Of a DNA stretch of 64,000 bases, positions 1 through 64,000 are shown piece by piece; position 1 is the first letter of the stretch, and each line of letters opens with the position of its first letter. Below the pieces are notes generated by a model. That model was not told where the DNA came from, did not search any database, and was given only the letters and a program-made list of their open reading frames with translations. The stretch is from Dimorphilus gyrociliatus (taxonomy: Eukaryota > Animalia > Annelida). The translations under genes and the position numbers were made by a program. The DNA lies in assembly GCA_904063045.1 (NCBI GenBank), contig CAJFCJ010000012.1, forward strand, positions 434,001-498,000, in the 5' to 3' direction.

Positions 1-782
1 ATTAAGTCCTTTTTATATACTTTAGATTTTATACGAATTTCAAATAATTGAAATATTAGGCTTTCTTTTACCTAAATAAACTAAACATAAATTTAATTTC
101 ATGAGGACGATGAGGAACTTTTTTAACTGTTCTTACGCTATTTCTGATGTACTTAACTTGAATGAAAATAGCAGAATTATGTTTTAATATACAGTAGTTA
201 AAAACCTGTATTTTTAACATTTATAAGGAAAACTAATATTATATCTTTTGATACAATATTGAAAAGAGACTTCAATCTTTTTAATAAAGGCCAATGAGTA
301 TCAGATACAGTCAATACTGATTATTTTATAATTTAAAGCATTGGTAGGAAAGTTTTTAAATAAGTATGATTTAAGAAAAATACTGATCTTAACAATTTTT
401 CTTTTGTGGAGTTTCCAATATTTAGCGTCTATATTCTGGAAGATAAATGTAAGTAGATCTATGTATGAACGGGTATAGTATGAAGTAGTCAAGGAAACTA
501 TGAATCAGAGAAACTTGTGTGTTTTTTTATGGTTCTATTCTAAACCACAAAATTACCCAATTTTAGAAATCTAATTGAACTATATCAATTATCAATTTTC
601 TTTTACATTTTAATATAATTTATTTAAAAAATATAAACTGTAGAAAAATAATATCAATTGTTTCAATAGAAAATGAATAGAAATACTAAATAAAATACAG
701 ATGGCACTAGACACTTCGCTTGATAATAAGAACCAAAGTATATCTGCATAGCAGAACATGTAGAAAAAAACATGCCAGGTAT

Positions 783-1348
783 TTAAAAATATTTGGCTTG
801 TTCGATGACATCCAGAATTTGATTCATCAAGATAAAAACTTTCGGATAAAGTCTACTAGGTCTCAAATTAACGACTTTGACAATTTTACTCATATAACTT
901 ATGTCTTCTCCTCTAATACGGCAGTACAGATGTTCAGCTTGGGCATAAACTTCTTTCATAAAGTCTATGCTATCGCTTGACAAAAATTTTCTTAGAGACG
1001 ACGTATCCTTAAATAATACTCTGTAACACTCATCTAGCAAATTAGTTGTTTTCCCGAAATTAAAGCTCTTTGTCTTCGCAGACTTGTAATGAGAGACGAT
1101 TAAAGTTATAAAAACTGACGGCTCCCAGAAATCATCCTTTATATCAAAATATTGAAGACAATATTAATAATTTATTTCTTTCACTTTACGAAAATACTTA
1201 CTTTATTAATCTTTACTCGACTGCCAATTATGATATCAGCTGACTCTCGTTTGTATTCTCTATTATTTTTACTTGAAACTTTACACTTTAAAGCATCTAA
1301 TACACCAAAAAAGCCTGTAACCATTAATAGAATATAAGAGAACTTCAT
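783..1348 (-). CDS. Orphan secreted protein, 166 aa, 2 exons (1348-1202, 1136-783)
   Basis: ATG at 1348 opens a signal peptide (MKFSYILLMVTGFFGVLDA). A 65-nt phase-0 GT-AG intron joins in frame to track ORF 783..1040. No family recognised. Confidence 0.7.
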
Positions 1349-1764
1349 ATTTCAAACTTTCTTCGGGAACTTCAATGCTTTACGTTTAAGAGTTGTCGAT
1401 TTGCCTATTTATAAGATTTTTCTATTCAGTTGAAACAGCAAAAAGTTTACTGTTAGTTTCTAAGAGAAGAGAAAATTTAAATATAAATTGAACATAACCA
1501 ATAACCACAAAAAATGAAAAATTTTCTTTACACATATATAAATATATGTTTATATTTATAAAATGACTAGTTGATATAATTCATTTCCATTGAAAAGCAT
1601 TGATACAAATAAACAACCATAGTAAACTTTTGAACAAATGAATATCATAGAAGACTAACTCTTTTATTAAACAATAAAAAATAATAGTTTTAACGAGTTT
1701 AAAAACAAAATTAATATAAACAAAAAATGTGAGATAATTTTCCTCTCAATGAAAAAGTTTTGTT

Positions 1765-2865
1765 TTAACATTTTAAATCTTTTGTCAGTACTTTATCAAC
1801 TCTATTAGCAACTTGTTTGAATACAATTTTTAAGCCTAAACAAGTGTTGGGTCTCTTTCGAATTATTGCTGGTTTCTTCTTGTAGTTTATACTATTTATA
1901 AATTTGTTTAGTTGATATTCCACAAGCTTAATTCCCTTGCGTGTTTTGAAAATTTTGTTTCCATATTTTTTTAAATTGATGATGCTTTGGACGTTTTGAA
2001 ATATATCTACAGATATTTCATATTGTCTTACCTGTTGAATGAATGAAACTTAAAATATACAGTTAATTTTTTTAAACTTTATTCAATTGACTTACTATAT
2101 CAAGGTCGGATGTTAATCTTTTCAGTTTAGTAGAAAGTACTCCCTCAAAAGAATTGTCTTGGGAGTAATCTAACTCCAAGGGCGAATACTCAAGGTTTTT
2201 GCGGAGACTTCGACAAAGTGATATGAATATGTTGTTTTGTTGAATTTTTAGAAAAAAGATATAAGAAAATATTCTTTTGAAATCTTTATCCACATTAGCC
2301 TCTCTAATATCTTGATTTGCAAACTTTTTTTTCAAACGATAACATCTGTTAATTACTCTTCTTTTTCTAATTTCTTTATTACAAACACATTTCATTAACT
2401 TTGGATATTCCTGACGAACTATTAAAAGACTATTAATTTTTTCTATTAGTGAGGTAGAATTCTGAGAACATTGGAGAAATTTATACTTTAATAAGGTACG
2501 TATTATATATCTTTGCGTCTGAAAAAAAAATATTTCTCTTACAAGGACTGTTAATTGTTAATTTATTAAACATAGTTAATTACTTGCACTACTTACGATT
2601 TTTCTGTAATCGCTTTTTGATTCATTGTTAATCCTAACACGCTTTATATTATCGTAAAAGAATCCAATGGAATAAAATTCCCGATTTTGCGAACAAATAT
2701 TTCTTTTTTCTAGTTTTTTTTAAAAAAAAGGAACATAATAACTTGCAAGCATTTCCACTTTGCCTACATTTATTTAAGATAAAGTTATTTACCTCGTGGG
2801 CGAGAAAAACAAAATTCACAGTTTGAAATGATGATGATACTATAGATGATCCCTAAGTTGTTCAT
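1765..2865 (-). CDS. Orphan basic secreted protein, ~297 aa, 4 exons (2865-2793, 2709-2597, 2518-2078, 2031-1765)
   Basis: Hydrophobic N-terminus MNNLGIIYSIIIISNCEFCFS. Three GT-AG introns (phases 1, 0, 0) give one continuous frame that includes track ORF 2072..2395. Confidence 0.6.
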
Positions 2866-4242
2866 TTTTTAAAATTGTTATTGATATGGCTAGATATATA
2901 TATATATACAGTTTTGTAATACTTCTTCTAATTAAAAATTGTAGAACTTTTGTTTTGTTTCTATTAATGTTATCTCGAGTTTCTACTAATTTAGATAAGG
3001 ATATGTCCAGTATTTATAAAGACTCTATTTTATCATATGGAGAGCATATACTGTATACAATAGTAATGTATATATTATATATGTGTGTAAGTATACATAC
3101 GTATAAAAGACAATAATTAATAAGCTTTAATTACTTATTTAAGTCGTAAAAATTAAACCTCTCTACTTTAGAGATTTATCATGTCATTGATGGGAAAAAA
3201 GTCATGTACGCTAACAAAAACGAAACTCACACATTCATTTTCAATAACTAGGCTGAATGGACGAAAAAAAAATTTGGAAAACACTGGACTCTAAATAGGT
3301 GCTATTAAATACAGCAATATTTTGCAATTGAAGATTCTCTTACATTCTTTTTATACAGTATATACTATCTCACTAGTATTTTCTTTAAGCCTTAATTCTG
3401 ATCAAGGTGGAAGAAATATGAAATACACACTCTTTAAGGATCTTTTTGTGTTACTTTTTAATATCGTAACGCTCACTGTGGTCAAAATTATTTCGTATAT
3501 TTAATTTATAATCCCTACACCAAAAATTTAGCCAGAATAAGCAAAAATTACAAGATGAATCATAGTTGATGACATTAGCCTTTTAATATGTATTTTATGA
3601 TTTTAAACCGAAAGAAATGTGGCATTTACTGATTTAAGTTCATTGTTTACATAATTTTAATTCTAATGATAATTACGCTACTGAATAGAAAAACTGTTTC
3701 ATGTTAAGTTTAACATTGTAAATACTTCTAAACTTTATCATTTTTATTACAATTGTTTCGTTTCCTCCCTTGAATTTTCTCATTCAAACGAAAGGATAGT
3801 TTAGCTTTAAGTTTAAATGCTTGAAATGCATTTTACGCCTATAATATACAGTAGTTCTTTATCTTTAATTGTATTTACTATATATTCCACATTGTATTTA
3901 GATATCTGATAAAAATATTCCTAATAATAGTTTTTGGTATTTTGACTGTGATGTTCTGTTATGTGAAAATAGCTTTAGAAATCATATATGGTATAAATTG
4001 CCTAAGTGATAAATTAACGATGTATTTTCAAATAAACTATATCTTTAATTCAAATATTATACAAGTTTGCGTACTATAAGTAGAAATATTTACAAGATAA
4101 TTTATCTTTGAGTTGTCATTAATCAATTCGAGAAAGAAAATAAAATTTATAGCTTATTTAAATATTTGCAGGTGATATGAATTTTGTATTCTGAAATTAA
4201 ACATTTAAACTTCTTTCTTATTCATAAAAGATATTAAATAAG

Positions 4243-5437
4243 TTATATTCTTTGAAAAATATATGCACTTATTAAAAGAGCAACAGCGTTTGTTGGTTTA
4301 ACCAAAGTTGCTGGAATAGAGAAAATATTATTAACATTAACCCGAATGTGTAAATAAATAAATAAATATATATATATATAGCTTTACCACTATTTTCAAA
4401 AGGTTGGTTTTCTTCGCAGTCTTCTCCCATATAAGAGTTTTTCACTTCGAAACATCCATTGTAGTATTCATACTATTTTTGTAAACCAATTTAGAATTAT
4501 TTCATTGATTAACAACATCAAAAATAATGGATACTTACAGTGTTTTTGTTACATCTTTTAATAAAGGCTGCGAGCTTGGTCGGTTTCTCTAAAGTCACAT
4601 AAACTGTTCCAGAGCAAGAAATGTTGAGATTTTTATTATAAGATTCATAGGGTCCCTCTGTACTTCTGTACCAATCATATCTTTTAGTATTATATCCGTA
4701 ATATCCAGTGTATTCATTTTTGTAACCATTCCACTTACTAGTTGAATTCCAACTTCTTTTCAACCTGAAAGCATTCGAAAATATACTCATCAGCTATCGT
4801 ACATTACTAAACACTGAAAATTGCATATCTTTTCAGATCACCCCCCATTAAGATCCAATTGTATAACAGTATATCTTATATAATAGAATCGTACCTTAAT
4901 GCTCTCTTTTTTCTGCTCATATAGCGATGTGTTTGACAGTACATGGAGTTTAATTCAAAAGTTTTCAATGGAGTAGAGTATGTTGCACACTACAAATTAA
5001 AATTAGTAAATATAAGAAACTAATCAAAGGCGTTCAACACCAACAATATCATAATTATAAATGTCTTCGTTCCTGTAAATTTCTAATATGGGTTTTTGCA
5101 TATTCCATTCGTTTTCCTATAAAACAGAACGTTATATACAAATTTCAAAATTGCATAATTATTAATATCCTTACACTCATTGAGAAGTTCATATGCCATT
5201 GCATTTCGATACTAGTGGGTTGAAAGCACAGATCTCCTAACATTTTGGATCTGACATACTGTCAACGCAAATAAAAAATTATCACTGTTATCGTTTTAAC
5301 AACCAATAACAAACCGGACTTAGATCGGCGTAGACCTTTTTTGTACTTTGTTCACCTCCGCCGTAATACTGGTCATGCTTCATCCCTTGCACAGAGACGA
5401 GTTGTAAGAAGGCTACCAAGACGATGGCAGTAATCAT
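4243..5437 (-). CDS. Orphan secreted, probably GPI-anchored protein, ~250 aa, 7 exons
   Basis: Signal peptide MITAIVLVAFLQLVSVQG. Six GT-AG introns join in frame. Internal RKKR and KR sites; hydrophobic end NSATLVKPTNAVALLISAYIFQRI*. Confidence 0.7.
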
Positions 5438-6021
5438 AGTTGTAAAATAACCTCAAATGAACTGATATTATAAATTTCGAATAGGTAATTTTTATAACAA
5501 GGTAATTAATAGTTATTGTTATGCAATACTCAATTAAACAATTTGTTTATGTAACATTATATAAAAGAAAAAATGTCTTAAAGATATGTTAGTGTAGCTA
5601 AATGTTATTATTTTACATAAGAAATAAAATAAATTGAATCAATACGATTTAATATACTTGTATATACATTAATTATATTAATAATACAATGTATTTATTA
5701 GAATGTAGTGTATAAATTTATTTATTTATACTAAATTGAAAAGAAACAATATAACTAAATAAATATTCATTTAGTATTTTATTATTAATATAATACAATA
5801 CAAAAGTATGTTAACAGTGATACAAAAAACATAATTAGCAAAGTAAAAGTCTTTTATTAATTTCAATTACCTTTTTGGAATATCAGATTTTTTGGTTTGA
5901 TTTTGCAACATCAACTTCAATTGTTATACCTAAATGATTATATGACAGTATATATTATATACTGTGATGTAGAATAGTTACGAGTGTGTGTACGTGCTTA
6001 ACCGATCCGGACAAATTAAAA

Positions 6022-8224
6022 CTATTTGTATAAGAATATGTACATGGAAATTGTCAACAGTAAGCTAAGAAATACAGATGGTTTAATTCTATACGCATTT
6101 CCTATGTCACTTTCCACTATGAGACAGCATGCTAATCTCTTTCCTGCGGCACCTGTTGGCTGAGACGTTAGATCGTCCTTGTCCTGATGCAGCTATGTAA
6201 AATAGATAATTTTTTTTGAGAAAAGGGTATCTAATATATTATAACTTCATTTACCACAATTGATTTTCCCATTATGTTATTTTCTCCAGTGAGCTTAGCT
6301 ATTTGATCAGAGATAGTTTGATGTATTGTACCATCAGTTTCGACAATAACATTGCCCAAATCTCCAACATGTCTATTTGTGTCGTTAGGACTACCATGAT
6401 TTTTATTAAAGGGATTGAAATGACCACCAGCAGCAGAACATTCTTCTGACAGTTTACCATATTGATGAACATGAAAACCTTTCAAAGAGCTTCCATTGGT
6501 AGTATTCACTCCCTTAATATCTATCATAAACTTTGTAGTTCCACTTTCGCTCTGCAAAATTCATATTAAAGCTATTTTATATTCTCTTTGTATACTGTAT
6601 ATTAAATGTATAAATATCAAATGATTAAAGTTAAAGTAAATTAAGATTTACAATCTCTTTAACGTAAATTTGGCATAAAATTAGATAAAATTACAGTATT
6701 CTCAGACATAAGCGTTGGTTATAGCAATCAGAGTAATATTGAAGAAGTGATGCAAAAATACTAATGTATGAAATGAGTGGTCAATAAGATATCATTATAT
6801 ATTTGCTTGGAAGTTTGCGATGAACTAGAATATGGAAAAGATCAAAACGATCCAATGAATGTCTTCTTTTAAGTATACAATCCCCGTTTTTCAGTTTTGT
6901 ATGTCATAAAAGTACAAATGCCTCTCATTCTGGAAGTTCTCTTTCCCGTTTTTGTCGTTTGCATATGACGTGCTTTTAAATGTATATTTCTAAAATAACG
7001 TAAAAGTTTCTTTTCCTTTTAATAATGAACTATTTTTCCTTCCAAATTTCGTTAAATTGTATACATTTGTCTAAAATATTAGAACATATTAAAAAAAAAT
7101 CGATATGTAGTATTGATTTGCCTTAGCAACAGCTATTACAAAACTTTTTCAAAAGAACCGATTTGCTTTAGAGGCTGAATGGGAAGGAGGCAAATGAGCT
7201 TTAATTTTCTCGCAAGCGATACTATTTATACTACATAGTTCGGATGGAGTTTTATAGAAATGATAAAATTAGCAAATATTCAAGAAATTTTCAATCAATA
7301 AGTAATTTTCAATTATTTCCCTTTAATTGCTTTATAATTACTAATTAGAGAAAAAAATCACACATTTTCTTCAATTGTAATCTTTCCAGTTATTCCTTTT
7401 CCTTCTGTAACTCCTACTTGGAGGACGCATGTGGCCTTTTTAGCAGCTGTAGAGTAGTAAATTAATGTATGTTATAAGGTACGTTTGAAATACATATAAG
7501 AATAAATATTGTAATTTTTACAATGAAACTGTTTAACCTGATTGAAATTAACAGATTATTTTTTCTAAAAGACTCTATACTACCCTTTTTCAACACGTTT
7601 TTAAAAGAGTAATAGAAATTATATTAAATATGCTAATTAAAATAATAAGTAAACTTTGAATAGAGTTTTAAAATGCATAATTATTCAAGTATTTAATGCA
7701 CCTTATAGTGACGTAACCCAAGACTAGAATTAATTATTTATGACATTAAAGTATATGTTTAAAGTATGTAACAAGATCAAAAATTTGCATATCCTGTATC
7801 GTCATACTATTTGATATTTTTCTACATATTGTACAATAGAACATCTATATGTTTTTATAACAAGCACATTAAGCCAAAAAGATATAACCTAAAACTTTAC
7901 AATACCAATGATTTCCTATATAAAAAATAATTTTATCTTGAAAACATATCTTCAAATTAGATCAATTACTGACAAACGTAGATTAGAGCAATGTTTATAT
8001 AGATTGAATTATAACATAAAAACAAATATTGGTTTACTGGACAAAATAACCTTTTCTTGTAATATTTATTTGTATAATTTCTAAAGCTTATAAATACTAC
8101 AATGCTTATGGTGTATATATATTATAAGCTTAATAGTACTAGAAGTATATAGCAAAAAGAAAATCTTACCGACGCCGCCCATGGCGATAATTGCCACTGC
8201 TAGAATTATTAATTTTGTAGACAT
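6022..8224 (-). CDS. sod3: Extracellular Cu/Zn superoxide dismutase with a hydrophobic, GPI-like C-terminus; 4 exons (8224-8170, 7446-7364, 6551-6255, 6192-6022)
   Basis: Signal peptide MSTKLIILAVAIIAMGG. Motifs GFHVH, GGHFNP, NHG, RHVGDLGN, VLH and GKRLACC keep the Cu/Zn ligands, the catalytic Arg and the disulfide Cys. Confidence 0.93.
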
Positions 8225-8280
8225 TTTCCTATTACGACAATGAAATATTAATTAAATTATGTAATGTAATTTTATAAACA

Positions 8281-8297
8281 CACATATATATATATAA

Positions 8298-8330
<33 letters not shown>
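8281..8330. repeat. (TA)n microsatellite upstream of the SOD gene
   Basis: Direct TA run; a similar run lies at ~12380-12408. Confidence 0.9.
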
Positions 8331-8332
<2 letters not shown>

Positions 8333-10056
8333 TTGACTGAAGTCTAGCAAGTCTAGAGAATGAGCCAACTATGAATCCATTACTTTACAATATGTATCTT
8401 TAAATATTTTTTAAATGAGTGGTGTAATAATTGCAAGAGAATCTAGGCCAGTAGATGTATTACAGTATATATTTTTATTTATACGAGTTTTGCATAAAAG
8501 GTTGAGTATTAAATGAACAAAATGTACTAATTTAGGATTTCCTTTAGATATGTATTATAAAATCATATGAAATAATAATTCCCGCAAAATATTAATTCAA
8601 TTAATATACTATTGATTTATTTTAATTTAGCTGTAATTTATCTATTATTTCAATACAATATAGAGCTAGTCAATTTGCAGAAATATAGAGGATAAATTAG
8701 CTTTGATTTCATAAAAGTATTTCCCCCTCCCCTATCTCTGTCTCCTTAATATAAAATAAGATTGATTTCTTCTTTGGATATCGTCTTTCGTACAATTTCC
8801 GAAAATTAGTGGTTAAACAATAGAATTTAAGCAGTTATGAGTACTAGAAAACTCCCACTTACAACTAAAGGTTTTAACAACTCGTAGAAACACTAACTCT
8901 AAAATTTTTTAGAGAAAGGAATTTTTTTCTCTACTTTCACGTCTATGAATGCTACTTATCAGTAGTTCGTTTTCTTCTCATTTATGCATCTATTTTTATC
9001 TTGACGACGTAAACCATTATGGTTAATGGTGATTGAGTAAAATATCTAGATAAATTGAACTTAAAGTTGTAAAGTTTCAAGGCTAAGTTAAATCTAATGT
9101 CAAGGCCTGCATTTAAGTGTTCAAATTGCGTAGTATATTTTAATATTATACAAGTTGTAAAGAAAAAGATTCATTAGAAAGCGATATCCTTATTATCATA
9201 TATGCAGTATAATAAATTAAGATTTCTTGTTTAAAGTTTGAAAATATTACAAAATTTATTAATAGATTCATACCTTTGGTCAAAGGTTGGGTATATGTAG
9301 ATAAGTTGCAGCTATGGAATACAATAGATCAACAGTAGAGCTGAGAAGAGCGCCACCATACTACTCCTGAAGAAATAATTACACAAATCAATAGATGAAT
9401 TAAGAGCATTAAATAATAACTCATTGTAGGCTTAATTAATATTCTTATTTTATATTGGTTGCAATTAGATAGAACGATTGTCTCTCTCGTATAGGAAACA
9501 AATTAAGCGCAAATTTGGCTATTTGGCCTCAGTTATCTGGTGTAACAGGAACAATGTCAATAACAAATGTGATAAAGTTCCTATAAGCCTCTTTTGTTTA
9601 ATACTGAAATCAATACATAAAAAATGGCAATTTAATTGGGGAAAAAATTACGAGCGAAATTATTGAAGAAGAAATGCGCAATAAATCTCTCATTTAAATA
9701 AACATTCTATCTTTATAGCAATAAGCGATTTTTCATTGAATATACATTCAAAAATTGAAAAAATGATTGATTAATCGAAAAGTAAAGCAAAGTGAAATGA
9801 AAATTTTTATTAAATAAACTTGAAATGAATAAAATATTCTATAAAGTTCGCATTTTTTTGTTTTATTTAGAGAAGGAAGAATATTAGTTATGGAGAGTAG
9901 AGTCTATACACGATAATAAAGATTTTGTTCTGTTCATAATATACTCAAAATCAAGATATAATAATAACAATATCACCCTAATCAATAGACATAATCCTTC
10001 GTTGTCAAGTTTAGCTTTGTTAGTTTTTTTCCCTGTTATTTGTAATATTCTGTCAA

Positions 10057-11121
10057 ATGGCTACATTACAGAAACCAAAAATTAACAAGTACGAATATGT
10101 GGAGTCAAGGATTAACTCTTTGGAAAAAGTATCTCATGTAGCTGGTGGTGGGAATATTCAAATTAAAAACGAAAAACTTATCTGGCAAAAGGAATCTAAA
10201 GTGAAATCCCTGGAAAATTTAAGTTATAAACCACCTGAAAGTCAGTTGAAAATTACAGATGATAAACCGAAATGGCAAGCTTTATCGAAAGTTAAATCGT
10301 TGGAAAATGTTAGTTACAAACCCTCTCAACCAAATTTCTCTATAAGGCATTATCAAACAAACTGGAATACTGATTCGAAAATTCATTCTCTCGAAAGAAA
10401 AAATTATAAGCCTGCAACTCCTAAGATAAAAATCGAAAATCAAAGTCTTAATTGGAATACTAATGCTAAAATAAATTCTTTAGAGAATATATCTTACAAA
10501 CCTCCTGAACCGTCTACTTCAATCAAACAAGAAAAATTGAACTGGAAATCAGAATCAAAACTTCAATCGTTGGCAAATAAGGATTATAGACCAACTACTC
10601 CCAAAGTGAAAATTCATAATACTAATCTCCAATGGACTAAGGTATCTAAAATAAACTCGCTGGAAAAAATAAACTATAAGCCTATGGAACCAACGATAAA
10701 TATAAGAAATGAACCGTTAAATTGGAATGCCGAACCAAAAGTTGGTTCGTTAGTCAATAAAGATTACCAACCACCTACCTCTAAAGTCAAAGTATTGTCG
10801 GATAAATTAAATTGGAAGGTCAGCTCCAAAATTAATTCTTTAGAGAATATTTCATATTCTCCAAGAGAGCCAGAAGTTAAAGTTAAAAATGAAAAGTTAA
10901 TGTGGAAAGTCGAGTCTAAAATTAATTCACTAGAAAACAAAGAATATACACCAAGACCATCAAATAAGAAAATAGGTCATGAAAAATTACAATGGAATGT
11001 GGATGCCAAGATTGGTTCTTTAGAAAATAAAGATTATCGATCAAAAAGCCCTACAGTTCAAATAAAAAATGAAAAATTAAATTGGAAAAGTCAAGCAAAA
11101 ATAATTAATAAAGATCATTAA
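10057..11121 (+). CDS. Intronless tau/MAP2-like microtubule-binding repeat protein, 354 aa, 11 repeats
   Basis: Repeat 1 (ESRINSLEKVSHVAGGGNIQIKNEKL) matches the tau-type SKIGSLDN..HVPGGG..I...KL repeat. Ten more 30-aa repeats follow. Confidence 0.8.
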   Translation: MATLQKPKINKYEYVESRINSLEKVSHVAGGGNIQIKNEKLIWQKESKVKSLENLSYKPPESQLKITDDKPKWQALSKVKSLENVSYKPSQPNFSIRHYQTNWNTDSKIHSLERKNYKPATPKIKIENQSLNWNTNAKINSLENISYKPPEPSTSIKQEKLNWKSESKLQSLANKDYRPTTPKVKIHNTNLQWTKVSKINSLEKINYKPMEPTINIRNEPLNWNAEPKVGSLVNKDYQPPTSKVKVLSDKLNWKVSSKINSLENISYSPREPEVKVKNEKLMWKVESKINSLENKEYTPRPSNKKIGHEKLQWNVDAKIGSLENKDYRSKSPTVQIKNEKLNWKSQAKIINKDH

Positions 11122-12375
11122 CATAGCAATACATGTAAATCATGAAAAAATGCACCAAGCTTGGTATGAATCTGTAATTTCATCCTATTTCAAAAAATGT
11201 CATTTCGTATGATGAGCAAAAGATAAATTTAACTTCATGCACAATGAAAGACTATCTAGTAGATATCAGCTACATATATTATTTCTATCAAGTATATTAT
11301 ACCTATCATAATTAATTTTTGGGCAGAAAAAAAAACACATAGAAAATAAAGAATACTGCAAATTTCGATTGGTAAACCGAATTATAGAAAAAGGAGTAAT
11401 TAAATTTTACAAATGCTAAGAGAAATACATCCTTTCAATAGCATAAAAAATACTCTGTATTGAAAATCCAGTTTACACTGATGTATTTTGCTCTAATTGG
11501 ATTTTTTTTTCTTTGTTAATTCTTGACAATTTTTTCAATCAAGCTGGTATTCCATCTCTGTTTAAAGCAAAAAGTGTATAACACATAATTTCACATTACT
11601 AAGACTGTTTAGATTGTTAGCTTGCTTCCTACATGACACGTAAAAGTAGTCTTGACCATCAGTTTTGCTGATGTAAGTGAATTTTTCCTATCACTACTCT
11701 AAAGGCTTATTTTATAATGGTGTTTTATCTAAAGTTTTATCTTTTTTGTGCATTAACTCCTATTTTCTTTACCTTCTCTCTGCCTGTCTGTCTGTCTTCT
11801 TTTAATTCACAATCCAATTATCAAAATAAATAGTCAACTAATAAAAGAACTTGGTTTTTCTTTAAGCTAAATTTCCTTTAAAAACTAAACACATACAGCT
11901 CTCTATAATAGCTATAGACAACTTTCGCAGATAACGGTACTCGTAACTCCATCTATGGGCGCCTTCTTAACACTAAGGAAAACAGTTGCTTTCCCTCAAA
12001 AGTAAATGATATTTACGGAAATTCTTGGCTTCTTTCTAATGGCAGTAGTATTTTCTATGCTCACTTTATTTTGTTTCTTTGCTCTAAGGAAACTTTGGAG
12101 GTATATTCTATTAGCATATCTATATATAAACGGGTTTTATAAAACTGTAATACAATAAACTAAAATTCTAGCAAGAAAATGTTTCTTTTCTATTTTTAAA
12201 ATATTTTTAATTTTTAGAGAAAGACGCACCGTGTATGAAAATTCGATGGGAGAGAGAGATATGACTCTTGAATTTCAATTTTCATAAAATTTCAATTTAG
12301 TATTTAAATCAAAAATTATACGCGATAAGAATATTACACTGTATAATATTTGTAAGAATATATAAATCTAATATA

Positions 12376-12415
<40 letters not shown>

Positions 12416-12761
12416 TATTGTATTGTTAAAATTATTAGTGCATTTACATATTATCAGTGTTATTTTCTTTCTTTCTTGTTTCTTCTCTATATTGAGTTTG
12501 ATGTTTTGAATTTAAAAGGTATTTATTTGGATAAAACATATCACAAAGAATAAAAGTACTGATAAAATCTTTATATATAATTATACAGTGAAACAATCGA
12601 TAATACAAATAAATACGGTAAATTGTTGAAATCATTCAAACAAATGAAATTTCATATTAAATTTGTAAATTTAATACATATTGCTTCGAAGTTTAGTGTG
12701 GTTAGGTAGACCTGCACTATTGTATGGGTAATACTATTTGAGAGTATTTTTTTAAAAGGAA

Positions 12762-15195
12762 ATGACCAATTTTCAAGCGGGACTTGAGAATAATGGAGAA
12801 ATGTTACTAAATAAGAATGTTGTACAAAGATTTAGGGAAAAAGTAGTTGAAGAAGCTATTGTTTATAAAAAACACATAAAATACACTTTAGTAGCAGTTT
12901 TTACCATATTATATAGTATTTATTTTGGATATTGTTTATCTCTGGATTTCAGTGATAATATAGGACTATTTGTGTTAACTTGTATAGTATTAATTTTAAT
13001 TTTCTATATTAAAAGTGGATATATTATTTGGAGAAAATTATCTTTAAAATTGGAGTATATCTTCACAAGAATACCTGAATCATGGAAAAAATATGGAACA
13101 TGGTAAGTATACTTGCAATCTTGCGCCTTGACATAAATACCATAATACAGTCCATTTTGCAATCAATTACTCTTCTCTAGTAAAACATTATTTGCATTTC
13201 TATGTCAAAATAGTATTTTCTTCCAAAGGTTGCTTGTAACATTGATACTGATGGCTTTGGTTGTTTTTATTATAGTTGATGGCTATAGGGATCCTATTAA
13301 ATTTGTTTCATTGTCTGGCCTCTTGGCTTTTACATTAATCTCTGTTATAGCATCTGATAATGTTGGAGCAGTAAGTTTCTTATTGTTTATATCAACTTCA
13401 AACCTCATTCGTTCATTTTCTATTTACGCTTGGATAGATCTCTCCGAGGACAGCCATTTCAGGATTTTTTCTTCAATTCAGTTTCGGTGTAATAATATTA
13501 CGGTGGAAAGAAGGAAAAGAAGCTGTTAAGTTCTTAGGGGATAAGATTATAGATTTTTTAAAAAATGCTGATGCAGGAGCCGAATTTGTATTCGGCGAAA
13601 AATTTAGAGACCATGAATTTGTTTTTGCCGTAAATATATCTGTAAAATAAGAGGATAATTTCTGTTAGTATATCTCGTAATTTTCCAGATTATGCCACCT
13701 GTAATATTCTTTGGAGCTTGTATAGAACTGTTATATTACTTGGGAATATTGCAGTTTTGCATTAAAGGATTTGGAAATGTTATGATAAGAATTATGAAGG
13801 TTTCGCCAGCTGAAGCTTTTGTTACAGCAGCTAATATCTTCCTTGGTCCGGTAAACACTACAGTGTTAAATATTTTTTGAATTTTACATATATAAACATA
13901 TATTGTATTATATAATATATATAAATAATTATATAAATAATCTATATATGTATATTTAATTAATTTATTTACTGATGAACAGATTCTTTCTTATCTTACT
14001 ATATCTTCATTTTTGGAAAAATTGACTAAGTCTGAAATATTCAGTACAATGACGTCAGGATTTGCAACAGTCACAGGATCTCTGTTTGCCGCTTACATTT
14101 CGTTTGGAATTTCACCTACCCATTTAGTTGCTGCATCAATAATGTCAGCTCCAGCATCATTAGTTATCTCAAAATTACTTGTTCCCGATAAAAGGGACAA
14201 AATTACTTATCAATTAGAATTTAGTCCAAGTAGAGCTAAAGGGATCCTAGATGCAATAGCTATAGGAGCAGCAAATTGTATTCCAGTAACGGGTAATAAA
14301 GATATTAAATGTTTATTTTAAACCGTTATTTACATAAAACTAGCGTAATTAACCTTTTTGATTATCAAATAGCTTTAAAAGGAAATATTAAAATAGATTT
14401 TATTTTGCTTTCTCCTATATGTTTTTCCCAAAAACTAAAAGCTGTTAAGATAATCTAATCCAGATCAAATTCTATGTAAAAAAAAAGAAGAAAATCAATA
14501 GGTACTAATTTTGTAGGCTCTTATCCTAAATTATTAATTCAGTAAGAACTTTTCTTATAAAATTTTTTATGAAACATTAGAAAAATGTCCTAAACTGCCG
14601 CATTCCACCTAATAATATACCGTATTATATATACTTTTACTAATACTATGTATACGCTTTTTTTTCTATTATTTATTAAGATTATTATAAATAAACATTT
14701 ACTTTATTACCCCTTACTAAAGCTGCAATTGTTACTAATGTAATTGCTTTTACTTCAATACTTGCTTTTTTAAATTCCGTAATTCATTGGCTGGGAGAAA
14801 GAATTGGAATTGAAACATCTTTTGAATTGATATTCGCTTATATTTTCTCACCAATTCCTCTACTATTGGGGATTGAACCACAATACATACTGACTGTTAG
14901 TAAATTAATTGCAAAAAAAATATTCCTGAATGACATTCTTGCTTACGAAGCATTGGGAAGGGCAATTAAGGATAATAAACTGAACAAAAGATCAGAAATA
15001 ATCGCAACGTATGCCCTCTGCGGATTTGGAAATTTCGGTGACATTGGAATTGTTTTAGGAGCTGTGGGAGTACTTGCTCCAAAGAGAAAGAAATTATTGT
15101 CTAGTCTAGCAATAAAGAGTATGATTGCTGGAAATCTAAGCTGCTTTTTATCTGCTTGCATAGCAGGACTGCTATATAATAAGGAAGAAGAGTAA
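12762..15195 (+). CDS. slc28a: Concentrative nucleoside transporter family (SLC28/CNT), divergent, 6 coding exons
   Basis: LQF..G..ILRW, AGAEFVFG, AANIFLG, MTSGFATVTGS, HL.AASIMSAP and ATYALCGFGNF motifs; exons joined by GT-AG introns. Confidence 0.9.
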
Positions 15196-17155
15196 GGTCA
15201 ACATCCAAAGAAAGATGTCTTCTTTATATTAAATAGAGCGTCTGCTGGAGATTCCATTTAGTATCGTTCTTTACTTTCGCAATCTTAAGAGCGTATGATT
15301 ACACTCTCTGTAGCTGTGTAGTATATTATAGACAACAGATGGCGTCAACTAATACGCAAGATAATATTAATTAAATCACCATGTGAAAGGCACAAAACAA
15401 CTAAGAGAAATTTCAAAGCGTAAGACGTTACCTTTTTATATTTCTCAAAAGGTAGTTTGGTTAAAAGCTTCAATAGCTCAAACGTTTGGCAGATTTACTC
15501 AAAATTTATAATCTGCTAGAAGAACAGCCAGCTGATATCGATTCATTTAAATTGAACGTGAAAATAACGCCTTTTCAAGAAAATAAATTCAAGATGTCAC
15601 GGCAAAATTTATAAGATATATTTTTAGATTAAAATTATCTAATCCTTTTGCTTCATTAAATTTAGTAGAACAACGTAAACTTATCAGTGTTTTTGAACCC
15701 ATCTATAGTCAAAGACAATTCAGCAGACAACATATATATATACAGTATATACTGTATACTTTATAGCTATAATTTAATATATATTCAAATATCGTTAACT
15801 ATTATAAATAGTTTTAACTCTTTTTGTTAAAATAATAATAAAAAATATATATAAAAAAGAGAAAAAAAGCATTTTTTTCCAATAAATAAACATTAATTGA
15901 AGCCAAGAAAAAATTTTCTCTCTGTTTTTTACTTTCTAGTCTAAGAAATAGCACAGAATTTAGATATAAAATAATAAATTTCTTTAATACAATGAAAGTC
16001 TGGAATTTTATTTATTATTTTTTATAAGCCTGTGGTATCGTAAGCCTATTTATAGGTTTCTTTTTTACTATTTAATTAGTACTATTATTAATCGTACTGA
16101 TGTATTAGAAACTTAAAGCAGGTATCTAAAATATACATATACATATATATTTATATATGTTCTTGTAAATATATATATATATGGTTTATATGTATGTACC
16201 TGACATAAGAAGCTTTGAAATAATTGTTAATTTAATAATTATTTTTACGCATGGTCTAACAGACAAAAAACTTTGGCGATTGATTATTTATGAAGTACAA
16301 AAAACAGAAAACTAACATTTTCTATAATGTTTTTAATCTAAGATAAATAAATCTTTCTCAAATGGGGTTAAATTGTAATAAAATACGAATATACAGCAAT
16401 TTTCTAGTGATATCTTGCTTTACAGTGTTTTTTCCCTTTTTAAACTGAGCTAATCGATATAAAAAACTGACAATTGCCAGTATACATATACATGCATACA
16501 TACATATACAAATATATATATATTTATACTATACAGTATAGAATATTCATTCATAAGAACTTTACAGTGGTATGAAAAACAAATACATGTTATCAAAATA
16601 AAAAACAGAGAGAGAGTTAGAGATAGGGAAAGAGATAGAGAGAGAAAAGTGAACTACTTTAAGCTTTTCAGTTCTTTGTTTATAACAATTCCACAATCGG
16701 TCAGTGAATCAATAATTTCTTATATTTGTTAGCTGCAATAAAGGTTTAAACCAATGTCTAATTGCGTAAAAGTAAAATTTTTATTGAAAAACAACTTGAG
16801 AAATTTCATCAACAGAAGAGGAAACTCTAAAATAGCTTTCAAACAATATAATTGTTCAAGTATTTATTGTATTGAGTGTTTAAAGAATTAGAAGCTATGT
16901 TGAAAAAATCTTTTCTTTACTTCTCTCAATACTTATCGATCTAAACGTAATTTTAAGTGGAATCGATAAAAGGAACCAATAGCTAGTCAACTTCATTTGG
17001 GTCAATCATACACGTTAGATATACTTGTAAATCCCACTATTATAAATTAAGCTAATCAATCGTTATTACAGCGACACCTATATTGCTTCTACATCAAAGG
17101 ATCAAACCACATACCTGGGAGAAACATCTCGAAAAACTTACTGTAAATACTCGTT

Positions 17156-18079
17156 ATGAAATTAACAATGATAATTTTGTTTATATACATATATGCGACA
17201 TTCTTAATTGTACGTGCTGCTTTGACGTGTAACCTTACAAAAAGGATAGATGGATTAATATGGGATTTATCTTATTGTGGATTAAAGGTGCTGACAAAAG
17301 ATTTTCGAAGATATTCAAAGAATTTTACTCACCTTAATATTTCTCATAACTATATAGAGATTATAGATCGAAAATGGATAGCACATTTTCAAAACGTAAG
17401 AGTTTTAGATCTTAGCTTTAATAGACTTACTCGTATCGATATGAGCGTTTTCGAAGATCTATCGAAGTTGACAGAGCTCTACATTTACAGTAATAGATTA
17501 ACAAAAGTGAAAACCATTCATTTAGAGAGTTTATTAATTTTGGATTTGTCCTACAATAAAATTGAAAAATTGCCGTGGAATATGTTTTCAGGATCCTGTA
17601 AACTAAAGAAAATTAACTTTTCCCATAATTCAATAAAAACAATCTCAAGGAAAAATTTTAGATTTAAAAGATCAATCGAATTGAATATGTATAATAACAA
17701 ACTTAATTGCCATTGTGAAAATTATTACTTGAACTCTCTTTTCAAATGGTCTAAACATACGTCGCCATTTTGTTTAAAACAAAAAAAGCAACTATTTCGA
17801 TTAAGTAAATCGGAACTGTGTGATAAAATTAAAACTTCAAATAAAAAGATGAAAAAGAAAGAAGATAAAGTTCCACGATACATCTATTCGGAGAAGGTCC
17901 ACATACACTTTATGCCGGAACAAGATGCTAGAAAGTACGATGTAAAAGTAGGAATAAAAATTGCTTTAACGTTATTACTCTCAATGGTGGCAATGTTTGC
18001 TTGTTTAGGCATTGGAAAATTAAAGAAAGGAAGGAAATTACAGAACAACGAAGGACAGGAAAAGGAAAATACCTTGTAA
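17156..18079 (+). CDS. Single-exon type I LRR membrane protein (signal peptide, ~6 LRRs, LRRCT, TM, short basic tail, no TIR)
   Basis: LxxLxLxxNxL repeats (VLDLSFNRL, ILDLSYNKI), a CHC...C...C cap and TM segment IALTLLLSMVAMFACLGI. Confidence 0.88.
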   Translation: MKLTMIILFIYIYATFLIVRAALTCNLTKRIDGLIWDLSYCGLKVLTKDFRRYSKNFTHLNISHNYIEIIDRKWIAHFQNVRVLDLSFNRLTRIDMSVFEDLSKLTELYIYSNRLTKVKTIHLESLLILDLSYNKIEKLPWNMFSGSCKLKKINFSHNSIKTISRKNFRFKRSIELNMYNNKLNCHCENYYLNSLFKWSKHTSPFCLKQKKQLFRLSKSELCDKIKTSNKKMKKKEDKVPRYIYSEKVHIHFMPEQDARKYDVKVGIKIALTLLLSMVAMFACLGIGKLKKGRKLQNNEGQEKENTL

Positions 18080-21000
18080 ACATTATTTACAAGTAAATAT
18101 TTTAGCACCGGAGAATACTTTTTTTTAGGATTACGTAAAATAATTAATTCAAAACGACTTTATTTAGCTATCAAGATATAAATCGATTTCAATGCACTAG
18201 GTTTTGCTGTTTTTTTGACTTCTATTTTAAGTGAAAATGATCGATTATTGGATTTGATATTTGAGATTTTTGATTATCTTGGTAATATTTAATTCTTGCA
18301 AATCATATCCGTTTCCAATATTTCGATATAGTTACAATTCATGTTTTAGAGAAGCTATTCTCTCTTTATAGATTAAAATGGCAAAGTTCTTCGAATTCTC
18401 CTTTATTTTTTTGCAATCATTAATGTCTTTTACAATCCATTTAATTGTCTTTCGTAAGTTTTTTCTCCAGAGACTAAAATGAATAATGAATCATTTTAAC
18501 ATACATGAAATATCTAACGTTTTAAGACTATTTCTTAAGAGCCTTACAAAACACAAGAGAATCATTGAGGTTTTTCAAAGTCGTATGATAAAAAAATGAT
18601 AAATTCTTCTTTCTTTTAACAAGTGTAATAATAATAAAAATCATCATTTAGTGTGCTTATACAATTTTCCATTGGTGAACCTTATGTATATAGCGCTGTA
18701 TTATCTATTTCATAAAAAAAAATTATCTCTGTACTAAGGTTTAGTGTCGTCGAGTGCTTGAGCTATTTACTAAAATATACATTGCAGTAGAAATAGCATC
18801 ATACATAGCATGAGGATTATTTGATGGATTGTATTCCTTATCATGTTCATATGCCAATATAATTATAACGACCTTAAGTCTAATTTACGTTTCTTTTCAT
18901 CTTTCCCTTATATCGACTTCTGTTAAAACATAAAGTCTTATTTATTTTTAACTCTCTCTTTATATATTATACAATATATAATTATTATCTTTTCTTATTC
19001 CGTTTCTTTCATTTCATCCTCTCTGTGTACATTTCTCTCCTCCTTCGCCTTCTCCATCCCCACTTTCTTTTACTTTCCTCTCTTCCCACCTCTTCTTTAC
19101 TTGTTTCGTTAAATTTTCAGAATGGTGTAAATAAATAACTAATAGAAGATAAAAATAAGAGCAAAAGAATTTCATCCACTAAAAGTTTAACTACAGGTTA
19201 AATCTAATAATTCTTTGCATTTAATTATTGATCATTAAGGAAACAGCAATTTACAGTAAAAGATCGTTATGACATGGAAAAAATAATGCACAGTAGATGG
19301 CATACTCTGTAGCATCCCGACATCTATTGGCATACAACGTGCCATTCTGGTATAACAGTAATATACAAAAAAAACTTGTAGAGTTATTCTATGCCTAAAT
19401 CGAACAAATAGAGTAACAAATTTTGTAAAGGATAAAAGTTAATAGTCCTGAAGACAGACTATATGAAATCAGTACCCGTTTTGGAAAAACTCGCAGATTT
19501 TATTTAAGAAATAAAAGAGCAAGTCAGCGGCAGTGTCAAAATTCAATCAAAGTTTCCTAGATTATTTGTGTATGCTATAATATAATAAACAAAGCATCAG
19601 TGTTTTTCTTATTGACTGTCTTTTTTTTTCTACGAAGTTGAGAACATGTAAAAATTAATTTCCTACCGTTTTGTCCCTAAGCGTTTTTGTCATTACTGCA
19701 AATAAGAATTTAAATATAATATCTCTTTCAACATTAATATTATTTCAATTTTCTTTGTCGATCTTTTCTTCTTGATAGAAAATTTTATCTTAATTTATCC
19801 TATTAGTCGATTAAACAGTTTATGTTTTCTCACGAAACATTAATTAATTAAGTAATTAGACGTCTACGACATTATAATAAACGTAAAAGAATAAATACAT
19901 TTTCTAAAGAGTGAAAAGGCGTTGTTAGTGTTAACAAAGAAAATATATTTAAATAAGTAAAAGCAAAGATGTTTCAATCATTTTTTAAGAGAATGGAATA
20001 TATTTGTCTATTTGTACATATAGATAAAAAAGAATTGGCAAATGTATGAAAATAGTCGTGGCTGTTTTTAGAATTGTTTTTCATTCATTCATTCTCTCAG
20101 TCAGTCTCTCTCTCTCTCTCATTCTATCCTCTCCTTTATCTGTCTATATTTTACTTTCTTTCATTCGATTTTAGTCTCTAAAGACGTCTACTTTTATTTT
20201 GGAAAAAATAACAACAATATATAGGTCGGATAAAAATAGAAAATGAGCACTAAAATTGAGTAAACCCATAGCATTTGCAATTATTCGTTACACTGTTCTG
20301 TTTTTTTTACTGTTTTTAACCCATCACATTTCTTTTATCCGAAAAGTCATTTCTTTTCTTGAATTAAATCTATAAACGTTAATTGGAAGTATACATAAAT
20401 ATTTTTGTAATAAGTAGCATTAATGAGAGTGTGACTATTTGTAAACTAAGCTCCAGCCGGAAACGTAGTGATGTAAAGTTATATTAATATTTGGAATTTT
20501 ATTTGAATTTCAATTACAACATGCAAGATATATACATTAATATATATTTATCAGTTTGTTACTTTAGTTGACGACTTAAACTATTTACTGCTTTTTTGGT
20601 GAATTGTTGATTTAACAGTTGATAAAAATTCAATATATCTCTATATTCTTTCAATTAAATATAAAAATCTGTACATAAGGTTTATAGATAAATTTTTAAC
20701 TAAAATTTGCAATGAACATTTATTTCGATAATTCAATTCTGGTATCTTGTCACTTTAACAACGTTATTTATAGAATCTGAAGAGCCAAACAATTTCATTC
20801 AAAAAACTGATGAGGAAACGCCCACATAACTTCGTTATATCTATATAGAATATTTCGATGTACATATACAAAGAGAGCGTGGGCGATCAAAATCAGTGAG
20901 ATGATAAATGAAATATAGGGAAAAAAATTCCTTAATTTTTGCTCTATGGAAAATATTCCAACAGCTATATAATTATATAGAAATAATTTAAATATCAAAC

Positions 21001-22967
21001 CTTTTAGTAGTCTACTATATCTCTTATCACGGATAATGAATTTACCATGAATCTCGAACCGGAAGCAATGACAGTCACTTTCATTTTTAGTAAAGGAACA
21101 AAGAGATATATCATTTTTCTTTTTATCAATGATAAATTTTTATTAACTAATTAATAGATTTACTTACATGAACGATATTTTCTCATGATAGATAATATTA
21201 AATGTATACTTATTGGTTTTATATTGTTTATACTATATTTAAATTCAGTTATAATTAAAGAGAGAAGATAAAGATGAAAAGGATAGATTTAAAATTTCTC
21301 CTGTTATGGAGTAATGAGTTGATTCATTTACGAAAATAATCGCAATCTTTATAACCATTACCGATAATTAATAGATACCTAATGTAGAATAGAGAAATAA
21401 CGCCAACTAGTTGGGAAGCGTTGATTGGATAGATTCCTTTAGATATCTATTAAAGCTGTATTCTCGCCGCATTTCTGGTGGGATAATCCAGTCGAACGTT
21501 TTACCAAACTTTTCCCTCCGCTTAAGTTCCATAATAGAAAGAAAGGGTAAGTTTTCCAAAGCAGAAATCAACGATATCTGCTATTTCTAATAGAAATATT
21601 ATTTAATACTTAAATAAGTCTAGGTTATTTAAGTACATTTTTCTGCTATAGATTAGCGCTTTGCAGAAAGTAATCTCTATGTTATATAGAAAAAAAAGTA
21701 ACGTTAATTAGCAGAATAGCTATGTTTTAAAAACAAAAATTTTTTGCCTGAAATGATAGGATTTCTAAGTGGAAAGTAAACCACTGTCAATTATGGTTTA
21801 TTTACGAAGCTAAAACTATGAAATTGCTAATAAAACATGGCTGTACGTTTCTTTACATATAATAAAAAGGAGGTTAGTTGATAAATAAATAGAATAAGAA
21901 TATCTATAGATCATTGTCTATTGAAAATATAAATAGCCTGTACATGGTACCAACAAAAATTCCTATGATATTTTAATTAGTAAATATTTAGACGGTTTTA
22001 ATTAAAATAATACGCAATTGTATTTTGTTTTATTCTAAATCTTCTAATTAAAACATAATTGGTTTATCTCTATTAGTGAAAGAAATTAAAAATCTATGCA
22101 CTTTAATATCGATAAAACAGTGGGATATTTCGGCAATAAATAAGGAAAAAAGACTTAATTCTATTTCTTACTAATACGATTAATTAAGCAACGACTTAGT
22201 TGAAATGTTCACCAATTAATTAAAAGAAGGCTTATGTTTGATACTTTTTCTCAATTGTTTATTATAAGAGTTTACTCTTTAAGTTTCTTGAATGAGTATA
22301 TATTGTTCATAGTTATCAATAGAGAATGAATATGTATATGATTTTTGTCTTTCATCACTCACTTACAAATTTGTAAAGAACACTGCAAATAATACGCTCT
22401 ATTAATGTAGGTATATTTCATAAAGAAAATAATGATCTAGCACTTAATGTTTCGGAAATAACCAAATTATTCACCCATAATCCTTAGTGTTTGAAGACTT
22501 GCTCTCGTTCTGACCTCATTATCAATTTATGAGAAAAATTCCATCTCATTTTTATAATTTTACATTTCAAAGATTCTTCTAAAAGGATTATCCTCTCTCA
22601 AAATAGAATTATTGATATTTAATACCAGGAAATAAAGAAATAGAAACATATATACATATATATAATATTTACATATATAATAAATTTATTTTATAATCCC
22701 TTCCTTTAATCTCTTTGATAGAAGTTTTATAAATAGACTATATGAGATATTTATATATTAAGACTATATAAATATAGTGATACAGTTAAAAATAAAAATT
22801 TTACCTTGACTAACGAAAAGAATTCTTAAAAATATGTAATAGAAATGACAAAAATGAAAGTTTTAAACAAACTTTACGCCATTCTGCCTAATTAATTTTC
22901 GAAGAAACAGCAATTCTTATTACAATTTATATTTTAATATGTTTTAGTAGTATCCCTAATCGTCATC

Positions 22968-22992
22968 ATCTCTCTCTCTCTCTCTCTCTCTT
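22968..22992. repeat. (CT)n microsatellite
   Basis: Direct CT run; shorter CT/GA runs at ~20105 and ~27876. Confidence 0.85.
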
Positions 22993-25900
22993 TCTCTTCT
23001 TCTCATTTCTGTCTGTCTGCCTTTTTGTACACTTTGACATTTGTTGAAATAGAAAGAAAAATTATAGAAATGTAAAAATTAGTAATATAATGATTATGCG
23101 GTTTGATAAAATTTATTTCGTTCCTTATAAGTATTGTATAAAATTTCAAGGAAAAGTTTGTAAAAAGCATAATTGTATTAGAAATTGTATAGAGAAAAAA
23201 AATCTAATCCGTCTACTAATGTAGGCAGAAAGGGGATGAAAGTATCTCATTTTAAGGAAAAACAGATAAACTCTGAATTATAAGGATTGTTTATAAAGAA
23301 AAGATTTATTTATTTTTTTATCATCAAAAGATGTTTCTTTGATAAATAAAGGAGAGAACACAGAAAAATATTGTAACAAAATTTTTGGAGCAACCATGAA
23401 TATTTTATATAAAAATTTTATCTTTCACAGATTTTTTCGGATAGTAGGATAAGTATCATCTTGTAACATCCTCTCCTCTTTCTATTCTATTATCCGAATT
23501 CTTCGTAATAGGGATTATTAAACTAATATTTCATAATGTAAAAAAAATAAAATAGTTAAGAAATAGGAGACGGTTCCCTCGAAATTAAAGAGACAGAATA
23601 CGTCATATTTCTTTATCGAGGTTTTACAATTAAATCTCAAAAACACCTTTTGTTTTTTCACTTTGAATATTCTTTTGAAAAGTTATATTACTTCAAAGTT
23701 AAAAGTAATTCACGCTATTTGTTCATAAAATAGCTGTACAGAATTATATATTACATAGCTCTCAAACGTCTAATTATGGACACTTATGTGTGTAGCCAAC
23801 AACCCTCTAGTACTATTGAAAAGTCTAATGAATTCGCCAGTACAGAAGGACAGGTGAATAATAAGAGGAGAGGATACTAATTCTTTTCTTCATTTATTAT
23901 TTTTCCAAATCGAATTTTGACTTGAAAAAGTAATATTTGGAAAGAATAATTTCATTCACTGATAAACAAAGCCAAACTAGCAAGCTCATCAAAACGCATC
24001 TCTATCTTTATCGACTCTTCAGGGACCTTCGATCGATTCTTATGCGAAAAAAAGGGAAAATTTGTTTTGTCCGCTTTTTCCGGCTTTGTCTTTTAGATAG
24101 ATTAAAAATTTCTTTAGCCGGAAGTTCAGCAAAAAATATACATACAAGTACACATCTTCAGAAATAGAAGATGATTGACGCTAATTGAAAATGAGGTTAA
24201 TTATTTTAAGTGTTTATACAATAAATATATACACTAATATATTTATACATAAATATATTTATGTACAAAAATATAAAGAGTATAAACACAATGTATATAT
24301 ATAATTACAGTATACATAGTTTTAATAAAGTGAGCATTGCACTAAACTTAAACTTAGTTTAGATCTTTGAAAAATAGAAAACATACATAATTAAACTTTA
24401 GATTAATAGGCTTAAGCACTTGATACTTTTTTATTTTTTTAAACAAATTCTTAATACGTTTTCAGTTATTATATCATATACTTTATTCTAATAATGTTGA
24501 AGCTCTAAGGGCTGTTCTACTTGGGTGAACATGGCTGATTTCTTAGGTCTTCACCGCAGTGGAAATAATATATATAAAAATTTTCTATATAGGAGTATTG
24601 AATCTATTGATATTCATCTGGTTCATAGTTGTATAAAACGAATTTTCAACTGTATCTCAAAGATAATCTCTTTTTCTATTGCCCTCTCTCTCTCTTTCTG
24701 TCTTTTCTTTCGTACCACGACCTCTTTCTCTCTATTCCTCCCTTATTTATCTAGTTTCTAAGTGTGAATGAAGTTTGAGACAAACATTTCTGTTATAAAA
24801 TTAGGGATATTTTATTGTGAATAATTCTTTACTTTAGGATATCATAAGTCTAATAATCAAGTCTATAATATAATATTCCAATAATTAAAAATACAAACAG
24901 CTATCAATCTAATTTATATCATGAGGAGAAAAAGGATCAGAGATTGACTTTGAAGAGAAAAAATCGAGATGGTGAATTTTTCGTTTTATATTTTCCACCA
25001 TTATAAATGCTAGTCTCGATCCTACTCTATAATTTTCTTCGTTGAGTCTACACAATAACGTTATAAGGTCGATATTCTTACGAAGAGTATTCACAAACGA
25101 AAGATAAAGAAAGCAGCTTACTGACGTAGCTTAATTGTTAAATCAAAAGGGACATTACAGATATATCAATTAAAGTATTGATCTTTGACGAAATTCTATT
25201 CTATTAAGTATAGATTATCGGCTAAGACTACATTAGATAAGTATCAAAAGCTATGAATTGAATTTTCTTTAGCTTGAGCTGTTCGGAGATGAGTGAGAAA
25301 TAATTATCAAATTTAGCACTCATAGAAGAAAATCTTGTACTCATTACTACATAATGAAAAAACAAATAAATTTCGTACTTTTGTGAAAAGAGAGATGACG
25401 GAGGCTATGCAATACTAACTTTCGAAGAAGTAAAACAAACGCATGTAAGGCAATAATTGAAAAATTACTCGATTACAAGTTATATTTATAAAGGATTCTA
25501 TGCAACTTATAGAGTATATTACAGCCATGTAAAGAATATTATTGTAGATGGTAAAAAATAAATTTAAATGCACAAGTTCAAAAAAAAAAAATCTTTTTTC
25601 GAATCCCATCTTAATACTGAATATTCCCTTTTTATTCATTGCACATTCTCTTTATATCCATCAGGAATACCGCATTTTTTTCTCCTGATTTCCTTTTAGA
25701 ATGCCAGAAACGAATAGTTATCAAAAGTTTATTTCTTTATTTATACAGTATATATCAAAATTTCTTAATAGATTTATTACTTGAATATTCATAATGTATT
25801 TATAATATATGAAGTATACAAAATAAACTTAAATTACATATTTTCTTTCAAAGTCGTAGTTCTAAAGTCCTGTTATGAATTATATCTTAGATATAAAAAA

Positions 25901-26766
25901 AAAATCAATATGAATTTTTCTTTTTCTTCTTCTCCTCCTTCTTCTTTTTCTCTTTATTTCCTTCCCTTTTCACGTATTATCTTTTTATCGTATATCTCTT
26001 AAATATTTATAATATATATATATTAAACAATACTTATATTTCAATAATCAGGATTGCTTTTTATTTAGCAATGTTTTTTATTTAATAATAGTAGTTCATC
26101 AGTTTTTTTTGTAACATATCAAGTTCTTTATGCTAATGAAGTGGAAATAAGCTTTGTTCTACTTTCATTTAGTAAACTATACTCTTGACGTATTATTAGC
26201 ATTAGTTGAACGAACAGATAAATATCTCTAGAGATTCAATAATGACATATTTCTGTCTAAAAGTAATCTGTTAATAAGAATTGTTTAACGCCTTGAAAGT
26301 GGGAAACAATTATTAACCTCTCTCTTTGCGTCAGTTTTCACCTTGAGAAGTGTAAAAATCGAAAATATAGACTAATATTAATTTGCACGTTGTTTTTGAA
26401 AGAAAAATGCATTCATATATATACTATATATATATATACTAATATATATACTTTGTATGTCTACAGATAATGTAGACATGTTGACTATACATGTACAAAA
26501 AGATTGATTATGTAGAATGAACTACAATTGTATTTATCCAATATTAAAAGATAAAATTTATAAATTTCCTGTATATGAATGGATTAAATTTTATGAATGA
26601 CTATCTCTGAAAACTTAAGTAATTGACTTGTATGTTATGTTAATATTGTGAATAGATTTCTATAAATTAACTAAAAATATCCTGATTAGGAGGAAGCATG
26701 TAAAATATGAGTCTTATTCTTAACTGACACACCTCATTTTTCTTTGTGTTTTTTTCAGTCACAATT

Positions 26767-27572
26767 ATGAAGTTGACTCTAATAGTGACACTTATGGTCA
26801 TTACAATAGCCACTGCTTATGGTTTACAATTTAAAGAACGTAGGGGTTTCCGTCTTGGAGCTTCTGATAGATTTTCTCATGGATTCGGAAAGCGAGCAGA
26901 CCTTTTCGAACAAGAGTAAGAATTTTCTTTTTTTCCAGATATGAAGGTGAACTTATCACTCTCTAGACGTGATTTTGTATATAAGTACACAATTGCTATA
27001 AAGATATTTGACAACTTCAAAATATTTTATACACCTTTCCTCCTGAGAATTTACTTTATTTCATTCATTCTATTCTTGCCTAGTGTTGAATAGCTTGTTT
27101 AGATTTATTCGCATATTTTCATTAAATATTTTGTAAATAGTTTTCCTTCTTACAGAATAGTGCTATCGGTTAACAAACTATCAGAAAAACTGGCGAACAA
27201 TCCTCAATTTGCCCGCTTATTTTTGGACAGAGTAATCGACCGAAACGGTAAAATCATTTACAAACTTGAGTAGTTGTTGAGTAAATTCTATATATTTTCT
27301 AGAGCAGCTGCCAATCAAGCTAATTTGACAGCTTGTATATATTCTATTGTAAATAAAAATTTGTCGATCTTATACAATTTCAACATTTTCCTTTGTATTC
27401 AATAATTTTATTGGATTTATTTATGTAACATATATATTTCATTCTCCTTCGAATTTTTTTAATGAATATTCAAATTAGTTGAATATACATGTCTAAAATA
27501 ATATTTAATTGAACAGGCGATGGACTCATTACGAAAAGTGAATTGCTTAGGGATGATTCCGAGAAAAAGTAA
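26767..27572 (+). CDS. AT: Allatotropin / annelid myoactive tetradecapeptide precursor; 3 exons (26767-26915, 27156-27247, 27517-27572)
   Basis: Signal peptide, then RR-GFRLGASDRFSHGF-G-KR (peptide at 26845-26886). It closely resembles the earthworm tetradecapeptides GFKDGAADRISHGFa and GFRDGSADRISHGFa. Not in the ORF track. Confidence 0.92.
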
Positions 27573-28693
27573 ACAATTGGATAAGAAAAGTTTATTTTTT
27601 TGTGTATTAAAAGAAGAGAAAGATATATGTATATATCTATATCTATGTATGTATTTATATATATATTTATATATATATAAATATATAAGTTATAGTTGTC
27701 GCACTTTTCAGTTTTTATATGTGTTGTAAAAAGAAAGATTAAAAAAATATTTATTTATGTTTTTCCCTTTTGATTGAAAGAAAAACTCTGACAGATTATA
27801 TGACACAAAAATACTTGCATTGAATAAACGGAACCGCAAATTACACTTTTTAACTAATATTTAATATAATTCAAAAGAGAGAGAGAGAGAAAGAAAGAGA
27901 AGTAAGAAAAAACAATATATAGTTAATATACTTAATATACTAAGAGTGACTTATATTAGGTACTTATATCATGCTTCCATTTACGAATGTAAGGACAATA
28001 AGATAACTGAATTAATAACACACCCACATAAATCAACATGCATATATTGTAATTAGAATTGAGAAAATCTTTGAGTGGTTTTTTTTTTCTTCATCCCTCT
28101 GTTTTGTAGAGGAATAACTGACTAAATCTAAATCCTCGGCTAAAAGGATAAGCTGCCTGGAATTCATATGAGGGATGGTTGGATAGTATCATGACTGTCT
28201 TATTTACCTTAAGTACCCTTATACACCCTTTCCTTTATTATAACTTGACAATAAATCAACAGGATCACGAAAAATATTTGGCTGCAGAATTCTGAGAATC
28301 TTGCTCAATTTCCATACAAGGCGTTGCCTTAAAAGATACAAAAGTACACAAGGAGAAGTCTAGATAAAAGTAGACCTATAGTAAAAATATCATAAAAATA
28401 CTTATATAGTTGTGTTAACAAGTGATTTAAATGAACAACTCGTGTTACATCCATAATAATATTCATAATATTTATTCATTCTATTTTATTATAAACTAGA
28501 TGGCGTAACCTATACCGCCCCTTTATTGTTTGTTATCTGTTTATTCGTATTGCATATTTGAAAAGCGACCCCTTCCGAGTAGGTTAATAATTGGTTCAAA
28601 TTAGTAATAAGAAGTTGTGAGATTCGTTAGATACAAAATAATATTGATTTAAAGTAAGACCGATCGTTTCAGCGAAATATTAAATATTTTGTA

Positions 28694-29817
28694 TTATTTC
28701 TTCTTTTTACATTTGCATTTCAACATTCTAATTAGCTCTCTTCTGTAGATTTTGTTGCATGAAACATAAATTATCGGATTAATTAGCGGTAGCAGGACAA
28801 TTAAGATTGTGGTTATGACATGTTCGAGTCCAATAATATCCGGGTTATTCTTTATCATGTCGACCACTAGCCTAACCTATGGAATAAATAAGAAATGATA
28901 GGAAGACATTTAAAATTAATAGTTTTTTAAAACGCTATAATTATTTTACTTACGAAAAAAGGAACAGTTAATAAAGTGTTAACCGTTGCAATAACTTTTG
29001 TAACAAGACTAAACATTTCAAATTTCTCTTTCCCATACTTTTTTATGTTAATTTTTCTTTTTAATGTATCCAAAGCGTATTCTATTCTACTCTTACGCTT
29101 TTCTTCTATAGTTTTATTATATTCAGTTTCACTGTCCATCGATATGAACTCTTTCATTTCGAATGTATTTTTATTATTGTTTGGTGTAGTTTTCCCTCTT
29201 TTTTCAGCCAACCTTGCTGCTATTAAACTAGTAATACAAACCATAAATGCATTACCTAAGCCATAAATGACCAGATAGGATAAGATGAGAGTGTGAACTA
29301 CATTGTTCTTTCCAGCTGTTACGTCCAAACCACATATTCTATTATCTTGATAATAATTGTATGGCACAGTTAATCCATATAAAGGTAGAGAAGTTATGAC
29401 CATATTCAATATTCCTATAATTATGATAAATATAAAAACATTTCTAATACTCATAAACTCAAGTAATTTAAAGTGTGTTGTTAATAGGATATATCGATGA
29501 GTACTTAGAAGCGTCACAACAAGTATAGACGTCATAAAACAGACAAACGATACTAATCCCATTATGTTGCAAGTAACATTGTGTCTAAATTCATCGCAAG
29601 TTAATGTGTTAATTAAATGTTGAGTGACTAAAATTGAAGCGTATAATAAATTAGAGATCGACATAAGTTTAATAAGAAAATGAGTAAGAGTTTCCTTCTT
29701 TAATCTTAAACGGCATAATAGAATCATAACAACAAGATTTTCCAATATACCAATAAACAGTGTTACCGGAATTTCAGCCTTCCAGACTATTTCTCTCGAG
29801 CAACTTGTATTGTTCAT
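28694..29817 (-). CDS. Orphan rhodopsin-class GPCR, loosely prostanoid-receptor-like; 2 exons (29817-28954, 28876-28694)
   Basis: Seven hydrophobic segments, TM1 Asn, TM3 Cys, HRY at the DRY position. Exon 2 supplies the rest of TM6, TM7 with NPIIY and a CKC tail. Confidence 0.88.
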
Positions 29818-31577
29818 AATTTCATTAAATAGAATATCTTAATTAAGTTATATAGGTAAATATACAAAGAATTGAAGATATTAATGAAATATCTTCTATC
29901 CTGAGTAAACATATATCCGTGTACAGTTTGTCTGATACGAAATGGCCAACACTGCTATTCGAATAGCGATTATCTCGTCTAATATGAAACCTATAACATA
30001 TTGTGTATTTATTCGTTTTTGGCCTGTCAATCGTCGGACGACTTAATTGTTTTTATCAGTTAAGAGAATAATTTTGTCACTCCTCAATGTAATATAATAT
30101 TGATATAAGCGATACCATTGTCAATAGTTTTTCCTTTGTACAATTAAAAACGAAATTAAATCAAATGACTCTAAACAAGAGAAATTGTTCATCAATTTTC
30201 ATATTTGTCAATCTATTTTTAAATGCGAAATTGCTTTGCAAAACATATTTTGATCGTACGAAGAGTTTTTTATTACGAATATTTCTGTCCAAATTCAAAG
30301 ATATGATGTTTTAATGAAATTTTTAACTGAACTGTATTATTCACCCTATTCCTATTGTAGTAAACAGAATACAATTTTTTATATATGCATATTGTATTCA
30401 ACAACGAGAAGGCTGGGTTATTCAACCTAAGAATTCTATTTCTATAAAACTTGGTTACACTCAACATGCGAAACGAATAAATATAAAATATTTAAAAAAT
30501 TTAAAGATAATTTTTAATTTTCTAGGAACAAAATTCAAAATTGTTATAAGAGCTATTAATCCTATGTAAATACTATGTAAATAAAGGTATTAATAAACAT
30601 TTTGTTAAAAACGGGTTAGATAAATAATACTAGTCTTAAAAAAAACATTAGACCTGTGAAATATTTAAAATTATTTTTAATATTTTATGCTAAAAGATAA
30701 AATCTTATTTATTCTATTTGATCTACAGAGATGAGTGAAGTAAAAGATAGATATTATATTATAGAATAATGTCAATTCTCAGGTAACATTCCTACGAATG
30801 TATTGAATGTTCTACCTATGAAAGCCACTTGAACATTTACCCAGCATGTAAAAAACAAAATCTAAGTTTTTTTTATCATACAATTAAATATATGATCGTA
30901 CAAAAACAAAAATAAAGTTTTCATAGGCCATTAGAAAGAAAATGCAAAATTTTTAAATAGTACGGAAATTAAAAACTACACGAAAGCGTTTCTTTCATCT
31001 TCATTATAAATTTTCTTTTCGTTTTTCTTGAATTGAACAATAAAAAGTAGATACTCTATAAAAAATACTAAACTTATTCTTGTAATATTGTATACTATAT
31101 AAATATATGTTTAATCTATTACACTGCATTAAAATATAGGTTGAACGATAATATAATAACTTCTTAACAATAAAATGGAAATGCGTGATCGTTGTTTCGC
31201 TAATAATGAAGAAAGAAATTTCAAAAATTACATTATATAGCTTTCCAAAAATATATATCTTTAGCTCCGCCTACTTGATGAGAAAACTTCTTATGATTCC
31301 GAAAATTCCTAACCAATAAAAGTTGTCCTATTTGAATATAATAATATAAAAAGGCGGTTTCAATATTACAGCAAGCTCTTGAACTTATAGGGAGGGGACA
31401 AATTCGTATTGAATGTCATGAATGACGGAGCTTTTCAGGCCGGCTGGTTGAACAACGCCTAAGAAATTTCGTTTTTAGTACTGAAACTCATCAAACGATT
31501 TGTTAATTTAGAAAAAAAACTGATTTAATTCGGATTAAATGCAATAAATATTATTTTTATCAAGAGTTTTAACCAAA

Positions 31578-34500
31578 ATGTTCAATATGCTGAGATCCTT
31601 AAAGACAAACATCTATTTAACAATTCTTCTATTTTGTATATTTAAGGGTAAGTAGATAAAAGCCACATTAAAGGTGTTCTGTAAGACTCTGTAAAATAAG
31701 AGTCACTGCATATCTGCAAATTTCAAGAAATATGGATAATAGCGTTATTTAGAGAATACTATGAAATTTCACAAAACCAATTTATATCTTTCAGGAAATA
31801 GCGAAGCTAACCTTACTACGTCAAATTCATCACTGGAAACATCCTCAATGCAAAGTACTATGTCAGCATCCAATACTCAATACAGTACAACAGAGACAAT
31901 AAATTCTACCACAGAAACAAGTAGTACTCAATATAGCGAAACAGCCTCAGTATCATACAGTCCAACTGCAACACCAGATATGGAAGCCAGTAGTACTCAA
32001 TCAGTGACACCAGAAATGGGAATCAGTACTACTCCATCTGATGCAGCAGAAACTTATGAAACAGAAAGCCCTGAGGTGTATTCTACAACTACGCAAGATA
32101 TGTCGATGGGAACAATGGATAGTAGTAAAACGCCAATGGACGAAGAAGTGACAGATATGACATATAGTAGTACTTCATCAGATGCATCAGCAACTCCTGA
32201 GGTTTATTCTACTAATACGCAAGATATGTCGATGGGAACAATGGATAGTAGTAAAACGCCAATGGACGAAGAAGTGACAGATATGCCATATAGTAGTACT
32301 TCATCAGATGCATCAGCAACTCCTGAGGTTTATTCTACTAATACGCAAGATATGTCGATGGGAACAATGGATAGTAGTAAAACACCAATGGACGAAGAAG
32401 TGACAGATATGCCATATAGTAGTATTTCATCAGATGCATCAGCAACTCCTGAGGTTTATTCTACTAATACGCAAGATATGTCGATGGGAACAATGGGTAG
32501 TAGTAAAACGCCAATGGATGAAGAAGTGACAGATATGCCATATAGTAGTACTCCATCAGATGCATCAGCAACTCCTGAGGTTTATTCTACTAATACGCAA
32601 GATATGTCGATGGGAACAATGGGTAGTAGTAAAACGCCAATGGATGAAGAAGTGACAGATATGCCATATAGTAGTACTCCATCAGATGCATCAGCAACTC
32701 CTGAGGTTTATTCTACTAATACGCAAGATATGTCGATGGGAACAATGGATAGTAGTAAAACGCCAATGGACGAAGAAGTGACAGATATGCCATATAGTAG
32801 TACTTCATCAGATGCATCGGCAACTCCTGAGGTTTATTCTACTAATACGCAAGATATGTCGATGGGAACAATGGGTAGTAGTAAAACGCCAATGGATGAA
32901 GAAGTGACAGATATGCCATATAGTAGTACTCCATCAGATGCATCAGCAACTCCTGAGGTTTATTCTACTAATACGCAAGATATGTCGATGGGAACAATGG
33001 ATAGTAGTAAAACGCCAATGGACGAAGAAGTGACAGATATGCCATATAGTAGTACTTCATCAGATGCATCGGCAACTCCTGAGGTTTATTCTACTAATAC
33101 GCAAGATATGTCGATGGGAACAATGGGTAGTAGTAAAACGCCAATGGATGAAGAAGTGACAGATATGCCATATAGTAGTACTCCATCAGATGCATCAGCA
33201 ACTCCTGAGGTTTATTCTACTAATACGCAAGATATGTCGATGGGAACAATGGATAGTAGTAAAACGCCAATGGACGAAGAAGTGACAGATATGCCATATA
33301 GTAGTACTCCATCAGATGCATCAGCAACTCCTGGTATTAATTCTACTAATACACAAGAAATGCCGACAGGAACAATGGATGGTAGTGAAACACCAATGGG
33401 TGAAACAGCAACAGATATGCCACATAGTAGTACTCCATCAGATGCATCAGCAACTCCTGATATTGATTCTACTAATACGCAAGATATGTCGATGGGAACA
33501 ATGGATAGTAGTAAAACACCAATGGACGAAGAAGTGACAGATATGCCATATAGTAGTACTCCATCAGATGCATCAGCAACTCCTGGTATTAATTCTACTA
33601 ATACACAAGAAATGCCGACAGGAACAATGGATGGTAGTAAAACACCAATGGGTGAAACAGCAACAGATATGCCACATAGTAGTACTCCATCAGATGCATC
33701 AGCAACTCCTGATATTGATTCTACTAATACGCAGGAAATGCGGACAGAAACAACGGAAGGTAGTAAAACACCAATGGGTGAAACAGTCACAACAGCTAAA
33801 CAAGAAGCAACTAAAGATTTAACAACAAAAACCGTTGATGCTACTACAGCTGGTCCAAATTGTGCCAATGGAGGCGTAACTTGCCTCAATGAAGGTTTTT
33901 GCATAGATGAAAAGTGTGTTTGTAGTAACGGATGGAAAGGAGAAACTTGTTCAGATGATGTAGATGAATGCGAAGATGCAAATTTTTGTAATGGTGGAAT
34001 TTGTAATGGCTCTTTTCCCACTGGAAGCTTTACCTGTACGTGTGGTAATGATAAGACCGGTCGTCGTTGTGAAAATAGTTAAGTATAAAAAATTCTCTGT
34101 AAAGTCATTAATTTTAAATGTTATTTAGATAAGCCATGCCCCAGTTTATGTAAATGTACTGACGCTGCTCCTTCAACCTGTGATAGTTGCATAGATGGTT
34201 ATGAGTTGAATAATGATAATATTTGCGAACGTAATATGTCACTTGTATTTAAATTATAAGGTATATGTAATCATGTATGCTTTTACAGCCAAAAAGTGTA
34301 CTGACAGTGGCTGCACTGAATGTTTGCTAGGAGTTTGTAAGAAATGCGGACATGAATATTATCTTCGTGTTGACAAATGTCAACCCTGCCACGCATCATG
34401 TGATGGGTGTCATGACGATGGTCCGTCAAATTGTATTGAATGTTCAGTGGGATATAATCTTATAGCAGACAGCTGTGAGAGTAAGTTCTAGTTTATCAGG

Positions 34501-37500
34501 AATTATTCTCGCTATTTTAACATTTATTTTAAGAAACATGTGGTAATTCTGGAGATGGATGTGAAAAGTGTACTGGAGATGTTTGTGATAAATGTAAACC
34601 CGGTTATGAAATGCATAATACCGGATGTCGAGGTAAGTGAAGTAATTTTTTTAAACTATAACCTATTTATCATAAACTTGATTAAACAGAGAGAGATTAT
34701 GAGAATCAATGTCAAAGCAATCCATGTGAAAATAATGGAGACTGTGAAGATGGATACTTCGAATTTATCTGCACTTGTAAGGGACCATTTACGGGAAAGA
34801 CTTGCCAAATTTGTACGTGAAATCATAGTAGAATGTGTAATATTCCTAATTCTTGTAATTCCAGTGCCAGAGAGAGTTGGAAGACTTTTCGATTACAGTG
34901 ATGCTATACAAAAAACAAAGAATAGAGATTCATTCATTGAAAGAGTAAAATTCAGAGAGAAAGTACCATTTATTTATGGGAGTTTTAAGAAGTGCTATGT
35001 GAGGATTTTTGTGCTATAATTTGATTGAAATCTCTAAACTCTATTTATCCTCTCTAGATATCAAGCAATGGCTATATAACACTTCAAAGGAGATACGGAA
35101 GTAAACCTCCTTCTGGTCTAGATGACATAAACCTGCCTAAAAGTTTAAATAGAAAGGCTAAAAAATCTGGTTTTGCAATAATAGCTCCTCTTTGGGTGGA
35201 TGGTAGTATCAGAGAAGGAACAGTGTACTATAAAGAATATCAAAATAGGGGGGGCATAAATATCAAAGACTTCGCTCAACTTCAGTATATAAACCAATAT
35301 ATTAGAGCTAAAACAGAACAGGAAACATTTGAAACATCTTGGGCTTTCATTGTTACTTGGGAGGATTTGGGCCCATATGGTGGTAGATCAAGTGAAGTAA
35401 ACATCTAGTTTTTGTAAGCATTTGATTTTTTCTTATTAAATTGTAAAATATTTCAGAGAGCAACATTTCAATTACTTTTGGTTAAAGGAAGTCAAGAAGG
35501 TGTTGATTCAACAGAAGTGTATGCCGTCTTCTTATATGAAGAAATAAAATTTGCTAAATTATCCAATTATCAAAATGCGGTTGGATATTTCGCTATGAAA
35601 GGAGAACAATCCACAAGTGACAGTATTGGTATCAGTGGAACTGATACTGTATTTGATTTGGATGTTGAATCTTATGAAGGTATTTAATGGTATTATTTAA
35701 TAGAATTTATATTATCTTAAATTTACTTTCCTTAGACGAAGTTGGTGAAATATTTTGGCCAATTAGTACCGAAGACATTATAGATTACGACAGACAATGT
35801 AATGCATGGATTAATATGCAATCTGCTATTCAATTTTGGATTAATGTGGCTCGCTTTTTAGCTTTGGTATGTCAAATATAATAGCAAGATAGCTTGGAAA
35901 TTTTACAACTTTTTTTATAGCCATGTCCATGTTCAATTTTCCAAGCGTCAATTGATCGTTCCATGCGATTTGCATACAGTGCAGGTGGTGCAACATGCTT
36001 TGCTAGAGTATTCAGATATTCCTATGTCAGTCATTTTATACATTTTTATCGTAATAATTATTGACATAATACTTATTTTCTCAGACGTGTTGCTACAGAG
36101 ATTCCTCTTTGGTTACTGATCCAGCTTCAAGTGGACATTTAAATGTCTTCAATCCTTATTTTCACCGTACAAATTTCTTAATTGACTTAAGAGCTAAACA
36201 AGACTGCTGTATTAATTCCGATAATTGCAATGACTACATCTCTTACCGGCCAATAGATAACTGTTTTCGTTATAGACCACCTTTCTTCTCATGGGGCTTT
36301 GGTGACCCACATGTTCAGACTCTGGATGCATTTACATATACTTTCAACGGTCTCGGAGAGTATTCTTTGATTGAAGCTGATGAATTTGACATTCAAGTAT
36401 AAATTTTCCTTTCTTATATTTTATCTACCTATTTAATTACTTATCAGTGATTTTTAATTACAGGCCAGAACTTATAGAGTTACAAACGAAAACACAGGAG
36501 AGTTAGCTTTTGCCACAAGTTATGCAGCCTACGTTGCTAGAGACAAAGGGGCTTCACATGGATTCCAAATTCAATTAAACAAAACTAATAACGGTGATAT
36601 TATATATTTTAAATAAATTAAACTCATAAGCTTTATTTGCTTGTTCTAGGTTTAACTTTGTTTAAACTGGATAGTTCAAAACTAGCTACAGATATTACAA
36701 AAACATTTATGGATACAAAAGATGGAGAGCTTGTTAAAGATATAAGTGATGACTTCAGTCTTACCAAAAATAGCGCTACAGAGGTTGAGGTGACTCTCAG
36801 TACTTCTGGTAAGCTACTAAATTATTTAAAAATTATCTTTATAAAATAAAAGTGTGTTTTCTATTATGACAAATTAAATAGGTGTAACATTAACTTTTAC
36901 TTACAACAATGGACAAGTTGACTATTCTGCTGGTATACCACAAATCTTTAGGGGTAAAACAAGGTATTTATTACTCAATTCTATACTTTTTTGGTTAATC
37001 ATAAGCTATCATTTAAATAAAGAGGTCTCATGGGAAACTTTGACGGAGATAAGACAAATGATTTAGTTCCTAAAAATGGAAGCATTCATATATCAGTTAA
37101 TGCAAGTCAGGAGGAAATCTTTAAGCAGTTTGGAGAAACATGGAGACTATCAGCAGAAGAATCTCTTTTCTCCTATATAGACGGTGGCGCTTGGATCGAT
37201 TATAATGATGTGAATTTTATTCCTAAATTTCTTCCAAAAATTATCCCTCAAGAAGTAAAAGACAAATGTACATCCAATAATGTGCTAAACGAAAATTGTG
37301 CTTTTGATTTGATAAATACTGGAAATGATAAACTAGCTGAAGCTTCAAAAGAGACCCAAGAAAAGGGAGATGAACTAGCTAACCAACTATCTAACACTGC
37401 TCCGACACTTTCAGCTTTCATGAAAGACGGAGTTACTAACCTTACAGCTCTACAATGCTCAATTGGAACAAACTGTACTTTCATTCTTGAAGCTGAGGAT

Positions 37501-40500
37501 CCAGATGGAGATCCAATGGAATTTAGTGTTTTATCACTTCCAACAGGCAGTATATATTTTATAAACGAGCAAGACCAAGTAAACAATAAACGAAGAGCCA
37601 CTGTTAATTGGCTTGGTAAACAATTATCACCAAATGCCACTGATACACTTGCGTAAGGCTCTTTTTTACTTTGCATTATTCTAAAATAACCTCCTGCTTA
37701 CTCGTGTAGATTTAAGGCTTTCGATGGAAAACAAAATTCTTCATCAGTGTTAATTCGCTTACTAGTATGCGACACTTGTACAAATGGGGAATGCAACTTC
37801 GACGAAGCACGTGAGGATTATCCCTCAGATAGTAGTTATGTTGCAGTTGTGTGTCAATGTGACATTGGTTATGAAGGAGATAATTGCGAAGATGACAAGA
37901 ATGGCTGTGAAGAAAATACTTGCTTTACTAATTGTACCGATAATACCGCAGCAATTGAGAAGTCCACTGGACAACCCTACACTTGCGACCCATGCCCAGA
38001 AGGCTATGTAGCAAGTTCGGACAAAACTAGGTGTAATGGTGAGTTTATCGTGAAAAATAATTTATTACCTGTATATCAATCTTTCTCTTTACTGTACAAC
38101 AGACGTAGACGAATGTGCAGAAAATAAAGACAATTGCGATAAATCGTCGACAAAATGTGTTGATATTGATGGAAGTTACAGATGCGAATGCTTGGAAGGA
38201 CTTAAGAATTTTAATAAAACTTCCTGCATTGGTATTAATTTATATATTCACAAATACTATGTTATTAAATATTTATATTTCTTAGATATTGATGAATGTA
38301 TTGGAAATAATGATTGTGCTCATATTTGCAAAAATTCTTTCGGCAATTATAACTGCGAATGTAGAGACGGTTTTACAACTGATAATAACGGGAAAACTTG
38401 CAACCCGACTGGAAGTGACACTGACTGTAATCTGAATCCGGTTGTAAATGGTTGTCCTGACACATCGTTAGGATGCTATAAACCAAGTGGTGGCGTTAAA
38501 AGATGCGTTTGCCCAAAAGGTACCGAAGATGGAACAGGAGTAACAGACTGCAATGGTATAACTTTGTATTTTATTTTAATAATAGTTACTAAATTTCATC
38601 CAAAAAAATAAGATATTAACGAATGTTCGGACTCATCGAAGAATTTGTGTGATGAAACAAATGGTGGTTGTATTGATATAAACGGAGGATACAACTGCAC
38701 TTGTAAAGATGGTTTTCAATTGGATAATGACAAGATTAGCTGTAATGCTTGTCCTTCCGGACGTTGGGGAAAAGATTGTGCAAATATTTGTAATTGTAAA
38801 TCTTCTTCAACTGAATGCAACACGAGTACAGGTAAATATTATCAACCATTTAGATTGACTGCAAAATTATAAAACTTTTATTATTACTTAGGTTGCAAAG
38901 AATGTAAAGATGGTTTTGAAGGCGGACACTGTAATAATATAAATGAATGTAACAAGACAGCAAACGGTGGATGTGATTCAAATTCAGAATGTAAAGATAC
39001 AATTGGATCTTTCAATTGTCTTTGTAAAAAGGGCTATAAGAGAGGAAGCACTGCTTTGGTTTGTGTAGAAATAAATGAATGTGACTCCAGTCCTTGCCAA
39101 AACGATGGTGAATGCATTGATAAATTGAATGAATTTGAATGTAAATGCAAACCAGGATTCCAGGGTTTAACCTGTGGAGGAAGTAAGAAATAATATACTG
39201 TATATAATTTAAAAAATAAATTATTTCAATTTTCGTAAATTTTAGATATTGATGAATGTGAATCGAAGCCCTGTATGAATAACGGCGAATGTGTAGATAA
39301 AGTAAATGACTACTTTTGCAATTGCACAAGTGAGTATACCGGAAAAAACTGCGAGGTAACAAAAGGATTATGCGAACAAGCAAATCCTACCCTAGCTGGA
39401 AAATGTGAAAGTGGTTCTTGTGAAGTTGGTAAAGATGGTGTTATACGTTGTAAATGTCCTGCTGGTAAGCAACCCGGCAGTGACAGAGCAAGTTGCATTG
39501 ACTTTAATGAATGCGATAGCAGTCCTTGTAAAAATGATGGAGAGTGCATAAATGGCGACAATAAATTTGAATGTAACTGCAAACCTGGATGGACGTCTCC
39601 AAATTGTGAAAAGGGTTAGCTTGTCTTCAAAAATTTTAATGCAATATAAATTTCAACTGAATTATTAAAATATTTTAGATGTTGATGAGTGCAAAGAAAA
39701 TAAATGTACAGCTGGTAACTTTGATTCTTGTACAAATTCACTAGGAGACTATGAATGCAAATGTAAATCGGGTTTCTATGGAAAGAACTGTGAATTTGGT
39801 TAGCATAAAAAAATATAGATAGATTTTATACTGTATATTCATTGCTTTCCTTTCATTTATTTAATTTTACATGTTTATTTTTAGATAATTCTGCTTGTGG
39901 TGATGCTACACTGCAACAGACATGCTTGAATGACTACAAGGTTGGATGCTATGAGAAAGTTAGTGGCACGAAACGTTGTAACTGTTCAAGCGTTCCTGGT
40001 TTAACAGATGATACTGCTAATGACAAGTGCATGGGTAATTCAATAAAATATAATCATCTGTCTATTCAATTAATTATCACAATAACGTTCCTCTAGATAT
40101 CAATGATTGCAACCCTAATCCTTGTACAAATAGTGGAGTTTGCATAGATAAGTTAAATGACTTCAAATGTAATTGCACTGAAGGTTGGACTGGTAATACT
40201 TGCTCTGAATCGGTTGATGATTGTGCATCGGGACCGTGTAAGAATAGAGCTGTCTGTAAGGATGGAGCCAATAATTATACATGTGAATGCCAGACGGGCT
40301 ATACAGGCAGACATTGTGAGAAAGGTAATGATAAGCTTTTATTTTTGTGAAAGAATTTTCAAATTCCGTGGTGATTCTTTATAGACATTGATGGATGCGA
40401 GGGCAACCCGTGCAAAAATGGAGGAAAATGTACATCGGGTGATGCTGGAAAATTTACGTGCGAATGTCCCAAAGAGTGGAAAGGTACTATCTGCAATGAC

Positions 40501-43500
40501 GATGTAGACGAATGTGAAGATGCCAGTATATGTAAAAATGGTGGAAAATGTAATAATACGATGGGCGCTTTCGAGTGTAATTGTACTTCAGAATTTATTG
40601 GTAAAACATGTGAAAATTCAGCAAGTGAATGTGGCTCAGTCGAACTACAACAAAAGTATCTCTTTTTTTTAAATAAATGAACAATAAGATGTTTATACTT
40701 TGATATTTTTTAGATGTGATCAACTGGGTACAGGATGTAAAAATATCGGTAATGTACTAAGATGCTCTTGTCCACCTGGTAAGGAACCAGGAAACAATGG
40801 ACCAGATGATTGTACAGGTTAGTTTTTTTGCCTTTAAAAACTGTACATCTCCAACACTGAAATTGATTTTTTTTGATAGATATTGATGAATGTGCTAATA
40901 ATCCTTGTGTTTCCGATAAATCAACTGATTGTAAAAATTTGGATAATGACTATGAATGTGTCTGTAAACCTCAGTGGACTGGAAAAAATTGTTCGGAAGG
41001 TAGCATTATATGTTTTGAGTTCGTAGCAATCATCACTAATAATATCTATTATTTAAGATTTTGACGAATGCACACTGAAAGGTGATAAGTATCCTTGTAA
41101 AAATGGAGGATCCTGTAATAACACGATGGGAGGATTTAAATGTGGTTGTATTGGTGCTTACTCTGGTGATACTTGTGAAAATAGTATGTAAATGATTAAA
41201 ATTTTAAATAAACGTAGCCTAATTAACTGTAATTATTCACCAGTTACCAAGTTATGCGATTCAAGCCCTTGTAAGAATGGTGGCGAATGTCAGGACAAAC
41301 CGGGTAATTTTTGAAGTAGAACTAATCTATTGATAATGAAAATAATTATATGAATGAAATAACAGGCTTCTTTGAATGTAAATGTCCAAAAGCATGGAAA
41401 GGTAAAGTTTGTCTGGACGATGTTGACGAATGTTCTCTTGAAGCTTCATATTGTAATGGGGGGAATTGTACAAATTTTCCTGGAAACTTTTCATGCGAAT
41501 GCCCTAAGACTAGAACAGGAAAAAGATGTGAATTAGATCTTAATGAATGTAATGATAATCCTTGTGAAAATGGAGCGCCTTGCAAAAATTTGATAAATAC
41601 TGGATACACATGCGAGTGTAATGAGTTCTGGGAAGGTCAAAATTGTGACGTTGATAAAAACGAATGCGGAAATATCAAAATATGCAATGGAGGATACTGC
41701 AATAATACAATAAATGGATATTCTTGTTGGAATTGTCCAGAGTTTTTTGGGGGTAAAAATTGTGCTGATGATCTCAATGAGTGTGAAGTAGATAATCCTT
41801 GTAAAAATGGAGCAACTTGCAAAAACAAAGTTAAAACAGGTTATACTTGCGAATGTAATAAGTATTGGGAAGGAAAAGATTGTGATATTGATATTAATGA
41901 ATGCGATAAAACACCGAATTTATGTCAAAATGAAGGAAATTGCACTAATACTAATGGTTCCTTCGAATGTGCTTGTCCAAAGGGATGGGCAGGTAAGGTA
42001 TGTGAAGAAAGCACTGACATTTGTAGCAAAGGAGGTCTCTCAGAAAAGGAATGTACTTTGGGATGCTTAAAGGATGATCTGGGCGAAATAAAATGTATTT
42101 GCCCATCTGGTAAACGAAATAAGAAAGACTCCCGGACTGAGTGCATTGAAATTGATGATTGTCAAGTTCTTTATCCCTGTCAAAATGATGCAAAATGCGT
42201 AGATAAGTCAAACGATTATGAGTGTATGTGTAAAGCTGGATGGGAAGGAAAGAATTGTAGTAGTGCGTGCACAGGATCCAAATATGGCGTAAATTGTGCT
42301 TTCACTTGCCCTACCAATTGCACCACCTGTGACAAAATTAAAGGTTGTATTGAATGTGACAGCAAAGGTCACGAAGGCCCAAGTTGTAGCGAGGATAAAA
42401 ATGAATGTTTACAACCTCAGGACAACATCTGTACCGACAGGTGCATTAATACTGTAGGAAGTTATCAATGTTCATGCTTCGATGGTAAAGTTCTTGTTGA
42501 TGGAAAGTGCAAAAGTAAGTTCAAATTGTTTTATCATATATAAAATATTAACGTAATCATTTCTATTTTTTTTAGAAATTAAGCGAAAAATTCTGAGGAA
42601 TAAGTATAAGCTGGCCAGAACTTTCAATAATCTCCTACAAGACCCTACATCTACCCAATTTAAAAATCTAGTGTCAGAACTCTTAAATGCGGTAATTAAT
42701 TATGCATAATTATACACTAATCGTATAGTTTAAACAAATCAATTTTTTCTTTCAGTTATTGACATCGTTCAGAGAGCGTTTAGATGGTAGTGGTTTCTTT
42801 GTTAGAGCAATCTATGGCTGGTCTTTTTCACAAGGCAGTATAGTTGTTGATAATCAGATAAACTTACAACAAAATGCCTCTGCTACAAATACATCAGATG
42901 ACAGCAGTTTAGAATCTGTTAGTAAGACTGCCGTCGGAAATAGTTCTAATGATGTAGAAGGGCAGCCGGAACTAGCCGTATCAGATCCCGTTCCTATAAC
43001 TTATAATTTTGAATTGCCAAGAGAGAATTGGAATGCAAACTTATCTGATTCCAATTCGACACTTTTTAAAGTAACAACAAGTAAAATCCAAGCTGATATT
43101 GAATCTGCGTTAAAGAGTAAATTCGGTGATAGTTTCATTTTAACAAAGGATTTTAAATATACGTAAGAATAATAAAATTAGTGCAGGAGTAATTATATAT
43201 TAAGAAACTTTTATTTATCTTTCAGGAATCCAAATTCAAAGGTCAATGCAGAATTTATAATAGAGTTTTCCAAGAGTTATACAGAAGCCGAGATTACACC
43301 AGCCTGGAATGAATCAGGGCTTGCTTACTTTAAAAATGAATGCGAGCCAATATCGCCGTGCTTAAATAGCGGAGCTTGCAAATTAAACAGCAACATGGGC
43401 TATACATGTGAATGTACTAAATTCTGGGAAGGAGATAACTGTGAAACTGATAAAGATGAATGTCAGCAGCAGGGTCTTTGTCAAGGAGCAGGAAGTTTCT

Positions 43501-45809
43501 GCAACAATACCAACAACGGTTATGAATGTGACTGTAATTCAATGAGATCTGGAGATCATTGTGAATTAGGTAATTGAAATGCTTACATAAAAATTACATT
43601 ATAATTTGAATATTTATAAAATAACATGCCCTTACAGATTTTAATGAATGTAACAATAATCCATGCAAAAATGATGGAAAATGTGAGAACAAAAATATGA
43701 CAGGTTTCGAATGTAAATGTGCATCTGGATGGAACGGAACATTTTGTGAGGATGATGTTAATGAATGTGACGCTGGTATATGCCAGAACAATGGAGTGTG
43801 CAATAATACCATGGGTAGTTTTGAGTGCAACTGCACTTCTGAATATAAAGGATCCATGTGTGAAATACATATTGGAATCTGCAATACTGAAAAATTAAGA
43901 AACGACTGTTCTTTGGGTTGTGAGAACGTTACAATTTCTGGAACAGCAGTTGTAAGATGTAAGTGCAAAGATGGCGAAAAAGGCAAAGAAAATGATATCT
44001 ACGAATGTGAAGACATCGATGAATGCCAATCTAATCCTTGTCTAAATGGTGCAACATGTAAAAATCAAGATGCTAATTATACATGCGAATGTACAGATGG
44101 ATATATTGGCAGAAATTGCAGTCAAAAATGTTCAGCTGGATATTGGGGTAAGGAATGTGCAAATTCATGTGCTGGTTACTGCAACAATACCCTTCCTGAA
44201 TATTGTCATAATGTAGAAGGCTGTAAAGTCTGTAAAAATGTGCATGCGACAGGATCAAAATGTGACAAAGATGTGGAAGGATGCGTTAACAATTTTTGTA
44301 ATGGTAATAGATGCGTAGAAAGACTATTCGAAGCCTCAACTTGTGAATGCTACGATGGACAAACATATAATAACATCACAAATACCTGCAAATCTCTCAA
44401 AAATCATATTGTAGGACTCCAAGTTACATTTACTAAAAAGATTTTTACGAGTGATCTTTTGGATTTTAATTCTACTGGTTATAAGACATTGGTCGAAACT
44501 ATTATAAATTCCATTAAAGATTCATTAACAGCTTTTGCCAACGATCTTAATGGGAGATTTAAAACACTACAAAATTTCCGTTTCTCAAATGGAAGTATTG
44601 TCGCCGACTTCGATGCAATATTATCAGACTCAACTGAAAATGCTGCTCTTAAAATTCCACAATCTAAGTTGGCAGATTTAGCAACAAATATTAAAAATGA
44701 TCTTGGAAACGACTCTGTTACTGTAACTGCCCCGGAAGGTTTGTCATTTTATATTTTTTATTTGAAAAAGTTGTATTGTAACATATGTTAAACTTTTACA
44801 GTTAGAGAACCTACACATGTTAGAGTTCTTTTCAAATTGAGTGAAATATTCATTCAGGAGTATTCCGTTAAATTCAGTAAAGAATACAATAAATTAACTG
44901 ACAGAATTCAAGGCAAGATAAACGTAGCAATAGCTGGGAACGCAAGTTTGTCACAGGGTTTCCTACATACCAAAGATTTTGTTTACTCAAAAGGCTCTAT
45001 CATCGTTCATTTTTATGCTACTTTTTCGAGCAAAAAAGAGGACGCTCCGTCAGCAAAGGACATTTTTGATACTATTCGACAAAACACTGATTTAAATGTG
45101 TTAGAACATTCAGAACAGTCTCCAACAGATGACGAAACTTGGAAAATAGTTGTTATTGTTGTCTCTGTTGTCTTTTTCGTCCTCCTTCTTACTCTTGGCC
45201 TTATCTATTTCTTGCATAAATCTGGAAAACTCGGAGATTCAGTAAGTGAATACTCATCTGACACAGCATCAGAGAGTAAAGATTATAGTTATGATCATGA
45301 CATGAAAAATAAATTGTTTCCCCGGCCGCAAATGAGAACTTGGCAGACTCAGGAGGGTATGACAAGAGATCAAGGAGGGCTGGAAGCAGACAACCGTATA
45401 GATCCTAAGGAAGGTCCTGTGGATGAAAACGTCGTAAGTAAAACTATTATGAGAAATCTTTACGAACACATTTAAAAACATAAACTGATTTTTAGGATTG
45501 GCGAATACTCAAGAATTTTAGTAAAAAAGCTGGAGAAGGTATGGCAAATCGAAGATACGCCGAGCAACCTTTCCAGGTAACATTAAAATAAAATTCGGGT
45601 TATTTGGTGAAGATACATTATTTCTTTTATTTTCTTTTTAGGGAAATAATAACTCACATCCCACTGGATATAATAGCTACGAAAGTAATGGACAATCAGT
45701 TCCAACAAGCAACTGGGTATGTAGAAATATTTTAAAAAATGAAAACTGTATAAATTTAATATTTTAAATAAAAATGTTTCAGGACTGGTCAATATCTCAA
45801 GCGCCATAA
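31578..45809 (+). CDS. Giant transmembrane mucin (roughly 4000 aa): SP, PTS repeat, EGF, furin-like, NIDO, AMOP, VWD, EGF array, SEA-SEA, EGF array, SEA-SEA, TM, tail
   Basis: Signal exon 31578-31647. NIDO (IAPLWVD, WAFIVTW, NTFQLLL), AMOP (PCPCS, TCCY), VWD (GFGDPH at ~36295-36312), dozens of EGF/EGF-Ca units, SEA GSIV motifs and TM IVVIVVSVVFFVLLLTLGLIYF. The 3' end is spliced to a TAA at 45807-45809; the end is less certain. Confidence 0.9.
32070..33790 (+). repeat. Coding minisatellite, 126-bp (42-aa) unit, 14 copies
   Basis: The unit-start CCT codon recurs every 126 nt (32070, 32196 ... 33708). Unit: PEVYSTNTQDMSMGTMDSSKTPMDEEVTDMPYSSTSSDASAT. Confidence 0.97.
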
Positions 45810-46221
45810 ACTTTTGGGATAATTTAGCATATCCTTGAGAACAATTCTATAAATATTTTAATAAATTTAGACAAAACAAAACTGTGTGCTTTTAACAAAA
45901 TGAATTATTTTCTTTTTCATAAAAACTTTAATGTATGGTATAACTAATTATTTTATTGTTAGTTTTTAATGGGGGGTTATTTTGTTGGATATTTCTTATT
46001 CAAATATAAAGTACAAAGTGCCAAAAAAGTAAATGTTTATAAAAGAATATTTATTTGATTTTCTTCAAAATCAATGTGCATATCACAGAAAGTACTTATC
46101 GCACCAGATAATACTGATAATTTAGGAGATAAGAAAAAAATCATCATCATATTATTATTATTATTAAAGATATATGTATAGAGTGCAAATTTTTTTGCTC
46201 TTCAAGCCAACAAAATCAAAT

Positions 46222-47272
46222 CTAGTGACAAGGCGATCTGGAAGCCGTTCCAAATGGAGATGGCTCTTTTCTTAACCATGGAGTATTTCGTCTAAATCCA
46301 AAATTACCGTTGAAACCAATGACAGGCTTTACCCCTTGCATAAATTGTCCATGTCCATCGATTGTTTCTCTCGAATGTCCCATACCACTTTGATTTCTTA
46401 GTAAGAGATAATGCGAACCTGGACCCTCTCTAGCAAATCTGTCCATAGTTTTTCCTTCTATGGACGTGTCTTCCGGCTTTTTCTGATTTTTACAAAAAAT
46501 AGTATTACATTAATTTTATAAGGAAATTAAAAGAATACTTAAACACGGAAATAACTACTTCTAACGTCATTAGACAAGCCTATATTTTATCTAAGATTAC
46601 TTAGTATCGCACGATGTACTTATAATCTTTATAAACTTTTGAATATATTAGTGAAAACGTCTAATTTTATTGGTATAATGATAAAATATCAGGCTAATTT
46701 CATATTTTATGGCTTTTTTCTACTGAACTCGGCCCCTTCACAAATAATAAAGGCCTAATAAACGTCAGCAGTCTACTGATTAACTGCTACAGATCTTATG
46801 ATCTAGTATCAAACTATGAGAAAATATCATTTAGCTACATGCATTTTATACAGTCTTGAACGGTGGTTGATATATAGTAGTCATGGTCCTATTTTAGGAC
46901 ATTAGATAAAAAGCAAGATTTACGAGATAGCTAAATTTTCTTTATATCTACCTGTCTAGTTTTGTCCAAAGTCTCTTCAACCCCGAAAAAACGGAAATAA
47001 GTATCGCAATGCTTATCTCTCTGAGAATTATAAGGGGGTATAACTGGTCCTAGCTTTGGATTAGTTTTTGAATAATCAATCGAAATGGAGCTTGAAGCAA
47101 CAGAGTCCAGAACAAAGTTCTTTTCTTTGGTTTGTAGCGCTTGAGGAGGGGGTGTTGGAGGGGTTTTATAAATTTTATTTACGCTCCTTCTTGGTGACCC
47201 AGAAGCTCGTCTCGGTGATTGGTTTCGTTGGCTTGGTGCTTTATCTGATTTAGTAGGCTGGTTTTCCGTCAT
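46222..47272 (-). CDS. C17orf98: C17orf98/SPMAP1 (DUF4542) homolog, ~193 aa, 2 exons (47272-46952, 46482-46222)
   Basis: EKNFVLDSVA...IPPYNSQRDKHCDTYF and GFNGNFGFRRNTPWLR match the human protein as I recall it (EKGFILDGVA...IPPYNAQQDYHARSYF; GFNGRFGYRRNTPALR). Confidence 0.82.
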
Positions 47273-47425
47273 CTTTGTCCAGACGTAGATCCTAAAAATG
47301 AAAAATATTAGTTGATTACTCTACCTCTTCAGTTAATATGACTTCAGTAGAATCTACTTTACTATCTACTGAAGAAATTAAAAATTTACTATCAAGATTA
47401 ACCAAGAAACAAGTCGACTTGAGTA

Positions 47426-47437
47426 GTTGCTAAGGAC
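47426..47437 (-). promoter_or_regulatory. Possible RFX X-box upstream of the C17orf98-like gene
   Basis: GTCCTTAGCAAC lies ~155 nt upstream of the ATG. The right half-site is good and the left is imperfect; ciliary genes are typical RFX targets. Confidence 0.3.
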
Positions 47438-47554
47438 GAATTCGATCAATAGATGAATAATAGAATCGGATATTATCCTACTATTGAACGCTTATAGGCC
47501 ATGTGACAATCTTTAGTTTTTTACCCCACCTAGTGGTATCTGTTTACTTTGACA

Positions 47555-49123
47555 CTAAGCAATCTTTCTTTCAAGTATATGACTTTTTTGTTCAAGAAAA
47601 TTTAAAGAAATAGGAATATTCACCGGTCTCGTAACTTTCAGATGATCCTTAACTTTTTGATTACTAAAATACCATCGTGTATGTTGGTCAAAGAAAGCAT
47701 CGTATTTCGGCAACAAGTCGCGATACCTTATAAGAAAAAATTAGATTATAAGCTAATATTTTATCATATATTTTTTATGTTAAAAAAATTGTTTATTTTA
47801 ATTCAAATTGGAGATATAACCTTTGCTTAGAATGGCTTGCTAGTATTGCGTCATTCACAAATGATTCTTCCCTCTTTCGATGTAGGACTGTATCCTCTTT
47901 GCTGATACTTCTAAGCATAGATGATCTTATTAAAGGTTCTTCCAAAGGTATTAGCGGCAATTTCTTTTCGCTTGATGTTGGAGATAAAGAAGACTTTGAA
48001 TCTTGCCTGCCAAATCCTTCTTGAGAATTTCCAAATGTCATTTCGTCCTAAAATAAAGACTATTACGTCAGAAATGCAAAAAAAAGGAGTTAAAACAAAA
48101 CTTTTTCTATTTTTTTTTTATTACTTTTTTTTAATATACCATTTTTTTATCTTATTAAACACTTGAGATATTAGTATAAAAAACATAGCTTACGAGAACA
48201 AATTTAAAGAGTTTATGGATTGTTTGTAAATGAAATATTAAATGTTTCGTTTAGTTCGAGTTATTAAGTGCTAAATAAGATTAATATTAAAAATATTATA
48301 TATTCAAGTTTTTAGAACTTGAATATATTACAGTTTAAATAAAAAGATAAATTGTCTATTTACCTGAAATTCCTTAGGTTTCTTCCAATTAGTTGTATAG
48401 CAAACTGGATAGAGAGGTTTCCAAAATTTCTTTTGTTTTTGTACCATATTACTAACTCCTCGTTTGTTGAAATATGTTTTGCAAGCAGGATCCTTTGTAG
48501 CATCGTATGGTGGTAATAGATTCCTAGTTGTTTTGGCTTATTAAAGAAATAGGTGATAAGTCAAGTTTTTAATAACGTTCAATAACTCTGATAATATTAG
48601 ATACAAACTTGCTGAAATTGCATCATTGATGAAACCATCTTTGAAGTCTTCGCTTTTAGTTGTACTTTTTCTTGATTTTGCCTCTTCCGCAGCTCTTTTA
48701 TCTTTTAAATCTTCTACAAATTTTTTGTCTTTTCCCTCATCTTCCATAGCTTTCTTTTTTTTCTCCTCCTCCGCATATTTTCTATCTTCTTCCTGAACAA
48801 TTATTTACATGAAAAAAATAAGGAAAATGCTTTCCTTTGTAATCCACACCTGAAAGAGAACTTACCAGAGTTATTTTTAACAACTTTTGTACTCTAGGAC
48901 TGCCAAAGTAAGATTGGCATGCTCTATCTGCTGTTGCTGAATATTCCGGTATGATAGGCTTCTTCCTTGGTTTATTATATATTGAAACACTCACGCCATC
49001 ATTAACAAAAGGACTCTCATGCACAGCTCGTTTAGTTTTTATTGGTTTTGGAATAACTGCAGGAGGAATAATCATGGGCTTCCATGTAACCTTTATAGGT
49101 GAAACTTCTGCTGCCTTCGACAT
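47555..49123 (-). CDS. Protein with three copies of the DUF4542 N-terminal motif, 5 exons; 3' end uncertain
   Basis: In-frame splicing gives three F(V/I)ND..........P.Y....D.....YF units separated by charged linkers. Confidence 0.72.
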
Positions 49124-51114
49124 TATCAAAGTTTGGAGGAATAGTGCCTAAATTATTCTAAAGCGGTTGACTCAAGTCTCTAAATATTGATAATGATTTA
49201 GATAAGTTTTAAATGTAAACTTATCAGATTTTTAGCTTGATATATTGTGCATTGGACTAAGCTTAAAAAAGATAAGAATTTAGTGACTTTATTTATGATT
49301 ATAGATATGTAGGTCGACCGATGACCTTCGCAGTTTTAGATTTTTGATAGCGTAAATAAAAATATAAACATAAGATTCAATTATTAATGATCGTTTAATT
49401 GAAAATTAGTATACTTATTTGAAAAAAAATTGATAAAAAGAATTTATCTCTATCATTTTCATTCATTAAATTTATTCGTTTTTTATTAAAGTTTATCTAT
49501 AAGAAAAGTAAGAAAAAACCTTATTTCCTCAAATCACATTCTATGCAGGAAAACGTATTTGGAAAAGTTGTAATAAATTACGGGAAACTTTTTTAATCAT
49601 TTTTCTGTAAATAATTTATTCAGAAAGCACTAAGCCTTAATCTCCTTAAGATTAGTTTGTCTATAAACTGATATCCCTTACAGATAATCATTTGGAAGTG
49701 CTAATAAAGGTATAAAAATGTGAAAAAGGTAATTTATAACAATTTAATAAACTTATTAAAGATTATATATCTTTCAGATATTGTATCTAAAGAGACGATA
49801 ATTAATCAATTTACGTCATTACGATATATATGCCATTCCAATTGGGTATATAGTATAATTTCCGTAGGCCTAATTAGAGACTTATTGTTACACATACTTC
49901 AAAAGGAAATGATGAAATCGATCCTAGTAAACTTAAAAATCATAGTTAAAAGCAATATTATAAGATTTAAGGTGAACAAAGAAAAAAAAAGAAAATGTCG
50001 GTCAAAAACTTTTGTAGATTAATAAAAAAAATAAATTCGAAGAAACTCCATTAAAGAAATTCTGTGATAATTGTCAGTTGCGACCTTGTAGCTTTTTAAT
50101 TACTTTTTTTTTTGCTTGGTGATGTCAATGCCCTATTAGACACGTATCGTCTGTTAATTTGTAAAATTTACTCTTATATTATTACAACTAATGACTCTTT
50201 AATCCTTTAAACATATATAAAATTTATTAAATAAAATAAGAAAGCAATTTTTGCTTATTTGTTTTGCTTTTATTTCTTTTTTTCTTATGATAAAATAGTC
50301 TTTTCAAGATAATTATTTTCTAGCATAAATGCCATTTTGAGTAAATTTATCAACAAATATTTTATACGTGGTGGGGGGGAGCTAATACTTTTTAAAATAA
50401 CTTTAAAGCTCGTTAAGTATAAGTAAACTTTAATTAAAACATGTTTTTATAGATTATATTCTCTTCGAGTCTTCTTGATTCAATATTTAGAATAAATTGA
50501 ATTAACTTTCTATTAAGTATTATAAATAAACTATCTACGTGACTAGAAAGAGACAAATTACTAATATATATTTTGTAGACTTGACGAGTCAGCCAGCTCC
50601 ATCTACAATCTATTTTGAACGTTTTTTCAAAGCTATATTACAAAAGTAAAGAATGAACATTTAAGAAATATTTTTAGGTAAATAAGGCGGATCGTTTACA
50701 ATTTCTCATTGACACAAAGCCAATTAGCAAATCGTAAAAGTCTTATAGACCTATTATTATATACAAAAATGACTCTCATCTAAAAAGAGAGGAGAAAGTT
50801 AACAAGAATACTAAATAATCGATCACTAGTCTATTCCTTAAAGACTATAATGGTAGAACAATAGAGATAATGGTCGTAGTATGCCATTAGCTTTGAACGA
50901 CCTTTTCCTAATCGGCATCTAGAATTACCTTAACGACCAACCAATGTTTATGGTAACAAGGAGCGTCGATATTTTACATAAATATTAGTTGACAGTCATT
51001 TTACTCTTGAAAGTTTCATTGAATGAAGGAAATATACCATTTCAATGAAGAAAACAATCATTTTCCTGAAGGATTGTTAAAACGGATTTATCTACAAACT
51101 TTCTACTTAACATT

Positions 51115-54100
51115 ATGCAGCCAAGGATTTATTTTATATACTTTGTGTTTAATTTTTTAAACATATTAAGTAAGCAGAAAATTTTCTATTTATGAATAAA
51201 CAAAAGTATATTTGTATTAATATATGTATAAATATATATTAATATATCTTTAGGTTATGAATAGATACTATATATAAATTAATTGAGCTTCATATATACT
51301 CGTATATTGATAGACAAAAAAAATTTATTTACATATGTGTTAATAAAGCTTTAGGAATAAGTCAAGTCAACTATATATATATACTAGAGGCCAAACTTGA
51401 GAATTGGCAAAATGCGAATGAGACTTGCTTCTCCAAAAATGGTACTTTAGCTTCGGCAGTATCTTTTGAAGAGGATGAAGCCCTAAAAACGGCCATGTTC
51501 AATGATGGAATGGTCGATATATGGCTTGGGGCAAGGAAAACTGAAAGTGACTGGTTATGGATTACTGGTAATATATTCTATTTGTAGTATTATTCGCTAT
51601 AAAATATCGATTATTTTCCAATAACCAAACACTCTATTGTCAAAACTACATTTACAGACAAAGTAAGAGTGTCAGGACAAGGGTGCTATTCGGATTTTGT
51701 CTTTCAAAGAGATTTAAATATAAGAAAGACTTTACTGCATCTAACACCTACAAAATGTATAAATGAATGCGAAAGAAGTGGATATTTATACGCTGGTTTG
51801 CAATCAAAAACTGAATGCTATTGTGGGAATGAATACGGGAAGTATGGAAGATCAACAGGATGTACTATACCATGTGATGGTGACTCAACAAGACATTGTG
51901 GGGGATGGGGAAAGAATTTTATTTACCGAGTGGACGGTTAGTTTTTTTCTTTTAATATTTATTAATGTTATTAATATATATATATATTATTACATATACT
52001 GTATACGATATATGCTTTATATATAGAATATAGAGTATTAATATTCTCTAAGGCTCTTTTGCACATATTTCAAAAATTCAGTTTGATAATATAATAATAA
52101 CATTTTGCAAGTGCATACGAAAAAAACTTCTGTTCTTTTTCCTTCTATCTTTTTATATAAATTATTGATTTCTCATTATTTTATATATTTTGTCAGCTCC
52201 AACAGCAAAACATGTAAAACTATACTATTCATTTTCTAAAATGTTTCTAAAATTAACTTTTCTATGGCTAGAATTTCTATTTCCTTAGTTTATTTTTAAA
52301 CAATACAATGTCATAATACATATTATTACGGCGAGTAACATGAAAAGATCCTCTTTGTACTTTTATTATTTATCAAAGTTCCACAGATAATAACTCTTAT
52401 ACTTGTTTGTTTTCTCTGTCTAGGATCTTTCATTGAATGGTCCTATAATGAACCTAATGATAAAAATCAATACGAAGCATGTGCTACTCTTAGTGTTCTT
52501 GCCGATGAAAACAAAATATCTGATGAAAATTGCGATATGAATACATTTAGATATATTTGCGATATTCGTCTGTATAATTTATTTTTTTCATGTTAGAATT
52601 AAAATATTGTTAATAAAACTTTTGAATTGTTTTAATAGCTCGGGAAAATTGTACAAATTCTAATTCCTTATTCATAAATACGGAAAAGGGATGTTTTTAT
52701 TATTCTTCCAATACCGCAACATTTTACGATGCAAGAGAAACCTGCAGAAATCTCGGAGGAGATATAGTAAAAATAAAAGATAGGAGAACTTTTGATATTT
52801 TAAAAGCATTTTTAGGAGATAAAAGAAAATTTTATAAGCATTGGATAGGTTTAGTTAGCAGCTATTGGACTTGGATAACTGGTGATAAAACACTAACACA
52901 ATTAATCAATTTTTAATGTGATAATATCTATTTTCTTAATAAGGTGAAGAACTTTTATACTACAATTGGCATTCATCAAATCCGAAGAACAGAAATGAAC
53001 ATTGTTTAATAAAATCTGCGGAAAACAACTATCAATGGTTGGATGAGAACTGTAATTCGAAGAAGCGTTTTTATTGTCAATATGATAAAGGTTTATTCTA
53101 TATCCATGTTATGAAGATATTTTATAGATATTACGTGAACAGATATCACTACAACTTCTGATGGAGTAACAACATCAGTAACAACAACTGTAGAATTTTC
53201 TTCTACTATGAATATAACAAATGCAACCCAAACAGTAGAAACTACTGAATTTACAACAGTAGAATCTACAAAAATTAGTTCAACTAAAAAAGTTTCAACA
53301 CTAAAATCGACGAAGAACAAGCCAACAACCACACAATCTACTACAAGAACTTCAACTCAAGAAACTAATTTTTCTTCTGCTGAACTCTCTTACAGTACTA
53401 CGGTTGCAGTAGGAGAGTCAACGAAAAATGAACTCACACTTGGATTATTTCATTACAGTAAGTAATAAACAAGATAAATTCAGAGCATGATAATGAGATG
53501 TATATAATTCACAGTAATCATCACAGTAATTATATTAATATGTCTGGTTGCTATTCCAATTTCTATAATAGCATGTTATTCTTATAAAAAATTGAAAACG
53601 TAAGATTTTGAAACATTTCTCAATGCTTAAATTCTAAAAAACATATCTTAAAATCTGCTTCTTCAGAAACAAAGTTGAACCAAAGACGAAAAATAATACT
53701 CCAACATCACTGTCTATTATTGACGATATTGGTATAAACAGCCATTTTGATATATAGCATTAATATTAAAATTAAACTATTGCTACAGGGCATTGTACGT
53801 TATCTGCATCAGGCGTTGAAGCTGGACTGTTACACAATCAAGTTAAAGTATCCCCGAAATTAGCAACTTTTAAAGAAGAGGATGAAACATCAGATAATAT
53901 TGACTATCGCCACGAAAGAACTTCATCACCAGGTGTAAATGATAACAGAATGATTGTGCACTTACCTCAAGAGCGTAAAATAGTTGAAAGTGATATAGAG
54001 AATGATAATGCCGTATTTAACCATGTACAACAAACAAGTACTCCAAAATTATTGACAGATACCTACACAACTAATTTGGTAGTGGAGAATGAGCAGCCAA

Positions 54101-54715
54101 TCCCTCAGGAGAGTTTAAAAGTCGCCTTGGATAAGATTCAGAAACAACAGCAAGAAAGAGAGCAAAGTCTTATGCTACAGCGAGCAGTAATGATGACAGA
54201 TAATACAGGTACTTCTTTTAGATAATACAAAAATTAAAAAAATGTATTAAGATAATATTCTAATAGCACTATTGCATCAAGAAAATACCTTTGAAAATGA
54301 CAAAATTAAAAGTAAAGATAAAAAGACGAGGAAGAATAAGAAAGAAAAACAAGCATTTGAAGACAGTGACGAAGAACAAGAGAATGAAAGGGTAAAAAAA
54401 AAGAAAAAGAAAAAGAAAAGGAAAAAAGAAGCTGATGAGGACACTGATAATGTAGATGATAGACAGGAGGAAAAGAAAAAGAAAAAGAAGAAGAAGAAGA
54501 GTAAAGAAAAAGAAAGCAGTGATGAAGAGAGAGAAGAACAGGAAGATAAGAAAAAAAAAAAGAAAAAGAAGAAAAAACATAAGGAGGAAAGAGACGAAGA
54601 GGATAAACAAGAGAGAGAAAAGGAGAAAAACAAAGTAAAAAAGAAAGAGAAAGAAAAAGAGAAAAAGAAATCGAAAAGAAAAGTCGCAGCAGAAGATGAA
54701 GATAAGGATAAATAA
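51115..54715 (+). CDS. Type I membrane lectin: SP, CTLD1 split by a WSC exon, CTLD2, S/T stalk, TM, long tail ending in a K/E-rich region
   Basis: Exons 51115-51169, 51355-51567, 51658-51936 (WSC), 52424-52567 (EPN), 52639-52881, 52944-53090, then stalk, TM (IIITVIILICLVAIPISIIACY) and tail to a TAA at 54713-54715. Confidence 0.82.
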
Positions 54716-55587
54716 AACAATAAAACTTTAAATTTTGCTACTTTTCTAAATTTTCATTAAGCTGTCTATCACGTTAACTGATTATAAAATGTCACAAGAG
54801 TTGCATGTTAATAATCAACTAATTATCTTCAAAAAAAGGATGGTTATTTTACAAAGAATTTATATATTAAGTATAGGCAAGTAAACAATGAAATATTTGT
54901 TCTATTATGTAGTATTTTCTAGTTGAATTAGAAAAGAAAAATATCAGGCAAAAACAAGAATAGATTGAGGAAAATGCTAAATATAACTTTTAGAATCAGT
55001 AGAACAATAAACTTTCAGTTATATTTTATAAAAAATTAATAGTACATTAATGATTAATTACTTACTTGTACAGTAAGAAAATTTTGATGACTTTGCTAAA
55101 AGAAATTGTAATTTTTAAGCCTTTTCTAGTCTTTTAAGAGAATAAATAAATATTTTTGGAAAGAAACATGTGCATAGTTATATGTGATAATTTATTATCT
55201 TTTTATAAGTAAGTTTTGTGTTACCTAACCTAGATAAAAGTATAAAAAAGACAAAATATATATAAGAGTATTGTATTACAACCAGTTACTGACCAACTAA
55301 GATTTTTATACCTCACAAAAAAAGAAAAGCATATTATAAAGAGTTTATCATCTTCCGTACTTTTGAACAGTTTCCCTAAACAATATATTATTAGGTGAAT
55401 GGATGAGTATATTATTTGCAGTATTTCTTTTCTCCAACTTGCAAAAAATAGACTTCCATTGCTATATTTTGCTTTATAAAAATTACCGCAAGTAAACAAT
55501 TGAGTAATTACATGACAACAGCAACTCTTCTTTTTTCTTACGATCTGAGACTCTTCAGAAACTTCCAATCATGTATAAAACCGAACA

Positions 55588-56914
55588 CTAACCAAATCTA
55601 ACACCATTTAACACTTTTCTATACCATTTATCTATTAACTTCCCTCTATCCTGCTTTTCCTCTTGAAGTTTTCTCTCCTTAAAAGAAATAAAAATAGGTT
55701 ACCACAATTAAAAGTGAAGAAACGAGGTTCTCAATAAAAACTTTGCGTTTTATCAATAAAAAGATTAAAACTTTTATCTAAATATAGCTACTCTTAAGTT
55801 CTAAAAGTCCAGAAAGCGAACTCTAATTTAGAAAGTGTAAGCCAAGGAGGGAACACTTATCAAAGATAAAAGTAACCAAAAGGAGCATCGTATAATAATA
55901 ATAGATAATATAAATTTTTTCCAAAATGATTTTTATATTAAAAAAAAATTGGGATTAACGTTAAATTTTCCCGATAGATGGCGAAATTTAATCAGACTAT
56001 GTAAATAATTTTTACAAGATTAACTTGCGTAAATAATAAATAAGCTAATGACAACGGTCGAAGAAATGTTGGACTCTTAAATACGTTGATATATAAAAAC
56101 CATATAATCATTTTCTCTTCTGTGTAAATTACAAATACAAAATAAGTCAAGTAACTAAAATACTGTTTTCAGTAGAATTAATATATTTTAACTATTTAGT
56201 TTACTTTTTAACATTATCACTTACTTTTATAAGCAAATACAAAAATGTTTGGAATAACATGTATATAGTGATAAGGCATATTTCATACAAAAAAGTATTG
56301 CCTCATAACTTTTTATTCTAATGATTAGATATCATATTGATTACATTCCTTTAATAAAAATCTTGTAAAATAAACGATTAATTCTATTCAAGTAATTTTA
56401 AATGAAAGAAAAATGAAAGATATAAAGATTTTTTTTAAAAGATTATTTAGTTTATAAAATATATTTATATTTACTGTTTCTATTGTCTTTTGCGATTTTT
56501 CACACCAAATCATCTTAAATGTATTTTTTGCCCAAATCTCTTCTAAACCTGCGCAGCATTTGTACTTGCATAGTTGAATGTTTTGAAATGATTTTAAACC
56601 CAATTTGCAGCAGATCTGTAAAGAAATGAAAAATATGGTTATATGGGGGAAATATGTAAAATATAATACGAAATCTAAGCTTTATTTATATATTTATAAA
56701 ATTTTATATATAGCTTGTTTAAATATAGAGTTATTTGTAAAGATTATATACATATATACATTTTCTAAGTGTTATACATGTTGTTGACATATCTCATATG
56801 TATACGTATATGCCAAGCTTTTCTTTAAAATATAAAGAAGTATACCTGATCTTCTGAATATGAGAAAGAGATGAGAAGAAAGAGTAAAAATAGCGTATCC
56901 GATTTTGGCGACAT
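55588..56914 (-). CDS. Cys-rich RFamide precursor B, 99 aa; exons 56914-56846, 56615-56475, 55677-55588
   Basis: MSPKSDTLFLLFLLISFSYSEDQ | ICCKLGLKSFQNIQLCKYKCCAGLEEIWAKNTFKMIWCEKSQKTIET | ERKLQEEKQDRGKLIDKWYRKVLNGVRFG*. Both introns are phase-0 GT-AG. Confidence 0.85.
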
Positions 56915-57685
56915 TCTCCAGAGACTTTAAATTAATATTTATAACGAGGCAAGTATACTACTAAATATAAGAAAGAGCTACGCCTGCGCAGACTCTGATT
57001 GGTCGAGAAGATATCTTTATCTACTGTCGGTTGATTACGCAATTTTCATTTTTTTTGCGCTAAAAGCTAAAACTTGTTTAAGTGGTCTGCGTTCAATGTA
57101 AAAAGTAAAAGCTATTATTAACGTATTATATATGTATTATATGAACATGTATTCAATGTATATGTATAGTATACAAATGCTATTTGTATAAGAATGTATT
57201 TAGATTATAAGCACGAATTAATCAAAAATTATCTGTACGTAAATTTTTATTATTACTCTTAACGGAAGTTTCCAAACTATTTCACTTTATTCTGGGATAC
57301 TGACGAATATTAACTTTATTCAACAAAGAATAAACTAAATAAACCTTTACTTCTTTCGTACATTCAATTTCTGTTGAAGTCAAATTAATTATACTTTATT
57401 AATAAGATGAATATAGAAATTAGCTTTGTAGATTGTAGATTTGTTGATATTTCTACTTTTATTTTATTAAATTAACTTTTGAGGTCAGAATGACATATTT
57501 TTTCTCTTTATTACGAACATTGATCATTCCTTTTCCATAAAAAGAACAATAAGTTTATTGGTACTATCACGTCGTTTCTCAAAAAAATTCTCTGGTAATA
57601 TCAACGAAAATATATTTTCATCGAACTATCTAATGTAGAACGGGAATGTAAATCTTTCACATAATAATATCGTATCATTCGTCAA

Positions 57686-59066
57686 TTAACCAAATCTAAC
57701 ACCGCTTATTAGCATTCTATACCAATGTTGAATGGACTCGGCCCGAGCTTTCTTTTCCTGCTTCAATTTTGCTTCCTGCAAGGAAAAATAATTATTAATA
57801 AAAGTATTAGAATAATTCAAATATTCCACATTTTTGTTTATCTATTAAAAGAGAAAAATACATTGAGTATCTATTACCTTTAATAGTGTTTCTGCAGACT
57901 TATCGCACCACGTTATTTCAATATTAAAATTAGCCCAGTGTTCGGTCAGACCATCGCAGCATTTATTTCGGCAAAGTTCAATCTTGTATATATATTTTAT
58001 TCCCAAAGAACAGCATTTCTGAATGAAATAAACAATGGAAAGGATAACCGCAAGAAAATAGAAAAGTCTTGAATTACGACAACTATAGGTTGAATAGTTT
58101 GTTTATAATGAAGAAAAAATAAGCAATAATGATATCTAAGAATAAACAGATTGCCATAAAAATTTATTAGAGACTATTTTTTAAGATTAGTGTCTATTTT
58201 TTTCTTGATGCTTGTTGAATAATGTAATTTAAAATATCCATTGACGAAACATATAAAGACAATATATTGATTGGCATTAAATAATTTACGTAATTATGGA
58301 ACCACTAGTAACTTCAAGAAGTTGCTTAGATTTAGATAAGCTACACGTGTAAAGAGATTATAGTTGATACCAAAAATTAGTGCAAATTTGTAATACTTTT
58401 TTTATGTCTATAAGTGTATATGTGAGTGTGTGTGTGTGTGTGTGTATCTCTAAATGTATGATTACATTGAATAATATTAAAAAGTACACTATTGCACAAA
58501 AGGCTGCTATATTTTTTGTTACACATCCCTCTTTTTCATCAAAGTTGAAAAGGTAATGTTAACAATCTTTAAATGCATTTTCTCAATTAGGAAACTAGCC
58601 TTTTTAATTCACCAAAAGGAACTCTTTTCATTATTATTAGTTATTTATTATAAACTGATTAAATGTTATACTTTTAATATTTTGTTAAATAATCAAATAC
58701 TATGTAGTAGTTATAAAGATTTTATAGTAACACACTCTCTTACGTTTGCTTTTCTATATATAAAATAATAGGTAGGTGGCCATGATGACTAGATGTTAAA
58801 AAGGAAGTTGTAAAAAAAAAGGTTAAGAAAGAAGTAATAGACATTGAAATACAGACAAAAGGTTTTAGATAACAAAAATTGATTATAAAAGTAGTATATA
58901 TAAGATAAACTTTGCTCAGATTTGTATTAAAAAAGTTAAAAGTTTGAGACCATCATACGATAGATTTATCTTTAAACATTAAGCTCACCTCTGACGAAAC
59001 ATAAGTGTAGCTAGAAAACAGACAAAAAAAAAAGACTGCTGACCAGGTTTGAGAGAACATTACCAT
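57686..59066 (-). CDS. Cys-rich RFamide precursor A, 102 aa; exons 59066-58989, 58018-57878, 57775-57686
   Basis: MVMFSQTWSAVFFFCLFSSYTYVSSE | KCCSLGIKYIYKIELCRNKCCDGLTEHWANFNIEITWCDKSAETLLK | EAKLKQEKKARAESIQHWYRMLISGVRFG*. Exons 2 and 3 (141 and 90 nt) are the same size as in paralog B. Confidence 0.85.
58426..58445. repeat. (TG)n microsatellite in intron 1 of RFamide precursor A
   Basis: Direct TG run. Confidence 0.85.
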
Positions 59067-60762
59067 CTTTGAGAGATTACTGGGAGAAACTTATTTATAT
59101 GTGTATGAATATGTTAATAAATACAAGCCCTATGCTTATTGGTTTGAGGACTGTAGCAAAAATATAGACGCCTAATAATCATAATGTTTTAGACTGTGTT
59201 TAACTAGTCAAATATAGTGAGAATACATTAGCAATGTCCATAAATTCAAAGTAAAATCTAAAAATAAACTTATATCACTATTAATACCTTAAATTACGGT
59301 AGTTACAATAGTTTTCTTAGTTTCACTTCAGAATGTAAAAGTGAATGTCGTTTAAAATAATTTTATCTTCCTTTTCTCTTTGTAATATTTCTACTTTTAA
59401 TAGAATAATATGAAAATACGGTAAATTTGGAACTAGGTAAAACATTTGCTAATCAAGTTTCCAAGAATATCCTATTTGTGACTTTCCTCTATAGGAGAAT
59501 ATAAAGCTCAAAAATAATTAGTAAAGGAACATGACAATCAAGAACAAAAAAATTATAATGAAACTTTGTTACTTCTCATTATCGACATTAATTCGCAATG
59601 CTGAAAACAAGATATTTTTCACCTGCAGCAACTAATTTAGAAATGAATTCACCTCTAAATTAAGAACTGGATTATGAATTAGACAAAAATATTTAAATGA
59701 CATAATTACAATATTTATTCATAACCAGTCTATCTTAAAATTAGATATTAGACATAATCATTTCAATAAATAGATTTTATTCGCGTTCATAATATTTGTT
59801 AACAGCTTATAATTTATAGTTCTGAAGTTCTCTATTAATATTATTGAGTTCATTTAACCTTTATTTTGAATAAGAAGTGAAAATAGCTATTCAGCAGTTT
59901 ATGATGTAATTTTTTCTTTGATCTTCGTTTTATTTAACAAAAATACTACTTTTGCATGTTTTATATACTGTATATATATATGATATATATAAATATGGTA
60001 TTTTCAGATGTGTAGTCTGTACTATGTAACGTAAAGGACAGTAAATATTTCATCTTTAGCAGATGATTTCCTTGTTGTTATATATTAGATAAAGAGCAAA
60101 TCATAAGTTTTCATACTACTTTAAAAATTTTAAACCTATCCCACACGTATCTATATATAATAGATGGCGCCTGTATCTCAACTATGTTTATTCTAGGAAA
60201 GATACTGGTGCTATAGACCACATACCAAAAGTAATTTAAAAAATGAATATACCATTGTTATTATCATAGTCTTATCATATATAGCTCATTGTAGGTATTT
60301 AAATTTTTGAACCTGGATATTGTTAACTGTTTTATCTATATAATTTTAATAAAATACTGTATAAGATTTTGAATATTGTAATTCGTTTCCAAATGTTAGT
60401 TATTATAGTTAAATATGTCCTAATTGCACATATATAGTATACTATAAATAAAGAAAAAACACTAACAATTAGAGCACGGAATATATACTTTATGATGCAA
60501 TTGATTATTATACTTGTAGATATTCTATAATACAAACATTCTCTTTAGTATTATTTAGAAAAATATTAAAATATATACTATCGTCTAAAAGTGGGTGGAT
60601 AGTCGTTAATTCTTCGTTAGTCTTCAATCACTTTTAGCCTAAAACTTTATTGATAGTTTAATTACTCAATTTGTTTATTCATCAATAACGCCCACTTGTA
60701 TTTATATACTTTGAAGTTAATTAGTAAACTTCATTTGAAATTGATTACTATTCAAGAAATCA

Positions 60763-61742
60763 ATGCGATTTGCTGCTGTCGTTTTTTTTTTCGGTAAATG
60801 ATCATTTCTGAAACAATATAAAGCAATTATAGTTGGATAACTTTTTCCTTTTTGCAGTAAGCTTCCTTTTGGATAGTTGCGTCTCTCACGACGTCTTTTG
60901 TCCTATAGGATACGAGAGATTTTACGAATCGTGTTATAAATATGTTCAGTCCAATCAGCCCCTAGATTGGGGGGATGCAAGGGCAAGATGCCAGGCTCAG
61001 GGTGCAGATCTAACTTTTATACAGAACGACAGTGAAAAAGTTGTTTACTTTTCCTTAACAATTAAATTTGAGTTTAATAACTTTTTTATATAATTACAAA
61101 ATTATATAGAAATGGATAGTTCGAAATCTAGAAAAATTGAATACAACATCAAACGGAGAATATATTGAATGGTGGATAGGTTTAAAAAAGGAGGGAAACG
61201 ATTGGAAGTGGACGAATGGAAACACCTATTCCGAAGGGGAATTTTTGTAACTATACTCTTTTAAGAACAATAATTAGCACTAACAATTGTTTCTTTTCTC
61301 CTTTCAATTATGCGGTATTTGATTCCATAAAGAAAGTGGAAAAATGGCAGACCTCGCGACGAGCAAGGTGCTGATTTCGTCTTAATAGAATTTCGAGGAG
61401 AAATAACTAATTATAAAGCCAATAGACCTAATGTAGGCTATATATGTAGAATACATGGAGGTAATTATTTGTATCTATATTTTATTTAAACTCTATATCA
61501 TTAAGACAATTGGAACAGATAAACCGCAGCCTTGTCCAAGGACATGGGAACACTTCCAGGATGATTGCTATAAACTAAATGAAGGCAATTTGAAATGGGA
61601 TGATAGTCAAAAAAACTGTGATAATAATGGGGCAGATTTAGGAAAGATAACAGAAGATTTACAGTCAGGAATTAGTCTCAGTTACGCTAAAGTAGCAAAA
61701 AAAGATATTTGGATTGGCCTTAGATCAAGAATTCGAGGAAAT
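60763..61742 (+). CDS. Secreted or membrane multi-C-type-lectin protein, 5' part only
   Basis: Signal peptide, CTLD1 (CPIGY..FYESCY, WWIGL, WKWTNG) and the N-half of CTLD2 (CPRTW..FQDDCY, IWIGL) ending at a GTGAGT donor at 61743. No continuation exon found. Confidence 0.78.
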
Positions 61743-62074
61743 GTGAGTAATAGATAATTTATGTTTCTCCTAATAGAGTATACAATGAAAAAGCCACTTG
61801 TTGTTATAAAATATTAATCATTATCAATTAATTATCTAAGCGAATCGTTTAGTAAAGACAAACGATTATTTTATTATTCTACTCCCACTAATTGATAAAT
61901 AGCTTAACTATCATACAAAGAAATTTTTTCTTATTTATATGTCTTCATCTTTTTATCATATTAATAATCTAATTAATTATCGGTAAGGTCATTCTTAGCA
62001 TTTTTTTATTAGATCTATAAACTGTTACTACTCTTACAATAGATTCGATACAAAATAATATTGATAAGGGATAA

Positions 62075-63819
62075 TTATTTTCTGCCACCACGTTTATGCA
62101 ATCTGAATGACATGTAGTCTATGAAATTAAAGAAGAAAAAATCGATTATTTCAAGCAGGCTTAATATAGTTGATCCCAATATCAATCCAAAAGCTCCTCC
62201 CACATCGGATAAAAATGCTAGTCCAGTATAGCCTTTCTTGTCAATTATTTCAGACACGGTCAAAGTTGAAAAGTAGACTTTAAGTATACAATATTGATTT
62301 AAAATGAATTTTCTCGTTTGTCCTAATGCTTCACTGTTAAGTTTATCCATAAAAAAATTTCCAGCTGAATTATGCGATATTGTTTTTAAATATTCTGTTG
62401 TTTTACACATTGGTAAACAATTACATTTTTCTACCATTTGATTGTTAACGTAGTCAAAAGTTTTCTTATTTGCGCATTGCTGTTCTAGTACGCTACATAT
62501 TTTGGAATTCCCAATCATATATATGTCCTTGCAATGACATTTACCAATTACATAATCTGATAGACATTTTAATTTACAATTTTTAACTGTGTAGTTACTG
62601 TCAGGATTACAATTGCCATAGGGTTTAGGAAGGTTAGATTTCCTAATGACAGAAAGAGCAATATTAGTTTGAGTTCCAGGACTTAAAAAAACTGATTCGT
62701 CATCTCTTAATGGTAAATCACTCTTGTCATGTACGAATACCTAAAAAAGAATTAGTATACACAATTGGCAAAGGTGTCTTTGTATATATATACTGTACAT
62801 ACTGTATATACTGTATATACAGTATATATCAGATTGTATTGCAAGATCAGAAACAAAAGCACTGATAACCAAATAATTTAACCATCTTAATGAAACAGTT
62901 TGACATTTTAACTTAAATTTTGCATTTAATGAGATCAAATTCTAGTTTTAAGGATTTTGAAATATCAATATTTAAATACACGGATTTTTGTTATCGAAAT
63001 AGCAATACAATGAGTAAGATTAGCATTTAAAATTTTACTCTGTATCCAGCTGCAGGTGAATTTAGAGTAAAATAATCTTGTTGTCCAACAAATAAGAGCA
63101 TATCAAGTGCGAAAATAGAACCTTCTTGGCTTATTTTCCTTGATATATTATCATTATTAAACTGATAGCATAAACCCAAATCAGTTATAACAGAAGTTAT
63201 GTTTTCTCTGCTGCATGCAGTTTTCTTGAAAGTGCACTGAAAGTTTATAACAATCTGCAATAAAGATTGTTTCTATATATCCAAGTTTCTATTACCTGTT
63301 GTAATTCAATTGCTGATCTAAATGGATAAAGTTTTTCGTAAACTTCCTTAAACGTCGTGTTCCCTAATGTGTTAAATTTTCTTTTTTCTGCTTCAGTTAA
63401 TTCAGGAGCCAAAGGATTATTTATAGTCTCAAAAATTTCTGTTAAATCTTTAAAGAAAAATGAAGTATTTTCAATAATATATTAAATCTGCTTAAGAACT
63501 CACTGAGAATCTCTGCTACCTTTAGTAGATAACGATTTTCCGAACATATAGTAATTGTTGGAAAAATAAGCGATTTTTCATATCTATATTTAATATCCGT
63601 TTTAGACTTAAAAGAATAGTACGCTTTTGTTCTATTAGTTAGTTGAAAAATCATGAAACATAATCCAAAAAGAACAAGTATAGACCATGTTATTCTTCTC
63701 TTTGTAGAATTATGAGATGAAAGAAATCTTACACCCTTAAAACTTGATACTGCAAAATAGAAATCTAATTTTTTTGACCAGAATATTTTAAAAGTATCGC
63801 TTTCCAATTCTTCTTCCAT
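62075..63819 (-). CDS. DEG/ENaC (ASIC/FaNaC superfamily) channel subunit, 4 exons
   Basis: TM1 W...., FPTITIC, GLCYQFN, Cys-rich thumb (CHC, CNC...C) and TM2 LSDVGGAFGLILGSTILSLLE. Confidence 0.92.
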
Positions 63820-64000
63820 ATTAACTAAAAGGAGAAGCTTTTTCTGCTGAAGTGAATCAGAGAGTAGCTACACTTGCACTGAGTGAAAATTTGTATTTGA
63901 ACAACAAAGTATGTTTGTACTTAATGTCTTATAAAATAATAATGCGAAAGCAACCTTACTGTTTCCATGACGCACCTATTCATTATTAAAATGTTTCCAA

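Follow-up and report, generated by a model that had tools for sequence, protein, structure and literature searches.

We report here two neighbouring genes, A and B, of the annelid Dimorphilus gyrociliatus, which are apparently unannotated in this species and whose products combine a Cys-rich domain with the ending GVRFG. They lie in a window of 64,000 nucleotides (assembly GCA_904063045.1, contig CAJFCJ010000012.1, positions 434,001 to 498,000 of the forward strand), and the coordinates given for them are those of this window. A and B look like real coding genes and tandem duplicates, and the Cys domain of their products, judged by its sequence profile, belongs to an unnamed lophotrochozoan family. 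Our tentative reading of these sequences, to which we give slightly less than an even chance, is that A and B are prohormone-like precursors, each combining a knottin-like peptide with an amidated RFamide tail.

Structure and coding constraint of the tandem genes

Splicing of the window by script gave two complete minus-strand frames of three exons each, between positions 55588 and 59066, encoding 99 residues in A and 102 residues in B. The features are the following.

59094..59099, minus strand: TATAAA, possible core promoter of gene B, 33 nt 5' of the ATG (weak evidence)
58989..59066, minus strand: gene B exon 1, 78 nt; ATG and 26-codon signal-peptide exon, GT donor, phase 0
57878..58018, minus strand: gene B exon 2, 141 nt; 6-Cys domain CC-x12-C-x3-CC-x16-C, 45% identical to the A domain
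57686..57775, minus strand: gene B exon 3, 90 nt including TAA; charged linker, EKKAR at 57743-57757, 17-mer and Gly at 57689-57742, end GVRFG-stop
56938..56943, minus strand: TATAAA, possible core promoter of gene A, 29 nt 5' of the ATG (weak evidence, in DNA of about 27% GC)
56846..56914, minus strand: gene A exon 1, 69 nt; ATG and 23-codon signal-peptide exon (MSPKSDTLFLLFLLISFSYSEDQ), GT donor, phase 0
56475..56615, minus strand: gene A exon 2, 141 nt; entire 6-Cys domain CC-x12-C-x3-CC-x16-C, AG acceptor and GT donor, phase 0 on both sides
55588..55677, minus strand: gene A exon 3, 90 nt including TAG; charged linker, EKQDR at 55645-55659, 17-mer and Gly at 55591-55644, end GVRFG-stop

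All four introns (230 and 797 nt in A, 970 and 102 nt in B) are of the GT...AG type and in phase 0, and the GC content is 0.34-0.37 in exons versus 0.22-0.25 in introns. A first-pass annotation of this DNA had already proposed two three-exon genes with second and third exons of 141 and 90 nt in both; the spliced frames, with their canonical splice sites, bear this out and return the same lengths. The same annotation had described the genes as hidden from the list of open reading frames, which is correct only in part, since fragments of every exon do appear there as ORFs of 29-71 residues. The protein features that it had listed were all recovered as well. Both proteins open with a hydrophobic, signal-like N-terminus, in keeping with a secretory design, and small residues precede the cut predicted from the sequence (between SFSYS and EDQ in one protein, and between YTYVSS and E in the other). 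The CC-x12-C-x3-CC-x16-C spacing, with its conserved G, E, W and WC-x-K-S, is exact in the two proteins; it is followed by the charged linker, by aligned K-x-x-R sites (EKQDR in A, EKKAR in B) and by the common end WYR-x4-GVRFG-stop, where the Gly that could serve as amidation donor stands directly before TAG in A and TAA in B.

D. gyrociliatus is a tiny marine worm, a miniature annelid with a compact genome of 77.9 Mb. When this whole genome was searched with exon 2 of A, the second exon of B came up at E 2.3e-9; a search with exon 3 of B gave the third exon of A at E 8.6e-4. Order and orientation are the same, and the resemblance of the two genes is beyond chance. Their identity at codon positions 1, 2 and 3 is 0.64, 0.75 and 0.46, that is 2>1>3, the pN/pS ratio is 0.40 with saturated synonymous sites, and the introns cannot be aligned. 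According to these three observations, A and B look like real coding genes. The highest DNA conservation is found in the last 38 nt of the coding sequence (82% identity), and the WYR and GVRFG codons are identical in the two genes, the remainder of which shows about 59% nucleotide identity.

One could imagine that A and B are non-functional, either decaying duplicates or chance open frames, and never expressed. Indeed, a search for RNA sequencing runs covering positions 55500-59150 listed none, no protein of the public collections contains their exons (in a word-indexed search, the exon-2 frames found no match in a collection of 5.8 billion proteins, A and B themselves included), and both are missing from the transcriptome-based neuropeptide list of the species. 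However, neither frame is interrupted, all eight splice sites are canonical, the codon-position pattern shows constraint, the pN/pS ratio is low in spite of synonymous saturation, three paralogs keep the six cysteines, and the domain occurs across phyla with the same exon layout. We regard loss of function as very improbable.

Relatives and predicted fold of the Cys domain

A profile was built from three D. gyrociliatus domains and run against 1.84 billion proteins. At a cut-off of E <= 0.001 it gave 13 matches (E 1.5e-11 to 8e-4), 12 of them convincing; P0004, also among the 13, consists of low-complexity repeats and is probably a spurious match. The matches include LOC106174919 of Lingula anatina (XP_013412146/7, 'uncharacterized protein') and two metatranscriptome mRNAs, and P0022, P0009, P0013 and P0001, the last with two tandem copies of the domain, count among the unnamed environmental relatives. 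The profile recognises the signature CC-x-[KR]-G-x-K-x7-C-x3-CC-x-G-x2-E-x(12-15)-WC, which A and B fit. In a 15-row alignment of the domain, no row deviates in the K, four of the six Cys, the E and the W, and at least 90% of the rows have the first Cys pair and the G. The domain is not an orphan, a point on which the first-pass annotation has to be corrected: it sits in a family that includes a brachiopod and several environmental eukaryote sequences. This family is unnamed; Pfam gave no match for eight relatives, and the homologues carry neither a Pfam family nor a name. A profile of the full-length relatives retrieved no further family members, and a feature search of the ESM Atlas gave no usable match. 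In the literature, the 'CC-C-CC-C' framework was met only within longer conotoxin frameworks.

The gene layout is shared together with the domain. In Lingula LOC106174919, the domain is a single phase-0 exon (L004, 11450-11584) preceded by cag and followed by gta, and the succession of a signal exon, a phase-0 domain exon and one or more short terminal exons is common to A, B and Lingula. Moreover, D. gyrociliatus possesses a third paralog, C, on another contig (C16), in which a signal exon and a domain exon are arranged as in A and B; all six Cys are retained in the three paralogs. The end of C, KRILNSSR-stop, aligns residue for residue with RKVLNGVR of A, so that the tail core is still recognisable (KR-ILNSSR versus RK-VLNGVR), and C ends with an Arg at the position of the R in RFG.

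Fold prediction, which the first-pass annotation had suggested for the Cys domain, gave two AlphaFold models (pLDDT 88.5 for the domain of gene B, and 90.2), both all-beta and three-stranded. The domain is predicted to be beta-rich and knottin-like. For both models the best structural matches are inhibitor cystine knot (ICK) toxins, albeit weak ones (Z 3.5-3.8): J-atracotoxin-Hv1c superposes at Z 3.5-3.8 with an rmsd of 1.8-1.9 A over 35-36 of 37 residues and purotoxin-2 at Z 2.9-3.1 over 42-43 residues, and the antimicrobial tachystatins are also prominent; such values below 4 may reflect merely a generic small disulfide-rich arrangement. Foldseek against the PDB returned no match at E <= 0.001 (E > 1), a profile (A3) run against the PDB sequences showed nothing meaningful and no similarity to solved chains, and a structure search of the ESM Atlas yielded generic small disulfide domains only (TM about 0.55). 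The Cys framework itself, CC-C-CC-C, differs from the canonical C-C-CC-C-C of knottins.

That the matches are toxins and antimicrobial peptides and not hormones counts against a precursor role of A and B. Purotoxin-2, a modular spider toxin, is an ICK module with a C-terminal helix, and A and B may share with it the order of a Cys module and a helix behind it. By this analogy, A and B could be two-domain secreted proteins that are never cleaved, in which a knottin-like module is joined to a cationic, partly amphipathic and possibly amidated C-terminal helix, with a role in defence, as an antimicrobial, toxin-like or pheromone protein, and not as a neuropeptide precursor. Both models lend themselves to this idea through the ICK toxins and tachystatins that dominate their matches, subject to the caveat on low Z values just given. 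The tail, which is discussed below, bears on it from both sides, and altogether we find an intact protein possible but doubtful.

The C-terminal tail and its proposed processing

As mentioned above, we tentatively favour a precursor that would be processed into two secreted products. The signal peptide would be removed and the 6-Cys domain would fold into a compact, beta-rich, knottin-like module held by three disulfides. A proprotein convertase would then cut the basic site between domain and tail, which is K-x-x-R in A and B and which in relatives reads RKRR, RKR or KKR. Peptidylglycine alpha-amidating monooxygenase would act on the terminal Gly to leave a GVRF-amide C-terminus, either on a 17-mer or, if the internal RK or R were also cut, on the shorter VLNGVRFa and (M)LISGVRFa. 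One precursor would in this way deliver a knottin-like peptide and a lineage-specific RFamide. Release and amidation of the 17-mer is an inference from sequence. In the published precursor list of D. gyrociliatus, whose colour key includes an amidation-site class, several precursors have a Gly-stop end, such as the CCWamide-like KLFG-stop and the LRMG-stop of the myomodulins.

A basic cluster followed by a C-terminal tail of 9-18 residues recurs in the family (KQDR in A, KKAR in B, RKRR in C, RLRKR in P0022 and IKKR in P0009). The sites of A and B are weak and monobasic, K-x-x-R and not KR or RR, which counts against the precursor reading and in favour of a protein that stays intact. The strong RKRR, RKR or KKR at the equivalent place in relatives nevertheless argues for cleavage. 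The physical character of the tail is two-sided: with a net charge of +4 and, in A, a hydrophobic moment of 0.84 (shuffle p 0.035), it would suit an attached helix, but the amphipathicity is not significant in B or C (p about 0.2), and an amphipathic tail helix, marginal in A, was not retained. Moreover, constraint is tightest at the very C-terminus, a pattern shared with amidated peptides that bind receptors, which speaks against an intact protein.

Of the family members seen, only A and B carry the RFG end. In a scan of five loci, the sequence 3' of the domain exon contained neither R[FYW]G-stop nor R[FYW]G followed by K/R, and in paralog C and Lingula it likewise contained no [RK][FYW]G-stop. 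The Lingula tail has 15 residues, no clear dibasic site and an end other than RFG; the soil-metatranscriptome mRNAs have a Q/R-rich pro-region of about 70 residues before the domain and end in KR and a 9-mer, again not RFG. The tails of Lingula, P0022 and P0009 end unlike those of A and B, which also counts against an RFamide precursor. As the RFG end lacks such conservation, it is the Cys domain that is conserved in the family and probably bioactive. This domain is also what the phyla have in common, so that the tail might be a spacer, or a helix attached to the domain.

Pushed further, this argument would make the Cys domain the sole bioactive product, a knottin-like hormone or ligand of lophotrochozoans, with the linker and tail as a discarded propeptide and RFG as an incidental ending. 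The domain alone is indeed conserved across the annelid, brachiopod and environmental sequences, and the tails vary in both length and sequence. However, the identity of the WYR and GVRFG codons in A and B, despite the divergence elsewhere and the saturated synonymous sites, and the tail core that persists in paralog C are unexpected for a discarded spacer. We therefore consider a product limited to the domain unlikely.

If A and B are expressed and processed as we propose, a new, unnamed family of Cys-rich secreted peptides would join the spiralian signalling repertoire, the orphan receptors of a miniature annelid would gain a concrete candidate ligand, and the two genes would show how an RFamide ending can emerge de novo on an unrelated precursor's tail, which would matter for the origins of RFamide peptides, recurrent and much debated as these are. 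Even without the RFamide reading, the domain family is worth targeting in annotation, with its annelid, brachiopod and environmental eukaryote members and its confident knottin-like model.

One could also speculate, though we think it rather unlikely, that the lophotrochozoan family, which may reach wider, is one of peptide hormones whose precursor yields a knottin-like three-disulfide ligand and a short C-terminal peptide, and that in Dimorphilus, with the tandem duplication, this tail became a new amidated RFamide. As its receptor one could think of an orphan GPCR from the RFamide/Wamide expansion of protostomes, or of a DEG/ENaC channel like the neighbouring one. If true, an RFamide neuropeptide would here have arisen anew, from the precursor of a Cys-rich hormone. 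A DEG/ENaC gene lies 3 kb upstream (62075-63819), and its closest solved chains are ASICs. The 15 solved chains that match it at E <= 1e-5 include no FMRFamide-gated channel, so that a functional link of this neighbour to A and B is pure speculation.

Comparison with known peptide systems

The first-pass annotation had found no match to the FMRFamide, NPY/F, luqin or sulfakinin precursors. This agrees with the published D. gyrociliatus precursor list, from which GVRFG and both CC motifs are absent. The D. gyrociliatus motifs are also absent from the supplements of Martin-Durán et al., as are CCMKGLK, CCQKGLK, CCMRGLK and GVRFG from those of Thiel et al. 2021, and a catalogue of about 1,300 spiralian proneuropeptides does not contain the family.

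CCRFamide had been named as an annelid Cys-rich precursor that A and B might match; it is, however, reported only in arthropods. The CCRFamide of Carcinus maenas has five Cys, spaced C-x6-C-x3-C-x9-C-x2-C with no CC pairs, and RRPMRFG-KR follows directly after the last of them (PMC6158917 supplement). Orthology was rejected on the different Cys framework and layout and the lack of sequence similarity. What the two share is a Cys-containing peptide right behind the signal peptide and an RF-amide end.

Agatoxin-like peptides (ALPs) are ICK-type peptides. The CCWamide/ALP family, which the published precursor list records in D. gyrociliatus, has eight conserved Cys. An amidated aromatic residue immediately follows its Cys peptide, which is preceded by a propeptide that is not conserved and by a cleavage site, and contains an intron of non-zero phase (Thiel et al. 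2021, PMC8557429). In contrast, A and B have six Cys that begin directly after the signal peptide, no propeptide, phase-0 introns outside the domain, and RFG about 38 residues past the last Cys; they were thus not assigned to this family. The likeness is that of small secreted Cys-rich precursors with an aromatic C-terminus at a Gly-stop, which in A and B would be amidated.

The NPY/NPF precursors carry a peptide of about 36 residues right after the signal peptide, ending in RPR[FY]-amide, then GKR or GR and a C-terminal flanking peptide. A and B were set apart from the five NPY/F precursors of D. gyrociliatus, since they end in GVRF-Gly-stop after a Cys domain. Compared with the NPY/NPF-type precursors and those of other annelid RFamides (FMRFamide, NKY and the sulfakinin-like GGRFamide), they have no RPR[FY], no repeats and no GKR/GRR flank. 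With all of these, they share an R-F/Y-Gly C-terminus after a helical stretch, with aromatic residues about 10 positions upstream.

A tandem pair of putative Cys-rich precursor genes

Two three-exon genes lie in tandem on the minus strand of the window.

Predicted genes A and B (window coordinates)
Gene A: exons 56914-56846, 56615-56475, 55677-55588; minus strand; 99 aa; read on both strands, spliced by script
Gene B: exons 59066-58989, 58018-57878, 57775-57686; minus strand; 102 aa; read on both strands, spliced by script

In both genes exon 2 is 141 nt long and exon 3 is 90 nt long, and the introns (4/4) are of the GT...AG type, in phase 0, with pyrimidine-rich acceptors. The proteins share an N-terminal hydrophobic signal-like segment, the exact spacing CC-x12-C-x3-CC-x16-C, a K/E-rich linker after the Cys domain (containing EKQDR in A and EKKAR in B) and the C-terminal end WYR-x4-GVRFG-stop. 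The first-pass annotation had described three exons, a signal, this Cys spacing, these exon lengths and the RFG end; script splicing agrees with this accurate description, and the observation of the gene pair is confirmed. Intron 1 of gene B contains a (GT)n microsatellite (window 58424-58448).

A 56-residue stretch of the published D. gyrociliatus FVRIamide precursor (PMC7854359, supplementary file 5) matched the genome at 100%, which agrees with the species assignment. Searching the whole genome (77.9 Mb, 349 contigs) connected exon 2 of A to exon 2 of B (E 2.3e-9) and exon 3 of B to exon 3 of A (E 8.6e-4). Over exons 2 and 3 the two genes have 36 of 76 residues in common. Identity between them at codon positions 1, 2 and 3 was 0.64, 0.75 and 0.46, and pN/pS was 0.40, with saturated synonymous sites (pS 0.76). 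The introns, 230 and 797 nt long in A as against 970 and 102 nt in B, were unalignable, and the GC content was 34-37% in exons versus 22-25% in introns, in a window of 26-37%. This pattern points to old duplicates under protein-level constraint rather than to chance open frames, and A and B are very probably real genes as predicted from sequence. They also appear to be unannotated because GVRFG, WYRKVLNG, WYRMLISG, CCKLGLK and CCSLGIK are absent from the published D. gyrociliatus precursor list (PMC7854359, supplementary file 5), and because a collection of 5.8 billion proteins, from which records of this genome may be missing, held nothing of 47-170 aa with even three 5-residue words in common with the exon-2 frames. 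One could imagine that genes absent from both sources are simply not expressed; with proteins under such constraint, this seems highly improbable.

As for the neighbouring genes, a DEG/ENaC channel gene (PF00858; window 62075-63819, minus) has the same orientation as gene B and begins the upstream side some 3 kb away, and ASIC1/2 were the closest solved chains to the TM2-containing exon of the channel (E about 1e-11). This likeness gives no real support to a ligand-channel pairing, and the presence of the channel beside genes ending in RFG may be a coincidence. The window also holds a single-exon rhodopsin-class GPCR (PF00001; 28927-29817, minus) about 26 kb from the peptide genes, a 354-aa open frame with many Tau/MAP tubulin-binding repeats (PF00418, E 1.6e-47; 10057-11121, plus), and SPMAP1-like matches (sperm microtubule associated protein 1, PF15075) in adjoining exons (46931-47272 and 48782-49129, minus), which suggests a tandem pair.

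The Cys-domain family and its predicted fold

Beyond A, B and a third gene, paralog C, no further copy was found in the genome at E <= 10.

Paralog C: G000:C16:706156-707460 (contig C16 of the D. gyrociliatus genome; locus L003, 839-2143); plus strand; four exons, exons 3 and 4 inferred by eye

Its signal exon is followed by a domain exon of 156 nt, in which the six Cys are kept, and by the two short by-eye exons; paralog C, too, went unmatched in the protein collection. An exhaustive profile search of 1.84 billion representative proteins with the three D. gyrociliatus domains gave 13 matches at E <= 0.001 (best 1.5e-11), and another profile search, this one word-indexed, brought in no further members. 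P0004, a low-complexity repeat protein, was rejected as probably spurious. The remaining matches carry the signature CC-x-[KR]-G-x-K-x7-C-x3-CC-x-G-x2-E-x(12-15)-WC, and Pfam assigned no family to any of eight relatives. The sole named relative is the Lingula anatina 'uncharacterized protein LOC106174919', the others being gene calls from environmental or host contigs. The matches P0022 and P0009 are full-length mRNAs from one JGI sample, presumably a soil metatranscriptome, and encode in order a signal peptide, a Q/R-rich pro-region, the domain, a basic site and a short tail. In Lingula the domain is one 135-nt exon with phase-0 introns on both sides, the upstream exon ending in a signal-peptide-like segment and the downstream, terminal exon having 15 codons; the exon layout is the same in Dimorphilus. 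The Lingula motif is absent from the supplements of a catalogue of ~1,300 spiralian precursors (PMC8557429). By these comparisons A and B belong to a conserved, unnamed Cys-domain family that is predicted to be secreted.

AlphaFold2 models built on a 15-row alignment were confident, at pLDDT 88.5 (gene B domain) and 90.2 (P0022 domain), with the same three beta strands. When both were aligned exhaustively against 48,161 PDB representatives, the top matches were inhibitor-cystine-knot (ICK) peptides; J-atracotoxin-Hv1c gave Z 3.5 and 3.8 and rmsd 1.9 and 1.8 A over 35-36 of 37 residues, and lower ranks went to other spider toxins, purotoxins 1 and 2, tachystatins, conotoxin GS and AgRP. Foldseek E-values were all >1, and Atlas structure matches were only generic IGFBP-, Dkk- and prokineticin-like modules (TM about 0.55). 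A Z below 4 is weak, although small domains cannot score much higher, and for this reason we label the domain 'knottin-like, suggestive'. ICK peptides would be its closest structural analogues in these models, but its CC-C-CC-C framework differs from the canonical ICK.

The C-terminal tail and its proposed processing

We tentatively propose, at slightly short of an even chance, that each gene encodes a prohormone-like precursor that would release a knottin-like peptide and an amidated tail peptide ending in GVRF-NH2. The extreme C-terminus is the most constrained part of the pair, since the last 38 nt of the coding sequence keep 82% identity, the sole DNA segment still above noise between the genes, and WYR and GVRFG have base-for-base identical codons (window 55591-55626 and 57689-57724, minus). 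Such constraint may be likened to that of receptor-binding amidated peptides; codon bias, gene conversion or constraint at the nucleotide level may account for the identical codons. A Gly directly before the stop is a classical PAM substrate. Several other D. gyrociliatus precursors end in Gly-stop (CCWamide-like ...KLFG, myomodulins ...LRMG), and the colour key of the published list has an amidation-site class (PMC7854359).

However, the family as a whole does not share the RFG end, which would count against an amidated tail. The tails of Lingula, P0022 (RLRKR/HVALKSSLH-stop) and P0009 (RIKKR/HAPVNKVLT-stop) end otherwise; downstream of the domain exon, R[FYW]G before a stop or K/R occurred in none of five loci scanned, nor did [RK][FYW]G-stop in the paralog C and Lingula loci. 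Paralog C, as read from its by-eye terminal exons, ends in RKRR/DTLKRILNSSR-stop without RFG; its KR-ILNSSR corresponds residue for residue to RK-VLNGVR of A, so that C stops exactly where A goes on with F-G. The RFamide ending is lineage-specific. Tails that differ so much among relatives would suit a precursor whose Cys domain is the only active product and whose tail is a discarded propeptide, whereas the C-terminal constraint between A and B points the other way; we regard this discarded-tail reading as unlikely.

A basic cluster with a C-terminal tail of 9-18 residues behind it does recur (KQDR, KKAR, RKRR, RLRKR, IKKR), and this speaks for cleavage by a convertase between domain and tail as a putative ancestral feature. 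The sites of A and B are the weakest of these clusters, with a monobasic Arg and Lys at P4, a known convertase motif though a less reliable one. Weak sites would suit a secreted knottin of two domains that stays uncleaved, with a cationic helical tail and a defence, toxin-like or pheromone role, and purotoxin-2 is a modular toxin in which a Cys module precedes a C-terminal helix; set against the recurrent cluster, we find this somewhat unlikely. The RFamide-prohormone reading is plausible but unproven. Under it, the internal basic residues of the tail (RK in A, R at the same place in B) make the predicted VLNGVRF-amide or (M)LISGVRF-amide as plausible as the 17-residue peptides C-terminal to the K-x-x-R site.

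Comparison with named peptide families

The orthology to CCRFamide raised as a question at first pass, which counted it among annelid precursors, did not hold, CCRFamide being an arthropod peptide. Carcinus CCRFamide has five single Cys, differently spaced, with RRPMRFG-KR directly after the last one; given this other Cys framework and layout, A and B are not related to it. The earlier failure to match FMRFa, NPY/NPF or sulfakinin was borne out, as the NPY/F, NKY, FMRFamide and sulfakinin-like precursors of D. gyrociliatus differ from A and B in layout and motifs. A and B also do not match the design of CCWamide/agatoxin-like precursors, in which a propeptide lies N-terminal to a peptide with eight Cys, an intron interrupts that peptide, and the amidated residue directly follows its Cys block (PMC8557429); a separate CCWamide-like gene is known from D. 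gyrociliatus (PMC7854359). On contig C32 we noted an open frame for an 8-Cys CCWamide/agatoxin-like peptide ending in ...KKLFWG-stop (G000:C32:245093-245194, plus; locus L015, about 1500-1612). It has only 68% identity to the published D. gyrociliatus CCWamide-like precursor and therefore probably represents a second paralog that the published list lacks. A and B are candidate Cys-rich peptide precursors with a putative amidated end, and their true family is the unnamed Lingula-type family.
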